From the NCBI GenBank assembly GCA_035529735.1, contig DATKWE010000023.1, positions 332 through 64,331 on the forward strand: a DNA stretch of 64,000 nucleotides, in the 5' to 3' direction. This stretch comes from Desulfobacterales bacterium. GTDB lineage: Bacteria > Desulfobacterota > Desulfobacteria > Desulfobacterales > UBA11574. The notes under the pieces were generated by a model that worked only from the letters and a program-made list of their open reading frames with translations, was not told the origin of the DNA and made no database searches. Both the position numbers and the translations under genes were made by a program. Shown here one piece after another: positions 1 to 64,000 of the stretch (the first letter of the stretch is position 1; the number at the start of each line of letters is the position of its first letter).

Positions 1-813
1 GGTGATAAGCCCGGCACCGATGATGGCACCCCAGATGTTATACATCCCGCCCAGAGCAATCATGATCAAAAGCTTGATTGAAAAGAAAAGGTCAAACGTA
101 GACGGGTTGATAAAATTGAGATAATGGGCATAGATGCTCCCCGCCAAAGATGCTAGAATTGCAGAGTAGACAAATACCAGTATCTTGAATCTGGAAATGT
201 CCACGCCCATGGCATTGGCAGCCGGTTCGCTCGCATGGATGGCCCTCAAAGCGCGCCCCGTGCCGGATTGAATTAAATTGACGGTAAAGATAAACGCAGA
301 GAATACAAAACCCCACACCAGATAATAATACCTTTCAATGGAATCGAATTCAAACCCGAACAAGCTTAAACCGGGAATTCCGGACATACCGTCCGGACCG
401 CCGGTCCAGGCAGCCTCTTCATTGAAAATGATATAAACGATAACTCCAAAGGCCAGTGTTGCCATGGCTAGATAATGCCCCTTGAGTTTAAGCGACGGCG
501 CTCCCACCAGAAACGCAATCCCGCCGGTGATCAATACGGCGATGAACATGCAAAACCACGGATTGAGACCGTAGCGGGTGGTCAGAATGGCGGAAACATA
601 AGCGCCGATACCGTAAAAGGCCGCGTGACCGATGGATATCTGTCCCGCATAGCCCATCAGTAAACTCAGACCGATGGTGATCAGGCAGTAAATTCCCACA
701 AAAACCATAATATCGGTATAATGGCTTATGGCGGTAATTTGTCGAGCAAGCCATGGGAAAATGATGATACATAGCGCAAAAACGGCGATGGGAAGTTTGC
801 CGATTCGTATCAT
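1..813 (-). CDS. livM: Liv-type ABC transporter permease, LivM-like; 3' end runs off the window
   Basis: Hand translation of the minus strand from ATG at 813-811 gives MIRIGKLPIAVFALCIIIFPW...LLMGYAGQISIGHAAFYGIGAYVSAIL. The frame is open to the window edge, so it is absent from the ORF track. The ATG lies 2 nt after the livH stop. Confidence 0.85.
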   Translation of the reverse strand, partial: MIRIGKLPIAVFALCIIIFPWLARQITAISHYTDIMVFVGIYCLITIGLSLLMGYAGQISIGHAAFYGIGAYVSAILTTRYGLNPWFCMFIAVLITGGIAFLVGAPSLKLKGHYLAMATLAFGVIVYIIFNEEAAWTGGPDGMSGIPGLSLFGFEFDSIERYYYLVWGFVFSAFIFTVNLIQSGTGRALRAIHASEPAANAMGVDISRFKILVFVYSAILASLAGSIYAHYLNFINPSTFDLFFSIKLLIMIALGGMYNIWGAIIGAGLIT

Positions 814-815
814 GA

Positions 816-1718
816 CTAAAACCTCTTGATCCTGCTGATCTCTATGCTGCCCAAAATTCCACTGGGTTTAAAAAACAACACAACTAAAAGTACAATCAAT
901 GCAAAGGCATCTTTGTACCCGGAAGAAATAAGCCCGGCGCCGAACGATTCGATGGCGCCGATAATTAAACCGCCTAAAATAGCGCCCGGAAAGCTGCCCA
1001 GTCCGCCCAAAACGGCGGCGCCGAATCCCTTCACCGCCAGCATGGCTCCCCGGTCGTATTCCATCAGAGAAATGGGTGTCACCGTAATGCCGGCCACCGC
1101 TCCGATCGCAGCGGACAGCGCAAAGGACAACAATATCATCTGCTTGACATTGATCCCGACCAGGCTGGCTGCATCGGGATTGTCCGCACAGGCACTCATT
1201 GCCTTTCCGATAATGGTTCGATTAAAGAAGATGGACAGAATAATAACAATGACGATTAAAAATCCGATCACCCATAAATACTGAGGTTGAATCACGGCGC
1301 CGAAAACAGAGATGGGACTCCGTCCGGAAAACGCAGAGAGATCATAAGGATCCTTGCCCCAGATGAACATGGCCGTTCCCTTGAGCAGAATGGACGCGGC
1401 AATCGTTGCAATAATCAGGGTGAGTACCGTGGGCTGCCGGATCGGGTTGATGGCCAATCTGTCCAGAAGTATCCCCACTAAGGTAACGAGGATAACCGTT
1501 GCCGGAAATGCCAGAATCAGGGGAAGCCCGACGGTAACGTGAAAAAAGACCATGATCAACCCGCCCAGCATCACAAATTCGCCCTGGGCAAAATTGATGA
1601 TCTCGGTCACATTATAGATAATATTAAACCCGACGGCCACCATGGCATAAATACTGCCGACGGTCAGCCCCGTGATCAAATATTGAAAAAGCTGTCCTGC
1701 GAGGGTAATTTTTTCCAT
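816..1718 (-). CDS. livH: Liv-type ABC transporter permease, LivH-like
   Basis: 300-aa polytopic membrane ORF (GLTVGSIYAMVAVGFNIIYN, FAQGEF) immediately upstream of livM. Confidence 0.9.
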   Translation of the reverse strand: MEKITLAGQLFQYLITGLTVGSIYAMVAVGFNIIYNVTEIINFAQGEFVMLGGLIMVFFHVTVGLPLILAFPATVILVTLVGILLDRLAINPIRQPTVLTLIIATIAASILLKGTAMFIWGKDPYDLSAFSGRSPISVFGAVIQPQYLWVIGFLIVIVIILSIFFNRTIIGKAMSACADNPDAASLVGINVKQMILLSFALSAAIGAVAGITVTPISLMEYDRGAMLAVKGFGAAVLGGLGSFPGAILGGLIIGAIESFGAGLISSGYKDAFALIVLLVVLFFKPSGILGSIEISRIKRF

Positions 1719-1729
1719 TGTATTTCATT

Positions 1730-1770
1730 AAACGAAGCTCCCCACAGCTTGCTGCGGGGAGCTTCGTTTT
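1730..1770 (-). promoter_or_regulatory. Strong intercistronic hairpin between the SBP gene and livH
   Basis: AAACGAAGCTCCCC (1730-1743) pairs perfectly with GGGGAGCTTCGTTT (1756-1769). In the minus-strand RNA the stem extends through the loop with one G-U. Confidence 0.6.
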
Positions 1771-1807
1771 ATCTAACGTCACGGGCAAACGAATCTGTTC
1801 GCTGGAA

Positions 1808-2980
1808 TCAGTCTGCCAATGCCCAGTCTCCATCTTTTACAACGACCATATTAAAGGCATCTTTCGTAAGGCCGTTATGGTCGTCGGCAGAGTAGTTAAA
1901 AATACCATGCTGCCCCACAAAGCCCTTAATATGATTTTCAAGATAGCTTTGAATCTTTGCCTTGTCGTCACCAACATTCTCAAGCGCTTTTACCACCATG
2001 TTCAGAGCATCCCATGCATGACCGCCGAATGAGGACAACGGTTCGTTGTATTTGGCCATATAATTTTTATTATAGGCCATGGTCACGGCTTTTTGAGGAT
2101 CGTTCTCCGGAAGAAGTTCGGCAATGTTACATGAACCCAGAGGACAGAAAACACCTTCCGCCGCACCGGCAGCCAACTCGATGTTCTTCCGACTGCCAAA
2201 CCCATGGCTTTGATAAAACGGAATGCTGACCATTCCCAGATCTCTATAGTTGCGAAGCACCACTACCTGAGTCGGACCCACAGACCAGTTGATAATGGCC
2301 TGGGGTGCCGTACCCTTGATCTTGGTCAACTGGGCGGTCAAATCGCTATCTTTCCCTCCATACTTTTCATCTGCAACGATGGTCATCTCATACGTGGGTG
2401 CAAGCCTGATGAGCTCACTGCGTCCGCTGGCGCCAAATCCGGAGGTGACACTGATAATGGCGATTTTGCTGATACCGTGTTTTTTCATATGCGTGTAAAT
2501 CGCCTCTGCCGCCATGGTATCTGTCTGGGGGGTCTTAAAAACCCACTTATACGGTTTACCCGTCTTTTCATCATGGACAATCTTGTAACTGGCAGCACAC
2601 GAGACAAGCGGTACTTCGTACTTCTCGGCAACAGGAACGATCGCCATAGTTGTCCCGCTTCCAGAGGGGCCTATCACCGCACAGACCTTATCCTGGGTAA
2701 TAAGTTTTTTGAAGGCCAGGTTTGTTTTAGTCGCATCTCCTTCAGTATCATAAACAATCAGTTCCAGTTTATTTCCGTTAATGCCGCCGGCATTGTTGAT
2801 CTGCTCTACCATCATTTCAGCAGTCTTTTTTTCAGGGTCTCCTAAAAAGGACCATTTGCCGGTAACGGAAAAAAGGGCACCCACTTTGTAGGCTCCTTTA
2901 AAGGCCAGTGCCGGACCGGCAAGCAGTCCAATGGCGAAAAGACAAATCGTGGACAGAACAGCAATTTTTCTGAATGTCAT
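1808..2980 (-). CDS. Periplasmic substrate-binding protein of a Liv-type ABC transporter
   Basis: 390 aa with an N-terminal signal peptide (AIGLLAGPALA) and a LivK/Peripla_BP_6-like sequence. SD GGAGAGGA precedes the ATG. Confidence 0.9.
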   Translation of the reverse strand: MTFRKIAVLSTICLFAIGLLAGPALAFKGAYKVGALFSVTGKWSFLGDPEKKTAEMMVEQINNAGGINGNKLELIVYDTEGDATKTNLAFKKLITQDKVCAVIGPSGSGTTMAIVPVAEKYEVPLVSCAASYKIVHDEKTGKPYKWVFKTPQTDTMAAEAIYTHMKKHGISKIAIISVTSGFGASGRSELIRLAPTYEMTIVADEKYGGKDSDLTAQLTKIKGTAPQAIINWSVGPTQVVVLRNYRDLGMVSIPFYQSHGFGSRKNIELAAGAAEGVFCPLGSCNIAELLPENDPQKAVTMAYNKNYMAKYNEPLSSFGGHAWDALNMVVKALENVGDDKAKIQSYLENHIKGFVGQHGIFNYSADDHNGLTKDAFNMVVVKDGDWALAD

Positions 2981-3072
2981 TTTCCTCTCCTTTTGATTTT
3001 AACGTTAATAAAAGTCTCTTCCAACCCCAAGTTTATAGCGATATCGTCTTGCAACCGCAGATCTTCGAGCAT

Positions 3073-3504
3073 CTACATTGTATATACCTTATTTCCGTCA
3101 ATGACCGTTACCTTGTGTTCTTCGAGTATTTTAACAGCGTCAGCAATGTTGTCGATTCGGAAAATCATGACCGCATTTTTTCCGCTGTGCTGAACAAAGG
3201 CATACATGTATTCCACATTGATTTCGGCTTTGTGCAAAATATCCAATATCCTGTGAAGGCCCCCGGGCCTGTCTTCTACTTCTACAGCCACAACATCGGT
3301 TTTGCCTACGGTAAACCCATGATTTTTAAGCGCCTCCACCGCTTTTATATTATCATCTACGATCAGACGAAGTACGCCGAAATCAGATGTGTCTGCAACG
3401 GCTAGCGCCCGGATATTTACACCGGCTTCTGCAAGAATGGCTGTAACTTCGGCCAAACGTCCCGACTTGTTTTCCAAAAAGACTGAAATTTGTTCCGCCC
3501 GCAT
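3073..3504 (-). CDS. ACT-domain protein (tandem ACT), the usual partner of PaaK-type ligases
   Basis: 143 aa; [34 protein letters not shown] is an ACT signature, repeated in the second half. SD AAGGAGG. Confidence 0.85.
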
Positions 3505-3523
3505 ATCTGTCCTCCTTATTATT

Positions 3524-3634
3524 GTGTCATCGGTCGTTGGTCATTGGTCATTGGTCTGCCCTTTGACACCTGCCTTCTGATCTTCTGATCTTCTGTCCTC
3601 TGCCCCCTGACCTCTGATCCCTGACCCGTGTCAT
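3524..3634. repeat. Short-period tandem repeats filling the ACT-paaK spacer
   Basis: GGTCATT occurs twice, with degenerate copies. CTTCTGAT occurs twice and decays into CTTCTGTC/CTCTGCCC/CCTGACCT/CTGATCC/CTGACCC. The block is bounded by direct GTGTCAT at 3524 and 3628. Confidence 0.8.
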
Positions 3635-4936
3635 TTATATCTTGCGATTGTCGATCACCCGGACAGCCTTGCCCTCGCTACGGGCAATGGTCTTGGGTTC
3701 CACCAGTTTCACTCTGGCTGAAACACCGAGATAATCTTTTATATTTTTTGCAATCGTCCTTTCCCGATTCTGTAGATGTTTGACTTCATCGGAAAAGATG
3801 CCTTCACCGACTTCCAGCAACACGGTCATCGTGTCCAGATTGTCCTCCCTGTCAACCACAAGCTGGTAATGCGGCTCAACCGCATCCATTTCCATAAGGA
3901 CGCTTTCGATCTGAGAGGGAAATACATTAACGCCCCGGATGATCAGCATGTCATCTGTACGGCCGCTCACCCGATTCATTCGGATATGCGTCCGGCCGCA
4001 TATACACGGCTCGGGATTCAGTGAGGTTATGTCCCGCGTCCGGTAACGGATAACGGGAAATGCTTCCTTGGTGATGGTGGTAAAAACAAGCTCACCGGTT
4101 TCACCGTATGGAAGAACTTCTCCGGATGCAGGGTCGATAATTTCAGGAATGAAATGATCTTCAAAGATGTGCAGTCCGCGCTTGGCTTCGTGACACTCAA
4201 TGGCAACCCCCGGGCCGATCACCTCGCTTAAGCCGTAAATATCTACGGCAATCAGATTCAATTTTCGTTCGATCTCCTCGCGCATTTTTTCCGACCAGGG
4301 TTCGGCCCCGAATATTCCATATTTAAATTTTAAATCTTTAAAAGAAACACCCATTTCTTCGGCGACTTCCGCGAGGTGAAGCGCATATGAGGGGGTTGCC
4401 GTCAATATGGTGGGACCGAAATCCTTCATGATCACAATTTGTCTCTTGGTATTTCCCCCTGAAACCGGGATAACGGAAGCACCGAGTTTTTCCGCGCCAT
4501 AGTGGATACCCAGTCCTCCGGTAAAAAGCCCGTATCCATATGCATTGTGAATGATGTCTTCACGCGTCGCGCCACCTGCGGCCAGGGATCGGGCCATGAG
4601 TTCGGCCCAGGTGTTCACATCCCTTGCGGTATACCCCACGACGGTCGGCTTGCCCGTGGTTCCGGACGAAGCATGGATCCGGACAACATTCGCCATGGGA
4701 ACGGAAAACATTCCAAAGGGATAATTATCCCTTAGATCCCCTTTTGTGGTAAACGGAATCCGCTTTAAATCTTCTATCGACCGGATGTCATTGGGCGAGA
4801 GATTGTTTTCTTCGAATTTTTTCCTGTAAAAAGGGACATTTGCATAAACACGATCAATTGTGGTTTTGAGCCGGCGCAGTATGATGGCCTCGAGATCTTC
4901 TCTTGGCATGGTTTCAAATCCGATGTCGAGAATCAT
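3635..4936 (-). CDS. paaK: Phenylacetate-CoA ligase family (aryl-acid adenylating enzyme)
   Basis: PaaK-like sequence ([39 protein letters not shown]). I moved the start to the ATG at 4936 (MILDIGFET...), which has SD AAGGAG 8 nt upstream. The track's longer ORF to 5074 runs through terminator hairpins. Confidence 0.9.
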
Positions 4937-5029
4937 TCCAAAACTCCTTTCAGAAAAGTTTTTATTTTTACGATAATTTTGTGGATAATACCTTAAATGC
5001 TTACAAACAGAATGACAATTAAAAATAAA

Positions 5030-5059
5030 AAAGGCCGCGGGTTTTAAACCCACAGCCTT
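5030..5059 (-). terminator. Intrinsic terminator T2
   Basis: Minus-strand RNA AAGGCUGUGGG-UUUAAAA-CCCGCGGCCUU forms 11 bp including 2 G-U and is followed by UUUUUUAUUUUU. Confidence 0.6.
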
Positions 5060-5066
5060 TAAAAAG

Positions 5067-5108
5067 AAAACCATGGGTTTTATTTTTTTTCTGTCTACCC
5101 ATGGTTTT
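5067..5108 (-). terminator. Hairpin T1 (terminator-like)
   Basis: AAAACCAUGGG pairs perfectly with CCCAUGGUUUU (11 bp, 20-nt loop) and is followed by CUUUUU. Confidence 0.5.
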
Positions 5109-5127
5109 TAAAGAACTTGGTCGTTTT

Positions 5128-5214
5128 CTACCCTGCCAGCCCATGGATAGACTTCCTAAAAAAGAAGCCACCCAAAAAACTAAAAAAACCAAAGTAGAAA
5201 AATCGAAACCGCAT
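5128..5214 (-). CDS. Candidate Phe-rich leader peptide (28 aa)
   Basis: Hand translation gives MRFRFFYFGFFSFLGGFFFRKSIHGLAG*. AAGGG lies 8 nt upstream of the ATG. The ORF is below the track's size cutoff. Confidence 0.4.
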   Translation of the reverse strand: MRFRFFYFGFFSFLGGFFFRKSIHGLAG

Positions 5215-5264
5215 TTATTAAGCCCTTAAGATTTATATTATAAATCCATATTTACTTGAAGGGT

Positions 5265-5293
5265 GCTATAATGGAATCATAAAAATATGTCAA
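5265..5293 (-). promoter_or_regulatory. Candidate sigma70-type promoter
   Basis: On the minus strand: TTGACA (5293-5288), 17-nt spacer, TATAGC (5270-5265). Confidence 0.4.
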
Positions 5294-5303
5294 GAAAAAA
5301 GAT

Positions 5304-6095
5304 TTATTCTTGTAAAGTCCCCTTGAAGTTTGCTTTCCGTTTTTCGAGAAAAGCCAATGTTCCTTCCTTTGCGTCGGGGCTCGACAGGCAGATGGCGAAA
5401 GCATCGATTTCTATTCTGCAGCCGGTCTTGAGGTCTACATCCATACCGCTGTTGATGGCCTGTTTTGCTGCACGCAGTGAAGCCTTTCCCTTTGACGCGA
5501 TGGTTGCTGCGGTCTTCATGACTTCGGCCATGAGCTCATCCTGAGGGCACACGGTATTGACCCACCCGACAGCATGGGCTTCGGCTGCAGAAATCATCTT
5601 CCCGGTGAATATCATTTCTTTGGCCATGTTCTTACCGATTAATCTGGGCAACCGCTGCGTACCGCCAAAGCCGGGAATAATGCCAAGATTAATTTCCGGC
5701 AGACCGAACATTGCGTTTTCAGCGGCGTAGATAAAATCACATCCAAGGACAATCTCACATCCGCCCCCCAGAGCAAAGCCGTTGACCGCCGCGATAACAG
5801 GTATCGGCAATTCTTGGAGTCTATTGACCAGCCCATGTCCCGTTTCGGCAAAGAGTTTAGCTTTAAGGACGTTGAATTTAAGAAATTCCGTGATATCCGC
5901 ACCGGCAACAAAAGATTTTTCTCCGGCGCCGGTAAGGACAAGGACCCGGATATCTTCGTCTGAAGCAACCGCGTCAAGGGCATTTGACAACTCTTGAAGC
6001 GATGCTTCATTCAATGCATTCAATACTTCAGGCCTGTTGAACGTAATCGTTGCAACCCCTTTTTCTACTTTAAAAATAATGTTTTTATACGCCAT
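5304..6095 (-). CDS. Enoyl-CoA hydratase/isomerase (crotonase) family
   Basis: 263 aa with the crotonase signature (VLTGAGEKSFVAGADI, GGGCEIVLGCDF). Confidence 0.9.
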   Translation of the reverse strand: MAYKNIIFKVEKGVATITFNRPEVLNALNEASLQELSNALDAVASDEDIRVLVLTGAGEKSFVAGADITEFLKFNVLKAKLFAETGHGLVNRLQELPIPVIAAVNGFALGGGCEIVLGCDFIYAAENAMFGLPEINLGIIPGFGGTQRLPRLIGKNMAKEMIFTGKMISAAEAHAVGWVNTVCPQDELMAEVMKTAATIASKGKASLRAAKQAINSGMDVDLKTGCRIEIDAFAICLSSPDAKEGTLAFLEKRKANFKGTLQE

Positions 6096-6098
6096 AGT

Positions 6099-7802
6099 TT
6101 AACCTCCGTATTTTCCCGAATCCTTTTTTGGGTTAACTTCCATGAATGCAGTGGGATTTGTTTCCCTGACATACGCCTGAATTCCTCTGACGATGGCATC
6201 GCACATTCGATCCTGATATTTTTCATTGACAAGTCTTTTGCATTCTATAGAATTGCTGATAAAAGCCGTCTCTATGAGTATGGCCGGCATCTGGGCGCCC
6301 AAAAGAACATAGAACGGCGCCTGTTTTACCCCCTTACTCTTTATCCGGTTGTAGTGCTTTCTCAAATGATGGTTCAAGGATCCCTGAACATGAACCGCCA
6401 GGCGGCTCGATTCATTGATTTTTGAGTTCTGCATGAGATCGCTTAAAATGGACTGCAGGTCGCTGATATTTTTGGTGGACGTGGCATTTTCTCTGGCAGC
6501 CACCAAGATGGCATCATTGTCTGTGGCCAGATTCAGGAAAAATGTTTCGATGCCGAAGGCCCGCCGGTCCCTGGAAGCATTGGTGTGTATCGAAATAAAA
6601 AGATCCGCATTTTTTGTATTTGCGATGGCGGTTCGCTCCTCCAACGAAAGGGTGCGATCGCTGTTGCGGGTCATGATCACCTCACAGTCCAGCTGATTGC
6701 GAATCTTATTTGCAAGGCGCCGGGCAACTTTCAGGGAAACATTTTTTTCATAAACCCCTTTCAAATAGCCTGGCGCACCATAATCCCGACCCCCATGACC
6801 CGGATCGATCACAATGCGCTTTACGCCCAGGGCAAGCTGTTTGGCCAAAGCGCCGGCGGGAATCTTATCCCCTTTTTTATCCGTTTTTACCACCGATGGA
6901 GTGGGTTTTTCAACCTCTCCCCATACATCGATGACAATCCTGAAGGGGTTCTTGAGGGAAAAAATTTTATACGTTTTAAAAGATTTGATATCGACAACCA
7001 CCCGAACCTGATTCGAGGAGAACTGTCCGGCACGCGTATCCATGAGCAGATTGTCATCGATGAGAATGTGTTTTTCGATGTCTTTTCCCAGCCTGCTGTT
7101 GTTTAAATCGACATAAAGACGTTTGGGTTTGTTGATAGATGTGTCTTTTTCAAGAAGTCTGTGGGCGTAGGACACTTCATTGTCTGCATCGATGACGACA
7201 CGGGTGTAGTTCGGATTGGACCAGTACCGCAGCCCGACAATTTGGGCGTTCCCGGCTTCAGTCTGGTTTGATTTCTTTGTATCCGGGTCTTGAGTCGAAG
7301 ATAATTTTTTTATTTCCTTTTCAATGCTGTCCGCCGGAGACCGGACATTGTTTTTTTCAGGCATGGCTTTTGTGGGTGTCGTTTTCGGGGTCTTTTTCAA
7401 GGCGTGCCGGCGTATGGCATTTTCAGCTTTTTGTCTGTATTTGCTGCTTGGATACCGGGTTATAATAAGATCATACACCTCAAAAGCGTTTTCTCTGTCA
7501 GACGTTTTGAATGATCGCCGATAAAGTTCTTCATACAGAACCCCGGCCATATAAAGTCCTACAGGGGCCCACGAACCTGAAGGGTTATGCCGGTAAACCG
7601 CTTTGAAGTTGTCGATGCAGAGCAGCCAGTTCTCCCGGTATTTCTGCTTTTTGGGGCTGTGGCGAAGTTTTTTATAGCAGGCTTCAGCCTGGTGGTATTT
7701 GTCTTTTGAAGTGGCGGCAAAGGACACCGGCTGTCCGGTTATGGAAAGTATACAGCCGATCAGGATATAGGGTAAAATTAATTTTATTCTTTCAACTAAC
7801 AA
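6099..7802 (-). CDS. N-acetylmuramoyl-L-alanine amidase (AmiC-like) with an N-terminal TPR-like/AMIN region
   Basis: The C-terminal Amidase_3 region carries IVIDPGHGGRDYGA, FISIHTNA and ETAFISN. A signal sequence is present. Confidence 0.85.
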   Translation of the reverse strand: MLVERIKLILPYILIGCILSITGQPVSFAATSKDKYHQAEACYKKLRHSPKKQKYRENWLLCIDNFKAVYRHNPSGSWAPVGLYMAGVLYEELYRRSFKTSDRENAFEVYDLIITRYPSSKYRQKAENAIRRHALKKTPKTTPTKAMPEKNNVRSPADSIEKEIKKLSSTQDPDTKKSNQTEAGNAQIVGLRYWSNPNYTRVVIDADNEVSYAHRLLEKDTSINKPKRLYVDLNNSRLGKDIEKHILIDDNLLMDTRAGQFSSNQVRVVVDIKSFKTYKIFSLKNPFRIVIDVWGEVEKPTPSVVKTDKKGDKIPAGALAKQLALGVKRIVIDPGHGGRDYGAPGYLKGVYEKNVSLKVARRLANKIRNQLDCEVIMTRNSDRTLSLEERTAIANTKNADLFISIHTNASRDRRAFGIETFFLNLATDNDAILVAARENATSTKNISDLQSILSDLMQNSKINESSRLAVHVQGSLNHHLRKHYNRIKSKGVKQAPFYVLLGAQMPAILIETAFISNSIECKRLVNEKYQDRMCDAIVRGIQAYVRETNPTAFMEVNPKKDSGKYGG

Positions 7803-10428
7803 TGGTTTTGGCCTTTTCCTGAAGTTCGTTCAGATAATTTAAAGCATCCAGAGGTGTCATTTTCGAAATGTCCAGTTTTTGAAGTTTCTCAATGATAAAA
7901 TGATCCATTTTTGAAAAAAGATTGAGCTGCACATGTCCTTTTTTCGAAAGATCTGCGCCATCACAAAGGCCGGGCAGCGCTTTCAAGCCATGTTCATCAT
8001 TTTCAATATTGTACAGGATCTTTTTCGCCCGCTGGATCACGGTATTTGGAACACCCGCCAGCCGAGCGACTTGTATCCCATAACTCCTATTGGTGCCCCC
8101 CTCCACCAGTTTTCGCAAGAAAATGATTTCATCATTCCATTCCTTGACCGCAATGTTGTAATTTTTGATCCGATCCTTCAAACGTGCCAGTTCCGTTAAT
8201 TCATGATAATGCGTCGCAAAAAGGGTTTTAACGCCGCCGGCCTTTAAATCATGGAGGTATTCCGCAACCGCCCACGCAATACTGAGGCCGTCGAAGGTAC
8301 TGGTTCCTCGCCCGATCTCATCCATAATAACGAGGCTCTGGGACGTTGCGCTGTTTAAAATATTTGCGGTTTCTTGCATTTCCACCATAAATGTGCTCTG
8401 GCCTTGGGAGAGGTTGTCCAGAGCCCCGACACGTGTAAATATTCTGTCGGTAGTACCGATGGAAGCCCTGGCGGCAGGAATAAAAGAGCCCATCTGGGCC
8501 ATAAGGACCATGAGGGCCACCTGGCGCAGCACCGTCGATTTGCCCGCCATATTGGGTCCGGTAATGATGAGTATCTGATTTTCTGTATTGTCCATCCGGA
8601 TCGTATTCGGCACGAAACGCTCACCGGTAATCATTTTCTCCACCACCGGGTGTCGGCCGTCTTCTATCTGAATGAAGCCCTCGGTATTAAATTCCGGCCT
8701 GCGGTAATCGTTTTGATCGGCGATCTCAGCCAGATTCAACAGGCAGTCGAGTCTGGCCAAAAAATACGCCACCTCTTGAATGGCCGTGTTGTGGTTGACA
8801 ACCGCATCTTTAATCTCGTTGAATACTTGGTATTCAAGGGCAGCCCTTTGGTCTTCTGCACCCAGGACCTTTACTTCAAAATTTTTCAGTTCGTCCGTGA
8901 TGTAACGCTCTGCATTGACCAGCGTCTGTTTACCCACATAATGCACAGGAACCGCTTTCGAACGCGTTTTCGGCACTTCGATAAAATAACCGAAAACCTT
9001 ATTGTACCTTACTTTAAGGGTGTTTATCCCGGTGGCTTCTTTTTCCCTGGCCTCGAGCTCGGCCAACCATTTTTTCCCGTCCCGACTGATTAAAATCAGC
9101 TCATCCAGTTGAGCGTTGAAGCCGGTTTTGATAATACCGCCTTCATTGATGGTCGGGGGTGCATCTTCGCGGATGGCTTTTTCAATCAGGGCGGCCAACT
9201 CGCTGAGGCCGTCGATATTTTGACGGGAGTTGAAAAGGGCGGCTTTAAATTTCGAAAGCAAGGTCCATATATCCGGAAGGCTGTTCAAGGAACGCTTCAG
9301 CGCAACAAGATCTCTGGCATTTGAATGCCCCATGGCGATCTTACTTCCGAGACGTTCCAGATCATAAACCGATTTCAAGTGATCTCTGATGTCCCGCCGG
9401 ACCTGTATATCGTCCTTTGTTTCTTCTACTGCATCCTGCCGAAGCCGTATCTCGGATATATCCATCAACGGATATCTGATCCACCGCTTCAGGAGCCTCC
9501 CCCCCATCGCCGTAACCGTCCGATCCATGACGCCGATGAGGGTCCCCTGTCTGGAACCTGTACGGATATTTTTTATAATTTCAAGGTTGCGGAAACTAAT
9601 TTCGTCGATAACAAGGGAATTGCCCAGGGAATATGTTTCGATTTTTGATAAATGTTCGATCTTTTGTTTCTGGGTCTCCCTTATGTAAAAAACGAGCGCG
9701 CCTGCGGCGCGAATACCGGCTTTTAAATGTTCACAGCCGAACCCTTCAAGGGAAAGGGTTTTGAATTGATCCATCAGCCGTTCACGTCCCCCGCTGTATT
9801 CAAATGCTCTGTCGGGTATAAAAGTAATGGGTCTGTCCGACAACGCGCTGATAATCGCTGAAAAAAACCGGTCGCTTTTTGATGACTCCGGAAGAAGAAC
9901 TTCACTGGGTGAGATCCGAAGGGCCTCATCCACCACTGCATCCAAATCTGAAGATTCAGACACACGAAAGGATCCGGTTGAAATATCCAGATAGCTGAGC
10001 CCCACAGTATTTTTTTCACAGGCGACGGCGAGGACATAATTGTCTGATTTTTCATCCAACAATTCATTGTCAAGGATCATTCCCGGAGTGATGACACGAA
10101 CAACATCCCTTTTTACCAGACCTTTTGCCAGGGCAGGGTCTTCGATTTGGTCGCATATTGCGACTTTGTAACCTTGGTTGATCAGGCGGGCGATATATCC
10201 CTGTACGGCGCGATACGGCACACCGCACATGGGAATGGGGAATTTATCTTTCTTGTTTCTGGAGGTTAAAGTGATTTCTAGGATCCGGGAGGCAACTTCG
10301 GCATCTTCAAAGAACATTTCATAAAAATCTCCCATCCTGTAAAAAAGTATCGCATCGGCATATCTTTCCTTGATGGACAGATACTGTTTTATCATGGGGG
10401 TTGTTTTCGAAAGATGCATACGACTCAA
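7792..10428 (-). CDS. mutS: DNA mismatch repair protein MutS
   Basis: 878 aa with TPMIKQYL, GDFYEMFFEDA, Walker A GPNMAGKST and DEIGRGTSTFDG. Confidence 0.95.
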   Translation of the reverse strand: MSRMHLSKTTPMIKQYLSIKERYADAILFYRMGDFYEMFFEDAEVASRILEITLTSRNKKDKFPIPMCGVPYRAVQGYIARLINQGYKVAICDQIEDPALAKGLVKRDVVRVITPGMILDNELLDEKSDNYVLAVACEKNTVGLSYLDISTGSFRVSESSDLDAVVDEALRISPSEVLLPESSKSDRFFSAIISALSDRPITFIPDRAFEYSGGRERLMDQFKTLSLEGFGCEHLKAGIRAAGALVFYIRETQKQKIEHLSKIETYSLGNSLVIDEISFRNLEIIKNIRTGSRQGTLIGVMDRTVTAMGGRLLKRWIRYPLMDISEIRLRQDAVEETKDDIQVRRDIRDHLKSVYDLERLGSKIAMGHSNARDLVALKRSLNSLPDIWTLLSKFKAALFNSRQNIDGLSELAALIEKAIREDAPPTINEGGIIKTGFNAQLDELILISRDGKKWLAELEAREKEATGINTLKVRYNKVFGYFIEVPKTRSKAVPVHYVGKQTLVNAERYITDELKNFEVKVLGAEDQRAALEYQVFNEIKDAVVNHNTAIQEVAYFLARLDCLLNLAEIADQNDYRRPEFNTEGFIQIEDGRHPVVEKMITGERFVPNTIRMDNTENQILIITGPNMAGKSTVLRQVALMVLMAQMGSFIPAARASIGTTDRIFTRVGALDNLSQGQSTFMVEMQETANILNSATSQSLVIMDEIGRGTSTFDGLSIAWAVAEYLHDLKAGGVKTLFATHYHELTELARLKDRIKNYNIAVKEWNDEIIFLRKLVEGGTNRSYGIQVARLAGVPNTVIQRAKKILYNIENDEHGLKALPGLCDGADLSKKGHVQLNLFSKMDHFIIEKLQKLDISKMTPLDALNYLNELQEKAKTIVS

Positions 10429-10637
10429 ACGATCATGAAACTTGGGAAGCTGCCATGGATGTTATTCAGTGATTTCCAGGTCTACCGGTTTTTGCCGCCC
10501 GGAAGAAAAAATAATACATATATCCTTTGTGTCTGGGTGCCTTTGGGGCAAATATTTTTGATTTTCTCCGAACTGTCGGCGCTCATCGCCGGAGGCCGAA
10601 TGGTTTAATTTGGGTTTTTTAAAGGCTGACCCGCGTG

Positions 10638-11012
10638 TTATGACGTGCTCACCGCATCCTGTTCCTCGGGCGGTTTAGAATAGCCGTAAGCCGTTCCCTT
10701 TAAGGATTCCATCTCTTTTTTAAGGTCCGATATTTCTTTCAGCTGATCGGTGGCTGCTGTATTTAACGTTTTGATCTTTTTCTTTGATTTAAACCGGTCA
10801 AAAAGGCTGGTAAAATAGGCGATCAGGAACCCGACAAGAAAGAAAATAAGAAAAAAGAATAAATTCGGCAGTTCCTTTAGATGATAGGGTTCACCCACCA
10901 GGAGATCGATTTTAAAGCCTTGTTTGGCCATGAAATAATCTTTATTCGAAAGAAAAATAATTGCGAAAAAACCGACAATAATGACTCCGAGAGCGATCTT
11001 AAATTTTTTCAT
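10638..11012 (-). CDS. Small two-TM membrane protein with a C-terminal coiled coil (LapA-domain-like, tentative)
   Basis: 124 aa with two hydrophobic helices followed by a K/E-rich helix. Confidence 0.5.
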   Translation of the reverse strand: MKKFKIALGVIIVGFFAIIFLSNKDYFMAKQGFKIDLLVGEPYHLKELPNLFFFLIFFLVGFLIAYFTSLFDRFKSKKKIKTLNTAATDQLKEISDLKKEMESLKGTAYGYSKPPEEQDAVSTS

Positions 11013-11034
11013 TTTTTCTCCTTTATTTTCAGCC

Positions 11035-11514
11035 CTATATGTCTATTTTATCAAAGTATGGCTTTAAATTGTTGTAAGTGGTCAATAAATGTTCCGGGAT
11101 TACCCGGACATCGGAAAAAACCGTGAGTGCATTGGTATCGCCGAACCACCGGGGAACCACATGAAAATGAAGATGTTCCTCAACACCGGCACCGGCTACT
11201 TTTCCCAAGTTAAGTCCCACATTAAAACCGTCTGGGTTCATTGCGCTTTTCAGAACCCCTACGGATTTTTCAACGGTTTCCAGCAGCGTGCCCATTTCCC
11301 CTTTACTCAGCTGGTCCAGGGTGGATATATGTCGAATTGGAGACACCAGAAGATGACCGTTGATGTAAGGAAATTTATTCATGACCACTATGGTTTCCTT
11401 CCCCCTATAGAGAGTCAGATTATCCTCATTTGAAAGCGCCTTGCAAAGAATACAGCCTTCGTCCTTCTCGGCCAGAATATATTCAATACGCCACGGAGCC
11501 CACATGGTTTTCAT
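11035..11514 (-). CDS. HIT-family nucleotide hydrolase/transferase
   Basis: Histidine triad HLHFHVVPR; 159 aa. Confidence 0.85.
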   Translation of the reverse strand: MKTMWAPWRIEYILAEKDEGCILCKALSNEDNLTLYRGKETIVVMNKFPYINGHLLVSPIRHISTLDQLSKGEMGTLLETVEKSVGVLKSAMNPDGFNVGLNLGKVAGAGVEEHLHFHVVPRWFGDTNALTVFSDVRVIPEHLLTTYNNLKPYFDKIDI

Positions 11515-11673
11515 TTCATATACACCTTGATCAGCCCGGATATTTTATAATGTATTTGTAAAAAGTGGGATATATTTTTCAATCGGCAATTTTTGACAGG
11601 CATTCCCGACATTCATTTTATCTACCCTTTTTAATTCTAAAACTCAACCCTTTTCTACCCCCCGACATTGCAT

Positions 11674-11717
11674 AAAAAACAGCCCTTGGATGTATTAAAA
11701 CTTTGTATTTAAGGGCT
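11674..11717 (-). terminator. Intrinsic terminator after the UPF0280-like gene
   Basis: Minus-strand AGCCCUU...AAGGGCU (7 bp) followed by GUUUUUUAUG. Confidence 0.55.
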
Positions 11718-11772
11718 TCAGGTGGTCTTAGCGGTTTTTGTAAAATTCTGCGGCATCTTCGACGATTCAATA

Positions 11773-12546
11773 TTAGGGCAGATTCAGGGAAACGACGTCC
11801 AGATCACCCCACATCCCGACCGCTTCACCGATGATCACAACGATTCCATTAACGCCGTCTATCTTCTTGCCGAAATCAATGGCAGACGCTATATAATCCT
11901 TGGATTTTAAGCGATTACCGATGGACGTTGCCGCGGCATCCGCAAGGGGGCAGGAATCGGATACCACGCAGATCGCATCCGCCTTTCCCAAACTTAGCGA
12001 ATGACCGACCGTACCCGATGACGTGCATACGGCTGCAGGTTTTTCTTTGGATTTGATACAGAGGCCCATGCGCATGCTCAAGGGAGATGTGCCTGCAAAA
12101 ATGCCCATGGTCACTGGATCGTCGGTCTTTAAAAAGATATCCCCCCCGTTTTCCACCACCACTTCATCGGTATATTTCAACAGATCGACACCCACATGTT
12201 CGGCAATTGCGCCGGCCACCGCCGCCATGGGGCCGACGCCGGCCTTTTGACCAGCAAACACCATGTCCTGAATGATGATCGGCGCCGGGCCATGAACACG
12301 CCACGGCTTCAGGGTATCAAGGAATTCAGGATGCTTTTTTATATACTTCTCGATGTATCCCCGATGCGTTAGAATCAGTTCCCGGGTGATATCCTCAAGC
12401 GGTTTTAACGCCTGTACATACAGGTCTGTTTCTTGGACGGCCACCCTGAAAGCGACCCGGTCTTTACTGGACAGCAGATTCCGGTAATATCTTTTTTGGT
12501 ATTCACGCGTTGTGTGTTCCGGATTTCGCACAGTGGGTTTTTTCAT
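11773..12546 (-). CDS. UPF0280/ApbE-like family protein (tentative)
   Basis: 257 aa. GVGPMAAVAGAIAEHVG and TSSGTVGHSLSLGKADA resemble the UPF0280 family as I recall it. Confidence 0.65.
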   Translation of the reverse strand: MKKPTVRNPEHTTREYQKRYYRNLLSSKDRVAFRVAVQETDLYVQALKPLEDITRELILTHRGYIEKYIKKHPEFLDTLKPWRVHGPAPIIIQDMVFAGQKAGVGPMAAVAGAIAEHVGVDLLKYTDEVVVENGGDIFLKTDDPVTMGIFAGTSPLSMRMGLCIKSKEKPAAVCTSSGTVGHSLSLGKADAICVVSDSCPLADAAATSIGNRLKSKDYIASAIDFGKKIDGVNGIVVIIGEAVGMWGDLDVVSLNLP

Positions 12547-12589
12547 GGGTGTTTTTTAATTCCAGATATTTTTACATGAAATATTCAGG

Positions 12590-13759
12590 TTAGTAAAACC
12601 TGATTTCAGGCCGCATATCTTCCGGACACTGTCTTAAAAAATACTGATCCGTCATTCCGGCAATAAAATCCCTTACGATTTCCTCTGTTTGATAATTATC
12701 CAGGTAATCTTCTGACATATTCTCCAAAAATCCGGTAAATATCACCGATGACCGATTTTCGGTTTCAATATCTTCAAAATAGGTTTCAAACAGCATCTTA
12801 AACAGTTTTTTTATGGTTCCCGAATGTTTTTTTATTTTTGGATTCATATAAATATGCTCAAGGTTGAATTCCTTCAATCGCTTTAAAACATCGGACACTT
12901 CCCGGCTGAACGCGATAAACCCGTTTTGAAAGCTGTTGTTGATAATATCGGTCACAAGGTTATACACGATGGTTCCGTTGGTATTTCCGAGGATATCCAC
13001 ACTCTCCTTGGGGAGATCGGACCGTTTGATCATATTGAGCCGGATGGCATCCTCTATGTCACGCCCGATGTAGGCGATGGTATCTGCCATACGGACCACA
13101 CATCCTTCCATGGTCATTGGGATGAGTTTGGTCGATGGATCGGATTTTTTAACAGACATTTCTCTTTCGAGTGTCTCAAATGTTTTTTCCCGATCCGGCT
13201 TGAGCGCTTGATTATGAATTTCACCGTCATGGCACAGTATTCCGTCGAGTGTCTGAAGGCACAGATTCCATCCCCGGCCCTTGCGCTCCACCCGGTCTAA
13301 AAACTGTACGCTCTGGACATTGTGCTCAAAATAACCGATACCGTTGGATTTGCAAAGTTCGGATAAAAATCTTTCGCCGTCATGGCCGAATGGTGTATGG
13401 CCGATATCATGTCCCAGCGCAATGGCTTCGATGAGATCTTCGTTGAACCCCAGGTATCGGCCGATGCTCCTTGAAATTTTCGACACCAGCTGGACGTGGA
13501 GAACACGATGGGTAATATGATCATGGCGAATCAGATAAAAGACCTGGGTTTTGTCGATATATCTCGTGTACGCCCGGGAATGCAGTATCCGATCGGCATC
13601 CACCGAGAATGTCTGGCGGTATCCTTCCGCAAGACGCTCATCATGGGATCGCCGGACCCCTGTTGAACTCAAGGTGGCCAGGGGAGACAATATTTCACTT
13701 TCTCGTTGTGTCATAGCCCTGCTGATCATGTTTAGATTTTTGTTTTTAAATTTTTCCAT
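12590..13759 (-). CDS. HD-domain dNTP triphosphohydrolase-like protein (dGTPase family)
   Basis: HSRAYTR, THRVLHVQLVS, LGHDIGHTPFGHDGE and the C-terminal DFIAGMTDQY motif. Confidence 0.85.
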   Translation of the reverse strand: MEKFKNKNLNMISRAMTQRESEILSPLATLSSTGVRRSHDERLAEGYRQTFSVDADRILHSRAYTRYIDKTQVFYLIRHDHITHRVLHVQLVSKISRSIGRYLGFNEDLIEAIALGHDIGHTPFGHDGERFLSELCKSNGIGYFEHNVQSVQFLDRVERKGRGWNLCLQTLDGILCHDGEIHNQALKPDREKTFETLEREMSVKKSDPSTKLIPMTMEGCVVRMADTIAYIGRDIEDAIRLNMIKRSDLPKESVDILGNTNGTIVYNLVTDIINNSFQNGFIAFSREVSDVLKRLKEFNLEHIYMNPKIKKHSGTIKKLFKMLFETYFEDIETENRSSVIFTGFLENMSEDYLDNYQTEEIVRDFIAGMTDQYFLRQCPEDMRPEIRFY

Positions 13760-14537
13760 CTTCGATCATTCTCTCCATAAGTCTCAGGTAATCTATCCCC
13801 GCCCTTCTGAATCCTGCTTTGCCATACTTCATATTGGCTTCAAGAACATAGAGTCGGCCCTCATTTTCGATGATATCGATACCGACATCGTCCCACTGAC
13901 ATCTTCGGGCGGTATACAGGGCAAGATCGAGAACGGATTGGGGTATGGGGTCCAGGCTAACGGTTCCACCCACAGCAAGATTGCTTCTAAATTCACCCGC
14001 TGGCGCTATTCGCCAGTAGGCATGTGCAATTTCGTCTCCGATTACGACCACCCGAACATCGCGGCCGGACGGTATAAACGCCTGAATATATGCCGGGGTG
14101 GGCAAGCTGCAATAACGATGAAGATCGTCCGGATTTTCGATAAGATACACTCCCCTTCCCATGGCCGATCCTCTGGGAATCTTGGCAATAAAAGGGAACT
14201 GGAAATGATTGCCGATCATGCCTTTTTGCCGTTTCCCATAAAACACCCTTGTTTTGGGATGGGGTATTTCAAGAAGATCAAACAGTGCCGTCTGCTTGAT
14301 CTTATCCTGAACACATTTGTAGGTGTGATAACTGGGAAACGTTTTTTTTCCCATGGCATCAAAAAGTTCTGCATAAAAGGTGGTCGGATAGTATATTTTT
14401 TGGGCCTTGCGGATCATTTCCGCCGCTTCAGGGCTGTAATCACTGAAATTCGGTCTTACTCCCAGCGTAATAACATTGTTACAGTCTTTAAGGCGGGCCT
14501 CTAAAGCGATGACTTTTTTAGAATTTCTCCGGGTCAT
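13746..14537 (-). CDS. RimK-like ATP-grasp ligase
   Basis: 263 aa with an ATP-grasp core (FPFIAKIPRGSAMGRGV, RVVVIGDE, YVLEANMKYG). It overlaps the HD gene by 14 nt. Confidence 0.8.
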   Translation of the reverse strand: MTRRNSKKVIALEARLKDCNNVITLGVRPNFSDYSPEAAEMIRKAQKIYYPTTFYAELFDAMGKKTFPSYHTYKCVQDKIKQTALFDLLEIPHPKTRVFYGKRQKGMIGNHFQFPFIAKIPRGSAMGRGVYLIENPDDLHRYCSLPTPAYIQAFIPSGRDVRVVVIGDEIAHAYWRIAPAGEFRSNLAVGGTVSLDPIPQSVLDLALYTARRCQWDDVGIDIIENEGRLYVLEANMKYGKAGFRRAGIDYLRLMERMIEDGKI

Positions 14538-15001
14538 TTAAACAGTCTTTTTATGATATCGCGGCTTCGTTGGGTATGACTCCCCGGCCAGTATATTCTT
14601 CCACATTGACTGCAAGAACGGAATGCGTCATGAGTTTCCCAGATATAGTCGGGCACCCTCTTGCGTATGGAATCTTTATCCACCTTCCGGATCATCGTAT
14701 TGCATCGGACGCATCGTGAAAACGGCCGTGCATCCTTCGGTGCGATGCCCAGTGTTCCGATGACCTCCCGAAGCTGTTCAAAGGGGTTGTCCGACGTTAT
14801 AAAGATAAGCTTTGGAGGTGTATTCCTGTCCCGAATTCGCGCGGTGCGAGTGAGCAAGATGCGCCCTGTTCCGATATCCATCAATTTTTCAGCTGAAAGA
14901 TCGGGTTTATAAAATGTGTCAAAGCCCAAAATGCGCAGCCATTTTGCCAACTTCCCCAGTGTATTCTCTACAGCAAAACGCATCTCATTTGCGCGGTCCA
15001 T
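14534..15001 (-). CDS. Mut7-C (PIN-like RNase + zinc-ribbon) domain protein
   Basis: LGKLAKWLRILGFD plus C-terminal CxxC...CxxC (CVRCN...CSQCG). A 4-nt ATGA overlap joins it to the ATP-grasp gene. Confidence 0.75.
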   Translation of the reverse strand: MDRANEMRFAVENTLGKLAKWLRILGFDTFYKPDLSAEKLMDIGTGRILLTRTARIRDRNTPPKLIFITSDNPFEQLREVIGTLGIAPKDARPFSRCVRCNTMIRKVDKDSIRKRVPDYIWETHDAFRSCSQCGRIYWPGSHTQRSRDIIKRLFK

Positions 15002-15005
15002 CTTC

Positions 15006-15025
15006 GTTTACGATCAATTAGGGTT
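15006..15025 (+). repeat. Copy a of the dispersed 20-mer GTTTACGATCAATTAGGGTT
   Basis: Exact match to 22851-22870. Confidence 0.9.
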
Positions 15026-15084
15026 ATATTTTCGAATATTATAAAGGCCGGATAAATTCTTCGTGAAAAATCCGGGCCAAAGCG

Positions 15085-15936
15085 CTATTCCGGCGGTGTC
15101 AAAACAAACACGGACGGAGAGACAGACGCGTCGGGCCAGTATCGGTCCACATCGAGCTGAAAACCCGAGCCATCGCTGTTTGAAATCAGCAATCGAGATG
15201 GAACCCGATACCCGTTTATCGCCCGCATTCCATCAAATTCAACCCGATATGCAAGGGTGCCGGTTGCGTCAAACATTTCGACCTTATGAACATTTTTTTT
15301 CTTTTCATCAAGGTATATCTTCTCGAGAATGTCCCCCCATTTTTTTTTTAGCACAAGAACATACCCGTTTTGACCCGAACCTTCACCGCCATTTCGGGTC
15401 GAAACCATATGACCTTCAGTGCTGTAAACTTGAGATCTATTGTCCGTTAAAACCGCAGAATCATATGAATGGATCGGAACACGGCCGGCCAAAATATCGA
15501 CCATATCTTCAGTTTTTACGGGAATTGTAAAAAGTCTTTTCATGGAAGAAGCTGTCGCAGGTTTTTTATAAAAATCACCACTGGAATGGGAAATAAGATA
15601 GAGCCATTGACCATCACTGGCAACACTGATCATGGGTTGTCCTGAAACGCTGCTTAAAGAGATCCGGATTCTGTCAGGCGCTGACGCGACCCATGCGATA
15701 CGGCCGGCAACGTCTTTTTTTTTGCTTCCCCTGAATTTGATGTTGCCCACACCTTTGAAGGTCTTGAGTTTAAGATTTTGATTCTTTAGCGTCGAAAGGG
15801 TCTTTTCCGCTTCGAGTGCAATAGGGTCCTTGGGTCTTTCGGAAACCCTTGGGGCAAGGATGGTGCAGGCTGATAAAAAAAAAGTGACGATAAAAAGAAT
15901 CGATGGAAGCTGGATGTATCGGGTCGTGCATTTCAT
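15085..15936 (-). CDS. Lipoprotein, LolB-like (tentative)
   Basis: Signal peptide with lipobox FFLSAC; beta-rich 283 aa; 4-nt overlap with the TPR gene. Confidence 0.55.
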   Translation of the reverse strand: MKCTTRYIQLPSILFIVTFFLSACTILAPRVSERPKDPIALEAEKTLSTLKNQNLKLKTFKGVGNIKFRGSKKKDVAGRIAWVASAPDRIRISLSSVSGQPMISVASDGQWLYLISHSSGDFYKKPATASSMKRLFTIPVKTEDMVDILAGRVPIHSYDSAVLTDNRSQVYSTEGHMVSTRNGGEGSGQNGYVLVLKKKWGDILEKIYLDEKKKNVHKVEMFDATGTLAYRVEFDGMRAINGYRVPSRLLISNSDGSGFQLDVDRYWPDASVSPSVFVLTPPE

Positions 15937-17651
15937 TTTCCGGTTAATTCCTGGATCTTTTTTTCTAGATTCTCCTTGTCTTTATTTTTGTTCAACAACG
16001 AACGTTTGTAGAATTCCAGCGCTTTTTCCTTATGGCTTATTTCAAGGTATGCATCTCCCATATGTTCGAGGATAATCGGATCATCGGGAACCAGGCTGAC
16101 AGCCTTCTCCAAATACTTCACCGCTTTCTCGAAAAATCCTTTTTTAAAATATACCCAGCCCAGGCTGTCGGTAATATACCCGTCATCCGGTTTTTCTTCT
16201 AATGCCGCTTTAATAAGACGTTCAGCCTCATCCAGTTTTTCTCCAAGATCTGCATAGGTATAACCGAGATAGTTCAATGCATTGGCGTCCTTCGGATCCA
16301 GCCTGATCACCGTTTCCATCGCTTTGATTGAATCCGCTTTCCGACCCCATTTATCATATACAACACCCAGACGAAAATAAAATCGGGTATTGTCAGGCTC
16401 CATTTCAAGTCCCTGTTTAAGAACATTTTCGGCTTTTGAAAATTCTTCGTTTTCTTCATAAAGGGAACCCAGATAAAGCAACAGCTCCGGATTGTCGGGG
16501 GCTATTTTAATGACACTGTTTAAATAATCGATGGCGTGTTCAGTTTTTTTCTGTTCCTGGTATAAAAATGCAATACGAACCGCGGCTTCCTGATAAAAGT
16601 TGGAATCCGGGGTCACTTTTTTAAAATGCTCGATGGCCTTGTCCCAATTTTTTTTCCCATCCAGTGCAACACCGGCCACATAATGAAGATCCGAGCTGTC
16701 CGGAGAACCCTTTAACATGCCTTCAAGAATGACCGCTGCCGCCCCATATTTCTTGGGTTCCAAATAGTTCTGAACAACCGTTCTGATCACTTCCTTTTCA
16801 GTGTCGCTTCTGGCTCCCAGATCCTTAAAAATTTCTTTTGCATGGGACAACCGCCCCTTCTGGTGGTAATAATACCCCAATTCCATAGCCGCTCTTATAT
16901 TTCGTGGATCTTTTTCTATAATTTCCTGGTACAGCCGTATAATTTCTCGGTCTTTGCCCATTGTTTTATACAGATCCAGCAGTTCAAAACGCGGCTCCTC
17001 AAGATCGGAATTTAATTCTATGGTTTGTCTGAATTCTTTTTCCGCCCTTTTCAGGTTCCCTTGGGCGGCATAAATTTTTCCAATGAAGAAATGTCCCGCA
17101 TAGGATCCCGGAAAGTTCTGGACAAGTTGTTGGTAGATCCTTAATGCTTCATCCAGTTTGTTTTCCTGCATATACAGGCCACCCAAAAGTAAATAGACAT
17201 CCTTCTGTTTCGGATCCAGGGAAATCACTTTTTTATACGCTTTTTCAGCAGGATCAATCTGTTTAAGCGCCTGATTCAACCTTCCGGATATGACCAGCGC
17301 ACGAACGTTGTCGGGATCTTTTGCAATCACCGTTTCGACAGTTTTGAGAGCGTTTTCATTGTCCTTGAGCCGAAGATACAAGAGTGCCAACTCTAATTGC
17401 AAATAGGATGATTCAGGGTCTTCCTGAATCGCTCTGTTCAGATAGTCAATCGCCTTGTCCAGGTTGCCTTTTTTTTGCTGAACCTGTGCCTCTGTGAAGT
17501 AATAATAGGGGCTTTCATGTTCAACGGGATCTATCGCCGCCTCGCCTTGATCTTGATCGAAGGTTTCTGCGGGCTTCATATAATGCATACAACCGGATAA
17601 AATTAAAATGACCATACCAACGATGGTCAATTTTAAAAAACTGTCCTTCAT
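15933..17651 (-). CDS. TPR-repeat lipoprotein
   Basis: Lipobox ILSGC and many 34-aa TPR units (AxxxYxxAL..P). Confidence 0.85.
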   Translation of the reverse strand: MKDSFLKLTIVGMVILILSGCMHYMKPAETFDQDQGEAAIDPVEHESPYYYFTEAQVQQKKGNLDKAIDYLNRAIQEDPESSYLQLELALLYLRLKDNENALKTVETVIAKDPDNVRALVISGRLNQALKQIDPAEKAYKKVISLDPKQKDVYLLLGGLYMQENKLDEALRIYQQLVQNFPGSYAGHFFIGKIYAAQGNLKRAEKEFRQTIELNSDLEEPRFELLDLYKTMGKDREIIRLYQEIIEKDPRNIRAAMELGYYYHQKGRLSHAKEIFKDLGARSDTEKEVIRTVVQNYLEPKKYGAAAVILEGMLKGSPDSSDLHYVAGVALDGKKNWDKAIEHFKKVTPDSNFYQEAAVRIAFLYQEQKKTEHAIDYLNSVIKIAPDNPELLLYLGSLYEENEEFSKAENVLKQGLEMEPDNTRFYFRLGVVYDKWGRKADSIKAMETVIRLDPKDANALNYLGYTYADLGEKLDEAERLIKAALEEKPDDGYITDSLGWVYFKKGFFEKAVKYLEKAVSLVPDDPIILEHMGDAYLEISHKEKALEFYKRSLLNKNKDKENLEKKIQELTGK

Positions 17652-17669
17652 TTTTTTTATACTTCCTCT

Positions 17670-18650
17670 TTAATCAGAGACATTGACATTATCGTAAGAA
17701 TCAAAATCGGGGATTTCCTGCTTAAAAAAGTCTCTCAGCTTCTTGATAATGTTTTTTTCAACCTGACGGACACGTTCCCTTGATATGTTGTAGCGGTCAC
17801 CGATCTCCTGCAACGTTGCAGGACTGTGGGCAAAAATTCGATGCTCGAATATTTCAAGCTCCCTTGGCGTCATGGTTTTTTTGAACTCTTCAACTTTATT
17901 ATGAAGAAGAGCCTCAATCTCTTTCTTGGCCACTACATCTTCTGTGGATTCGGCGTCTGTATTTATAAAATCTATTCTTTCCGTATCTGAATCATCTTTT
18001 AAAGGCGCATCCAGAGAGACGTCCCAGCCGTCTAGCCGCTGGTCCATATCTATGATTTCGCGTTCGGATACGCCCAGTCTCTCTGAAAGAAGCTTCGGTT
18101 TCGGATCAAACCCCTGGTCAATCAGTTTCTGCTTTTCCTTTTTTAGCTTAAAGAACAGTTTCCGCTGCCCCTGGGTCGTTCCGATTTTTACGAGACGCCA
18201 GTTGTCCATAATGAATTTGAGTATATAGGCTTTTATCCAAAATGAGGCGTAATATGAAAACTTGACATTCTTGTAGGGATCAAATTTTTGAACCGCCTGC
18301 ATAAGTCCGATATTGCCTTCCTGAATCAGATCTAAAAGATTCTGCATCCAGACCCGCTGAAACTCCAAGGCGATCTTTACCACAAGTCTAAGGTTGGCGG
18401 TCACCATAATGTATGCAGCCTCGCTGTCCCCCTCATCCTGAACTTTTTTGCCGAGTTCGATCTCCTGCTCTCGGGTAAGGAGCTTGTATTTACTGATTTC
18501 AGCCAGATATCTTTGGAGCGGATCAAATTTAACCAGGGCCGTATCCGAGGAAGGGGCCTTGGCCTTTCCGCCACCGCCGGTATCTTTTTTAGCCTCGATG
18601 AGATCCGTTTTTTTCTTGGGGCCTTTTTTTCTTGTTGTGGTTTTTTTCAT
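17670..18650 (-). CDS. rpoH: RNA polymerase sigma factor, RpoH (sigma-32)-like
   Basis: Sigma-70 regions 2-4 plus the RpoH-box-like QRKLFFKLKK. Lys-rich N-terminal extension. Confidence 0.8.
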   Translation of the reverse strand: MKKTTTRKKGPKKKTDLIEAKKDTGGGGKAKAPSSDTALVKFDPLQRYLAEISKYKLLTREQEIELGKKVQDEGDSEAAYIMVTANLRLVVKIALEFQRVWMQNLLDLIQEGNIGLMQAVQKFDPYKNVKFSYYASFWIKAYILKFIMDNWRLVKIGTTQGQRKLFFKLKKEKQKLIDQGFDPKPKLLSERLGVSEREIIDMDQRLDGWDVSLDAPLKDDSDTERIDFINTDAESTEDVVAKKEIEALLHNKVEEFKKTMTPRELEIFEHRIFAHSPATLQEIGDRYNISRERVRQVEKNIIKKLRDFFKQEIPDFDSYDNVNVSD

Positions 18651-18733
18651 ATTAATATTTCAATGGGACATCCCCATATTTTTTATGGACATAACGACGG
18701 GCATGTGTTAATTTTGGGTTTTTATTTTTTCGC

Positions 18734-18810
<77 letters not shown>

Positions 18811-18913
18811 ATTTTTTCAGTTGGTTATAATCTATATCATAATCTTTTTTCTGTTTCTGCATCCATTCTGCCACCGGTTGTCCCAAAACGGTGTTTTCAA
18901 GCCTTAAGGTTCT

Positions 18914-19072
18914 CTATGGTATGTATCGGATGTTCCCCCCTGCTCGATAAAAACTCACACGGGCTTGTCTGAGATCTTGAACCCTTATATTTCCGAATCC
19001 ATTTTTATAGCGGTAAAAAAGTGTCTTTTCAACATATTTGATGGTCGCTGAATTTATCAGTGTATCATGAGT
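18914..19072 (-). pseudogene. Possible decayed tyrosine-recombinase C-terminal fragment
   Basis: A short minus-strand frame reads ...KNGFGNIRVQDLRQARVSFYRAGGNIRYIP*. This resembles the integrase HDLRHTfaS..l.aG.dlr.I block with both His replaced by Gln. It lies next to the tRNA 3' end. Confidence 0.25.
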
Positions 19073-19323
19073 TCATTAAAAAGGGCAAGTCTTCCTTTAA
19101 GCTTCACCGCTATTTATCCTTAAGCCCACCGGCGAGCACCCATCCGCAACACCGCCACCGGGAACTTGAATCCGACCTTGGTGGAAGCCCCGGTCCATTC
19201 AAATCAAAGACTCCATTTTAACGGGCTGGATGAAATTTCCATTCTTTTCAATGAATTCAATATACTAAAGAATCTGTTGAAAATTGCCAACAAACGCTAT
19301 ATGGTTTCACGTTTTGGACCCCC

Positions 19324-20676
19324 ATGGTTAATTTCTGTTCTTTTCAGGGCAAAAAGTCGGTTAACAGTCATAGGATGTTAAAACGCTTTAATTTCGAATT
19401 TCGTATTTACCCTTGGAGATGCCCCGCGCGCTTTTCCAGTGGATCCGGGTTGGGAATAAAAAAATTGAATACTGTTGAAACAAGCCGGGTCGGCAAAGAC
19501 CCTACGGCTGGTGGGAGGACTTTTCGCTCTCAACTTACACCACTTTTGCTGATAACCTCCATCTTTTTGTTAAACTTTACGTCCCGACTCATCTTGGCGC
19601 CATTACTGCCTAACATCGAAAAAGATTTGGGATTGAGCCATGGTAATGCCGGTTCGCTTTTTCTGTTCCTTTCCATGGGGTACTTCATATCTTTGTTAGG
19701 GTCCGGGCACATATCTTCTCGGATTACCCACAGAAAAACCATCATTGTCTCGGCGATAGCTGTCGGTGCTGCCCTTTCATTAATCTCTTTTAGCAGAAGT
19801 CTCTTTGCCATGCGAGTGTCCATATTCCTGCTGGGGATTTCAGCCGGAACGTATCTTCCATCAGGGCTTACAACAGTGACATCTTTGGTCAATCCCAGGC
19901 ACTGGGGTAAAGCAATCGCCATTCATGAACTTGCCCCGAATTTGAGCTTTGTCTTAACACCGCTACTGGCTGAATTACTTCTCCATTGGTTCGTCTGGCG
20001 CAATATTTTATTTTGGGTCGGAATCGGTTCGGTTATTATCGGAATTGTCTATGTCCGATTTGGAAAAGGCGGAGATTTCTCAGGAGAAGCACCCAATTTT
20101 TCATCGATCCAGACGATTCTCAAGATCCCGGCTTTCTGGATTTTGATTTTTCTATTCAGTTTGGCCATTACCAGTACGTTGGGAATCTATAACATGCTTC
20201 CGTTATACCTGGTTACCGAACACGGCGTAAGTCGAGATTGGGCCAACACCCTGGTGGGCATTTCCCGCATTTCGACGTTAGGGACGGCGTTTATCGGCGG
20301 ATGGGCAACAGACCGGTTTGGAGCGAAAAGCGTTATGCTGAGCGTGTTTTTTGTTACCGGAATTTTCATACTGCTGCTGGGAATTGTATCAACGCGCTGG
20401 GTTGCCACTTTAGTATTTCTTCAACCCATGCTGGCGGTATGCTTTTTCCCCTCCGGATTTGCCGCCCTGTCATCGATAAGTACACCTGAAAACCGAAATG
20501 TGGCCATCTCTTTAGCCATACCCATCGCGTTTGTTTTAGGTGCCGGTGTTGTCCCGACGTTGATCGGCGTTATTGCGGACCAGGGTTATTTCTCCTGGGG
20601 CATCCGTCTCTCCGGGGTACTGGTCATGACGGGTTTCTTTTTATCATTCTTTCTTAAATTATCAGACGGGCGGTAA
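19324..20676 (+). CDS. MFS transporter (start codon uncertain)
   Basis: 12-TM-like hydrophobic profile. The first ~70 codons are not membrane-like, so the true start may lie downstream. Confidence 0.8.
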   Translation: MVNFCSFQGKKSVNSHRMLKRFNFEFRIYPWRCPARFSSGSGLGIKKLNTVETSRVGKDPTAGGRTFRSQLTPLLLITSIFLLNFTSRLILAPLLPNIEKDLGLSHGNAGSLFLFLSMGYFISLLGSGHISSRITHRKTIIVSAIAVGAALSLISFSRSLFAMRVSIFLLGISAGTYLPSGLTTVTSLVNPRHWGKAIAIHELAPNLSFVLTPLLAELLLHWFVWRNILFWVGIGSVIIGIVYVRFGKGGDFSGEAPNFSSIQTILKIPAFWILIFLFSLAITSTLGIYNMLPLYLVTEHGVSRDWANTLVGISRISTLGTAFIGGWATDRFGAKSVMLSVFFVTGIFILLLGIVSTRWVATLVFLQPMLAVCFFPSGFAALSSISTPENRNVAISLAIPIAFVLGAGVVPTLIGVIADQGYFSWGIRLSGVLVMTGFFLSFFLKLSDGR

Positions 20677-20811
20677 TCTTACCCCCAAAGTTTAAAAATT
20701 CTAAAGTGAAGCAGAAGGCGACGGCCGCCAACCCTGGGGCAGGACTTCGGCAATCTCTGCAGCGCCGGCCCTGATTTGCAGGGCCTATTCCACCGGGCCC
20801 GCTGTTGCAGT

Positions 20812-22053
20812 TCATCCAATTATTCCGACCACTGCGCCGGTCATACACGTGGCCAGAGTTCCCGCAATAATAGAGCGGAATCCCAAGGAAACGATCTCAT
20901 CCTGTTTTTCCGGAGCCATTGTACCCATTCCTCCGATCATGATCCCCAGACTGCCGGGGTTGGCGAATCCGCACATGGCATACGTCATAATCAACATGCT
21001 TTTAGGGTTCAGCGCTCCCGGCGCCAGCCGGCTCAGGTCCAGATACGCCAAAAACTCGTTCAGAATGGTCTTGGTTCCCATCAGCGCGCCGGCGGTGAAC
21101 GCCTCTGCCCAGGGAATACCCATAAACCAGACCACCGGCGCCATGACCAGCCCTAGAACCCGCTGCAGACTCACCGGACGGCCGCCGAAATCAGGAAAAA
21201 GACCGAGCATTAAATTTACAAAGTGAACCAGGGCGACGAGAACAATGAGCATTGCAATGATATTGATTAAAAGCTGAACGCCTTGAATGGTTCCTTTGGT
21301 AACAGCATCCATTGCGCTAAGTGCCGGTTCGGCAGGTGTTAATTCTCCGGATGTAAGTTCACCGGTTTCAGGTATCATGATTTTTGAAATCGTTATGGCG
21401 GCAGGAATACTGATAATGGAAGCTGTCAGAATGTGTCCCATAATATCGGGAATGGTCTTGCTCAAAATACTGGCATACAGAACCATGACGGTGCCGGCGA
21501 TTGTAGCCATACCGGTGGTCATCAGGGTAAATATTTCGCTTCGGGTCATCGCCTTCAAATACGGACGTATAAAGAGCGGGGATTCCACCATCCCCACAAA
21601 TATGTTGGCTGAAACACCGAGCCCTTCTGCCCCTCCCAACCCCATGGTTTTCCGCAACGCCCAAGAAAAGGCCCTCACCACCAGGGGCAAGATTTTCCAG
21701 TAAAATAAAAGTGATGAAAGGGCACTTATTACAAGAATCAGCGGGAGGGCCTGGAAGGCTAAAATAAAACTGGAACCCGGAAAATTTTCAGCAAACGGCA
21801 AACTCCCGCCCCCAAGATAACCGAATACCATGGATGTTCCGGCTTTCGTCGATTCTTCAAGTGACAGGACAAGGCGGTTCAAAGATATAAAAAAACTTCT
21901 GAAAACCGGTAATTTCAATAAAATGATTCCAATGGCCAGTTGGATTCCAATGCCGGCGATTGCCCGTTTAACGTTGACCTTTGTACGGTTTTCGCTGATC
22001 AACCAGGCAATGCCTGAAAAAACAAAGAGTCCGGCCGCACTTTGGATGATCAT
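20812..22053 (-). CDS. nupC: NupC/CNT-family nucleoside transporter
   Basis: 413 aa with the CNT signature regions (GTKTILNEFLAY, CGFANPGSLGI). Confidence 0.9.
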   Translation of the reverse strand: MIIQSAAGLFVFSGIAWLISENRTKVNVKRAIAGIGIQLAIGIILLKLPVFRSFFISLNRLVLSLEESTKAGTSMVFGYLGGGSLPFAENFPGSSFILAFQALPLILVISALSSLLFYWKILPLVVRAFSWALRKTMGLGGAEGLGVSANIFVGMVESPLFIRPYLKAMTRSEIFTLMTTGMATIAGTVMVLYASILSKTIPDIMGHILTASIISIPAAITISKIMIPETGELTSGELTPAEPALSAMDAVTKGTIQGVQLLINIIAMLIVLVALVHFVNLMLGLFPDFGGRPVSLQRVLGLVMAPVVWFMGIPWAEAFTAGALMGTKTILNEFLAYLDLSRLAPGALNPKSMLIMTYAMCGFANPGSLGIMIGGMGTMAPEKQDEIVSLGFRSIIAGTLATCMTGAVVGIIG

Positions 22054-22448
22054 GGGTTGGACCTTTATTGTCGCTGAATTTTATTGTTTGAAATAGACCC
22101 TTCAACCATATCATATTCCAGTAAAAATAAGAATTTTTAATATATTTAAAATTTGACATAATCATTTTTTTTATATTATAAAAATTAATACCCTTAAGGA
22201 GATCTTACGGTTCTCTAATTCATCCCGTTTCAGGTTGCATCGATATTCTCCTCCGCCGGATATTCTTACTCGGTTTTCTCAACTGCCAATCATGTTCGTT
22301 TAGATTTGATACCTGACTATTCTCGATCAGAAACTGAAAACATTTTCCACTTTTCGATCTCTTAAGATTTCATTAGGTTTTGCTTTGATTTCATATGGTT
22401 TACTTTATAATTTTAAAGTGTTTACCGACCTAACGAAAGGAGGTCATT

Positions 22449-22745
22449 ATGGCAGTCAAAATTTTCATCAAGAGAAAAATAAAAGACGGGAAGTTGAATG
22501 AGGTCTCTAAGCTCCTTATCAAGGCCCGGTACAATGCCATGGATCAGGAGGGTTACATTTCATCGGAAACATTGAGCGGCTGCGATCGTCCAAACCATGT
22601 GATGGTGATATCCATGTGGCAGAGAATAGCGCATTGGAACCAATGGAAAAATAGTGATCTCAGAGCCGAAAACGAGGCAGCGTTTGCAGCGTTGATTGAT
22701 GAACCGACCGAATACGAAACCTACAATTTGGGGTTGCAGCTTTAA
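22449..22745 (+). CDS. ABM (antibiotic biosynthesis monooxygenase-like) domain protein
   Basis: 98 aa, ferredoxin-like ABM pattern, strong SD AAAGGAGG. Confidence 0.7.
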   Translation: MAVKIFIKRKIKDGKLNEVSKLLIKARYNAMDQEGYISSETLSGCDRPNHVMVISMWQRIAHWNQWKNSDLRAENEAAFAALIDEPTEYETYNLGLQL

Positions 22746-22803
22746 GGCGGGTTTAATTGCAACAGCGCACCCGGTCGAATTGCGCTTTGCGCACCCTTCG
22801 GGG

Positions 22804-22840
22804 ATTGAAGCTCCCTGAAGCCCCGCAACGTGAGATTTCC
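22804..22840 (+). repeat. Copy 1 of a ~37-nt dispersed repeat (ATTGAAGCTCCC.GAAG.CCCGCAA.GTG.GATTTCC)
   Basis: Aligns with 55940-55974 with 33 matches, 2 mismatches and 2 single-nt gaps. Confidence 0.85.
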
Positions 22841-22850
22841 GCCCCAGTTT

Positions 22851-22870
22851 GTTTACGATCAATTAGGGTT
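22851..22870 (+). repeat. Copy b of the dispersed 20-mer GTTTACGATCAATTAGGGTT
   Basis: Exact match to 15006-15025. It overlaps the last codons and stop of the CysZ-like gene. Confidence 0.9.
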
Positions 22871-23591
22871 CAATTTTGCCGTCAATGCGCTCGATATAAA
22901 AAAGTGTGGCCCCCACCGGGGCAAACGATAAAAAAATGATATTCAGTCCCGGAATCAGAAACCACAGCCCGAAACCGAGGTGAAAGTTAAAGTTTCTGAG
23001 CAAAAATTTAAACCGGTTGCCAAAGGGTTCAAGTCTTCTTGCCGGAACCAGATCCGTATTGTCCCAGGCCAGGAAAATTCCCGCCGCAAGGGATGAAATG
23101 ACGGTCAGCACAGGAGACAGCGGTGTGAGCCAGCCAAGAATCATGAGCAGCAGCAAAATCATCACCGGAATAACAGCCCTGGGGATTTCCTGTCTGAGCA
23201 GGAAGAAAAAATACTTAAACCATGGCACGTGTCGGGACTCTTTTTGCCCGCCGGTTAACCGCTGTTCGGTGATTCTGGACATGGCATCCATGATGATCAC
23301 GCTGAACAAAAATTGGGAGATGAGAAAGGAAAGCACTGCCGAAAGCCCCACGAGCAGCAACGCCACGAGCCATGAAACAAGACGCCACAGCCAGACAATC
23401 CATGCGCTGTCCGGTCGGCCCCATATTAAATTCAGAATTTCTTGATGGTACTCGAGGATAAGGGTTGCCGTGACAAGGGTAATCACCACGATTATCAGGA
23501 TCCGGACCAGTCCCAGAACCAGCAGCCCCGGCGTTTTCACCCCAAGTTTGAGCCCCCTGTAATTGTATGCGATGCCGCTGAACAGATTCAT
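22863..23591 (-). CDS. EI24/CysZ-family membrane protein
   Basis: Polytopic membrane protein with an EI24/CysZ-like C-terminal pattern. I moved the start to ATG 23591 (MNLFSGIAY...). Confidence 0.65.
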   Translation of the reverse strand: MNLFSGIAYNYRGLKLGVKTPGLLVLGLVRILIIVVITLVTATLILEYHQEILNLIWGRPDSAWIVWLWRLVSWLVALLLVGLSAVLSFLISQFLFSVIIMDAMSRITEQRLTGGQKESRHVPWFKYFFFLLRQEIPRAVIPVMILLLLMILGWLTPLSPVLTVISSLAAGIFLAWDNTDLVPARRLEPFGNRFKFLLRNFNFHLGFGLWFLIPGLNIIFLSFAPVGATLFYIERIDGKIEP

Positions 23592-23616
23592 GGTTTTTAC
23601 CTTAAGTCTTACGGAT

Positions 23617-24897
23617 TTATTTTCCACAGCGAAGGAGAACGGTCTGAAACGCATGATACTCGCGTGTTGCTTCCTTTTGGGCCGTATCGCGCATTTCGTT
23701 CATCGCTTCATAATGTTTAAAAACCAAATCCACCAGGTTTTTATCCAATTCGTCCGCATCCACCATCGCTTGTAAAACCGCTGTGGTGCTTTCCGGGGTC
23801 ATCCCTTTCCGATAGGGTCGATCTTCCGTCAAGGCCGTAAAAACATCGGCCACGGCCATGATTCTGGAGCCGAGGGGCAGATCGTCCGCCATAAGCCCGA
23901 AAGGATAACCCGTACCATTGAGCCGCTCTTGATGTAAAGACCCCCAGGAACTTACGACACTGAGCATATCGAACGGTTCAAGTGCTTGAAATGTATAATA
24001 AACATGGGAACGCATGATGAACCGTTCATGCTCGGTAAGCGTATCCCGTTTCTCGAGAATTTCAGAAGGGATGGCAAGCTTACCGAGGTCGTGAAGATAC
24101 GCGGCGATTTCGATAAGCCTGCGTTCATACCTTGAAAAACCCGCCAATTTGGCCAGTTGAACCGCTATGACCGAGACGCCACTGGAATGTGACGCCGTAA
24201 ATTCGCTTTTGAAATCGATCAGCCGGCATATCAATCGAGAAAAATCCACCAGTTCTTCGATGGCAAGTTCCCTTCTCTGATGCAAAACAGTTCGCCTTAA
24301 AATCACCTCGATGGAATCAGATACGACATCCAGCCAGATATACTCTCGTTTGGCAATTTTCAATAGTGCATCAACATGTTCAGGAACGAATATTTCGCCG
24401 CTTCGCGCTGAAATTGCATCACAAATTCCGTGAACTTGACTCAGGACCGGGGCCTTCCTCGATATTTTGACCGCCACACGATCCGCCAGATGGATGATAT
24501 GGCTTCCAATGGGGACGGATTCACCCGCTTGCGTCGCTCCGCGTCCATTTTCCCAGGGTACATGATGGAATTTTATCAGTTGGGCAATCGGCGAAAACGG
24601 TTTAAACGTTTCAAGGATAAGGCTCCCGGCAAAGGAATGCTCCCCGGGTTTTGTATCCTCAAATTCCAGCAGATCGAGTCGATCCTGCAGGGAGAACGCG
24701 CCGATATCATGCAACGCACCGGCGATAAACAGCTCGAACCTTTCGTCATCCGACAAATTTAATTCTTCACTCAATCGATACGCCAAATAGGCGACCTGCA
24801 TATGATGACTTCCCACGGCCGGGCTCATCATATCGACAATCCTGGCAATCGAAGACACCAGATCGAACATATCCACGCGAAGTTTATGTGAAGACAT
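23617..24897 (-). CDS. HD-GYP domain protein with an extra N-terminal HD-like module
   Basis: YLHDLGK, HQERLNGTGYPFG. Start moved to ATG 24897 (SD AAAGGA). Confidence 0.85.
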   Translation of the reverse strand: MSSHKLRVDMFDLVSSIARIVDMMSPAVGSHHMQVAYLAYRLSEELNLSDDERFELFIAGALHDIGAFSLQDRLDLLEFEDTKPGEHSFAGSLILETFKPFSPIAQLIKFHHVPWENGRGATQAGESVPIGSHIIHLADRVAVKISRKAPVLSQVHGICDAISARSGEIFVPEHVDALLKIAKREYIWLDVVSDSIEVILRRTVLHQRRELAIEELVDFSRLICRLIDFKSEFTASHSSGVSVIAVQLAKLAGFSRYERRLIEIAAYLHDLGKLAIPSEILEKRDTLTEHERFIMRSHVYYTFQALEPFDMLSVVSSWGSLHQERLNGTGYPFGLMADDLPLGSRIMAVADVFTALTEDRPYRKGMTPESTTAVLQAMVDADELDKNLVDLVFKHYEAMNEMRDTAQKEATREYHAFQTVLLRCGK

Positions 24898-25014
24898 GAT
24901 TGTTTTTCCTTTAAAAAACCGCTGCATCAACCGTTGACAGGGTGATCTCGTCAGGCCTCAAAACAAAGGATCGCCACAATGCCGGCAAGGCTGAATTCGG
25001 GGAGGATTGTGCGT

Positions 25015-25839
25015 TCACTTTAAAATTCTCAACCGATGGGTTTCTTTTAATTTCTCCCAGAGTTTTTCTAAAATCACCCAGGACGCATCGGTCTCATTGA
25101 GCGTGTCGTTGCCCGAAACCGTCATGCAAGATTCAAACAACAGTCTATTAACCCCGTTTCGCAACAACTGGTCTTTTATATATCGACCTAAAGACACATC
25201 GAGTTGGGCCAATTCCTCTCTTTTTAAATTTGCCAATTGCACGCTATCTTGCAAGTGCATTTCTGATATTAATTTTACGACAGCTTCCTCAACGGTTCTG
25301 GGAGGGATAAGGCCTTTGTCATAATAATCCGATGGATCGTCATCACTCAAAGGTTCACCGGGTTTAGTTTTGACCAACCCCAGTAATATTGAACCTTCGA
25401 CAATGTCCATGGTGTCTTTGTAAATGGTGGAATCTTCGCTGGCCCTTGAACCCGTCACGTTCAGAACTTCGATGTTGTTTTCCAAGACCCAAGTGTTTAT
25501 CTTGGATGCGATGACAAACGTTGAGCTTTCTTTTAAATCCACGTGCAGACACGGACGGCGATGTTTATCTGCCATCTTCCGGCTGTATTCAGCACCGCCG
25601 GTCGGTTCTCCATGGGAGATTATCACCGTCCCGTCAGAATCGATAATATTCTGTTCAATCCGTTGTTTATAGCCGGCGGTGGGCAATTCTTTCAGTTGAT
25701 ATTTTGCAGGCACTATCCCGCTTTGGGTTTTACGGCCTTTCTGAATCCACCCGCCATGGGGAAATCCCAGTTTAATGGCAACATCCAATGCAGCCTGGTC
25801 TGCACCGATTTGACCGCCGGAAATGATTTTTCTAATCAC
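25015..25839 (-). CDS. SLOG-superfamily protein (MoCo-carrier/YpsA-like) with an unassigned C-terminal ~120-aa helical domain
   Basis: The N-terminus IISGGQIGADQAALDVAIKLGFPHGGW...VLNVTGSRASE is the MoCo-carrier-like SLOG pattern. GTG start with SD GGAGGA. Confidence 0.7.
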   Translation of the reverse strand: MIRKIISGGQIGADQAALDVAIKLGFPHGGWIQKGRKTQSGIVPAKYQLKELPTAGYKQRIEQNIIDSDGTVIISHGEPTGGAEYSRKMADKHRRPCLHVDLKESSTFVIASKINTWVLENNIEVLNVTGSRASEDSTIYKDTMDIVEGSILLGLVKTKPGEPLSDDDPSDYYDKGLIPPRTVEEAVVKLISEMHLQDSVQLANLKREELAQLDVSLGRYIKDQLLRNGVNRLLFESCMTVSGNDTLNETDASWVILEKLWEKLKETHRLRILK

Positions 25840-26011
25840 TCTTTTCCTCCATTATCCTGATCTTCATCCCCGGCTCGAGTGGAATGTACCTTCCATTTTG
25901 GGCGGTAATCCCTATTTCATGATGCCCGCAGGCATCACATTTGCGTGCAGTTACGATACCTTCAACAGATTTTTTGCAGGCAGGTTTCTCATTTAAACAT
26001 TTTTTGTTCAT
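25832..26011 (-). CDS. Small zinc-ribbon-like protein (59 aa), not in the ORF track
   Basis: Hand translation gives MNKKCLNEKPACKKSVEGIVTARKCDACGHHEIGITAQNGRYIPLEPGMKIRIMEEKSD*. Cys pattern is Cx6C...CxxC. The stop overlaps the SLOG GTG start by 8 nt. Confidence 0.45.
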   Translation of the reverse strand: MNKKCLNEKPACKKSVEGIVTARKCDACGHHEIGITAQNGRYIPLEPGMKIRIMEEKSD

Positions 26012-26199
26012 TGGATATGGATCCTTTTAACTCGGAAATGCCCTAACTGCGCGAAATAAAATAACCATACATCGAAAATTTATGCAGATATTCGGGTGTT
26101 GTCTGAACATGACGTTGGGTTCATGGAGTCAGTGGACATTTTTTGAAGATTCTCGATCGAAAGGAATTGAACTTCATAAAAAAACAATAAATATTAAAT

Positions 26200-27726
26200 T
26201 TACTGCGTGCCGCCATACAACGCTTTTATTTTTTCCCGGTCCGGCGAACCGTCTTCGCGGGTCGGCATATCGGCGACAAACTCCACGTATTGGGGCTTTT
26301 TAAAACTGGCGATACGCCCGCCGACAAACCGTATAAGATCTTGAGGCTCCAATCTTTCATCAGCTTTTAACAGGCAGACGGCCTTGATCCCCTCTTTCCA
26401 TTTGGGATCGGGAACCCCGAAGACAACCACTCCTTCAACGGCCGGATGCTGTAGAATCACTTTTTCGACTTCTGCAGGATAGACGTTTTCTCCGCCCGGC
26501 TTTATAAGCTCCTTCTCCGCCTTACGGCCTGAATACCAGAGAAAACCATCCGCATCAAAGCGGCCCAAATCTCCGGTGTGGTGCCACCCTTCTCGGAATG
26601 TATGGGCGGTATCTTCCGGAAGATTCCAGTATCCTTTAAAGACCAAAGGCCCCTTCAGGGTGATTTCACCCACCTGTCCGTTTGGAACCGGACGATCATA
26701 ATCATCGACAAGTCTCACATTTCCAAGGGGTATCGTTTTCCCGGCCGATCCCGGTCTGTCGTTGTAACGCCCCATGGTGGCCAAACCGGTGGTCTCCGTT
26801 TGTCCGTAAATGGTATAAAACGTGCCGCCGGTAAGGTGTTGATATTTCTCGATGGTCTCCGGAACATCCAGCCCCATAACCGCTCTGAGGCTTTTGATAT
26901 CTTTACCGGTTTTTTCGTGCTGCTCGAGGATGGAAGCGAGTATCGGCGAAAAATCGAAAAAGATGGAAACTTTTTTTTCTTCGATGAGTTCAACCGCCTT
27001 TTCAGCTTCAAATTTTCTCATGTTTACGTTCAGAGCACCTGCTTGAAAGCTGTTCAAGGCCATGAAAAGACCGCCGACATGGAACATGGGCAGAAGATTT
27101 AAATGAACGTCTTCGGGTGTCAGATTAAAGCAATGGTTCAAATGGAGACCGGCACACATGAGATTGCCATGGCTCAGCAAGGCACCCCTGGGATTTCCTT
27201 CCACAGCGGCGGTATGAATCAGAACCAGACCGTCATCGTCGGAAACATCTACCGCTTCAAAGTCGCCCGGATTATTCATTAAAGAATCAACCGCGATAAA
27301 GTCTCCGCTTTTGGGTTGGAGATTATAGTATTTTTTTATGGTCGGAAGACGGTCTTTCAAGTCCTGGGTCAGTGTCTGGAACGTTGCATCGACAAACAGC
27401 GCTTCGGGCTCACAATCATTCAGGTTAAAATGGATCTCGTCGGCTGATAGTCGCCAGTTAACCGGCAAAACGATTGCTCCCAAGGCAGCAGCGGCCCCAT
27501 AAAGGATAAAATACTCACGACTGTTTTTCCCCAGAACTCCGATGCGATCGCCTTTTTTAATATTGGATCTTTGCAGGCCGCAGGCCATGCGATCCACCAT
27601 CTCTTTATACTGAACGAAGGTCATGGTCCGGTGGTCGTCGACCTCGAACCATGCAGCGCTGTCAGCAAAACATACGGCGTTTCTATCGATAAGATCATAA
27701 AAAGTAAAATCGTATAGACCCATCAA
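26200..27726 (-). CDS. AMP-dependent synthetase/ligase (acyl- or aryl-CoA ligase)
   Basis: 508 aa adenylate-forming enzyme (IYGQTET, TGDLGRFDADGFLWYSGRK, GGENVYPAEVE). Confidence 0.85.
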   Translation of the reverse strand: MMGLYDFTFYDLIDRNAVCFADSAAWFEVDDHRTMTFVQYKEMVDRMACGLQRSNIKKGDRIGVLGKNSREYFILYGAAAALGAIVLPVNWRLSADEIHFNLNDCEPEALFVDATFQTLTQDLKDRLPTIKKYYNLQPKSGDFIAVDSLMNNPGDFEAVDVSDDDGLVLIHTAAVEGNPRGALLSHGNLMCAGLHLNHCFNLTPEDVHLNLLPMFHVGGLFMALNSFQAGALNVNMRKFEAEKAVELIEEKKVSIFFDFSPILASILEQHEKTGKDIKSLRAVMGLDVPETIEKYQHLTGGTFYTIYGQTETTGLATMGRYNDRPGSAGKTIPLGNVRLVDDYDRPVPNGQVGEITLKGPLVFKGYWNLPEDTAHTFREGWHHTGDLGRFDADGFLWYSGRKAEKELIKPGGENVYPAEVEKVILQHPAVEGVVVFGVPDPKWKEGIKAVCLLKADERLEPQDLIRFVGGRIASFKKPQYVEFVADMPTREDGSPDREKIKALYGGTQ

Positions 27727-27811
27727 AGACCTCGGATATTTTCGCTATTGAACTAAAACAGGTTACGCACGCCAACCGGTATGTGGCTGGAATACGCAAC
27801 CTGTTACATGA

Positions 27812-28408
27812 TTAGGGAAATGTCGCCTTGAAAGTGATCACCTGGGTCATACCGCCTGCTTCGAAAACTGCAGCACCGGCTTTTACATGAACGGGAACAG
27901 CGTATTCCGGAATTCCGGTCCACCATTTTTCAAGCTGATCCCAAGCGTTGGTTCCTTTGGCTTGCAACTGAAAGCCGCCGGTGACCAGAAGACTCAACAA
28001 AGACTGTCTCACATCAAAGTGAGCATGCACCCGGACTTGGTTGGTCTTGCCGGCAGGGATCCACATGGTGTCTGTGGAAGCCACCGTATTAAGATCGAAC
28101 TCTTCAAAAGCTACGGTGAACTTCAAGTTCTCCATTTTTACAGCATATTCATTGGGATTTTCAATGTTAAAGATAAACGCAAGGTCAAGGGGTGCGCCAA
28201 CGTTGTCCGGTTTCCCCTTGGTGGGTTCAACTTTATTTGAAAAATACCAGTATCCAAAAGCATGGGCAACTTCCATCGAATCGAGGGTAACCACCGGCGC
28301 CTTAAAATTCTGCTGCGTGGGCGTTACCATCGTTCCTGCGCAACCCGACAGCATGGCAGCGATGACGACAACACTCAAACATGTAAGTATAAATGATCTT
28401 TTATGCAT
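27812..28408 (-). CDS. Lipoprotein with a LEA14/LEA_2-like beta-sandwich (tentative)
   Basis: Lipobox MLSGC; 198 aa, beta-rich; 29 nt downstream of livF. Confidence 0.55.
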   Translation of the reverse strand: MHKRSFILTCLSVVVIAAMLSGCAGTMVTPTQQNFKAPVVTLDSMEVAHAFGYWYFSNKVEPTKGKPDNVGAPLDLAFIFNIENPNEYAVKMENLKFTVAFEEFDLNTVASTDTMWIPAGKTNQVRVHAHFDVRQSLLSLLVTGGFQLQAKGTNAWDQLEKWWTGIPEYAVPVHVKAGAAVFEAGGMTQVITFKATFP

Positions 28409-28437
28409 TTTATTCCTCCCCTATTTTATATAAAGGG

Positions 28438-29250
28438 TTAGGTAAGCCATCGTTTTCTTCGCTTGTAGTGTTTTACATCCCGAAAACTTTTACGGCCCCC
28501 AACATCGGTCAGTCCCAGATAGAAATCTTTGATATCTGGATTCTCTCGGAGTTTTTCGGCGGTGTCGTCCATGACTATGCGGCCGTTCTCCATCACATAG
28601 GCATAAGGAGCAACATTAAGGGCAAGTTTGGCATTCTGTTCCACCAGAAGAATCGATATGTCCTCTTCTTGGTTGAGTTTTTGTATAATATTGAAAATTT
28701 CATGGATGAGAAGCGGGGCCAGGCCCATGGAGGGCTCATCCAGGAGGATCAGTTTGGGACTGGTCATCAGGGCCCTCCCGACCACCGTCATCTGCTGCTC
28801 TCCGCCGCTGATAAACCCGGCGGTCTCGTTACGTTTTTCCTTAAGACGCGGGAAATAATGGTACACCATGTCGAGTCCGTCCCGAATGGATCGACCGTAT
28901 TTTCTCATATGAGCGCCCACTTTCAGGTTCTGCTCCACGGTGAGGTGCTCGAATACCCGTCGTCCCTCGATGACCTGGACGATGCCCATCTTGGCGATCT
29001 TTTCAGCGGCTGTTTTATCGATCCGCTGTCCCATGAATTCAATCGACCCATCGGTGACCTCGCCGTCCTCATGTCGCAAGAGTCCGGAAATGGCCTTTAG
29101 GGTCGTACTCTTACCGGCTCCATTGGCGCCCAGAAGGGCCACAATGGCACCTTTGGGAATTTCAATGGAGACCCCCTTTATAACCAGAATGACCTCGTGA
29201 TACTTGACCTCAATATTGTTGATCTGTAATATTATCTCTTTGTTCGACAA
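28438..29250 (-). CDS. livF: Liv-type ABC transporter ATPase, LivF-like
   Basis: Walker A GANGAGKST, signature SGGEQQM, Walker B LILLDEPS. Confidence 0.9.
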   Translation of the reverse strand: MSNKEIILQINNIEVKYHEVILVIKGVSIEIPKGAIVALLGANGAGKSTTLKAISGLLRHEDGEVTDGSIEFMGQRIDKTAAEKIAKMGIVQVIEGRRVFEHLTVEQNLKVGAHMRKYGRSIRDGLDMVYHYFPRLKEKRNETAGFISGGEQQMTVVGRALMTSPKLILLDEPSMGLAPLLIHEIFNIIQKLNQEEDISILLVEQNAKLALNVAPYAYVMENGRIVMDDTAEKLRENPDIKDFYLGLTDVGGRKSFRDVKHYKRRKRWLT

Positions 29251-29265
29251 AGCCTTAAGACCTCC

Positions 29266-30513
29266 TTACCATCCGAGCCACTCGTCGGCCCATTTCTTCG
29301 GCCAGCGACTTTTCAAATCGACTTTTTCAACGATTTGGAATTTGCCGTCTTTGATTTCATAAATCGGCACAATTCCGGCGACACGATGATCTGTTGCCGT
29401 AAAGTTAACCGGTGCTGCACCCAGACCGATGTCAAAATTTTTCATGGTTTCAAAACCGTTTTTCAGAATGTTCTCACCGCTTAAACCTCCGGCTTTATCC
29501 GCACGTTTTAATGCTTCCCATAAGATGAGTACGTCACCCCATCCCTGTACCGTATGATTGAGACGTTTTTCCAGAGGAACGCCCGGATTGTATTTTTTGG
29601 CATACTCGACCACCTTGTCCATCATCGGCACATCTTCGCCGAAGAATGCACAAACTGCAACGCCCATAACCCCTTCGGAAGCCTTGCCTGCCAATCTGGG
29701 CAGATTCTCGTCAAACCCCCAGTTATTGACAATGTGATCCGCTCCAAGACTTAAAGCATAGGCATCACGAACCGTGGCTGCCACAGACATGGTGGTGTTC
29801 CCGTGCCAGACGAGATCCGGGTTGAAATCTTTCATGGCCAGAACCTGACTTTTGGTATCGATGGCAAACAATGAAACAGACTGATCCGGTCCGATTTCAA
29901 AACCGAGAATCTCAGCCTGATCCTTTATGGCCTTGATCGGCGCACTGCAATAAGGAGAAGCAAACATGTAAGAACAGAGAAACCGCGGTTTTCTTTTTCC
30001 GAAATCTTTGTGCTTGGGCCATTTTTTATCAAACCAGGCTGTGATTGCCGCCCTGGCGTTGGTTGAATAATCGGTTGCAAAAAAAAGATTGTAAGGGGTC
30101 TTTTTAGGATCCGTCAGATGCGCTGAATAGGATGCGGACACATACGGTATTTTATCCTTGGTTATGGTCGGCGACAGTGCCTCGGTATCACCGGTCCCCC
30201 AGCCCAGAATGGCAACGCATTCGAGCCTTTTGAAGAGTTTGTATTTGGTCAGCGCCTCGGGGACACGATAGCCGTAGTCAAACTGATACAGCTTGATCTG
30301 CTTGCCGTTGACCCCGCCATTATCATTGACATAATGGATTGCTTCCGCAATGCCCAGGGCATAATCTTTGCCCACATCCGAGGTCGCTCCGGTCATGTCA
30401 TTGAGCGCGCCCACATTAATTTTTGCAGCTCCGGCCATTGATGAAAATCCAACAACCAAAGCCACAGTAAATATGACTACGAAAATCTTTGAACACATAT
30501 TTTTACCAAACAT
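29266..30513 (-). CDS. Periplasmic substrate-binding protein of a Liv-type ABC transporter
   Basis: 415 aa, signal peptide ending SSMAGA, Peripla_BP_6-like. Confidence 0.85.
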   Translation of the reverse strand: MFGKNMCSKIFVVIFTVALVVGFSSMAGAAKINVGALNDMTGATSDVGKDYALGIAEAIHYVNDNGGVNGKQIKLYQFDYGYRVPEALTKYKLFKRLECVAILGWGTGDTEALSPTITKDKIPYVSASYSAHLTDPKKTPYNLFFATDYSTNARAAITAWFDKKWPKHKDFGKRKPRFLCSYMFASPYCSAPIKAIKDQAEILGFEIGPDQSVSLFAIDTKSQVLAMKDFNPDLVWHGNTTMSVAATVRDAYALSLGADHIVNNWGFDENLPRLAGKASEGVMGVAVCAFFGEDVPMMDKVVEYAKKYNPGVPLEKRLNHTVQGWGDVLILWEALKRADKAGGLSGENILKNGFETMKNFDIGLGAAPVNFTATDHRVAGIVPIYEIKDGKFQIVEKVDLKSRWPKKWADEWLGW

Positions 30514-30721
30514 AATTTCTTTCCCCCTTTTAAGAGAGTAAAATTTCCACCGGGTTCCTTACCAATTCGCTGTCTACCTTTTTACCACCTCCTTTTTTTC
30601 TTTCATCCAATTCGAGCGTTTCAAATGGTGACATGCTCATATAAAATCGCTCAAATAAGGTGTCCATATCGTTAAACAGTTGAATGTAAGGTGCTCGAAC
30701 ACCCAACGTACCTTCTCGATT

Positions 30722-31822
30722 TTAATATGAAAACGGCCACAGGTTGAAATAGTTTTTCATTTGCCACCACCGATAGGCCAAACCGTTGGGTTCAAATATC
30801 ATAAACACACAGATGGCCAAACCAAAAACGGCCTCCTTGATAAACAGGAAGTCAACCAAAAGCTTGGGATAGATATCGGCCAGCGGTATGACGGCCAGCT
30901 GCAACATCTCCATGACGACGACCATGAACACCGCCCCGAATATGGTTCCGTGTATGGAACCGACCCCGCCGATGAGGATCACACCCACCAGCCACAGAGA
31001 CCAAAACCAGGGAAAGTGCTCGGGGCTTATGGCAGCAAGGTTGCTGATCCAGAATGCCCCCGCAACGCCCCCAATAAACCCTGCCACGTAAAAGGCCAGA
31101 AGTTTATACTTGATAACATTTATTCCCATGACCTCCGCAGAAATGTCATTGTCCCTTATGGCAATCCAGGCCCGGCCCACCCTGGACCTAATCAGATTGA
31201 GCACGCCGATGACACAAACAATCACCAAAACAAGCATCATGAAATAGACCTTAAGGTCACTGTCGATAATCCACGGTCCGACCTTGATGGTCCCCGGAGG
31301 CAAAGAAAAGGCCTGTCCCCGTCCGCCGATCTGGCTCACATATCCCGTAATAATAAAATCTACGGTGATGAACTGAGCGGCCATGGTGGTTAATATCAGA
31401 TAAAATCCTTTGACCCTGGCGCAAGGGAGTCCAAAGAGTACACTCCATGCGCCGGATACAATTGCCGCAATGAGGATGCTGATAGGATAGGCAAGACCCC
31501 AGTCCATCAATATTTTCGGCCAGGGAAACTCAAGGATAAGCAGGGTGCTGGTATATGCGCCCACCGCGATAAATGCTGCATGACCCAGGGTTATCTGACC
31601 GCAGAAGCCGATCAAAAGCTGTACGCCGATAGCACCGAGGATGGTATATCCAACCAAATTTAGGATGCTGAGCACATAAGAATCGGCCACCAGAGGAATG
31701 ATGACAAACAGGATGATTAAGAGCAGTATCATTTTGGCTTTGATAAATTTCGTCTGCCACCAGGCATGATCCTGAACATAATTTTGGTGGTAGACACCGC
31801 ATGGAAGCCAGGTTGTTGACAT
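30722..31822 (-). CDS. livM: Liv-type ABC transporter permease, LivM-like
   Basis: 366 aa with GFCGQITLGHAAFIAVGAY. Confidence 0.9.
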   Translation of the reverse strand: MSTTWLPCGVYHQNYVQDHAWWQTKFIKAKMILLLIILFVIIPLVADSYVLSILNLVGYTILGAIGVQLLIGFCGQITLGHAAFIAVGAYTSTLLILEFPWPKILMDWGLAYPISILIAAIVSGAWSVLFGLPCARVKGFYLILTTMAAQFITVDFIITGYVSQIGGRGQAFSLPPGTIKVGPWIIDSDLKVYFMMLVLVIVCVIGVLNLIRSRVGRAWIAIRDNDISAEVMGINVIKYKLLAFYVAGFIGGVAGAFWISNLAAISPEHFPWFWSLWLVGVILIGGVGSIHGTIFGAVFMVVVMEMLQLAVIPLADIYPKLLVDFLFIKEAVFGLAICVFMIFEPNGLAYRWWQMKNYFNLWPFSY

Positions 31823-31839
31823 AAAAAAACTCCGTTTTT

Positions 31840-31909
31840 GGGTTACGAGTTGCGGGTTACGGGTTGTGTTACAGTCCTTTTAACCCGTAACGCGTGACAC
31901 AAAACTCGC
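31840..31909 (-). repeat. Structured GC-rich intercistronic spacer (GGGTTACG direct repeats plus nested stems)
   Basis: GGGTTACG occurs at 31840 and 31854. GTTACGGGTT (31856-31865) pairs with AACCCGTAAC (31882-31891). The outer pair ACGAGTT (31845-31851)/AACTCGC (31903-31909) contains one G-U in the minus-strand RNA. Confidence 0.7.
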
Positions 31910-31916
31910 AACGCGG

Positions 31917-32801
31917 TTAGACGCGTTCAATCCGCTCCCATCCCCATAACCCATGGGGTTTGAAGAGCAGGAAGACCGCCATGAATGCAAAAGGGGCGAC
32001 CTCTTTTACACCGCCGGGGAAATATCTATCCAGATATGCCCCACAGAGGTTCTGTAATACGCCGATGGTAATTCCACCCACAATAGCGCCGGGTACGGAA
32101 TTTAGCCCCCCCAGCACCACCGCAGGGAGAACCAACAGACCAAGGTACCCCACGGATATGTTGAGCCCGTTGATGTTACCCAAAAGGGTCCCGCCGACAC
32201 CGGCCGCCATGAAAGCGATTGCCCAGGCTGCCGCATAGACGAATCTGGCACTCACGCCAAGGGAGAGCGCGGCCATCTCATCGTCGGCTGTGGCCTGCAT
32301 GGCAAGGCCCCACCGGGTATATTTAAAAAAGCAGACAAAAATGATTAAAAGAATGATGGCGGCCACAAAACTCCAAAGATACGCTTGACCAACAATGACG
32401 GGTCCTATGTGAATCGGCTCCATTGAAAATACCGGTGGGTCGAATACACGGGTATCCGTACCCCATATAAATTCCACCGTTCCTTTAAAGAAAAATGAAA
32501 GACCTACGGTTACCATAATCACCGTTAGAACGGGTTGGCCGATGAGCTTGTCCAGAAAAATCCTTTCGGTCAGTATCCCCAGAACCAGTCCTACAATCAG
32601 GGAAAGTAAAAGTGACAGTAAAAAGGGAATGCCCATTGAATAAAAGCTTAAGGAAACATAAGCCCCGATGAGCGTCAGTTCGCCCATGGCCAGATTCAGC
32701 ACACCGGAACATTTATATATCAACACCCATCCAAGGGCGACCAGAGCATAGATGCCGCCAACCATAATGCCCGTGGTAACGGTCATCAAAAAAAGTTCCA
32801 T
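31917..32801 (-). CDS. livH: Liv-type ABC transporter permease, LivH-like
   Basis: 294-aa polytopic permease. Confidence 0.9.
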   Translation of the reverse strand: MELFLMTVTTGIMVGGIYALVALGWVLIYKCSGVLNLAMGELTLIGAYVSLSFYSMGIPFLLSLLLSLIVGLVLGILTERIFLDKLIGQPVLTVIMVTVGLSFFFKGTVEFIWGTDTRVFDPPVFSMEPIHIGPVIVGQAYLWSFVAAIILLIIFVCFFKYTRWGLAMQATADDEMAALSLGVSARFVYAAAWAIAFMAAGVGGTLLGNINGLNISVGYLGLLVLPAVVLGGLNSVPGAIVGGITIGVLQNLCGAYLDRYFPGGVKEVAPFAFMAVFLLFKPHGLWGWERIERV

Positions 32802-32826
32802 TTTCTGTTCTACCTTTCCATCGATG

Positions 32827-34809
32827 TTATGGGTTATGGTCCAAAGGTTCTATCTTTCTAATGTGAAGATCGATGTTAATGTGTGCCTGTCTCCCGTCTT
32901 CATACCTGACCGTGGTATCGATATGCACGTTATCATCGTCAGAATAGAGGGCGTCCACAATTTCCTGATACCTTTTCTCAACAAAAGCCCGCCGAAGTTT
33001 GCGCGTTCGTGTAAGTTCATCATCATCTGCATCGAATTCCTTGTAAAGGTTGATGAACTTTTTGACTCTGGCGGCTTCCGGGAGATCATTGTTGGCCTGA
33101 CGTATCTGCGCTTCCACCAGGTTGTAGACGTCGGGAATCTGGGATAGTTCCTGATAGCTCGTATAATTGATCTTTTTTTCATCCGCCCATTTGCCCGCCA
33201 CGGCGTAATCGATACAGATGACTGCGGTGACATATTCCCGCTGGTCTCCGATGACCCATGAATCTCTCACATATGGGCTGAATTTCATGCGGGTTTCCAG
33301 ATACTGGGGAGAGAAAGGTTTTCCGTCTCTAAGGGTAAAGACGTCCTTGGTACGATCAAAGACAACCAGGTGACCGTCATCATCGATAAACCCTTTGTCA
33401 CCGGAGTACAACCACCCGTCCTTCAGGGTCTCTTTGTCCGCTTCCGGGTTTTTATAATAACCCAGAAAAACCGACGGGCTTCGGGTAAGAATCTCTCCTT
33501 CTTCGGTGATCTTTATTTCCGTTTCCGGGATCGGATGGCCCACGGTATCAAATTTTATGTCTCCGGAGCGATGCACCACCGAAATTCCGGCGACTTCGGT
33601 CTGACCGTAAATCTGTTTGAGATTGACCCCAAGGGCATGAAAAAAACGAAAGTGGTCCGGCCCCATGGCCGCCCCGCCGGTATAGGCATTTCGGACACGA
33701 GACAGACCGAGATGATCTTTAACTTTATTCTGGACCGTAATCGATGCCAACCATCCCAAAAATGCCCAGTACCAAGGTATGGTTTTTTTCTGAAACTTAA
33801 GATCTGCCACATGATAACCGATCTTGGTGGAGAACTCATAGCATTTCCGTTTGATCCAGGTGGAATCCAAATACTTAACCTGGACTGTCCGGGTCATCTG
33901 CTCGTACATCCGCGGAGGGGCGAACATCACATGGGGGCCGATTTCTCTGATATTATCCTGAGCGGTTTCAGACGCCTCGGGGAAATTGATGGTGTATCCC
34001 ACCTGTAGACCGCAGGAGATCGACATCATCTGTTCTCCGATCCAGGCAAAGGGGAGATAAGAGACATAATCATCCGTAGGCCTGCAAGGATCCACAGCCA
34101 TGAGGTGCTGGCCCATGGTCAACATGTTATTGTGGGAAAGGAGTGCGCCTTTGGGGCGTGAGGTGGTTCCGGAAGTATAAAACAGTAGAGCTACTTCGTC
34201 TCCGTGGCCTTTATCGATCATCTCTTTGAATAACTGCGGCTGTTGTTGTTCCAGTTCCCGGCCCAGCTCCTGAACTTCCGTGAGGCTGATCAGATAGTCT
34301 TCATTATAGTTTCGCATCCCTTTTGGATCATCCCAGATAATCTTTTTCAGCCTGGGACATTCATTAAAAATAGAGATGGCCTTGTCTACTTCCTCTTGAC
34401 CTTCACCGAATATAAATTTGGTGTCTGAATGGTCAATGATATACTTGACTTCCTCGATCAAGGAGTCCTGGAACAGCCATACACCCACACCTCTGGCACA
34501 AAGCGCGGCCATTTCCGCCCAAAGACCTTCCGGGCGATTGTCCCCGATCATGGCGACCTTGTCCCCTTCTTCGAGGCCTAAACGAACGAGACCCAGCGCC
34601 AAATATTTGACATTTTCCAAATAATCATGCCAGGTAATGGGCCGCCATATGCCAAACTCCTTCTCCCGCATGACCACCCTGCCCTTTCCGTATTCGGTGG
34701 CTTTTTCATAAAATAATTTGGGGATGGTCAGATCTTTTGTAACTTCAATATGGTATTTGCTGTTATTCTGATCTGTTTTATCTTCTTGTTGCATAGAGGT
34801 CCTCATCAC
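32827..34809 (-). CDS. Long (660 aa) AMP-forming acyl-CoA synthetase embedded in the ABC operon
   Basis: YTSGTTSRPKGA, YGQTEVAG, SGDKGFIDDDGHLVVFDRTKD. It overlaps livG by 32 nt. Confidence 0.85.
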   Translation of the reverse strand: MMRTSMQQEDKTDQNNSKYHIEVTKDLTIPKLFYEKATEYGKGRVVMREKEFGIWRPITWHDYLENVKYLALGLVRLGLEEGDKVAMIGDNRPEGLWAEMAALCARGVGVWLFQDSLIEEVKYIIDHSDTKFIFGEGQEEVDKAISIFNECPRLKKIIWDDPKGMRNYNEDYLISLTEVQELGRELEQQQPQLFKEMIDKGHGDEVALLFYTSGTTSRPKGALLSHNNMLTMGQHLMAVDPCRPTDDYVSYLPFAWIGEQMMSISCGLQVGYTINFPEASETAQDNIREIGPHVMFAPPRMYEQMTRTVQVKYLDSTWIKRKCYEFSTKIGYHVADLKFQKKTIPWYWAFLGWLASITVQNKVKDHLGLSRVRNAYTGGAAMGPDHFRFFHALGVNLKQIYGQTEVAGISVVHRSGDIKFDTVGHPIPETEIKITEEGEILTRSPSVFLGYYKNPEADKETLKDGWLYSGDKGFIDDDGHLVVFDRTKDVFTLRDGKPFSPQYLETRMKFSPYVRDSWVIGDQREYVTAVICIDYAVAGKWADEKKINYTSYQELSQIPDVYNLVEAQIRQANNDLPEAARVKKFINLYKEFDADDDELTRTRKLRRAFVEKRYQEIVDALYSDDDNVHIDTTVRYEDGRQAHINIDLHIRKIEPLDHNP

Positions 34810-35599
34810 CCAGGTAGGCCTTAATCACCTCAGGATGATTCTGGACTTCCTCAGGTGTACCGTCGATAATCATGTTGCCGAAATTGAGAACAAAAACATG
34901 ATCGGAAAGATCCATAACCACACCCATGTCATGCTCTACCAGAATACAGGTGACTTTCCAGCGTTCTTCTTCATTAATGTCTATTACAAAGCGGGCCATG
35001 TCCTCCACTTCTTCGAGATTGAGTCCGGCCAGTGGTTCATCCAGAATTAATAGTTCAGGGTCCAGAGCCAGTGCCCGGCCGAGTTCCACACGTTTCTGCA
35101 GTCCATACGGCAGCATCCCCACAGGTTTATGCCGGATATGTTGAATCTCCAAGAGATCGATGATCTCTTCCTCAATAAAGTTTCGGTGTTCGATCTCTTC
35201 CCGGGCGGTTTTGCCGACATATATGGATCCGCTGATAATGCCTGATTTTAAATGGATATGTCGTCCCAGACGAATGTTATCCAATACCGTCATACCGCCG
35301 AAAACCTCGACTTTCTGAAACGTTCTCGCAATACCCAATTCAGCACGCTGAAAAGGCCTGAGTTTGTCGATTTTTTTTTGTTTGTAATAGATATTCCCCT
35401 GTTGCGGGGTATAAAGACCGTTGATAATATTCATCATCACCGTTTTGCCGGCGCCGTTGGGCCCGATTACAGAATGTATCTCACCTTTTCTTATTTTCAG
35501 TTTAACGCCGGCGAGGGCACATACTTTGCCGAAAAACATATGGACATCCTCGAGTTCCAACAGGACGTCATTTTCTTTTAGATCGTCTGATGCTGCCAA
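34778..35599 (-). CDS. livG: Liv-type ABC transporter ATPase, LivG-like
   Basis: Walker A GPNGAGKT, Walker B LLILDEPLAG. TTG start with SD GAAGGTGA. Confidence 0.9.
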   Translation of the reverse strand: MAASDDLKENDVLLELEDVHMFFGKVCALAGVKLKIRKGEIHSVIGPNGAGKTVMMNIINGLYTPQQGNIYYKQKKIDKLRPFQRAELGIARTFQKVEVFGGMTVLDNIRLGRHIHLKSGIISGSIYVGKTAREEIEHRNFIEEEIIDLLEIQHIRHKPVGMLPYGLQKRVELGRALALDPELLILDEPLAGLNLEEVEDMARFVIDINEEERWKVTCILVEHDMGVVMDLSDHVFVLNFGNMIIDGTPEEVQNHPEVIKAYLGDEDLYATRR

Positions 35600-35930
35600 T
35601 ATTTTTCACCTTCACTGATACAATCGAAAAAAATAAATTCCTATCCGGTGGCGTTCGTTCTCCTCCGTCCACAGCGGAATAGAAATTCCGAAAAATTTAA
35701 CAGGTGTTCATTCTCAAAAAAGAGTTTCGAAAACCTATTTTCTGAATATCATTCATTTTTAATCAAGAGATAATATAAATATTTTCAATTATTCAAGTAA
35801 AAATCCGCTCAATCTACGAATTCAGAAAATAAATTTTTCAATTCATGATTCCGATCTGCCGAAGTTTGGATAAAAAATGGGGATGCATTTTTGAACATCC
35901 CCAAACGGAGGCGTCTTTGGGTAATCACCC

Positions 35931-36115
35931 GGCGCCATTTCAAAACCTTCCGGCGAGAGATTTTTGACGCTTTTGCCGAAAAGTGCTTAGCAAAGCGTCG
36001 CATAAAATTTTGTGCTGTTTGAGGGTAATCGCCCGAGTTCTAAGAATTTATCACAGCGAGCTTAGCGCTTTGCAAAAGGCTCAAACCAACGAATGGGAGG
36101 TTTTGAAATGGCGCC
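35931..36115. repeat. 185-bp imperfect palindrome abutting the LOG stop codon
   Basis: The terminal arms GGCGCCATTTCAAAACCT (35931-35948) and AGGTTTTGAAATGGCGCC (36098-36115) are perfect 18-mers. The inner halves remain recognisably inverted copies (GCTTTTGC...AAAGTGCTTAGC versus GCTTAGCGCTTT.GCAAAAGG). Confidence 0.85.
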
Positions 36116-36765
36116 TACAAAATAATTACTTTCTGTACGGCTTTGACAATTTCTTCAGGGTCATCCATGATCTGCAGAATTTCAAGATCTTCCGAAGATA
36201 TCCGTTTTTCACCAAGCAACTTGTCTTTTATCCAGTCGATAAGCCCTGCCCAGTATTCCGAGCCCACCAGAATTAACGGAAAAGGCTTTATGCGACGGGT
36301 TTGAATCAGCGTGACCGCTTCAAACAGTTCATCCAGGGTGCCGAAACCACCGGGAAGGATAATATAGGCACTGGCATATTTGATGAACATGACTTTGCGG
36401 ATAAAAAAGTATTTAAAGTCGAGTTTAACATTTGCAAAAGGATTCGGTTCCTGCTCAAACGGAAGAATAATATTCAGCCCAACCGATGTGCCCCCTGCAT
36501 CTGCGGCACCCTTGTTGGCTGCTTCCATAACACCTCCGCCCCCGCCGGTGATAACAGAAAAGCCGTTTTTTGCAAAAAGCTCCGCTATTTCTTGAGCTTT
36601 CTTATAAACAGCATCATTCGGTTTAATTCTTGCCGAACCGAAGATGCTCACGGCAGGCCCTAAATCATGGAGGGTATCCACCCCTTCAACAAACTCTCCC
36701 ATGATCTTGAAAAGCCGCCAGGGTTCCCCTAGCGTTAAATCGTCAACAACAAACTGTTTTTCCAT
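36115..36765 (-). CDS. LOG-family (TIGR00730-type) nucleotide phosphoribohydrolase
   Basis: GGGGGVMEAANKGA and PGGFGTLDELFE motifs. Start moved to ATG 36765 (MEKQFVVDD...). Confidence 0.85.
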   Translation of the reverse strand: MEKQFVVDDLTLGEPWRLFKIMGEFVEGVDTLHDLGPAVSIFGSARIKPNDAVYKKAQEIAELFAKNGFSVITGGGGGVMEAANKGAADAGGTSVGLNIILPFEQEPNPFANVKLDFKYFFIRKVMFIKYASAYIILPGGFGTLDELFEAVTLIQTRRIKPFPLILVGSEYWAGLIDWIKDKLLGEKRISSEDLEILQIMDDPEEIVKAVQKVIIL

Positions 36766-36818
36766 TTTTATCCGCGACTCACTTTGATATCGACATACAG
36801 CCGACAGGCCTAAACTGC

Positions 36819-37037
36819 TCACGTCCCCCCGTTAAATCCGATGGTAACATCATCCTGATCCACAATGACCGGAACCTTGCGTATACCGTCGGAATATTTC
36901 AGCATGGTCTTCATTTGACCAGGATCCGTCTTAACGCTAAAGTAGTCGACCGCCCTGCCCTGCTTGGCAAAAGCTTCACGAGCTTGATTGGTATAGGGTC
37001 AAGTGTCTTTGCCGAAAATCAATATTTTATCAGCCAT
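36819..37037 (-). CDS. Glutaredoxin-like protein with an in-frame UGA (candidate selenocysteine) at the active site; not in the ORF track
   Basis: Hand translation gives MADKILIFGKDT-U-PYTNQAREAFAKQGRAVDYFSVKTDPGQMKTMLKYSDGIRKVPVIVDQDDVTIGFNGGT*. The TGA is at 37001-36999. SD GGAGGGAGGA. A small hairpin begins 13 nt after the TGA. Confidence 0.55.
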
Positions 37038-37151
37038 GGGTCCTCCCTCCCTAAGCTATAATTAATACCCGAGTACAATAAAAAATAATTTCTTGCAATT
37101 TCAGACTTTTGCAATTAATAGTCAGAAAATCACTAACAGCTATTTAATCTT

Positions 37152-37197
37152 TTGTCAATGATTACAGATTGACAAATACCATGGCGGTTGATAAAAT
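37152..37197 (+). promoter_or_regulatory. Near-consensus sigma70 promoter of ptsH-ptsI with an overlapping 8-bp inverted repeat
   Basis: TTGACA (37169-37174), 17 nt, TAAAAT (37192-37197). The palindrome TTGTCAAT-N8-ATTGACAA (37152-37175) covers the -35. Confidence 0.55.
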
Positions 37198-37238
37198 TTT
37201 AATGAATCTTAAGGGGGCGTTCTTTTCTAATTTGTACG

Positions 37239-37520
37239 ATGAACAAATCTGATAACAGGCTTTCAAAGAGTGTTACCATTACAAACGATCTTGGCCTTCA
37301 CGCAAGATCCGCAGCTCAGATAGCAAAACTCGCCCAAAACGTAAAATCAAAAGTGTGGATCATAAAGGACGGAGAAAAGGTGGATGCCGCCAGCATCATC
37401 GACATTCTTACGCTGGCCTGTGCCAAAGGATCAAAAATTACTTTAAAAATTGACGACCAATCGGATCTTGATATTTTAAACGATATCACCCAGCTGATTG
37501 AAAGCGGCTTTGGAGAATAA
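37239..37520 (+). CDS. ptsH: Phosphocarrier protein HPr
   Basis: GLHARSAAQIAKLA carries the active-site His; 93 aa. Confidence 0.9.
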   Translation: MNKSDNRLSKSVTITNDLGLHARSAAQIAKLAQNVKSKVWIIKDGEKVDAASIIDILTLACAKGSKITLKIDDQSDLDILNDITQLIESGFGE

Positions 37521-37526
37521 CCCGGC

Positions 37527-39299
37527 ATGTTTGATACCAACAAAATGGAAATACACCTTCACGGTATTGGTGTTTCTCCGGGAATTTGCATCGGCAAGGC
37601 ATACCTGGTTGGCAAGGAAGGCGTTGATATTATTGATAAATACCACATCGGTGAAGATGATTTGCAAAACGAGATCAAACGGTTCAAATCTGCCGTAAAA
37701 AATGCCAAGGATAAACTGCAGGAAATCATTGAGTCAACGCCTGAAGGATTGCGCGAACACGCCTATATTCTTGAAACCCACAAGGTCATGCTTAAGGACA
37801 AGATGCTCTATGACAAGACGATAGAAACCATAGAAAAAGAACGGATAAACGCTGAATGGGCGCTCAAGAAAGTCGTATCGAATGTCAAATCCATGTTTAA
37901 CAATATGACGGATGCTTATTTACAGGGGCGGGCGGCCGACTTTGTACATGTATCTGAGAGCATCATGCAGAACCTTGTCGGGGCAAAAACGGTAGATATC
38001 GCCCTTATCGACAAACGGGTCATTCTGGTTGCCACAGACATCTCGCCTGCAGAAACCAGCCAGATACAACTGGAAAAGATACAGGGGCTTGTCACCGATC
38101 TCGGCGGCAAGACATCGCATACGGGCATCATTGCCCGGACCTTTGAAATTCCCGCTGTTCAGGGCCTTGACAATGCCACCCGGACAATCAAAAACGACGA
38201 TATCATCATCGTAGACGGCAATTCCGGCATTGTCATCGTCAACCCCACGGATCAGACCCTGATAGAGTTCGAAGAACGTCAATCCAGATACGAAGAATAT
38301 CGAGCAGTTATTACCAGAGACAGCCACCTTCCGGCCGAAACAACCGATGGGTTCAAACTGGAGGTTATGGGAAATATTGAACTCCCTGAAGAGGTTGTTT
38401 CCGTAATCAACTATGGTGGAGACGGAATCGGACTTTTCCGAACTGAATTTCAATATTTAAGCCAATTCAATTTTCCCAGTGAGGATCAGCTGTTTGACCA
38501 ATACAAGGATGTCATTGAAGTCATGATGCCAAAGTCCGTGACGATTCGAACCCTCGACATCAGCGGCGAAAAAGCAGTGTCTTACGCCACTAATTCTGAA
38601 GAAAGGAACCCTGTTTTAGGACTTCGTGGAATACGGTACTGTTTAAAAAAACCGGAAGTTTTCAAAACCCAGCTGCGTGCCATACTAAGGGCCTCTGCAT
38701 TCGGCAAAATCAGAATTCTGTTTCCGATGATATCCTGCCAAGAAGAAGTCTTGGCGGCCAAAAAGATGTTTGCTGAGGCCGCCGATTCTCTGGATAAAGA
38801 AGGTACACCCTTTGACGGGAACATAGAGATCGGCATAATGATAGAAGTCCCTTCGGCCGCGATCATGGCGGATGTAATGGCAAAGGAAGTCGATTTCTTC
38901 AGTATCGGAACCAACGACCTTATACAGTATACCTTGGCAGTGGACAGGGTCAACAAACAGGTTGCCCACCTGTATCAGCCGCTCAACCCAGCCATTATCC
39001 GGATGATCAAACATGTTGCCGATGTCGCAAAGAACAGCGACGTGAAAGTTTTCATGTGCGGAGAGATGGCAGGCGACCCGGTTAACATACCGATACTCTT
39101 AGGATTGGGAATTAAAAGATTGAGCATGAATCCTCAGTCAATACCGGCAGTTAAAAAGATTATTCGATCCCTCAATGTCGAAGATGCCAAACGCTTTACC
39201 AACGACGCTCTAAAAGAGACAACCGAGACGGGCGTGTTGGAACTGGTGTTTCAAACTTACGGCAGTACACTGTTCGAAATAGGCTATGCCGAATCATAA
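37527..39299 (+). CDS. ptsI: PEP-protein phosphotransferase, Enzyme I
   Basis: 590 aa with GGKTSHTGIIAR (phospho-His) and GIGLFRTEF, SIGTNDLIQY. Confidence 0.95.
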   Translation: MFDTNKMEIHLHGIGVSPGICIGKAYLVGKEGVDIIDKYHIGEDDLQNEIKRFKSAVKNAKDKLQEIIESTPEGLREHAYILETHKVMLKDKMLYDKTIETIEKERINAEWALKKVVSNVKSMFNNMTDAYLQGRAADFVHVSESIMQNLVGAKTVDIALIDKRVILVATDISPAETSQIQLEKIQGLVTDLGGKTSHTGIIARTFEIPAVQGLDNATRTIKNDDIIIVDGNSGIVIVNPTDQTLIEFEERQSRYEEYRAVITRDSHLPAETTDGFKLEVMGNIELPEEVVSVINYGGDGIGLFRTEFQYLSQFNFPSEDQLFDQYKDVIEVMMPKSVTIRTLDISGEKAVSYATNSEERNPVLGLRGIRYCLKKPEVFKTQLRAILRASAFGKIRILFPMISCQEEVLAAKKMFAEAADSLDKEGTPFDGNIEIGIMIEVPSAAIMADVMAKEVDFFSIGTNDLIQYTLAVDRVNKQVAHLYQPLNPAIIRMIKHVADVAKNSDVKVFMCGEMAGDPVNIPILLGLGIKRLSMNPQSIPAVKKIIRSLNVEDAKRFTNDALKETTETGVLELVFQTYGSTLFEIGYAES

Positions 39300-39413
39300 T
39301 CTCTTCCTTTTATTCCTTTGGTATCATTATGGTTTTCATTAATTTTCCAAGGCATCCTCGACGTTCGCTCGTTTGGGGTATAAGATCGATTTTTCACCAA
39401 GGAGAAAAAACGT

Positions 39414-39872
39414 TTGAGCTCAAATCATATCAAAATTCTAACTGAAAACAGAAAAGCCAGACACAACTATTTTATTGAAGATACTTACGAGGCTGGGATG
39501 GTCCTTTTGGGAACCGAAGTTAAATCACTTCGGCTGGGCCGCGTTAATTTGAAAGATTCATATGCCAGAATAAAAAAGGGGGAGGTGTTTGTTCACCAGA
39601 TCCATATCGGTGCGTATCCCTTTGCTTTTTATGGGAATCACGACCCTTTAAGAAAAAGAAAACTCCTTTTGCACAAGGATGAAATAAAAAAGCTATACGG
39701 CAAAGTCAATGAAAAGGGGCTCTCCCTCATTCCCTTGAAGATTTATTTCCAGAACGGGAAGGTCAAATTAACCCTGGCCCTGGCCAAAGGCAAGCGCAAG
39801 TATGATAAACGGGAGACCATCCGGCGGCGTGACGAACAAAGGGATCTGGAAAGGTCCAAAAAGGAATATTAG
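39414..39872 (+). CDS. smpB: SsrA-binding protein SmpB
   Basis: NRKARHNYFIEDTYEAGMVLLGTEVKSLR. TTG start with SD AAGGAG. Confidence 0.9.
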   Translation: MSSNHIKILTENRKARHNYFIEDTYEAGMVLLGTEVKSLRLGRVNLKDSYARIKKGEVFVHQIHIGAYPFAFYGNHDPLRKRKLLLHKDEIKKLYGKVNEKGLSLIPLKIYFQNGKVKLTLALAKGKRKYDKRETIRRRDEQRDLERSKKEY

Positions 39873-40208
39873 GGCCTGCCGCCGAAACCCGGTGTCTCGG
39901 AATTTGTATACCACAAAAAATCAATATTCCACACAGGCGATTCCTAAACTCGCCCTTCGGGCTCAACCAGTCGGAATCGCATTTCTTTCTCTTCACCAAG
40001 GCGAATTTCAGTCACACAGGAACGGTGTTGTCAAACCGTCGCAGTACCATACCACGACGTCCCCGCCGATACCTTAGTCCCGGGCGCTCAAACTCGCAAG
40101 AAACCCGGGATCCCAACAAACCATTTCCACCTTGCATTTTCCATAAGGTGTGCTTATAGTTTTTACATATAAGAGAATTTAAAGGCTCGAGAAAAATCAA
40201 CCTTCCAA

Positions 40209-41975
40209 GTGGATATATTATCGAAAATGAAAGAACGTAGTGAAAAAATTCCAGATCCTAAAGAAATCGAAAAGGAGATCGGCGATTTTCTGGCGAAAAA
40301 ATTCGGCGGCAACGTTAAAATGATAACGCCAGTGGTTTTACCCCAGAAAGTCAGCACCGAAACGGCCGAAAAATCTGAAAAAAAAGAAAAAAAGATTAAT
40401 TTTAATTTAAAGCCCGAAGAACTCATCTCCTTTCTCGACCAGTATATCGTTAAGCAGGATAACGCCAAAGCGATTCTGGCAACAAAAATATGTACCCATT
40501 TCAACCGAATAAAACGAGCGGAAAGCGGTTCTGAAGAGACCAATGACATGGTCGGCCACATCAAAAACAATATACTGATGTTCGGCCCCACCGGTGTTGG
40601 CAAAACGTACATCATCAAGCTGATCGCCAAAAAAATCAATGTCCCTTTTGTCAAGGGTGACGCCACCAAATTTAGCGAAACCGGTTATGTGGGCGGTGAT
40701 GTTGAAGATCTTGTCCGTGACCTCGTAAGGGAAGCAGACGATGATATCAAACTGGCTCAATATGGTATCATCTACATCGATGAAATCGACAAAATTGCAT
40801 CCGGCCGAAATATCATCGGTGTTGATGTCTCCCGATCCGGCGTCCAGCGCGCGCTGCTAAAACCCATGGAAGAGACCGAGGTCGATTTAAAAGTACCCCA
40901 TGATCCTATTTCCATGATTCAGGAGATCGAACGGTTTCGTAAAACAGGCAAACGGGATAAAAGAACTGTCAATACGAGCAAAATACTGTTTATTATGAGC
41001 GGAGCCTTTGGCGATTTGCCCCGAATTGTTAAAAAACGGGTTGCCGCACAGGAAATCGGCTTTGGCGCGCACATTAAAAACCCTCAGGATGATGTGGACA
41101 TCCTTAAACAGGCAAAGGCAGAAGACCTCATAGAATTCGGATTTGAATCTGAATTTGTGGGACGGCTTCCGGTGAGGGCTGTCTTTGAAAAATTGACCGA
41201 AGATGACCTTTTCGAAATCCTGAAAAACCCCAGCAACCCGATAATTCTCGGCAAAAAACTCGATTTTGCGGCGTATGATATCGATATAAAATTTGAAGCC
41301 ACGGCCCTTAAAATTTTAGCGAAAAAGGCCTTTCAAGAAAATACCGGTGCAAGGGGGCTCGTCAGTGCAGTTGAAGGGGCACTGCTTGTGTTCGAAAAGA
41401 AATTTCCGTCATGCAACATCAAAAAATTTCCGGTGACCCGCTCTGTGGTTGAAGATCCCGAAAGGTCTATTGAAAAAATACTCGCAGTGTCAGATCACGG
41501 CCAATTAAATGAAACGTATGAGAAACTGTTTCTTGAAGAAAAGGAATATCTTAAACAGTATTTAAACCTAAACAAGAAAAATCTATCCGAAAAATACGCG
41601 TTGACGCTTACACCTTCGCGCATTGAGGTGGTGGCTTCATATTACGCAAATCACATCATGGATATTGAAAGGGTCATCAAAAAGATCAAATCCTTTTATG
41701 ATGACATTAAGAAAATGGAATTATACTTTTATAAAAATCACGACATCAACATTGTCATGGAAGATGATGCCATTGATTACATTATTGAACAGTTTGAAAA
41801 TTACGCCTACAACCCTGAAGCATTTTACGATCATCTGACAACAGATTTTGAATATGGACTCAAACTGGTTCAAGAAAAAACAGGTAAAAATCGTTTCTTC
41901 ATAACCAAGAATGCGCTATTGAATCCCGAATCTTTTATAAGCAGTCTCATTCAGAACAAGTTAAGTGTCCCCTAA
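40209..41975 (+). CDS. ClpX-like AAA+ unfoldase lacking the N-terminal zinc-binding domain, with a ~190-aa C-terminal extension
   Basis: Walker A GPTGVGKT, Walker B IIYIDEIDK, IGF-loop-like QEIGFGA. The N-terminus has no Cys cluster. The start (GTG 40209 or ATG 40227) is uncertain. Confidence 0.8.
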   Translation: MDILSKMKERSEKIPDPKEIEKEIGDFLAKKFGGNVKMITPVVLPQKVSTETAEKSEKKEKKINFNLKPEELISFLDQYIVKQDNAKAILATKICTHFNRIKRAESGSEETNDMVGHIKNNILMFGPTGVGKTYIIKLIAKKINVPFVKGDATKFSETGYVGGDVEDLVRDLVREADDDIKLAQYGIIYIDEIDKIASGRNIIGVDVSRSGVQRALLKPMEETEVDLKVPHDPISMIQEIERFRKTGKRDKRTVNTSKILFIMSGAFGDLPRIVKKRVAAQEIGFGAHIKNPQDDVDILKQAKAEDLIEFGFESEFVGRLPVRAVFEKLTEDDLFEILKNPSNPIILGKKLDFAAYDIDIKFEATALKILAKKAFQENTGARGLVSAVEGALLVFEKKFPSCNIKKFPVTRSVVEDPERSIEKILAVSDHGQLNETYEKLFLEEKEYLKQYLNLNKKNLSEKYALTLTPSRIEVVASYYANHIMDIERVIKKIKSFYDDIKKMELYFYKNHDINIVMEDDAIDYIIEQFENYAYNPEAFYDHLTTDFEYGLKLVQEKTGKNRFFITKNALLNPESFISSLIQNKLSVP

Positions 41976-42004
41976 TCTTCAATTCTTGAACTGGAAATAT
42001 CGAT

Positions 42005-43183
42005 ATGATCGGAATATCTAAATTGTACTGCGGAACTGTCGAGCCATCGGATGCCCTTCGTTATGGAAGAATGTCATCTAAATTACCGTCTCATCTTCTA
42101 CAGTTTTCCATCGACAAACGGCCTGTGGTGGTCTGGAACATCACCCGGCGATGCAACTTAAAATGCGTACATTGCTATGCCCATGCCAAAAACATCCCAT
42201 TTGACAACGAGCTTTCAACCACCGAAGGAAAAAATTTAATCGACGATCTCGCAGAATTTGGCGTTCCGGTAATATTGTTTTCCGGCGGTGAACCTCTGGT
42301 CCGAAAAGACCTCCCGGAACTTGCAGACTATGCCGTCAAAAAGGGCATGAGAGCTGTTATATCGACCAACGGAACACTGATAACACCTCAAACAGCTCGA
42401 ACACTCAAGAACATCGGCCTTTCCTATGTCGGCATCAGTCTTGACGGAATGGAAGAGATCAATGACCGGTTCAGAGGGGTCAAAGGGGCTTTCAGATCTG
42501 CTTTGGAAGGCATTGAAAACTGTAAAAAGGCCGGCATAAAAGTTGGGCTACGCTTTACCATCAACAAATCGAATGCCGGACAGATTTCGGAAATATTCAA
42601 CCTCCTTGAAGAGATGGATATTCCAAGGGCATGCTTTTATCATCTGGTATATGCCGGTCGGGGATCAGAGCTTGTAAAAGAAGATCTTTCCCATGAGGAA
42701 TCCCGAAAAGCCGTCGATCTTATCCTGGATCTTACGAAACAGCTCCATGACAAGGGAGATCTCAAAGAGGTTCTAACCGTTGACAATCATGCGGATGGAC
42801 CCTACCTTTATTTACGGCTGCTCAGAGAAAATCCTGAACGTGCACGGGAAGTTCTCGAACTTCTCGAAATGAACCAGGGCAACAGTTCCGGAATAGGAAT
42901 CGGCTGCGTAAGCTGGGACGGCGAGGTCTATGCCGACCAGTTCTGGCGCCATTACAGTTTCGGCAATGTCAGGAATCGGCCGTTTTCTGAAATCTGGACC
43001 GACACCTCTGATCCGCTGATGAAAAAACTCAAAGAGAAGAAAAAGTACGCCAAAGGAAAGTGCAAGACATGCCGATGGCTGGACATTTGCGCCGGCAATT
43101 TCAGGGTTAGATCCGAGGCTGTAACCGGTGATATGTGGGCACCGGATCCGGCGTGTTATCTGACAGACGAAGAAATAGGTTGA
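42005..43183 (+). CDS. ahbC: Radical SAM protein, NirJ1/AhbC-like (alternative haem biosynthesis)
   Basis: CNLKCVHCYA cluster motif, N-terminal LYCG...SDALRYG, C-terminal Cys-rich SPASM-like tail. Neighbour of hemB. Confidence 0.7.
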   Translation: MIGISKLYCGTVEPSDALRYGRMSSKLPSHLLQFSIDKRPVVVWNITRRCNLKCVHCYAHAKNIPFDNELSTTEGKNLIDDLAEFGVPVILFSGGEPLVRKDLPELADYAVKKGMRAVISTNGTLITPQTARTLKNIGLSYVGISLDGMEEINDRFRGVKGAFRSALEGIENCKKAGIKVGLRFTINKSNAGQISEIFNLLEEMDIPRACFYHLVYAGRGSELVKEDLSHEESRKAVDLILDLTKQLHDKGDLKEVLTVDNHADGPYLYLRLLRENPERAREVLELLEMNQGNSSGIGIGCVSWDGEVYADQFWRHYSFGNVRNRPFSEIWTDTSDPLMKKLKEKKKYAKGKCKTCRWLDICAGNFRVRSEAVTGDMWAPDPACYLTDEEIG

Positions 43184-43261
43184 GATCTATGCAAAGCTTC
43201 CCCTTTTCACACGTTCTGCGCTTGACCTGCCTGCCCCGTAGGTCTGGCAGATCGTACCGGG

Positions 43262-43361
43262 GTGGAATGCCTGCCCAATGAAATGTTTACCCCGTGGAAT
43301 GCGAAGCCTATTCCTCTGGGGCAACGCATATTTCATCGGGGCGGAGCCTATTCCTCTGGGG
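43262..43361 (+). repeat. Short dispersed/tandem repeats in the ahbC-hemB spacer
   Basis: GCG(A/G)AGCCTATTCCTCTGGGG occurs at 43301-43321 and 43341-43361 (20/21). GTGGAATGC occurs at 43262 and 43294. ATGAAAT/ATTTCAT are inverted. Confidence 0.85.
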
Positions 43362-43438
43362 TCAGACTCAGTTTTTAACCCACCACCGAACTTTGGCAAG
43401 TTAATCCTCAAAACACCTAAGATGAAATAGGAGTTGTT

Positions 43439-44416
43439 ATGCTTTTCCCAGATTACAGACCCAGGCGGTTACGGCAGAGTGATGCGTTCCGTCGTATGAT
43501 TCGTGAAACGAAACTTTCGGTAGACGACCTTATACTTCCACTTTTTGCCGTTCACGGTAAAGGGGTCAAAAACCCTATCGATTCGATGCCCGGCCACTAT
43601 CAGTTGTCCATAGATCATCTTGTGAAAACATCAAAAAAGGCATACGAACTCGGAATCCCTGCCATAATGCTTTTTGGACTTCCCGACAAGAAAGATCCCC
43701 TGGCAACCCGGGCTTACGCCAAAGACGGCATTGTTCAAAAAGCGACACGCGCCGTAAAAGATAAGATACCCGACCTCGCCGTTATCACCGATGTCTGTCT
43801 GTGTCAGTACATGGATCACGGCCACTGCGGCATTGTGGAGGGCCAGGTCATCGACAACGACGCCACCCTCGATCTTCTTGCCAGAACCGCCCTGTCTCAT
43901 GCTCAGGCCGGTGCAGATATGGTGGCACCTTCGGATATGATGGACGGCCGTGTGGCTGAGATTCGGAATATCCTGGATGAAAACGTTTTCAGCAACATAC
44001 CCATAATGTCTTATGCAGCCAAATACTGTTCCGGATTTTATGGACCGTTTCGTGATGCTGCCGACTCGCCGCCTAAGTTTGGAGATCGTCAGACGTATCA
44101 GATGGATCCTGCCAATGCGCTGGAAGCTATCCGGGAAGTAACCATGGACATTGAAGAAGGGGCCGATATCATCATGGTAAAGCCTGCGCTTCCTTATCTT
44201 GACATTATCTGCCGGGTCCGAGAAGAGATAGATCTTCCCTTGGCCGCTTATAATGTCAGCGGTGAGTTTGCAATGATAAAGGCCGCCGACAAAATGGGAT
44301 GGATAGACGGCCATCGAGTGATGATGGAAGTCCTTACGTCAATTAAGCGCGCCGGAGCCGATATGATTCTGACCTATTTTGCCATTGAAGCTGCACAAGC
44401 ATTATCATCACAGTAA
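43439..44416 (+). CDS. hemB: Porphobilinogen synthase (ALA dehydratase), Zn-type
   Basis: 325 aa with the Cys-rich metal site [14 protein letters not shown] and the active-site region SYAAKY. Confidence 0.95.
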
Positions 44417-44420
44417 TGCC

Positions 44421-45527
44421 ATGACAAACACGTATAATACATCGGCCCCTCGATCCCACCCCCACGGTGAAAAAAAAGGGACCGCGCTGCGCCTTGTCGC
44501 CTGGGAAACCACGCGAAACTGCAACCTTGCCTGTATGCACTGCCGTGCATCGGCCACACACGGCCCGTTCAGCGGGGAACTCGACACCGATGCATCGTTC
44601 CGCCTCCTGGATCAGATCTCACACGTCGGAAAGCCGATAATTATTCTGACCGGCGGAGAACCCCTTTTGCGGCCGGATATTTTCGATATCGCAAGGTACG
44701 GCACAAAAAAAGGGCTCAGGATGGTCATGGCGCCCAACGGCACGCTGATTACTGAAAAATTTGCCAAACAAATGGCGGATTCCGGCATTCAAAGAATCAG
44801 CGTCAGCCTGGATGGTGCCACCATAGAAAGCCATGACAGATTCAGAGGGATAGACGGTGCATTTAAAGGTGCACTTCGCGGCATCAAACTGGCAAAAGAA
44901 GCCGGGGTAGAATTTCAAATCAACACAACCATTACAAAAAAAAATCTTAAGGAAATCCCTGAAATTCAGGAACTGGCCATAAAACTGGGCGCAGTTGCCC
45001 ACCATATTTTTCTTTTGGTTCCAACCGGCCGCGGAAAATATATTGTGGATCAGGAAATAACCGCGGCAGAATATGAACGCACATTAAACTGGTTCTATGA
45101 CCAGAGGGAGAAGTCCCCTTTGCAGCTCAAGGCCACATGCGCGCCGCATTACTACCGCATCCTCAGGCAACGGGCAAAGCAGGAAGGAAAAGCGGTTACG
45201 TTCAAAACACACGGGATGGATGCCCTCACCCGAGGATGTCTGGGCGGTACAGGATTTTGTTTCATTTCTCACCGGGGAATTGTTCAGCCGTGCGGCTTCC
45301 TCGACGTCAATTGCGGGGATATTACGAAAACATCTTTTGCAGACATCTGGAACGGTTCAGACACCTTTTTATCTTTACGCAATTTCAATAATCTAAAGGG
45401 TAAATGCGGAAGATGTGAATTCAGAAAGGTGTGCGGCGGCTGCAGGGCTAGGGCGTATGAAGCGACCGGTGATTTTTTGGCTGAAGAACCCCTCTGTGAT
45501 TACCAGCCGTTTTCCGGCAACCCATAA
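44421..45527 (+). CDS. ahbD: Radical SAM protein, NirJ2/AhbD-like (haem synthase of the alternative pathway)
   Basis: CNLACMHCRA plus C-terminal SPASM Cys motifs (GKCGRCEFRKVCGGCRARAY). Start moved to ATG 44421, 4 nt after the hemB stop. Confidence 0.7.
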   Translation: MTNTYNTSAPRSHPHGEKKGTALRLVAWETTRNCNLACMHCRASATHGPFSGELDTDASFRLLDQISHVGKPIIILTGGEPLLRPDIFDIARYGTKKGLRMVMAPNGTLITEKFAKQMADSGIQRISVSLDGATIESHDRFRGIDGAFKGALRGIKLAKEAGVEFQINTTITKKNLKEIPEIQELAIKLGAVAHHIFLLVPTGRGKYIVDQEITAAEYERTLNWFYDQREKSPLQLKATCAPHYYRILRQRAKQEGKAVTFKTHGMDALTRGCLGGTGFCFISHRGIVQPCGFLDVNCGDITKTSFADIWNGSDTFLSLRNFNNLKGKCGRCEFRKVCGGCRARAYEATGDFLAEEPLCDYQPFSGNP

Positions 45528-45648
45528 AACGTTCCGGTTTCGCACACTAAAACCACGGCTAAAAGCAGTGGATCAAAACGTGAGCACATGGGCAATCATC
45601 TTATCTTTTTGATAAATACCCGTTCTCTTGTTTGTGGAACGTTATGGT

Positions 45649-46254
45649 TTAATCCGTGGTATCCAAAACCTGATATCCAACCTTCTCCAGAGCTTCCCTG
45701 ATGACCTTTGTATCGCAGGGTGAAAGGCGGAAGTAATATACTCTTTTGCTTGGCTCCTGGACCGTCATACCGACATTGATGATATCTCCTCCATTGTCGT
45801 TGATGATCTGCAAAACGTTTTTAAAGCCGCCCGGCTCATCACCAACGACCAAATCGATCCGTGAACTTGCGGTCAGAAAGCCCATCATATCAATAAATGT
45901 CCGGAGAATATCCGTTGCCGTTATGATGCCCACCAGTTTGTCGTTTTGCACCACCGGCATCCCGCCGATTTTATGTTTGTAAATCAGTTGAGCGGCAATC
46001 TCGATATCATCATCCGGCCTCACGACAATCGGATTCTTTATTATCAAATCTTTAAGGGAAACGTCACCGAGCATGGAGGGTATGAGGCCCTGTTTTAAAT
46101 CAGCAAGCGTAATAAACCCTTTCAGTTTGTCTCCCTTGGCAACCACAGGAAGGTGCCGGATAGAGTTAATCTTCATAAGCTCGATAGCCTCCTGTATGGA
46201 GGCGTTTTCGGTGATCGTAATCGGATCGGGAATCATTAAAGAATTAATTTTCAT
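45649..46254 (-). CDS. CBS-pair protein with a C-terminal ACT-like domain (AcuB-like)
   Basis: Two CBS motifs (HLPVV, GGMPVV); 201 aa. Confidence 0.8.
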   Translation of the reverse strand: MKINSLMIPDPITITENASIQEAIELMKINSIRHLPVVAKGDKLKGFITLADLKQGLIPSMLGDVSLKDLIIKNPIVVRPDDDIEIAAQLIYKHKIGGMPVVQNDKLVGIITATDILRTFIDMMGFLTASSRIDLVVGDEPGGFKNVLQIINDNGGDIINVGMTVQEPSKRVYYFRLSPCDTKVIREALEKVGYQVLDTTD

Positions 46255-46358
46255 CGAATCTTCCTTTGGTCAATTTTTAAAGTCAGCAGCTTTATAAAAC
46301 CCCCGAATGCGCGAGGAGCGAGGATACCGATTTATCGGAGAGACGCGGTATCATCGGC

Positions 46359-46426
46359 TTGTCCGCCTCTGGAGGGTTTGTCCGCCGCAGAGGGTTTATC
46401 CGCCTCCGATGGGCTTTCCGGAACGG
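46359..46426. repeat. 18-19-nt tandem repeat, three units plus a partial
   Basis: Units are TTGTCCGCCTCTGGAGGGT, TTGTCCGCCGCAGAGGGT, TTATCCGCCTCCGATGGGC and TTTCCGGAACGG. Confidence 0.85.
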
Positions 46427-46436
46427 TAAAAGCCAT

Positions 46437-48539
46437 TTACTGACTGAATTTATCCAGTGAATTCAATACCAGTGTGATCGGCCTGTCTTCTTCACTTTTG
46501 CCGGAAAACCGTATGGGGCCCGGCCTTCTATAGTTATCGTCACCCGGCAATGCAGCGAGCCAATTCTCTCTTAACCTCTTGACAATTCTGAAAGAAGCGG
46601 AATTGACATCAACGATACTTTTTTCCAAAACAAGGGCAAGCTTCCCCTTTCTCTCTTCAAGGTGCATCAATGGAGCGATTGGAATTCCAAGGGGTTCCCA
46701 TGCCGAAAAATCCTTCTCTAAATTCCTTATGGCCGCCATCTGACCCGTTGCGCTATTGGCGATAAGGCTGAAAACCGTCATCCCCAAATTGTACGTATAA
46801 TTACAGTCAAAACGGGTTGGATCATTTCCTCTCCCGTCATAACCATAAAAATGAATCTGTGTTTTGAACTTTGGTACGGATGTGTGAAAAATTTTTTCAA
46901 TCGGAGAAGGAACATCTTCTTCTTCCGAGATCACATTCGCCTGTTCGAGGGCCTGTTTGAGCGTTTTAACGGAAATTATGGAAGACCGAATCAACAGGAA
47001 CTCGGCATCATTGTAATTCTTGAAAAGAATCGGGCCAAAGTAATTGGGGTCGAGTCCGCCTTTCTCCAGCATCTTCCGGTAATAGGCTTTTTTTATTCCG
47101 ATCTTATACGTTCCGTTCTCCTTTAAAATATTAAGATAGTCTTTGACCAGCCCCATGAGGACCGCCTCTGTCTTGACCTGGGAAAACTGAAAATTCCCGT
47201 GACTGTCTCTTTCCATGAGAAGCCCTTCCTGGAAAAATTCAGGAATGTCGTTGAACAGATCATCATCCCGGGTATTCCATATGGAAAAAGAACTGTCTTC
47301 CCTTGTACGCCTGGCAAGTCTCCGCAAATATTCCAGCTTGTCCTCAAGGGTGGGGAAATCCGTATGGAAATCGGTGTCGTGGGTTTCGTTATACTCGGCT
47401 ATAATTGTATTTAGCTTTATGATAAAAATCTGTATTTCATTGATAAATTCCAGAATCCCCTCTGGAATGACGACGACACCATAGTTTTTACCCACCGCAG
47501 CCCTTTGAACAATGCCGTCACAAATCACACGAGACAGATGTCTTAGGGTCATGCCATATGCATTATAATCGACATCCCCGGCTTCTATGGCGTTCTCTAT
47601 TCTCTTCGTGTCGATATAATCGCAAAGGTCCTCACCGATAAGCGTCATATTGGCATGGGTCTGCAGCGCAACTTCAAGGGCCAGGTGGCTGGCAACTCTG
47701 CCCATAACTTTGCAGATATGCCAATATTTTACATCTGAACTGCTGTCTGTGCAAAGATTGCTGATTGAACCGGCAAATGCCCTGGCCGCGGTATGAAATC
47801 CAAACGACATGGCGCATAAAACATTCCCGTCCGCGTCTCTGACCTGTATATCCCCGTCAATGGTTTTGGGAACGCCGATAACCTGGATATCATCTTTGAT
47901 CATTTCCTGTGCAAGAAATGCCGCATTGGTGTTCGAATCGTCCCCCCCGACAATGACAAGGGCGTCCAGACCCAGACTTTTGCAGGTCTCTTTTGAAAGG
48001 GCCATCTTCTGTGAAGAGTCTATTTTTGTTCGGCCCGTTTTGATCATGGTAAAACCGCCAAGGTTTCTGTAAGCGTCGACCAGGCTGCCGGTGATCTCAA
48101 TGGCTTCATTTTCAACGATACCGTCCGGACCGAGAAGGAAACCGTAGAGGATCGTCTCAGGGTTGGCCTTTTTGGCAGCATCATATAATCCTGCGATGAC
48201 GTTATGCCCTCCAGGAGCAGGCCCCCCTGAAAATACAATGCCGATGTTGCGCTTTTTGCAGTATCTTTCTTTGAAAGATTCTTCAGGTGAATCCAGACCT
48301 GTAATCGTCTGAACCTTATTGTTTATGATGCCCGGCAACTGTTTTCTTGCTTCCCGATCAATCGTGAATTTAAAACGATCGTTATCTTCCAAAATAGTAT
48401 AGGCACTTTCAAATATTTTGCATTTGGGTGGGACGTATCCTCTTCTTTCGATCAGCTCCGGATTGATGCAGCTGATCGCTCTTTGAACCTCGGTATTTTT
48501 AAACAGGTCTTCAGTGCTGAAGGGATCTATATCTTTCAT
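46437..48539 (-). CDS. pfp: Pyrophosphate-dependent 6-phosphofructokinase, long form
   Basis: GGDDS and PKTIDGD motifs (PPi-type residues). Start moved to ATG 48539 with SD GGGGGAGAGG. Confidence 0.85.
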   Translation of the reverse strand: MKDIDPFSTEDLFKNTEVQRAISCINPELIERRGYVPPKCKIFESAYTILEDNDRFKFTIDREARKQLPGIINNKVQTITGLDSPEESFKERYCKKRNIGIVFSGGPAPGGHNVIAGLYDAAKKANPETILYGFLLGPDGIVENEAIEITGSLVDAYRNLGGFTMIKTGRTKIDSSQKMALSKETCKSLGLDALVIVGGDDSNTNAAFLAQEMIKDDIQVIGVPKTIDGDIQVRDADGNVLCAMSFGFHTAARAFAGSISNLCTDSSSDVKYWHICKVMGRVASHLALEVALQTHANMTLIGEDLCDYIDTKRIENAIEAGDVDYNAYGMTLRHLSRVICDGIVQRAAVGKNYGVVVIPEGILEFINEIQIFIIKLNTIIAEYNETHDTDFHTDFPTLEDKLEYLRRLARRTREDSSFSIWNTRDDDLFNDIPEFFQEGLLMERDSHGNFQFSQVKTEAVLMGLVKDYLNILKENGTYKIGIKKAYYRKMLEKGGLDPNYFGPILFKNYNDAEFLLIRSSIISVKTLKQALEQANVISEEEDVPSPIEKIFHTSVPKFKTQIHFYGYDGRGNDPTRFDCNYTYNLGMTVFSLIANSATGQMAAIRNLEKDFSAWEPLGIPIAPLMHLEERKGKLALVLEKSIVDVNSASFRIVKRLRENWLAALPGDDNYRRPGPIRFSGKSEEDRPITLVLNSLDKFSQ

Positions 48540-48890
48540 CGCACCTCTCCCCCAATGGCAATTATTGAAGTTAAACAATCGCTTCGAGATTCCATTTAAA
48601 GCGGCTTCGCCGCTTTAAAAAAAACCTGTGCTATGGAGTTTTCTATTCTATCGTAGGGACAACACATTTTATTTTCCAGGCTGATAATATCTATTCTCAA
48701 ATGGTTGTGTCAACATTATTCGGTTTCCCCTGGTGCTCACGTGAAAAACGATTTTGTAAAAAATCTTGATTTCTCTAAGCCTGCTTGTTATTAAAAATTT
48801 GAATGACAGGGGCAGCAAAGCACCGTTGACAAATCCATCCATCATGCCCTCAATCAGGGTTTCACGATACTGCCAGGAATTAAAGAAAGA

Positions 48891-49733
48891 TTGAAAATGA
48901 AAAAAGGGTTGCCCAGCATATCATTGGCAATTGTTATGTTATCCTGCTGGGTCTGTGCATCCGCCATCGGGGCGGATATTGACCTCGCAAAAAAATCGAC
49001 CCTTGAAACCATCCTCAAAAGAGGTGAGCTTTGGGTCGGATTCGACTCGGGCTACATGCCCTTTGAAATGACCGATCAAAAGGGACGATATGTCGGATTT
49101 GATATCGATATGGCCAAAGAAATGGCCAAGGCTTTGGGCGTCAAATTCGTTCCGATTAACACGGCATGGGATGATATCATTCCGTCTCTTACAACGGGGA
49201 AGTTTGATATCATCATCAGCGGAATGACCATAACCCAGGAAAGAAACCTCAAGATTAATTTTGCCGATCCGTATATTATTGTCGGTCAGACAATCCTGTT
49301 AAATAAAAAACATGCCGGTAAAATAAAATCCTACAAGGACCTGAACGATTCCCGATACATTGTAACCTCCCAATCCAGCACCACCGGTGAAGGGGCTGTA
49401 AAAATCCTGATTCCAAAATGTACTTACAAATCCTTTAAAACTGAAAATGAAGCCGTGAGTGAGGTTTTGAACGGCAGAGCAGATGCTTTTGTATATGACC
49501 TGCCCTTTTGTGCTGTTGTTATGGCCATGCAGGAGAAAGGCAAACTTTTTTTTCTTGACACGCCGTTTACCTATGAACCCCTCGCATGGGCTGTGAGAAA
49601 AACCGACCCTGATTTCCTGAACTGGCTCAACAACTTTTTAAGACAGATCAAAAACGATGGACGGTATGACAGAATTTACAATCGGTGGATAAAAAGTACG
49701 GACTGGATTAAAAATGTTCAACGACTCGACTGA
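48891..49733 (+). CDS. Polar amino acid ABC transporter substrate-binding protein, paralogue 1
   Basis: Signal peptide; SBP_bac_3 pattern (GFDIDMAKEMAK, SGMTITQER). The start may be ATG 48897. Confidence 0.85.
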   Translation: MKMKKGLPSISLAIVMLSCWVCASAIGADIDLAKKSTLETILKRGELWVGFDSGYMPFEMTDQKGRYVGFDIDMAKEMAKALGVKFVPINTAWDDIIPSLTTGKFDIIISGMTITQERNLKINFADPYIIVGQTILLNKKHAGKIKSYKDLNDSRYIVTSQSSTTGEGAVKILIPKCTYKSFKTENEAVSEVLNGRADAFVYDLPFCAVVMAMQEKGKLFFLDTPFTYEPLAWAVRKTDPDFLNWLNNFLRQIKNDGRYDRIYNRWIKSTDWIKNVQRLD

Positions 49734-49812
49734 AGGTGTCGAGTTCAAACCGACCGCCGCCATTTTTTTAAATAGTGTTTAACATTTTCCCCTTTGAAAA
49801 AGGAAGATACCC

Positions 49813-50013
49813 ATGGATGTTAAAAAGAAGCCGAAGGTGATCGGAGAAAAACAAAAACGGAAATCCCATGAAACGGGCGCGGTTGAACTGATATGCCTCA
49901 AGTGCCGGCGCACCGAGATCCATTATCTGTCTACCGAAGAAATCCCCAAATGTTCGGACTGTGATGTCCGTATGGTAATCAGGGAAGTTTTGAGAGAAGG
50001 AAAGTCATACTGA
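49813..50013 (+). CDS. Small zinc-ribbon protein (66 aa)
   Basis: Lys-rich N-terminus followed by CLKC...CSDC. SD AAGGAAG 7 nt upstream. Confidence 0.5.
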   Translation: MDVKKKPKVIGEKQKRKSHETGAVELICLKCRRTEIHYLSTEEIPKCSDCDVRMVIREVLREGKSY

Positions 50014-50083
50014 CCAAAACTTGAAAAATCATCAATCTTGGCCGCTAAATTGACAGCCAAAAACACCAACGGAGGAACGCATT

Positions 50084-50911
50084 ATGAAAAAAAATTTTAT
50101 TTTTGGAATTGCTGCGATCTTTGTCATGTTTTTTTGTCTCTCCACATCTGCACTGGCCGCCGATATCGGGCTTGCCAAAAAATCGACACTGGAATCGATC
50201 CTAAAGAAAGGTGAGCTACGGGTCGGTTTTGAAGCCGGGTACATGCCCTTTGAAATGACGAACAAAAAAGGACAATTCGTCGGCTTTGACATCGATATGG
50301 CAAAAGAGATGGCCAAGGCCATGGGCGTCAAATTCGTTCCCGTCAATACAGCATGGGACGGCATCATTCCTTCTCTCATCACAAACAAATTTGATATTAT
50401 CATGAGCGGTATGACCGTAACACAGGAAAGGAACCTCAAGATTAATTTTGCCGATCCGTATATTATTGTCGGACAGAGCATCTTGTTAAACAAAAAACAT
50501 GCGGGCAAGATAACATCCTACAAAGACCTGAACGATTCCAAATTCATCGTAACATCAAAACTCGGCACCACCGGAGAACAGGCCGTAAAAAGACTCATTC
50601 CAAAATGTACGTACAAATCCTTTGAAACCGAACCGGAAGCAGCCCTTGAAGTGGTTAACGGAAAAGCCGATGCGTTTGTGTATGACCTCCCCTACTGTGT
50701 TGTATTTATGGGCCAGCAGGGAGCAGGCAAGCTGGTCTTCCTCGACCAGCCGTTTACTTTTGAGCCCCTTGCATGGGCAGTTACAAAAGGTGATCCCGAT
50801 TTTATGAACTGGCTGAACAACTTTTTAAGACAGATCAAAAACGATGGGCGGTATGACAGAATTTACAACAAGTGGATTAAGAGTACGGAATGGATCAAAA
50901 ATGTTCAGTAG
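50084..50911 (+). CDS. Polar amino acid ABC transporter substrate-binding protein, paralogue 2
   Basis: Signal peptide; collinear with 48891-49733 including a 41-nt identical run. Confidence 0.9.
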   Translation: MKKNFIFGIAAIFVMFFCLSTSALAADIGLAKKSTLESILKKGELRVGFEAGYMPFEMTNKKGQFVGFDIDMAKEMAKAMGVKFVPVNTAWDGIIPSLITNKFDIIMSGMTVTQERNLKINFADPYIIVGQSILLNKKHAGKITSYKDLNDSKFIVTSKLGTTGEQAVKRLIPKCTYKSFETEPEAALEVVNGKADAFVYDLPYCVVFMGQQGAGKLVFLDQPFTFEPLAWAVTKGDPDFMNWLNNFLRQIKNDGRYDRIYNKWIKSTEWIKNVQ

Positions 50912-50961
50912 ACTCGACCTATAACAACCGATTCTGAAACAGGCCGGCCGAACCTTATTTT

Positions 50962-50984
50962 ACAGGTCCTGCCGACCTGTTTTT
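50962..50984 (+). terminator. Hairpin plus short T-run after SBP2 (attenuating terminator candidate)
   Basis: ACAGGTC-CTGCC-GACCTGT followed by TTTT. Confidence 0.45.
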
Positions 50985-51077
50985 AAGTACGCCCAAAAAA
51001 TCCGTTCCGGACAAATGGGGTTTATAAATTGAATCGACGCGCCTTAACCATTAAATACGGACAGATGAGGTTGACAG

Positions 51078-52088
51078 ATGGGTTCACAGTTACTCGCAAA
51101 TCGCCTAAAAGATAGAAACTACTATTATGTCTGGGTCGGCGTTTTTTTTCTTATCATAATATCTATCCTCCTATCCCTTTATTTTTCTGCACGACAGATT
51201 GACTATACATGGCGATGGTATCGAATTCCCAAATACTTTGCCTATCAGGAACAGGTCGAAATAACGTCGGAAACAGATGGTGAAGTTGAAAGCATCTCAA
51301 AGAAAGGCAAAGAAGCTGTTGTCCGGATAAAAGGCCTCGAAGGGGTTGAATCGCATGCCGTCCCGGCAAGCGCTTTAGTGGTAGAAGAAGGTGATCAAAT
51401 ATATTACGGTGACCGACTGGCCGCTTATAAAAAGTGGCGGGTCGGCATCCTAATGCAAGGTCTGTGGCTTACGTTAAAGGTCAGTATCATCGCCATTGTT
51501 TTCGGAATCCTCATCGGTCTGTTCACCGGCATTGCACGCATATCCTCCAACCCCGCATTAAAATGGTCCGCAATAACATATATCGAGCTGATTCGCGGAT
51601 CGCCCCTGCTGGTACAAATTTTTATCTGGTATTTTGTTCTTGGAACATTACTGAATAATCTCCTTGCCACGCATGGGATTGACCAGATTCCTGCACTCTG
51701 GTTCGGCGTTGCAGCCCTTGCCTGTTTTACAGGCGCATACGTGGCGGAAATGGTAAGGGCCGGTATACAGTCCATTCATCGGGGACAGACCGAAGCGGCC
51801 CGATCGCTGGGCATGACCTACGTTAAGTCCATGCAGCATGTTATTCTTCCACAGGCCCTGCGAAGAATTCTGCCGCCCCTGGCCGGTCAGTTTATCAGCC
51901 TCATCAAAGATTCTTCGCTGCTGGGCATCATCGCAATTCGAGAGTTGACAAAGGCGACCCGTGAAGTGGTTACAACCAGCCTGCAACCCTTTGAACTCTG
52001 GTTTGTATGTGCACTGTTGTATCTTGTTTTGACATTTTCACTTTCAATGTTATTACAGTATCTTGAAAGGAGGCAATTTGCGGTATGA
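51078..52088 (+). CDS. Polar amino acid ABC permease with a ~125-aa N-terminal extension, paralogue 1
   Basis: The C-terminal 210 aa is a HisM/GlnP-type permease ([19 protein letters not shown]). The N-terminus has 1 TM plus a beta-rich domain. Confidence 0.85.
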
Positions 52089-52819
52089 TCGATGTTAAAA
52101 ATATTTCCAAAACCTTCAAAGGTCATTCAACGGAGGTTAAGGCGCTGGTTAATGTAACCGCTAAAGTCGATAAAGGAGAAGTCGTCGTGGTGCTAGGTCC
52201 ATCCGGGTCCGGCAAAAGTACCTTTATCAGATGTCTGAACTATCTGAACGTGGCAGATGAGGGGAGTATCGTTATTGACGGTATCGATATCCTCGACCCC
52301 AAAACCGACATAAACAAGGTTCGTGCTGAAGTCGGCATGGTGTTTCAATCCTTCAACCTGTTTCCGCATAAAACTGTCCTTGAAAATGTAACCCTGGCGC
52401 CGATGGTTGTACGGAAAAAATCTAAAGAAGACGCCAAGAAGAAAGGCATGGAGCTGCTGGAAAAAGTCGGCATTCTGGACAAAGCCGATGTTTATCCGGA
52501 CCAGTTGTCAGGTGGACAGCAGCAGCGTGTGGCCATCGCCCGTGCCCTGGCCATGGAACCTAAAGTGATGCTCTTTGACGAGCCGACTTCGGCACTCGAC
52601 CCTGAAATGGTCGGTGAAGTTCTCGATGTAATGAAAAATCTGGCCCGGGAAGGTATGACAATGGTGGTTGTTTCCCATGAAATGGGATTCGCCAGAGAAG
52701 TGGCGGATAGAGTTGTTTTCATGGATGAAGGCGCCGTTGTAGAAGTCGGGACACCCGAGCATTTCTTCACAAATCCCACCCATGAAAGGACCAAGCTTTT
52801 TTTAAGCCAGATTCTATAA
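52085..52819 (+). CDS. Polar amino acid ABC transporter ATPase (GlnQ-type)
   Basis: [35 protein letters not shown]. Confidence 0.95.
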
Positions 52820-53028
52820 AATACAGTTGCCTGTGATCCTAAATTCTCATATGGAGTTTACATGCTCGTCTTATATGTGCTAACCTCTCGCCATACTGCG
52901 CCTTTAGCGTAATTCCAAAAAATATATTCCCATTGAACGCCGGCTGATCATCCGATATCATCTTTGATCAACGGGAAAAAAATTAACCCATCAAGCCTGA
53001 CACTATCCAGAATTCATGAGGTGAACAG

Positions 53029-54039
53029 ATGAATTTTTCGTCAATTCCGAGACCGTTTAAAAAAAGCAACGCCTATTATCTCTGGGTATGTGTCTTTATT
53101 CTGATCGTCTTGGGAATTACTTCATCTCTTTATTATTCTGCGCTTAAAATCGACTATGTATGGAGATGGTATAGAATTCCCCAATATTTTGTATATCATG
53201 ATATCGTTGAAATCAAAGCGGATATAGCGGGAGAAATAGAATCTATCCAATTAAAAGACGAAAAAGCCGTTATCCGCGTAACCGGAGATGATGAAACCAA
53301 ATCCTATACCGTTCCGACTTCGGATATTCGTGTATTTGAAGGCGATCTTATCTCTCCGGGGGATATACTGGCCACGTATAAAAAGTGGCGTATTGGTATT
53401 TTAATGGAAGGGCTGTGGCTGACCTTAAAGGTCAGCGTAATAGCGATTGTTTTTGGAATTTTCATTGGTCTGTTCACCGGCATTGCACGCATATCCTCCA
53501 ACCCTGCATTAAAATGGTCTGCAATCACCTATATTGAGTTTATCCGAGGTTCTCCTCTGCTGGTACAAATCTTTATCTGGTATTTTGTTTTGGGGACCCT
53601 GATCAATAATGTCCTCGCCATACAGGGAATCGCTCAGATTCCTCCACTGTGGTTCGGGGTCGCAGCCCTTGCCTTTTTTACAGGGGCGTATGTTGCGGAA
53701 ATGGTACGGGCCGGCATCCAATCCATTCATTTCGGTCAAACTGAAGCCGCCCAATCTTTGGGCATGACCTATATTCAGTCTATGCGGTATATTATTCTGC
53801 CTCAGGCCCTGCGAAGAATCCTTCCCCCCCTTGCCGGTCAATTCATCAGCCTCATAAAAGATTCATCTTTGCTTGGTATTATTGCGATCCGGGAACTGAC
53901 CAAGGCAACACGCGAAGTTATTACCACCAGCCTTCAACCGTTTGAACTCTGGTTTGTTTGTGCAATTTTATATCTTATTTTGACCTTTTCCCTCTCCATG
54001 TTTGTACAATACCTGGAAAGGAGAACAGAGATTACCTGA
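53029..54039 (+). CDS. Polar amino acid ABC permease with an N-terminal extension, paralogue 2
   Basis: Collinear with 51078-52088. The permease core is nearly identical and the N-terminal domain is divergent. Confidence 0.85.
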   Translation: MNFSSIPRPFKKSNAYYLWVCVFILIVLGITSSLYYSALKIDYVWRWYRIPQYFVYHDIVEIKADIAGEIESIQLKDEKAVIRVTGDDETKSYTVPTSDIRVFEGDLISPGDILATYKKWRIGILMEGLWLTLKVSVIAIVFGIFIGLFTGIARISSNPALKWSAITYIEFIRGSPLLVQIFIWYFVLGTLINNVLAIQGIAQIPPLWFGVAALAFFTGAYVAEMVRAGIQSIHFGQTEAAQSLGMTYIQSMRYIILPQALRRILPPLAGQFISLIKDSSLLGIIAIRELTKATREVITTSLQPFELWFVCAILYLILTFSLSMFVQYLERRTEIT

Positions 54040-54151
54040 TCGTTTGTTTCGATTTACCCTAACATGGATGGAGGCGTTGTTTACCACCCACGACCCCAAT
54101 GGCGTCAAAACTCCATTGGAGGTTATCTGTTTTCGGTGATCATTCGAACCA

Positions 54152-54268
54152 TCAACTCCAGGAAAGCTGCCGGAAAGTATACGCCGCAAGAAACAGTGCA
54201 AAAAGGATTAAAACGATCCATTTTACAACAAACGCTATGATTGAGGTTTTTCTTTTTTCTTTGGGCAT
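54152..54268 (-). CDS. Possible 38-aa single-TM peptide (speculative)
   Basis: MPKEKRKTSIIAFVVKWIVLILFALFLAAYTFRQLSWS*; no clear SD. Confidence 0.2.
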   Translation of the reverse strand: MPKEKRKTSIIAFVVKWIVLILFALFLAAYTFRQLSWS

Positions 54269-54294
54269 TTGAACATTCTATTTTTAAGGTCTTT

Positions 54295-54462
54295 TTATTT
54301 TTTCATGGAATATTCGGGCAACGCCGATGCCTTCTTCCTCGACTTCGGAAATTTCCTGAGACATTTTTTGTCTTCCCGAATAATTGCACAGACTTTCCGG
54401 TTATGAAGCTCTTTACAGTTATCGTGATTGTACAAAGGGCATTCTGGATATTGCTTAGACAT
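54295..54462 (-). CDS. Possible 55-aa Cys-rich small protein, not in the ORF track
   Basis: MSKQYPECPLYNHDNCKELHNRKVCAIIREDKKCLRKFPKSRKKASALPEYSMKK*. Four Cys at 8-9-residue spacing and a basic tail. Confidence 0.35.
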   Translation of the reverse strand: MSKQYPECPLYNHDNCKELHNRKVCAIIREDKKCLRKFPKSRKKASALPEYSMKK

Positions 54463-54623
54463 TTCGATTCTTTTTGTCCATAAACCGGGTATTTATCCTA
54501 ACATAGATAGACAACAGGGCCGGCATTAATAAAAATATTATTATTGGTTTATTCCCCATATAACGGGCCATTCTGAAAGGCATTGGAAGCTGCATCCAAA
54601 GATTATGACAAAATTCCCCGATT

Positions 54624-54643
54624 GTTTACGATCAATCAGGGTT
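54624..54643 (+). repeat. Copy c of the dispersed 20-mer (GTTTACGATCAATCAGGGTT, 19/20)
   Basis: One T>C change relative to copies a and b. It abuts the stop codon of the Grx-TrxR gene. Confidence 0.9.
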
Positions 54644-55931
54644 AAACATTAGGGTTTATTGTCTTTAAAAATTCTCGAATCATCAAAGCCGCACTTGCCC
54701 CCTCACCTGCGGCACTTGCCACTTGCTTGGTGCTCTTGTCTCGCACGTCCCCTGCAGCAAAAATCCCGGGTATACTCGTCTCCAATATGTGAGGGTCTCG
54801 ATCATCATAACCCTTTGGCCGCTGACCACCATGCAGCAGGTCGTGGCCGGTTACCACAAAGCCCCATCGATCCAGCCGAACCTGGCTTCTTTTAAGAAAT
54901 CCGGTATTTGGGGTCAGTCCGATAAAGATAAAGGCACCGTTTACCGGCAATTCGTCTTCTGAACCGGTCTGATTGTTTATCAGCCGAAGTTTTTTAAGTT
55001 TAAAATCCTCCCCCACGAATGCTTTGACGTCCGTATTCCATCGCACATCAATTTTTGGGTTGCTGAAAACGCTGTCCTGGATGATCTGGGTGGCTTTGAA
55101 TCGATCACTTCGCACCAGTATGGTCACATGTTCTGCAAACTTGGTTAACAGCAAACTCTCTTCGGCAGCACTGTTGCCGCCGCCGATGACTGCAACCTGC
55201 GCGCCGGTGTAAAAAGGGCCGTCACACGTAGCACAAAAATGCACCCCGGCGCCAAGATATTCATTTTCGCCGGGAACGTTCAGGCGCATATAACGACTTC
55301 CTGTTGTAATCAACACAGCCCGAGCGCTATACGTTTGGCCGTCTCCGGTTTTTACACAGTGATAATTGTGGTGCTGGTAGAGTTCTACGACCTCTTGGGC
55401 CTGCAACAACTCGACGCCGAATCGTTCGGCTTGCAGACGTAATCGCCGGGAGAATTCGATACCGGCCACGCCGTCCGGAAATCCGGGCATGTTATCCAGC
55501 TTTTCCGTGCCGGCAGCTTGTCCGCCGAAGGCTGCACGTTCAATAACCAGCGTGTCGATGTATTCACGCCCCGTGTACAGCGCTGCGGTTAAACCCGCAG
55601 GTCCACCTCCCAGAACGATCAAATCATAATGACTGCGACTGGCGGAGGTCTTTAATCCCAGTTTGGCCGCAAGTTCGGCGTTGCTGGGCTCCACCAGAAA
55701 AGACCCGTCAGCAAAGACAATGGTGGGGATAATGCGCTTTCCCTTGTTGGTCTCCATCACGAATTCTTCGGCCGCTTTGTCCGTTTCAATATCGATCCAG
55801 CTGTAGGGGATCTGGTGCTCGCCCAGAAACTGTTTGCTCTGCCGGCAATCCGGACACCAGTGGGCGCCGTAAACCGTAATCTCGGATTTTGGCATGATAG
55901 ACCGCTTTGATTTCTTCACGTATCCTTCCAT
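54642..55931 (-). CDS. Glutaredoxin-like domain fused to thioredoxin-disulfide reductase
   Basis: N-terminal WCPDC thioredoxin-fold domain, then TrxR: GGGPAGLTAALY, redox CATCDG, GGGNSAAEE, AAGDV. The start among 55931/55919/55895 is uncertain. Confidence 0.85.
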   Translation of the reverse strand: MEGYVKKSKRSIMPKSEITVYGAHWCPDCRQSKQFLGEHQIPYSWIDIETDKAAEEFVMETNKGKRIIPTIVFADGSFLVEPSNAELAAKLGLKTSASRSHYDLIVLGGGPAGLTAALYTGREYIDTLVIERAAFGGQAAGTEKLDNMPGFPDGVAGIEFSRRLRLQAERFGVELLQAQEVVELYQHHNYHCVKTGDGQTYSARAVLITTGSRYMRLNVPGENEYLGAGVHFCATCDGPFYTGAQVAVIGGGNSAAEESLLLTKFAEHVTILVRSDRFKATQIIQDSVFSNPKIDVRWNTDVKAFVGEDFKLKKLRLINNQTGSEDELPVNGAFIFIGLTPNTGFLKRSQVRLDRWGFVVTGHDLLHGGQRPKGYDDRDPHILETSIPGIFAAGDVRDKSTKQVASAAGEGASAALMIREFLKTINPNV

Positions 55932-55939
55932 TTTTTTCT

Positions 55940-55974
55940 ATTGAAGCTCCCGAAGTCCCGCAAGTGGGATTTCC
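55940..55974 (+). repeat. Copy 2 of the ~37-nt dispersed repeat
   Basis: ATTGAAGCTCCCGAAGTCCCGCAAGTGGGATTTCC aligns with 22804-22840. It lies 8 nt upstream of the first ATG of the Grx-TrxR ORF. Confidence 0.85.
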
Positions 55975-56062
55975 ACTGCGTTCCAACACCCTGCGGGGAA
56001 TGTTCTGCCTTGCGGCAGTGCTTCGCAGCGCATGTAAGAAAATTAATCCATTTTAATATTCC

Positions 56063-56118
56063 CTCGCCCGGTTAAATGCCGCTTTGCGGCCCTCCTCCGG
56101 AGAATTTAACCGGGCGAG
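56063..56118. repeat. Perfect 15-bp inverted repeat with a 26-nt GC-rich loop, 3' of the RND pump gene
   Basis: CTCGCCCGGTTAAAT (56063-56077) pairs with ATTTAACCGGGCGAG (56104-56118). Confidence 0.85.
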
Positions 56119-56128
56119 TTGTTCCAGT

Positions 56129-59100
56129 TCAAACCTTGCCGTCGGGCACGAATCTCATTCTGAACAATTGACGGATATCTTCAATAATAAGGTAAAAAGA
56201 CGGCACCAGAACCAGCGTAATCACGGTTGCGAACAGAATGCCGTATCCTAAAGAAAGGGCCATGGGAATCAAATACCGGGCCTGGCGGGATGTTTCAAAG
56301 ATCATCGGCGACAAGCCACCGAAAGTGGTCAGGGTTGTCAAAATGATCGGCCGAAAACGGTGAATACCGGCCTGATGAACCGCGTCGCGCCGGCTCATTC
56401 CGACCCGCTCCTTGCGGTTGGCAAAATCGATCAGCACCAGCGAATCATTGACCACCACCCCGGAAAGCGCCACCACGCCGAACATACTGAGCACGCTCAG
56501 ACTGTAGCCCATGATCAGATGCCCGATCACTGCCCCTACGATGCCGAAAGGAATGGCCGACATAATGATCAAAGGCTGGATATAGCTGTTCAGTGGAACG
56601 GCCAGCATGGCAAAAATAACCACAAGTGCCACCAAAAGTCCTCGCATCAGGCTCTGCATGCTTTCCCGCCGGTCGGCCTGCCGGCCCTCAAAACTATAAG
56701 TCAGGCCGGGATATTTGTTTTGCAATGCCGGCAGGGTTTCAGATTTAAGCGGCTGCAAAACCATACCCGCCTTGCTTCTGGGCCGAACGTCGGCTTCTAC
56801 CGTTACGATCCGGCGGCCGTTCCGACGATTGATATCGGTATAGGCCCGCCCCCGGTGTATGGTGACGGCAGATCGCAATGGAATTTCATTACCGGCCGGC
56901 GTCCGCAATATCATTTCTTCAAGATTGTACTCGGAAATCCGTTCGTCCTTGGGGAGTCTGACCATGACTTTGACTTCATTGCGCCCCCGCTGCTGCCGCA
57001 GGGCCTCGGCACCGTAGTAAGCATGCCGGACCTGTCTGGCCACTTCCCTGGATCTTAATCCAAGACTGCGGGCTTCCGGCTTGATCTGAAAATCGATCTG
57101 TTGTTTGCCGGGCGCAAAACCATCATCGATATCTTTTGCATTCGGATAATAACTTAGAGCCTCGGCAACCTCAACAGCGGCTTTTTCCAATACGCCAATA
57201 TCTTTGTGACTGAGTTCTACGGTAATGGCGGCCCCGCGGCCGGGACCACCGGCATCGGATTCAAATAAAATTGATTCCAATCCTGGAATAACCCCCACCC
57301 GTTCCCGCCAGCGTTCCGTTATTTGCGCCGTCGACACCGGGCGTTTGTTCGGCGGCGTCAGGTAAATACGGACTTCGGCCTTGTTATCATTGATATTGGC
57401 GAAAATTCCTTCCATGAGTGTTTTTCCACCATTTTCAGCGACAACCTCCTGGGCCGCTTTGACCAGCATCTGCTGCACCTTTTCGGTTTTTTGAAAGGCG
57501 GTCCCGAACGGCAGTGTGGCCGTCACCATGGCATAATCGGATTCGATCTTTGGAAAAAGCTCAAATCCCATACGCCCGCTCTTCACATACCCGGCCACAA
57601 TCAGCAAAACAGCAATACCCAAAGATGTCGTCACATATCGCCAGCGCAGGGCCAATCCCAACAATGGACCGTATCTCCGATTAACAAATCGGACAAAGGC
57701 GTTGCTGAATCTTTGCTGCCAAGCATGCATCCAGCCGAAAATCCCTTGACGCAACGGTTTCTGATGGCCGACATGGGCAGGAAGAATCAAAAAGCATTCG
57801 ATCAGCGAAATCGCAAATACACTGATCACGACCACTGGAATTTGCTTGAAAACCTTTCCTAAAATTCCGGGAATGAAAAACATGGGAACAAAAGCCACCA
57901 TGTTGGTTAATACGCTAAAAGTCACCGGCATGGCCATTTCTCTGGTCCCTGAGACGGCGGCGTTGAACCAGGAAATACCGCTCTGGTGCTGATGATAGAC
58001 GTTTTCCCCAACCACGATGGCATCGTCCACCACGATGCCGAGGGTGACAATAAACGCAAACATGGAGACCATGTTGATGCTGACACCCATGGCCGACAAA
58101 ACTAAAAGGGACCCCAGAAAAGAGATGGGAATACCGAGCGCCACCCAGAAAGCCAGCCGGATCTCCAGAAACAATGCCAGTAAGATAAACACCAGCCCCA
58201 GGCCCATACATCCGTTTTTGATCAACAGCCCCATTCGCTGCCGATAGACATCCGACCGGTCATTGCGAAGAACAACCGCCAAACCTGGGGGCAGCTCCTG
58301 GTTTACCGCCTCTACCACCTGTTTTGCGGCATTGGATACCGAAACCGGGGTTTGATCACCGACCCGGTAGACATCGATCATCACGGTGGGCTTGCCGTTG
58401 TATGTGGCGGCATTGTCTGTTTCTTCGAATCCGTCCTTAATATCGGCGATATCTTCAAGCAGGACCTGGGTTCCGTCGTTGGCCGTAATAATTGGAATCT
58501 TACCGAATTCATGCCCGTAATCCTTACGCTCCTTAACGCGGACAAGGATGTCGCCCCCGGGGGTTTTTACGGCGCCGCCGGGAAGCTCAACGGACGTCCT
58601 GCCGATCCGTTGGGCAATCTCCTCTAGAGTAAGGTTATAAGTCCGTAATTTGTCCTGGGAGATTTCGACGCTGATTTCATAATTTCGAACCCCTACCAGC
58701 TCAACCTGGGTGATATCCGGATCCTGAAGTAACCGATCCCGCAAATACTCGGCATATTCACGCAAAACCCCCTCGCTTTGATCGCCGTAAAGCGCCAGTG
58801 ACACCACATAACGCTTTCTGGAAACAATCACCACCTGTGGCTTTTCTGCTTCTTCGGGGAAAGACGTAATCCGATCCACTTCACTCTGGATGTCCTGACC
58901 CAGCTTTTGCAGATTTTCGCCTTCGATCATCTCTACGGTCACCGTACCAACACCCTCTTTGGCAGATGCCCGGACTTCATTGACACCTTCCAAGCCTTGT
59001 ACGGCTTCCTCTATGGCAAATATGATACCCCTCTCCACTTCCTGGGGGCTGGCACCGGGATAGGGAACGGTGATTTGGACCAGATCCAGTTCAAAGTAAG

Positions 59101-59260
59101 GAAAGACTTCCTTTTTGATGCGGTAGCCCAAAAAGAATCCTCCCACCAGGAGCACCAGCATGAGAAGGTTGGCTGTCACGGAATGACCGGCCATCCAGGC
59201 AATGGGCCCTTTTTTTTTGGAATCATCTTGCGGAAGGCTTTTCATACTAAGAATTTCCAT
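56129..59260 (-). CDS. RND efflux pump inner-membrane transporter (AcrB/HAE1-like)
   Basis: 1043 aa, 12-TM RND architecture. The start could be ATG 59245. Confidence 0.9.
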   Translation of the reverse strand: MEILSMKSLPQDDSKKKGPIAWMAGHSVTANLLMLVLLVGGFFLGYRIKKEVFPYFELDLVQITVPYPGASPQEVERGIIFAIEEAVQGLEGVNEVRASAKEGVGTVTVEMIEGENLQKLGQDIQSEVDRITSFPEEAEKPQVVIVSRKRYVVSLALYGDQSEGVLREYAEYLRDRLLQDPDITQVELVGVRNYEISVEISQDKLRTYNLTLEEIAQRIGRTSVELPGGAVKTPGGDILVRVKERKDYGHEFGKIPIITANDGTQVLLEDIADIKDGFEETDNAATYNGKPTVMIDVYRVGDQTPVSVSNAAKQVVEAVNQELPPGLAVVLRNDRSDVYRQRMGLLIKNGCMGLGLVFILLALFLEIRLAFWVALGIPISFLGSLLVLSAMGVSINMVSMFAFIVTLGIVVDDAIVVGENVYHQHQSGISWFNAAVSGTREMAMPVTFSVLTNMVAFVPMFFIPGILGKVFKQIPVVVISVFAISLIECFLILPAHVGHQKPLRQGIFGWMHAWQQRFSNAFVRFVNRRYGPLLGLALRWRYVTTSLGIAVLLIVAGYVKSGRMGFELFPKIESDYAMVTATLPFGTAFQKTEKVQQMLVKAAQEVVAENGGKTLMEGIFANINDNKAEVRIYLTPPNKRPVSTAQITERWRERVGVIPGLESILFESDAGGPGRGAAITVELSHKDIGVLEKAAVEVAEALSYYPNAKDIDDGFAPGKQQIDFQIKPEARSLGLRSREVARQVRHAYYGAEALRQQRGRNEVKVMVRLPKDERISEYNLEEMILRTPAGNEIPLRSAVTIHRGRAYTDINRRNGRRIVTVEADVRPRSKAGMVLQPLKSETLPALQNKYPGLTYSFEGRQADRRESMQSLMRGLLVALVVIFAMLAVPLNSYIQPLIIMSAIPFGIVGAVIGHLIMGYSLSVLSMFGVVALSGVVVNDSLVLIDFANRKERVGMSRRDAVHQAGIHRFRPIILTTLTTFGGLSPMIFETSRQARYLIPMALSLGYGILFATVITLVLVPSFYLIIEDIRQLFRMRFVPDGKV

Positions 59261-60530
59261 CCTTTACTGCTTTTTCTCTCACAGGTCGGTCGCTCTTCAT
59301 TTCAGATTTCAATGTATCGACTCGCACTGTCATTCCTTCCACAGGTGCAGGCAAATCCGAAACGATCAACTGTTCTCCGGGTTTCAGGCCGTCTTGCAGC
59401 AGGACGACGTCGGCATCACGCCAGACCGGACGTACCTTTCGAATTTCCAATGTTTGGTTTTCACCGACGATCCAGATACTTGAATTATCTTTCAAGGCCG
59501 ACCGCGGAATTTGAAATACGTTGTCAAGTCTGCGGCCCAGGATTTTTACCCTGACATACTCGCCGATTAAAAGGGGTGTGCGATCCTGATTGGAAGAGTT
59601 GAAGCCGAGCGGATCAGAAACCTCCACCAGGATCCGGGCCATTCGCCCTTCGGTTGCCAGATCCCCCATCAACCGGATAACCGTCCCGCTGCATTCATGA
59701 CCCCGGCCATAAATGATTCGGGCTTTGGAACCGGAATCGCCGGCTTGAACCGGAACGTCAATCCATTCGAGGCGATCCACCGGTAAGGATGTCTGGACTC
59801 TGTAAGCATCGGTGCCCACCAGTTCGGCCAGCGGTTCCTGGAGTGTTACCTGGGAGCCGCGATCCACTGACTTGGAACGCACCATGGCATTGAAAGGCAC
59901 CGTGATATGGGTTCGCTCAAGATCAAGCATTGCCGCTTTTAGTTCGGCCTCTGCTGCCGACAGATCTGCTCTGACCTTGTTTAGGTGGGGCTGGCGTAGC
60001 GCCAGTTCCTTTTCCATATCCTGCGCCGGTTTGCCCTGGTTTAAAAGCTCCCATTCTCGCTTGGCCACTACTTGATGCCCCAACTCCAGTTTCAGGGCAA
60101 ACTCGGCATCGGTCACTGTACTTCGCTTTCGAGCCAGAGCCAGCTCGTAATCTTGAGGATCGATCTGGATAACTCTCATGTCCTTTTTTAAAAACCCGCC
60201 TTCCGTGAATTCAGGATGAATCTCTACAATTTCTCCGGACACACGGGATTTTAGCACCATTTCCCGGGCAGGAATAACGGTTCCCATGGCTGTTACGATA
60301 ATCTGATAGCTGGAAGGTTTTACCGTTTGAATCAGAACAGTCGGACTCAGCTTAACGGGCGGTCGTTTCCGGGTTCGGGGCGCACTGTTTTTCAGGTAAG
60401 ATGCTGCACCTATACCGGCACTGAGTATAACAAGGGATAGGACAATTCTGATGATGGGTCGTGGACTTCTGGCAGGGTTCGGCTGTTTCTCCGGCAACAT
60501 ATTGTTTTGCTTATTATCTCCCATTTTCAT
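59247..60530 (-). CDS. RND efflux periplasmic adaptor (membrane fusion protein)
   Basis: N-terminal TM, coiled-coil hairpin (ADLSAAEAELKAAMLDLERT), beta-barrel domains. Confidence 0.85.
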   Translation of the reverse strand: MKMGDNKQNNMLPEKQPNPARSPRPIIRIVLSLVILSAGIGAASYLKNSAPRTRKRPPVKLSPTVLIQTVKPSSYQIIVTAMGTVIPAREMVLKSRVSGEIVEIHPEFTEGGFLKKDMRVIQIDPQDYELALARKRSTVTDAEFALKLELGHQVVAKREWELLNQGKPAQDMEKELALRQPHLNKVRADLSAAEAELKAAMLDLERTHITVPFNAMVRSKSVDRGSQVTLQEPLAELVGTDAYRVQTSLPVDRLEWIDVPVQAGDSGSKARIIYGRGHECSGTVIRLMGDLATEGRMARILVEVSDPLGFNSSNQDRTPLLIGEYVRVKILGRRLDNVFQIPRSALKDNSSIWIVGENQTLEIRKVRPVWRDADVVLLQDGLKPGEQLIVSDLPAPVEGMTVRVDTLKSEMKSDRPVREKAVKDGNS

Positions 60531-60557
60531 TCCTGTTAGTTTTTTAAACTTTATTCC

Positions 60558-61955
60558 TCAAGGGGTCAGCGATTCCGTCCATGTTCCGCCCAGGGCTCGA
60601 TAGAGACTGATGCGTGCATTCAGAAGGTTTGTTCGCTGCCGGATTAAATCCCTCTCAAGCCGCTGAACCGCCAATAATTGGGTCAGTACCGGCAGGTAAT
60701 CGGTAAGCCCGTTACGATAGCGAACCCCTGCCTCCTCGAGGGCCTTGCGCGCTGCAGCCTCAACCTTTTCGAGCCCTCTGATGTGTTCCCGTTGCTTGGA
60801 CTCGTTGACGAGCGCATTTTCAACTTCTTTTATGGCCGTTAAAACCGCTTGTCGGTATGCGGACAAATTTTCATCCACAAGCGCCTGCCTGCGGTCCACT
60901 TCCGCTGCCCGCCGATTTCCATCGAATATCGGTGCCGTCAAATTGCCCGCCAGGTTGAGGAGCCAGTTATCGAAAAGCACGTCCATATCGCCTTTCCCGT
61001 ATTGGGCTCCGGCAGTCAGGCGGATTGCCGGCAGGCGATTTGCCCGAGCGGCCGCCACTTGCCATTCTGCCGCCTTCAGACGCATTCCGGCCCTTCGCAA
61101 ATCCGGACGTGATGAGAGGAGATCGGCAGGCAGTCCGGTTGCCGGGATTTCGGTCGGTTCAGGCAAGCCGACCCGGCCGACTTTCAATTCAGCCTGTGGC
61201 GATTTTCCCAGCAAAAGCGCCAGTTCATGTCTCAGCACCTGTTCTTCGGCCTCAACCAGTGGGATTTCAGCCCTGATGTCTTCAACAAACTGTTTTTGTT
61301 GATAAACATCAAGGGCCGACACCATAGACATTCGAAATCTTAGCTCAATAAGCTCCAGGTATGTCAGGTTGACTCGAAGCTGATGTTCCAAAAGCCGTTT
61401 TTGCATCTGCTGGGAAATAATGAATGTCCAGCGCCGGGCAACCTCGGCCGCCAGTGTCATGGCCGCCGTATTCACTTCCTCCCGGGCGGCGGTCACATCC
61501 AGCAAGGCGGCTTCCCGATCGGACCGGATCCGTCCCCAGAGATCCAGTTCATAGCTGCTGATAAGACCCAGAGAATAGTCATCGCTCGATTCGGTTTTCT
61601 GAGATCCGTTGTCTGATCTTCGACGCTCATAAAAAGCATCGGCGGTGCCGGTCAGGTCCGGATAAAGTGCCGCACCGACCTGAACGGCCAATGACCGCGC
61701 TTGATTGAGGCGCGACCAGGCTTCTTTCAGGGTCAAATTGTCGGCCAAGGCTTCTTCGATCAGTCCGGTAAGTTCGGAATCATGGAATTCTTCCCACCAC
61801 CGCCCCAACGGCTCGGTTTCCTTGGAATAAAGAGAAAAAGTTTCCGGAAGTTCACCGGCCGGCGACTGTCTTATCTGAGGTCTGAACGGATTGCAGGCTG
61901 TAAACAGAAGCAAGATGACCGTCAAACCGATAAATTCATTTATCCGATTCTTCAT
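60558..61955 (-). CDS. Outer-membrane efflux lipoprotein (NodT/TolC family)
   Basis: Lipobox LFTAC and two TolC-like repeat halves. Confidence 0.85.
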   Translation of the reverse strand: MKNRINEFIGLTVILLLFTACNPFRPQIRQSPAGELPETFSLYSKETEPLGRWWEEFHDSELTGLIEEALADNLTLKEAWSRLNQARSLAVQVGAALYPDLTGTADAFYERRRSDNGSQKTESSDDYSLGLISSYELDLWGRIRSDREAALLDVTAAREEVNTAAMTLAAEVARRWTFIISQQMQKRLLEHQLRVNLTYLELIELRFRMSMVSALDVYQQKQFVEDIRAEIPLVEAEEQVLRHELALLLGKSPQAELKVGRVGLPEPTEIPATGLPADLLSSRPDLRRAGMRLKAAEWQVAAARANRLPAIRLTAGAQYGKGDMDVLFDNWLLNLAGNLTAPIFDGNRRAAEVDRRQALVDENLSAYRQAVLTAIKEVENALVNESKQREHIRGLEKVEAAARKALEEAGVRYRNGLTDYLPVLTQLLAVQRLERDLIRQRTNLLNARISLYRALGGTWTESLTP

Positions 61956-62062
61956 AGGTCTTTACCGGCAGCATCTATTGGATTTTCGTCAGGTATTTCT
62001 TACGATGTGTCTGTCAAAATATCAACAAATTAAATGAGGTTCTTCTCCAATTTAGTTGGAGA

Positions 62063-62412
62063 AGAGGGTTCGAGGATTCAAGGGGTCAAGGGTTTGTTTT
62101 CTAAAGACTTTATCAGCGCTTTGAGCATACTTTCAACTTCCTCCGTATCATCCGTAAGAGCATTATCCTTCTGCTCTTAAGTATTTCACTCGATTCCTTG
62201 GCCCCTTGACCCCTATAATCCTTTCAAAATTATCTTTCTTCCTTTGGGAATTCTGCTGTTATTGTATACATCTCTAAACAGAGTTCGTATGACTTTTTCC
62301 AGGCTTTCAAATCTTTGTAATTATTTAGCATTTTTATCCGCCTGTTCTGTGGAGGATCACTCGACCCCTTGCCACCTTGATTCATCAAATCCTTGACCCC
62401 TTGAACCCTCTG
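62063..62412. repeat. ~350-bp AT-rich non-coding element bounded by inverted repeats containing AAGGGGTCAAGG
   Basis: The left end is AGAGGGTTC(GAGGATTC)AAGGGGTCAAGGGTTTG. The reverse complement of the right end is AGAGGGTTCAAGGGGTCAAGGATTTG. An extra inverted 11/12 copy lies at 62204-62214. Confidence 0.7.
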
Positions 62413-62542
62413 GGATCTGGGAGATAACTCACTTATTTTACTCTAATTAACTACAACTAATCGGGAGATGATCCTTAAATGATTCAGGTACTGATTTGGA
62501 TGGTGTTGTACTCGAGAAATTCGGAATGGCTGTTTTCACGAA

Positions 62543-63865
62543 CTATCCGGATTGGCTTTCTTCCGATTTAATATAGTCATCGATTCCCTTTCCAAGTGTA
62601 TCGATCATCGTGCGAAAGCGATCCTCATTTGGTTCTAAAAGGGTGACCCGAAAGCCCTGCAAGTTCGTGTTAAAGGACGTCAGGGGAACCACACAAATTC
62701 CAGTGGCAGCCAGGAGGTAATATACAAACCGCTTATCCGGATGTATAGGCGGACCGGAAGTCAGTGTTTTCACGAGTTCAGCAACGGAGGGATCGGAAAT
62801 GGGCAGGGTTTGCCGATGGTTCAGGAGGCCGTCTTCAAAAGCCACACTCATATACAGCGCACCGTTGGTCCGGTTTGCCAGCACACCGGGGATATCTTTG
62901 AGCCGATCGAAGGCGATCTGTGAGAACCTTTCGTAACGCAGGCGTCGTTTTTCCAGGTAAGCCGCATATTCGGGGTGCTGCAGGATGTGCGGAAGAGCCT
63001 TTTGGGGGAGGGTTGTTGAACAGACCTCAACCATTTTGGCGTTGAGAATGCTCTTGATATACGTTTCAAACTCGGGTTTTCTCTGAGCATTGTAAACTTC
63101 GATCCAACCGCACCGGGAACCGGGCCAGGGGAGTTCCTTGGAAATCCCCTTCATGGAAATAGCCGGAACTTCACCGATGACCGCAGCCAGCGGTTCGGTC
63201 TTCTGGCCGTTGAAAACCAGATTCTGATAAATTTCATCGGCGATGATAAAAAGGTTGAATTCTGAGGCAATATCAACAATTTCCCTGAGCAGATCTGCCG
63301 GATAAACAGCACCTGTCGGATTATCGGGGTTGATCAGTAAAATACCGGCCACGGCCGGATTATACTTGACCCGTCGCCGCAGTTCATGGACGTCCGGATA
63401 CCAGTGGTTGTGCGGATCGAGAGGATAAGAGACCGGCGGCAGACCGGCGTGGGCTGCTTCGCATGCAGAGTGCGTCGTATAAGTGGGTGACGGCGTTATC
63501 ACACGGGCGGTACGGCGTAAAAATCCATAAGTTTTGGTAATGGCATCTCCAAGACCGTTAAAAAAAATGATGTCGTCCGGGGTGATGCGGCAATGGCCGT
63601 TGCCGTTGTTCATGGCAACCAGAAACTCGCGCGTTTCGAGCAGTCCTTGGGTGGGACAGTAACCGTAGCTATCGTCTTCCATAACCAGCCGGGAAACAAT
63701 CTTTTTCATCCAATCGGGGATCTTTTCACCTTTTGCCACAGGATCGCCGATATTTTCCAGATAGACGGAAACTCCCAGTTCTTGGAGTTTATCGGCGACC
63801 CGCACGATATTTCGGATTTCATAATTCAGTTCTTCTGCGCCAATGTGTACGATTCCTGTCCGCAT
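62543..63865 (-). CDS. Class I/II PLP-dependent aminotransferase (alanine aminotransferase-like)
   Basis: 440 aa, NPDNPTG, SMKGISKELPWPGSRCGW (PLP-Lys region). SD AAGGAGG. Confidence 0.85.
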   Translation of the reverse strand: MRTGIVHIGAEELNYEIRNIVRVADKLQELGVSVYLENIGDPVAKGEKIPDWMKKIVSRLVMEDDSYGYCPTQGLLETREFLVAMNNGNGHCRITPDDIIFFNGLGDAITKTYGFLRRTARVITPSPTYTTHSACEAAHAGLPPVSYPLDPHNHWYPDVHELRRRVKYNPAVAGILLINPDNPTGAVYPADLLREIVDIASEFNLFIIADEIYQNLVFNGQKTEPLAAVIGEVPAISMKGISKELPWPGSRCGWIEVYNAQRKPEFETYIKSILNAKMVEVCSTTLPQKALPHILQHPEYAAYLEKRRLRYERFSQIAFDRLKDIPGVLANRTNGALYMSVAFEDGLLNHRQTLPISDPSVAELVKTLTSGPPIHPDKRFVYYLLAATGICVVPLTSFNTNLQGFRVTLLEPNEDRFRTMIDTLGKGIDDYIKSEESQSG

Positions 63866-63890
63866 GAGAGATAATCCTCCTTATTCTTCA

Positions 63891-63924
63891 AATAAAAAGG
63901 GCTGCCGGATTACTTTGCAGCCCT
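63891..63924 (-). terminator. Intrinsic terminator (second of a tandem pair) for a minus-strand gene beyond the window
   Basis: AGGGCUGC...GCAGCCCU (8 bp) followed by UUUUAUU on the minus strand. Confidence 0.6.
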
Positions 63925-63930
63925 CTAAAC

Positions 63931-63972
63931 TAAAAAGGGCTGCGGTCGATTGCCTGCAGCCCCGGTTTTTTT
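63931..63972. terminator. Bidirectional intrinsic terminator
   Basis: A 9-bp GC stem with one bulge (GGGCTGCGG/CCTGCAGCCC) is flanked by an A5 run on the left and a T7 run on the right. Confidence 0.65.
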
Positions 63973-64000
63973 ATAGGGAAATCAGATCATCTGCTCCCCT

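Follow-up and report, generated by a model that had tools for sequence, protein, structure and literature searches.

A phenylalanine-rich leader peptide and a relay of alternative hairpins as a probable transcription attenuator upstream of paaK in Desulfobacterota

The paaK operon and its leader region

The stretch of DNA analysed, hereafter the window, comprises 64,000 nt of contig DATKWE010000023.1 from a Desulfobacterales bacterium (assembly GCA_035529735.1, positions 332 to 64,331). Near its left end the minus strand carries paaK, a gene of the phenylacetate-CoA ligase family (3635-4936, Shine-Dalgarno sequence AGGAG at 4948-4944), followed by a gene for an ACT-domain-pair protein (3073-3504, Pfam ACT_8) and by a Liv-type ABC importer (816-2980), whose substrate-binding protein (1808-2980) and first permease (816-1718) lie within the window and whose second permease and two ATPases lie beyond its left end. 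The paaK product contains the Pfam domains AMP-binding and AMP-binding_C_2, matches the PaaK structure PDB 2y27 (2e-149) and scores 622 bits against TIGR02155 (PaaK), slightly below the cut-off of 646 bits. The closest solved relatives of the importer binding protein are 3sg0, 4dqd, 3tx6 and 3uk0, the first three of which we take to be binders of aromatic acids. Synteny places the ACT gene after paaK in nearly all loci. Salvage of phenylacetate to phenylalanine is an old physiological observation in anaerobes, with genes and regulation poorly assigned, and it is plausible that the paaK, ACT and ABC importer genes serve this route. An aryl-pyruvate oxidoreductase of the indolepyruvate type was found neither downstream of the operon nor among 20 genes checked between 11.7 and 42 kb.

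Upstream of paaK, directly after a hydratase gene, the minus strand holds a perfect -35 hexamer TTGACA (5293-5288), a spacer of 17 nt and a -10 hexamer TATAGC (5270-5265), so that transcription would be expected to start near 5258. A Shine-Dalgarno sequence AAGGG (5227-5223) stands 8 nt before the ATG (5214-5212) of a leader ORF of 28 codons plus stop (5214-5128, TAG at 5130-5128), MRFRFFYFGFFSFLGGFFFRKSIHGLAG, which contains 10 Phe and 1 Tyr, the Phe codons being at positions 3, 5, 6, 8, 10, 11, 13, 17, 18 and 19. Promoter, ribosome-binding site and ORF had been described in an earlier note on this DNA, and direct reading of the minus strand confirmed all three. Of the 37 copies of the element that were scored, 33 have a perfect TTGACA with a spacer of 16-18 nt and a TATA-like -10 hexamer, 32-85 nt 5' of the leader ATG, and among these the promoter is also conserved in copies without an upstream hydratase. 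The -10 variants among relatives are TATAGA, TATAGC and TATAAA, and most of them have a purine-rich, SD-like motif, variable in sequence, ahead of the leader start.

Conservation of the leader ORF and its linkage to paaK

Of 80 paaK loci from Desulfobacterales and Syntrophobacterales, 46 share the segment 5212-5026 ahead of the gene (nhmmer E-values 1e-16 to 1e-51), with Desulfobacterales, Syntrophobacteraceae, Desulfacinum and Desulfosoma as carriers. In each of them it stands on the same strand as paaK and 20-430 nt upstream of it, and about 190 nt upstream of the last hairpin, the terminator T2, are shared across two orders. The element accompanies paaK whatever gene lies upstream, including loci without a hydratase; L037 and L077 have a divergent ORF as their closest upstream neighbour. 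The U-tract of T2 ends 21-24 nt before the paaK ATG in L004, L007, L008, L011, L015, L018, L042 and L069, and this gap of about 22 nt, present in at least eight loci, is too short to hold a promoter, so that in these relatives transcription has to pass through T2 to reach paaK. In loci lacking the element, the gap between hydratase and paaK can shrink to 11-57 nt with no terminator in it.

The earlier note had proposed comparing the Phe codon run, its frame and the RNA pairings in related paaK spacers. Alignment of 44 copies (plain MAFFT, fitted to no structure) showed that ORF and frame are kept in every one of them, with 42 ATG and 2 GTG starts and a length of 27-28 codons in 36 copies (17-33 codons overall); indels among the copies are +6, -3 and -6 nt, all multiples of three. 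Every copy encodes 5-10 Phe, using both TTT and TTC. As the stretch is T-rich, the same note had cautioned that the Phe codons might be partly compositional. This is answered by the persistence of the enrichment in GC-rich relatives, by the frame bias of TTY codons over the 44 copies (379 in frame compared with 210 and 184 in the other two frames) and by a mean of 8.6 Phe codons per leader against 3.0 expected from shuffles. The U-richness partly serves RNA pairing, with codons 17-19 lying in the apex of the leader hairpin and codons 5-7 in an outer helix (both described below). N-terminal halves are divergent in sequence and still Phe-rich (e.g. MDNRFFRFRFFGFFGG..., MMDRCFRWGFIGGNGGFFF... and MPNSFFCFSLFFSGFSF), and other residues occur as 0-3 Tyr and 0-2 Trp or Cys codons, Tyr being missing from many copies; Phe is the sole residue consistently enriched across the predicted peptides. 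Apart from its Phe content the peptide is variable, and its conserved C-terminal part coincides with an RNA segment, A, that takes part in the pairings described in the next section. A few degenerate copies occur as well: L027 is without the ORF, L013 is without the terminators and in L032 the stop codon is lost. An exact-sequence look-up of six leader peptides in a collection of 15 billion proteins found none of them, which means that no gene caller has called them.

DNA patterns that catch 35-42 of the 46 copies carry about 26-34 bits and would give an estimated hundreds to thousands of chance matches in metagenomes, and specific patterns caught close relatives only. A profile search for a second copy of the element in the window gave only a weak match to tandem hairpins at 63971-63893, which led us to an Ala-codon leader before an aminotransferase gene in the same genome.

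Two alternative folds of the leader RNA

The minus-strand RNA from 5262 to 5020 folds with -79.5 kcal/mol (z = -6.1), a value reached by none of 200 shuffles, and the plus strand with -51.0 kcal/mol (z = -3.2). Six segments can pair in a chain. Segment 1 (5183-5162, leader codons 12-19) includes the conserved GGC UUC UUU UUU and forms, in the minimum free energy (MFE) structure, the 5' arm of a leader hairpin; its 3' arm is segment 2 (5157-5136), which contains A (5152-5141, GUCUAUCCAUGG, within codons 21-25) and pairs with either segment 1 or segment 3. Segment A is thus by default sequestered in a hairpin with the Phe codons. Segment 3 (5108-5093) comprises B (5104-5093, CCAUGGGUAGAC), overlapping the left arm of the hairpin T1 (5108-5097). 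Segment 4 (5080-5061) holds the T1 right arm (5078-5067) and a CUUUUU tail (5066-5061), segment 5 (5060-5046) the left arm of T2 (5060-5049), and segment 6 (5041-5021) the right arm of T2 (5041-5030) with the U-tract (5032-5021), an intrinsic terminator universal to the element. The MFE structure also contains an outer helix between S0 (5210-5190, codons 2-7) and S0' (5135-5119, spanning the stop codon of the leader and the adjoining 3' bases). The termination fold consists of 1:2, 3:4 (T1) and 5:6 (T2), and the readthrough fold of 2:3 (A:B) and 4:5.

The pairings of the earlier note were largely reproduced. A pairs with B at 12 of 12 positions including one G-U, as had been stated, and the pairing of the T1 right arm with the T2 left arm, with four G-U and a 7-nt loop, likewise stood, its full extent being 14 bp (5080-5067 with 5046-5059). 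T1 is indeed a hairpin followed by CUUUUU, its size being corrected from 11 to 12 bp (5108-5097 with 5078-5067) with an 18-nt loop; for T2 the hairpin held, and its right arm is 5041-5030 instead of 5040-5030, which gives 12 bp (5060-5049 with 5041-5030, two G-U, 7-nt loop) before the U-tract running to 5021. T2 is the sole consensus terminator on the minus strand within the spacer. With a U-rich tail defined as 7 or more U among the 10 nt beyond the GC core, 41 of the 44 copies have one behind T2 and 29 have one behind T1; as only part of the copies have it at T1, the conserved role of T1 would be that of a relay helix.

Across the 44 copies the predicted helices of both folds covary. The 1:2 helix is paired in 83% with seven pairs changed on both sides, A:B in 96% with four such pairs (including UA to CG changes in five and seven sequences), T1 in 94%, T2 in 90.5% and 4:5 in 90.8% with seven pairs changed on both sides, so that A:B, T1, 4:5 and T2, the pairings on which the earlier note had built, are each 90-96% paired with compensatory changes. 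Controls in which the 3' partner was slid by 1-3 columns were 29-54% paired overall, and those for A:B and 4:5 29-46%. The outer helix S0:S0' has changes on both sides in 11 of 13 pairs, with just 69% of its cells paired. A three-way covariation was also seen: a CG to UA change at columns 187/217 coincides with C to U in the T2 right arm, linking T1 right arm, T2 left arm and T2 right arm. RNAalifold recovers the core of the leader hairpin, T1 and T2, and the five helices have median energies of -12 to -19 kcal/mol and are stable in at least 43 of 44 copies. The motif CCAUGG(G) recurs in segments 2, 3 and 4, and CYGUGG(G) in segment 5.

Folding of partial transcripts with ribosome masks switched as predicted. 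In the absence of a ribosome all 20 pairs of 1:2 form; a mask on Phe codons 6-17 allows all 12 pairs of A:B as soon as B has emerged, a mask on codons 11-17 allows all 14 pairs of 4:5 as soon as the T2 left arm has emerged, and a mask at the stop codon leaves A:B with 0 of 12. In the footprint model, a stall on codons 3-5 leaves 1:2 closed, and at Phe codons 18-19, which are the best conserved, the stalled ribosome already reaches over the 5' end of A, so just part of the Phe codons would be effective. Equilibrium folding of the full-length leader with ribosome masks gave no flip to the antiterminator: the state with T1 and T2 is better by 1-8 kcal/mol, even with the mask of a stalled ribosome, and T2 (-19.7 kcal/mol) is more stable than 4:5 (-15.1 kcal/mol). 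Readthrough must therefore be kinetic and rest on the order of folding.

Attenuation model, rival readings and meaning

From the aligned spacers, the constraints on the ORF and the covarying pairings, which support the attenuator interpretation of the earlier note, we consider it probable (roughly 0.8) that the element is a ribosome-mediated leader-peptide transcription attenuator that senses charged tRNA-Phe and controls the operon of paaK, ACT gene and ABC importer. Transcription would start from the conserved TTGACA promoter directly after the hydratase gene, and the 28-codon leader would be translated. By default 1:2, T1 and T2 would form and transcription would stop at T2, in this lineage possibly already at T1. 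When Phe is plentiful, the ribosome would reach the stop codon and cover A, leaving B free, so that T1 and T2 form and transcription terminates. When Phe-tRNA is scarce, the ribosome would stall midway through the ORF, on Phe codons, and melt segment 1, leaving A free; A would capture B as it emerges, the freed T1 right arm would take the T2 left arm, neither terminator would form and RNA polymerase would continue into paaK. Most likely the operon is turned on under Phe shortage, judged from this arrangement. Stalling of the ribosome, the direction and size of the response and its physiological meaning are what we infer from it.

The predicted architecture is of the six-segment his-leader type. 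The his operon leader of Salmonella and E. coli is a six-segment attenuator in which A:B, C:D and E:F compete with B:C and D:E. As there, the paaK leader has an ORF rich in the cognate codon, three hairpins for termination, the last of which is the terminator, two for readthrough, and a relay of re-pairing started by a stall in segment 1. There is no sequence relationship; the paaK leader would sense Phe and the his leader senses His, its Phe codons are scattered over 19 codons whereas the his leader has one run of seven His codons, its middle hairpin T1 has a U-tail in most copies and may act as a second terminator, and its regulated genes are not a classical biosynthetic operon. With trpL it would have in common that the ribosome position chooses antiterminator or terminator and that an untranslated leader terminates ('superattenuation'); trpL has four segments and one switch, whereas the paaK leader has an extra relay step (3:4 and 4:5) before the final terminator. 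In the pheL-pheA and pheST leaders, too, a short peptide rich in Phe codons controls a downstream terminator, with charged tRNA-Phe as the expected signal. The paaK leader differs from pheL in its phylum (Desulfobacterota), its greater length (28 codons) and its six segments with two hairpin-plus-U-tract units, and the genes that it would control are paaK, ACT gene and ABC importer, those of the pheL and pheST leaders being chorismate mutase/prephenate dehydratase or Phe-tRNA synthetase. The pheL family is one of the gamma-subdivision, with 53 unique genes (PMC3082878).

Rfam Phe_leader was absent among the 25 matches at E <= 10 in a scan of 4700-5600, and the single match of a gathering-level scan of the whole window was a tRNA; judged by the covariance model of that family (sequence plus structure), the element is not homologous to Rfam Phe_leader. 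The sub-threshold matches ctRNA_pT181, HrrF, PyrR and L20_leader are driven by the terminators and were not accepted as family matches, and a T-box or riboswitch leader was likewise rejected, having no Rfam match and with the conserved sequence accounted for by the ORF and the chain of helices. Our search of the literature, within whose reach most papers in subscription journals did not fall, found no description of a paaK Phe leader.

The earlier note had itself warned that T1 and T2 could merely end the mutS-amidase-hydratase unit, with paaK starting from the weak TTGTCA-17-TAAGGT after T2 and the ORF being a T-rich by-product. T2 is a textbook terminator, it lies 3' of a co-directional gene in the window, and transcripts reading through from the hydratase would end at T1 or T2, a secondary role compatible with an attenuator. 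Such an arrangement does not explain why the element stays with paaK when the hydratase is absent or the upstream ORF divergent, nor the two-order conservation upstream of T2, the frame-specific ORF constraints, the covarying alternative pairings or the short, terminator-free gaps in loci lacking it; moreover, the weak promoter is not conserved in relatives and there is no place for one in the loci with about 22 nt before paaK. Both warnings are thereby set aside, and we regard this explanation as highly improbable. Hardly any weight, again, is given to an independent gene for a small hydrophobic Phe-rich protein, or a terminated trans-acting small RNA, that is an incidental neighbour of paaK. 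The ORF is conserved and hydrophobic, and other bacteria offer examples of leader peptides and of terminated attenuator RNAs that are able to work in trans (PMC6614838, PMC7298713). Against it stand the invariant position directly upstream of paaK on the same strand, the absence of the six peptides from the protein collection and the variability of the peptide, in which the conserved C-terminal part is segment A with its changes compensated in B. An additional role in trans could exist and would not replace that in cis.

A switch by a trans-acting factor, such as an RNA-binding protein (possibly the ACT protein with Phe) or a small ligand, with CCAUGGG as binding sites, appears unlikely to us. 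The repeats in segments 2-5 do resemble the targets of TRAP-like regulators, which also consist of repeated motifs, a gene for an ACT-domain protein always accompanies paaK and the equilibrium energies by themselves yield no switch, but the pairing of the repeats with one another, with its compensatory changes, accounts for them, no riboswitch, T-box or protein-binding leader of Rfam was matched at the gathering threshold, and the start codon, SD-like sequences, ORF length, in-frame indels and frame-specific Phe codons would be left without an explanation. A shade less probable still is a leader-peptide attenuator with a signal other than Phe specifically, i.e. general translation stress, Tyr and Phe together, or compounds that target the ribosome. 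Short upstream ORFs that sense general ribosome stalling are known, e.g. from antibiotic-responsive leaders, and provide a precedent, and the leaders do hold a few Tyr and Trp or Cys codons; yet only Phe, which takes up 5-10 of the 17-33 codons of each copy, is consistently enriched, many copies have no Tyr at all and the regulated gene family acts on phenylacetate.

If the element is indeed an attenuator that senses charged tRNA-Phe, its logic implies that Phe starvation induces paaK, ACT gene and importer. This suggests that phenylacetate, or an aryl acid related to it, is taken up and activated with CoA in order to make Phe. Such induction of an AMP-forming phenylacetate-CoA ligase would be hard to square with catabolism and points to phenylacetate-to-phenylalanine salvage. 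To our knowledge, the Phe leaders described so far come from Gammaproteobacteria and have pheA or pheST as their targets. Leader-peptide attenuation as such is classic; what appears new here is that sulfate-reducing and syntrophic Desulfobacterota have a conserved Phe leader of their own, not homologous to those and with strong covariation in both folds, a ready candidate for a new RNA family. Cultured carriers exist in Desulfacinum infernum DSM 9756, with the element at 3749-3944 of L037 (about NZ_FQVB01000031.1:33796-33991), and D. hydrothermale DSM 13146, with the element at 3752-3943 of L049, and natural deletion variants of the element, of the L010/L023 type, offer built-in controls. More tentatively, the attenuator may be regulatory evidence that the widespread and highly conserved paaK-ACT(-ABC importer) module of anaerobic Desulfobacterota serves anabolic Phe salvage, and relay-hairpin leader-peptide attenuation may be general in this phylum. 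If this is true, the module would import an aryl acid, convert it to phenylacetyl-CoA and feed a reductive carboxylation to phenylpyruvate, as opposed to the catabolic phenylacetate pathway.

The Phe-rich leader and its hairpins in the window

Direct reading of 4850-5400 recovered on the minus strand all elements that an earlier note had listed for a proposed phenylalanine-sensing attenuator upstream of paaK. A -35 hexamer TTGACA (5293-5288) is followed after a 17-nt spacer by the -10 hexamer TATAGC (5270-5265), and a Shine-Dalgarno motif AAGGG (5227-5223) lies 8 nt before the ATG (5214) of a 28-codon leader ORF, MRFRFFYFGFFSFLGGFFFRKSIHGLAG, with the stop codon TAG at 5130-5128. Segment A (5152-5141) is complementary to segment B (5104-5093) at 12/12 positions, one of them G-U. 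The hairpin T1 was present as described, its extent being corrected to 12 bp (5108-5097 with 5078-5067, 18-nt loop). T2 with its long U-tract was likewise found, with the right arm at 5041-5030 instead of 5040-5030, and the possible pairing of the T1 right arm with the T2 left arm amounts to 14 bp (5080-5067 with 5046-5059, four G-U).

Folding of the minus-strand RNA 5262-5020 led to -79.5 kcal/mol (z = -6.1; 0/200 shuffles as good), whereas the plus strand reached only -51.0 (z = -3.2). The minimum free energy structure goes beyond the earlier description in two respects: segment A is paired with leader codons 12-19 in one hairpin with the codons GGC UUC UUU UUU at its apex, and an outer helix S0 (5210-5190 with 5135-5119) joins codons 2-7 to the stop-codon region. 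In a MAFFT alignment of 44 element copies, 11 of the 13 S0 pairs have changed on both sides, yet only 69% of cells are paired. When the pairing regions are numbered 1-6 (2 contains A, 3 contains B, 3:4 is T1 and 5:6 is T2), a self-complementary core CCAUGG is seen to be repeated in segments 2, 3 and 4 (5146-5141, 5104-5099 and 5076-5071, minus strand), with CUGUGG in segment 5 (5055-5050). These cores are near-invariant in the 44 copies, and duplication of one palindromic unit may have been the origin of the chain of alternative helices.

Conservation of the leader peptide and of both folds

A scan with the PaaK protein, covering a single genome of each species, gave 80 loci (78-97% protein identity), which include Desulfobacterales, Syntrophobacteraceae, Desulfacinum and Desulfosoma. 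A search upstream of paaK by blastn and then with an iterated nhmmer profile matched window 5212-5026 in 46 of them (nhmmer E-values 1e-16 to 1e-51), in every case on the paaK strand and 20-430 nt upstream; among the loci without a match, about five carry too little upstream sequence to judge.

In its pattern of change, the small ORF resembles a leader that is translated. An in-frame ORF runs through a conserved GGC-TTC-TTT-TTT in 44/44 aligned copies, starts with ATG in 42 and GTG in 2, and is 27 or 28 codons long in 36; the length changes seen in L016, L071 and L077 are +6, -3 and -6 nt. The N-terminal halves have diverged freely and retain their Phe-richness, as in MDNRFFRFRFFGFFGGFFFRKSAHGRGR from Desulfacinum, MMDRCFRWGFIGGNGGFFFKKSTHGRAG from a GC-rich Desulfosoma and MPNSFFCFSLFFSGFSF from a Syntrophobacteraceae MAG. 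Phe codons number 5-10 per copy, with both TTT and TTC in use; the mean is 8.6 compared to 3.0 with the same bases shuffled, and TTY triplets occur 379 times in frame, versus 210 and 184 times when the two other frames are read. RKSIHG, the C-terminal part that is conserved, is encoded where RNA segment A lies. Substitutions in A are compensated in B, and the constraint on this region is one on the RNA and not on the peptide. An exact-sequence lookup of six leader peptides found none in a collection of 15 billion protein sequences.

Both the terminating and the readthrough fold are backed by covariation, as counted on the same alignment, which was made without structure. For the terminating fold, 83% of cells are paired in helix 1:2 (7 pairs changed on both sides), 94% in T1 (6 pairs) and 90.5% in T2 (6 pairs); for the readthrough fold, the values are 96% for A:B (4 pairs) and 90.8% for T1-right:T2-left (7 pairs). 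At one A:B pair U-A is replaced by C-G in 5 sequences, at another in 7. When the 3' partner was slid by 1-3 columns as a control, pairing fell to 29-54% in both folds. In the clade of locus L004, a C-to-U change in T1-right is accompanied by G-to-A in T2-left and C-to-U in T2-right, while the T1 left arm retains its G and forms a G-U pair, so that one segment is compensated in each of the two partners it can choose between. An independent prediction by RNAalifold recovered the core of the leader hairpin, T1 and T2, and helix energies below -5 kcal/mol were obtained for A:B and T1 in 44/44 copies each and for 4:5 and T2 in 43/44 each. A U-rich tail follows T2 in 41/44 copies and T1 in just 29/44, which identifies T2 as the universal terminator; T1 serves chiefly as a relay helix, and in the lineage of the window it is terminator-like as well (UUUUCUUUUU).

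The predicted switch and its link to paaK

In the proposed mechanism, the six-segment chain would terminate as 1:2, 3:4 and 5:6 and read through as 2:3 and 4:5. Folding of growing transcripts with a ribosome-sized unpairable stretch reproduced the switch logic of the earlier note. With the ribosome absent, 1:2 was complete (20/20 pairs), followed by T1. With Phe codons 6-17 in the A site, A:B formed 12/12 pairs once B was out, and on codons 11-17 helix 4:5 formed 14/14 after the T2 left arm was out; at the stop codon A was masked and A:B had 0/12 pairs. As a refinement, a stalled ribosome would melt segment 1 and thereby release A. In this model 1:2 stayed closed upon stalls on codons 3-5, and stalls on codons 18-19 already covered the start of A. 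With the full leader present, the terminator state was lower in energy every time, by 1-8 kcal/mol, so that readthrough must rely on A:B and 4:5 taking shape first. Where transcription starts, that the ribosome stalls and how the operon responds are inferred.

Upstream of the element in the window lie mutS, an AMIN/Amidase_3 amidase and an enoyl-CoA hydratase gene, so T1 and T2 might merely end this unit, with paaK being transcribed from a promoter after T2, for which the earlier note had offered a weak promoter-like TTGTCA-17-TAAGGT (5017-4989, minus strand). This sequence has changed in L001, the closest relative, and nothing corresponds to it in loci where T2 abuts the Shine-Dalgarno site of paaK. 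The element occurs without an upstream hydratase in nine loci (L037, L049, L064, L066, L067, L071, L072, L077 and L079); its upstream neighbour in L077 is a divergent AI-2E transporter gene, and the nearest upstream ORF in L037 is divergent too. The distance from the T2 U-tract to the paaK ATG is 21-24 nt in L004, L007, L008, L011, L015, L018, L042 and L069, with space for a Shine-Dalgarno site only, so that paaK in those genomes can be expressed only via readthrough of T2. Of 37 copies scored, 33 have a perfect TTGACA and, after a spacer of 16-18 nt, a TATA-like hexamer at 32-85 nt before the leader ATG. The tie to paaK without the hydratase, the gaps of about 22 nt and this conserved promoter together rule out that the hairpins are terminators of the upstream unit alone; they may additionally stop transcripts that leave the hydratase gene.

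A small minority of loci carry variants that look like decay and do not contradict the attenuator model. The whole element is gone in L010 and L023 via a deletion between two CTTTTTT runs, which brings the hydratase gene and paaK directly together. In L027 B, T1 and T2 survive and the -10, the ORF and A are gone; in L013 the promoter, the ORF and A remain and B, T1 and T2 are missing; and all that is left in L080 is the promoter plus a hairpin resembling T2. A 1-nt deletion in L026 places a stop directly after FFF, and L032 has lost the stop region. Such variants could be used as natural controls. Inserts of about 150-400 nt were also observed after the U-tract of T2 and ahead of the Shine-Dalgarno site of paaK, one in L016, L021 and L022 and another in L009 and L014; each is common to unrelated MAGs at the same place, and they resemble repeated or mobile elements of small size.

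Related attenuators and the operon predicted to be regulated

By mechanism the element is a leader-peptide attenuator, nearest to the his leader in its six-segment architecture and to pheL-pheA and pheST in its signal. Membership of the Rfam family Phe_leader was rejected, as there was no match at E <= 10; the sole Rfam family reaching its gathering score in the whole window was a tRNA. pheL has been described as a gamma-subdivision family (PMC3082878). In the full-text literature searched, where coverage of subscription journals is incomplete, no description of a Phe leader before paaK or in Desulfobacterota was found.

A second candidate leader-peptide attenuator was noticed at 63893-64000 (minus strand), running past the window end, with a full copy in L081 (2776-3000). 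Its ORF MMQASISRVQNACRATGAAAAAAAGGPAVLEGSR is preceded by a Shine-Dalgarno site, has seven consecutive Ala codons and precedes two hairpins in tandem, each with a U-tract (63971-63893), and then a PLP aminotransferase of 440 aa (62543-63865; NCBIfam PRK06855, next best alanine aminotransferase). Among 75 metagenomic relatives (62-100% protein identity), about 33 retain a leader ORF with an Ala run upstream, and the leader had no Rfam match. A reportedly Ala-responsive whiB7 leader in mycobacteria may be a precedent (PMC10274678).

Downstream of the Phe leader come genes for a PaaK-family ligase and an ACT-pair protein, then those for a Peripla_BP_6 binding protein with two permeases and two ATPases, and the flanking genes on both sides agree with the earlier note. 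In nearly all loci the element is followed by paaK and the ACT-pair gene, and in most by ABC importer genes as well; the full operon, as found in near-identical contigs, comprises paaK, ACT and the genes for the binding protein, both permeases and both ATPases. A second Liv-type importer with the same set of components (26200-35599, minus strand) is interleaved with two AMP-binding acyl-CoA ligases. No aryl-pyruvate oxidoreductase was detected downstream of the operon or among 20 genes checked at 11.7-42 kb. Compared with the solved Burkholderia PaaK1, PaaK gives a match at 2e-149, and with the PaaK equivalog model it scores 622 bits, slightly below the 646-bit cut-off of that model. The closest solved relatives of the binding protein are 3sg0, 4dqd, 7ylt, 3tx6, 4jb0 and 3uk0, most of which we take to be Rhodopseudomonas binders of aromatic acids, phenylpyruvate included. 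Reductive carboxylation of phenylacetyl-CoA is a reaction known in anaerobes. As the attenuator logic would switch the operon on when Phe-tRNA is scarce, the paaK-ACT-importer module would serve the uptake and activation of aryl acids for Phe synthesis.

Follow-up and report, generated by a model that had tools for sequence, protein, structure and literature searches.

The window, by which we mean the whole 64,000-nucleotide stretch of Desulfobacterales DNA analysed here, very probably encodes on its minus strand a 75-residue thioredoxin-fold (glutaredoxin/NrdH-like) selenoprotein of UXX-star family 1 that contains two selenocysteines (Sec), each UGA being recoded via a stem-loop of its own, as judged from the sequence and its homologues. 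The locus is a real glutaredoxin-like gene that standard gene callers miss. Its corrected coding sequence, 36810..37037 (-), comprises 75 codons and a TAG stop (36810..36812) and begins at an ATG (37037-37035), 3 nt 5' of which lies the Shine-Dalgarno-like GGAGGGAGGA (37041..37050). UGA no. 1 is codon 13 (36999..37001), where Sec would open the active-site motif U-P-Y-T; after 59 sense codons without a stop, the same frame arrives at UGA no. 2, codon 73 (36819..36821), where Sec would stand three residues from the C-terminus. The sequence from there on (36821-36810) continues with GCA GTT TAG, and the C-terminus reads GGT-U-A-V. Because UGA no. 2 is followed by exactly two sense codons and TAG, the feature spans 37037..36810, and its translation is MADKILIFGKDT-U-PYTNQAREAFAKQGRAVDYFSVKTDPGQMKTMLKYSDGIRKVPVIVDQDDVTIGFNGGT-U-AV, 75 amino acids with two Sec. 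The original prediction had placed the ATG, the Shine-Dalgarno sequence, the in-frame TGA at 37001-36999 and the 59 stop-free codons after it correctly; its start and first TGA stand, but the 72-codon, single-Sec protein ending in GGT that it described does not, the second Sec codon having been mistaken for a stop. The gene was also rightly said to be absent from the ORF track, and a standard ORF listing omits it too; its two UGA codons, read as Sec, make callers skip it. Recoding of each UGA would proceed through its own downstream stem-loop, with a loop 18-19 nt after the UGA and G then U at loop positions 2-3, the first stem-loop lying within the coding sequence and the second in the 3' untranslated gap before a LOG-family gene.

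With both U replaced by C, the product scores 108.4 bits against the NCBIfam profile NF041114, "UXX-star selenoprotein family 1" (cut-off 72), aligning with positions 1-70 of 70; without the C-terminal three residues the score is 101.3 bits over positions 1-67 of 70, so that C-A-V adds 7 bits. The gene is therefore a member of this curated family, with which it shares its length (about 70-75 aa), a glutaredoxin-like fold and a C-terminal U-x-x-stop, no feature excluding membership. The name UXX-star refers to this C-terminus, Sec followed by two residues and a stop. The novelty implied in the original prediction fails because the family is already curated in NCBIfam and cited in the literature, and for the same reason nothing here is categorically new biologically. 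The glutaredoxin-like layout that it had recognized is borne out by the Pfam Glutaredoxin model PF00462 (E = 1.7e-10 for the 72-residue version with U replaced by C), and Sec at the first active-site Cys agrees both with the NF041114 score above cut-off and with the presence of Cys in place of the TGA in 7/127 homologues.

As to function, Sec13 would be at the nucleophile position of the U-P-Y-T active site, in which Thr stands instead of the usual second Cys, and Sec73 would be carried (G-G-T-U-A-V) on a tail replacing the usual C-terminal helix. In glutaredoxins, a G-G loop lines the active site. Because the tail starts right after this loop, we infer that Sec73 may resolve or relay from Sec13. 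We tentatively favor a role of Sec73 as the resolving or shuttling partner of Sec13 in thiol/selenol-disulfide exchange, via a diselenide or, in forms with Cys at position 13 (Cys-13), a selenenylsulfide, and the two Sec residues suggest testable diselenide or tail-shuttle chemistry. On the other hand, the selenols might act as metal or metalloid ligands (e.g. Hg, As, or Cu), the protein then being a chaperone or scavenger and not a redox pair. Metal binding is the alternative given in a recent review (PMC13188914), and both the Thr in place of the second active-site Cys and the flexible tail of the structural model would suit it, but no metal-resistance or transport genes are conserved beside the gene, and the fold, the cis-Pro and the active-site positions are those of a thiol-disulfide oxidoreductase, which makes ligand binding an unlikely function. 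This alternative concerns function only and agrees with both the gene model and the recoding.

The gene model itself rests on comparison with homologues. A protein search returned 145 relatives, of which 54 are Cys-13 forms, most of them ending at GGT, i.e. cut at the C-terminal TGA, and 63 are metagenome gene calls with W at both TGA positions (GKDT-W-P[YFH]T ... G-x-W-x-V). A genome search added 18 loci, mostly in Desulfobacterales MAGs, with both TGAs, the two following codons and the stop present in 16/16 complete copies; one genome locus showed 100% identity over the 59-residue segment between both TGA codons. The closest public MAG contig (L001, JAQYVT010000002.1) shows a synonymous divergence of about 0.08 from the window gene, whose tail reads U-A-V versus U-N-V. 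Searching metagenomes with the degenerate DNA pattern [FY]GKDT-[TGA/TGC/TGT]-P[YF]T yielded 120 loci. In the 127 complete genes, codon 13 appears as TGA 120 times, as TGC 5 times and as TGT twice, and the C-terminal TGA followed by two codons and a stop is found in 127/127 (126/126 unique genes). With TGA at codon 13 in 120/127, the double-Sec form is the common one: in this unbiased DNA-pattern sample, Sec-13/Sec-73 far outnumbers the Cys-13 form, by about 120 to 7, and the over-representation of Cys-13 in protein databases arises because callers cannot see other forms. Ten further Cys-13 genes were fetched, giving 17 unique Cys-13 and 119 Sec-13 genes, and both TGAs are conserved in position over these about 136 homologous genes, whose protein sequences diverge by as much as about 50% (codon 13 being Cys in 17). 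Cys-13 and Sec-13 homologues, both of which the original prediction had proposed to look for, are present. A Sec/Cys pair among homologues exists for UGA no. 1 (17 Cys-13 versus 119 Sec-13 unique genes); for UGA no. 2, the about 136 genes included no Cys-73 form and hence no such pair.

Public records of Cys-13 members illustrate how the C-terminus is lost in annotation. For example, HXW08938.1 is a Cys-13 protein bearing the NCBI name "UXX-star (seleno)protein family 1" and is annotated with 71 aa, ending GGT. At the Cys-13 loci L139 (GCA_035620975.1, DASPFV010000340.1, 401-616) and L140-L148, the C-terminal TGA is followed in the DNA by two more codons, then a stop, then a hairpin resembling a SECIS. 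Read from the DNA, the public Cys-13 records that stop at the C-terminal TGA are short by three residues, including a predicted Sec. For annotation, this means not only that a real gene is missed by standard callers but also that family-aware public records cut Cys-13 members at the C-terminal UGA. Two metagenome loci, L120 and L129, begin with GKDT-TGA-PYT and then diverge, L120 running into unrelated sequence over 134 codons and L129 stopping after 30; chimeric contigs, rearrangement or decay of the copies might explain them.

Whether the second UGA is itself translated can be read from the codons behind it. The codon at +1 encodes Gly in 87/126 genes (GGC 40, GGG 38, GGA 6, GGT 3), that at +2 encodes Val in 120/126 (GTC 65, GTT 31, GTG 22, GTA 2), and the one at +3 is a stop in 126/126. 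Because the amino acids at +1 and +2 are kept through synonymous change, both codons are translated. The alternative, in which the TGA at 36821-36819 is a real stop, the protein has a single Sec and ends at GGT, and the hairpin beyond is a terminator or an unrelated element, can appeal to the use of TGA as a normal stop in the host genome (12/44 genes) and to the public annotation of HXW08938.1. Against it, a stop exactly two codons further on would be expected by chance in only about 4% of cases, Gly and Val are each kept via all four of their synonymous codons, the NCBIfam profile has the three extra positions and gains 7 bits with them, and the hairpin keeps a constant spacing from the TGA, its loops in the family are rich in G and it lacks a T-run. 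We therefore consider a genuine stop at codon 73 highly improbable. It is of note that the true stop after U-x-x is itself TGA in 59/126 genes (loci L019-L148), placing a Sec-UGA and a stop-UGA two codons apart, with the spacing to the hairpin, about 19 nt for the former and about 10 nt for the latter, as the only visible difference between them.

The hairpin in question, SECIS-2 (36788..36806 (-)), lies in the gap before the LOG gene and consists of a 7-bp stem, UGUCGGC/GUCGAUA, closed by the loop UGUAU, which begins 19 nt 3' of UGA no. 2; the window reads UGA GCAGUU UAG GCC [UGUCGGC] UGUAU [GUCGAUA], with an energy of -7.9 kcal/mol. This second SECIS hairpin, which is intergenic and much the stronger of the two, was absent from the original prediction. 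In the published bSECIS model, a 3-9 nt loop, a 4-16 bp stem, G within the first two loop positions and a spacing of 16-37 nt are combined with an MFE <= -7.5 kcal/mol (PMC13188914), and SECIS-2 conforms to all four constraints (7 bp, loop UGUAU, 19 nt, -7.9 kcal/mol). When 124 homologues, the window's own copy left out, were scanned for a perfect stem of at least 6 bp with a loop starting 17-22 nt after the UGA, such a hairpin was present in 84.7%, compared with 8.0% of dinucleotide shuffles, 7.6% in DNA 80 nt further downstream and 9.7% in the middle of the coding sequence. The stem sequences are unrelated between clades, and the loops are UGUAU, GGC, GUC, GGA, GGUC, CGUGC and similar. Folded alone, the window sequence made neither this hairpin nor the one after UGA no. 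1 significant. A terminator was also considered for the second hairpin and rejected: the homologues have no T-run 3' of it, no terminator-like site was called between the selenoprotein gene and the LOG gene, and the spacing from the UGA is fixed.

The W-type calls mentioned above (P0001-P0063, from ENA, JGI and Logan metagenomes) have W at residues 13 and 73 and stem from short contigs, and some of them run beyond the real TGA stop into spurious tails. They look like a gene-calling artefact that puts false Trp-containing sequences into protein databases. Taken at face value, these many calls would speak for TGA being reassigned genome-wide, to Trp (code 4) or to Gly (code 25), or for near-cognate tRNA read-through independent of the Sec machinery. 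However, TGA is an ordinary stop in the host genome, ending 12/44 family-supported genes of the window, the natural variants of codon 13 are Cys and never Trp or Gly, and hairpins are tied to each UGA; the W calls would instead reflect short contigs on which a table with TGA as Trp lets the caller span the gene. Reassignment, contradicted by stop-codon usage, was thus rejected as extremely improbable, and a scan of the window for other genes split by TGA gave none that was convincing. That a glutaredoxin gene is decaying here, with the TGAs as nonsense mutations, a possibility raised with the original prediction, has nothing beyond the in-frame stop codons in its favor and was rejected on comparative grounds as scarcely credible, both TGAs being kept at the same positions in >120 diverged genes, the start codon and Shine-Dalgarno sequence being intact, and purifying selection acting on both sides of TGA no. 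1 (pN far below pS over codons 3-12, 5' of UGA no. 1; dN/dS of about 0.08-0.3 for codons 14-72 against the window gene, in unsaturated comparisons).

Returning to the two-Sec reading, the candidate SECIS-1 inside the coding region (36971..36985 (-)) has a 5-bp stem, AAGCU/AGCUU, and a loop, CGUGA, beginning 18 nt 3' of UGA no. 1; it spans codons Q-A-R-E-A-F. This is the hairpin AAGCU-CGUGA-AGCUU at 36985-36971 that the original prediction had pointed out; it is present, and compensatory changes preserve it within the clade of the window gene. The hairpin is weak (-3.1 kcal/mol, z = -0.43), and its 5-bp stem, its loop and its 18-nt spacing fit the bSECIS model, the energy threshold being reached only with flanking pairs. 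The expectation that a hairpin after the first UGA would be conserved in orthologues held within the A-R-E-A clade, to which the window gene belongs, but not across the family: RNAalifold found no consensus structure in 115 sequences following UGA no. 1, the five SECIS-1 pairs hold in only 60% of cells family-wide, and under synonymous-codon permutation the MFE of the stretch following UGA no. 1 did not stand out (z = -0.29 versus -0.46 and -0.30 elsewhere in the gene). The stems are clade-specific, the A-R-E-A clade having N-G-C-Y [CGKGA] R-G-C-N and other clades shifting the stem, as in CUCGUAG [GGA] CUACGAG, and the window's clade was therefore analysed separately in a sample of 36 sequences. 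Here, pair 18-30, formed by two synonymous third positions, is paired in 34/36 (GC 11, AU 8, GU 8, CG 5, UA 2) and pair 21-27 in 36/36; pairing amounts to 88% versus 76% in shuffles, none of which reached 88% (0/500), and to 24-57% with the partner slid.

The loop carries a further signal. The Arg codon at loop positions 1-3 is CGU in 99 and CGG in 20 of the 119 Sec-13 genes, with CGC and CGA at 0, whereas the 17 Cys-13 genes have CGC 10, CGG 3, CGU 2, CGA 1 and one Leu codon (CTC) (Fisher p ≈ 1e-12). Outside this position, no CGN Arg codon is used less in the same Sec-13 genes than CGU (19/390). The published rule for the bSECIS loop is G, then G or U (PMC13188914). The bias being found in Sec-13 and not in Cys-13 genes, the loop constraint appears only together with the upstream UGA and constitutes a clear synonymous-site signature of a SECIS tied to it. 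We take SECIS-1, on these sequence patterns, to be probably functional but minimal. A wider proposal, which we regard as rather doubtful, is that the natural form is usually a double selenoprotein with an intramolecular Sec13-Sec73 diselenide, a very low-potential couple rare in nature, and that its first Sec is inserted through a minimal SECIS of 4-5 bp embedded in the A-R-E-A codons, of which the G-U/G of the loop would be recognized rather than the stability of the stem. If this minimal-SECIS, double-Sec reading is true, nothing but the hairpin spacing would distinguish Sec-UGA from stop-UGA in the 59/126 genes that end in TGA.

Downstream of the selenoprotein gene and co-oriented with it, as had been reported, lies a LOG/TIGR00730-family gene (36115..36765 (-); TIGR00730 150 bits, cut-off 96). 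Its start codon at 36765 leaves a gap of 44 nt in place of the 53 nt originally given, and the two genes are probably co-transcribed. Twenty homologous loci have a LOG gene directly 3' of the family gene in the same orientation, and 11 have a divergent HPr gene on its 5' side, all of them from the window's clade; in the window, the annotation places the HPr gene at 37239-37520, followed by ptsI. The neighbors in other clades are an ABC ATPase, an OPT-like transporter and a membrane protein, and neighbor-gene profiling across clades revealed no conserved redox partner beside the gene. About 18 kb from the selenoprotein gene, 54642-55931 (-) encodes a 429-residue protein in which a glutaredoxin-like domain (active site W-C-P-D-C) is fused to a pyridine-nucleotide disulfide oxidoreductase resembling thioredoxin reductase (C-A-T-C), and for which a role as a reductase for small redoxins is conceivable. 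The LOG gene is one of two SLOG/LOG-superfamily genes in the window, the TIGR00730 gene at 36115-36765 (-) and a circularly permuted YpsA SLOG-family gene at 25015-25839 (-). The region 42005-45527 (+) contains AhbC (12,18-didecarboxysiroheme deacetylase, 757.8 bits), a HemB/ALAD gene and a further radical SAM gene and has the appearance of a cluster for alternative, siroheme-dependent heme biosynthesis, in keeping with a Desulfobacterales host that resembles sulfate reducers. A 588-residue ClpX-like AAA+ protein encoded at 40209-41975 (+) scores below the ClpX equivalogs (311 versus a cut-off of 359 and 292 versus 371), matches over residues 48-419 only and may be an atypical ClpX relative. 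Annotation of about 47 ORFs with Pfam and NCBIfam revealed none of the Sec machinery, the 64-kb window containing neither selA, selB, selD nor selC (tRNA-Sec), and Rfam at gathering thresholds matched only a tRNA-Arg there, which carries no weight for or against SECIS elements. The closest loci being from Desulfobacterales MAGs, the lineage gives indirect support for Sec machinery in the host: Desulfobacterales count among the bacteria richest in selenoproteins, with Desulfobacterota at the top of that list (PMC13326102; PMC13188914).

UXX-star families 2 and 3 and the HUGP/GUXX-star fusion selenoproteins likewise have a small glutaredoxin-like domain ending in Sec-x-x-stop, and the window protein stays below the cut-off of each (NF041211, 51.5 bits versus 100; NF047338, 44.3 versus 97; NF045501, 48 versus 325). 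A 2026 review lists UXX-star family 2 (one Sec, GxGU motif) and the HUGP/GUXX-star fusion, with credit to Haft and Tolstoy 2025 (PMC13188914). The scores are also below the cut-offs for Grx3 (TIGR02181, 34 bits versus 90), in which the motif is C-P-Y-C rather than U-P-Y-T, for YruB-type proteins (33 versus 88.55) and for NrdH-redoxin (TIGR02194, 22.3 versus 85.75). With classical Grx3, NrdH and YruB-type proteins, the window protein shares the thioredoxin fold, the active site at the N-terminus of helix 1 and the cis-Pro (V-P) loop but not the second active-site Cys. An AlphaFold model of the homologue P0070 (Cys at residue 13, Leu in the tail position), built from a 76-row alignment, predicts (pLDDT 83.5) a b1-a1-b2-a2-b3-b4 core with no C-terminal helix and a disordered tail (residues 70-74, pLDDT <50). 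The best Foldseek matches of this model are glutaredoxins and NrdH, with TM scores of 0.74-0.80, including the A. fulgidus glutaredoxin (TM 0.80), C. oremlandii cGrx1, E. coli Grx3 and NrdH. By sequence, the closest solved structure is cGrx1 of Clostridium oremlandii (E = 5e-5), at an identity of only about 25%, a native selenoprotein glutaredoxin with a U/C-P-x-C motif (PDB 7c10/7c12; PMC7642778). Like the window protein, cGrx1 has Sec at the first active-site position; unlike it, cGrx1 has 84 residues, a dithiol-type U/C-P-x-C motif and no C-terminal Sec, whereas the window protein has U-P-Y-T and a predicted second Sec in its tail, and the P0070 model is without a C-terminal helix. In its flexible C-terminal Sec, the tail may also be compared with that of mammalian thioredoxin reductase, where G-C-U-G forms a C-terminal redox tail; the likeness would be functional only, and no homology is claimed. 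In the same functional sense, the proposed pairing of Sec13 with Sec73 may recall yeast Grx5, in which Cys117 follows the GG motif as a resolving residue behind the GG loop, and the UxxU diselenide couple of SelL proteins.
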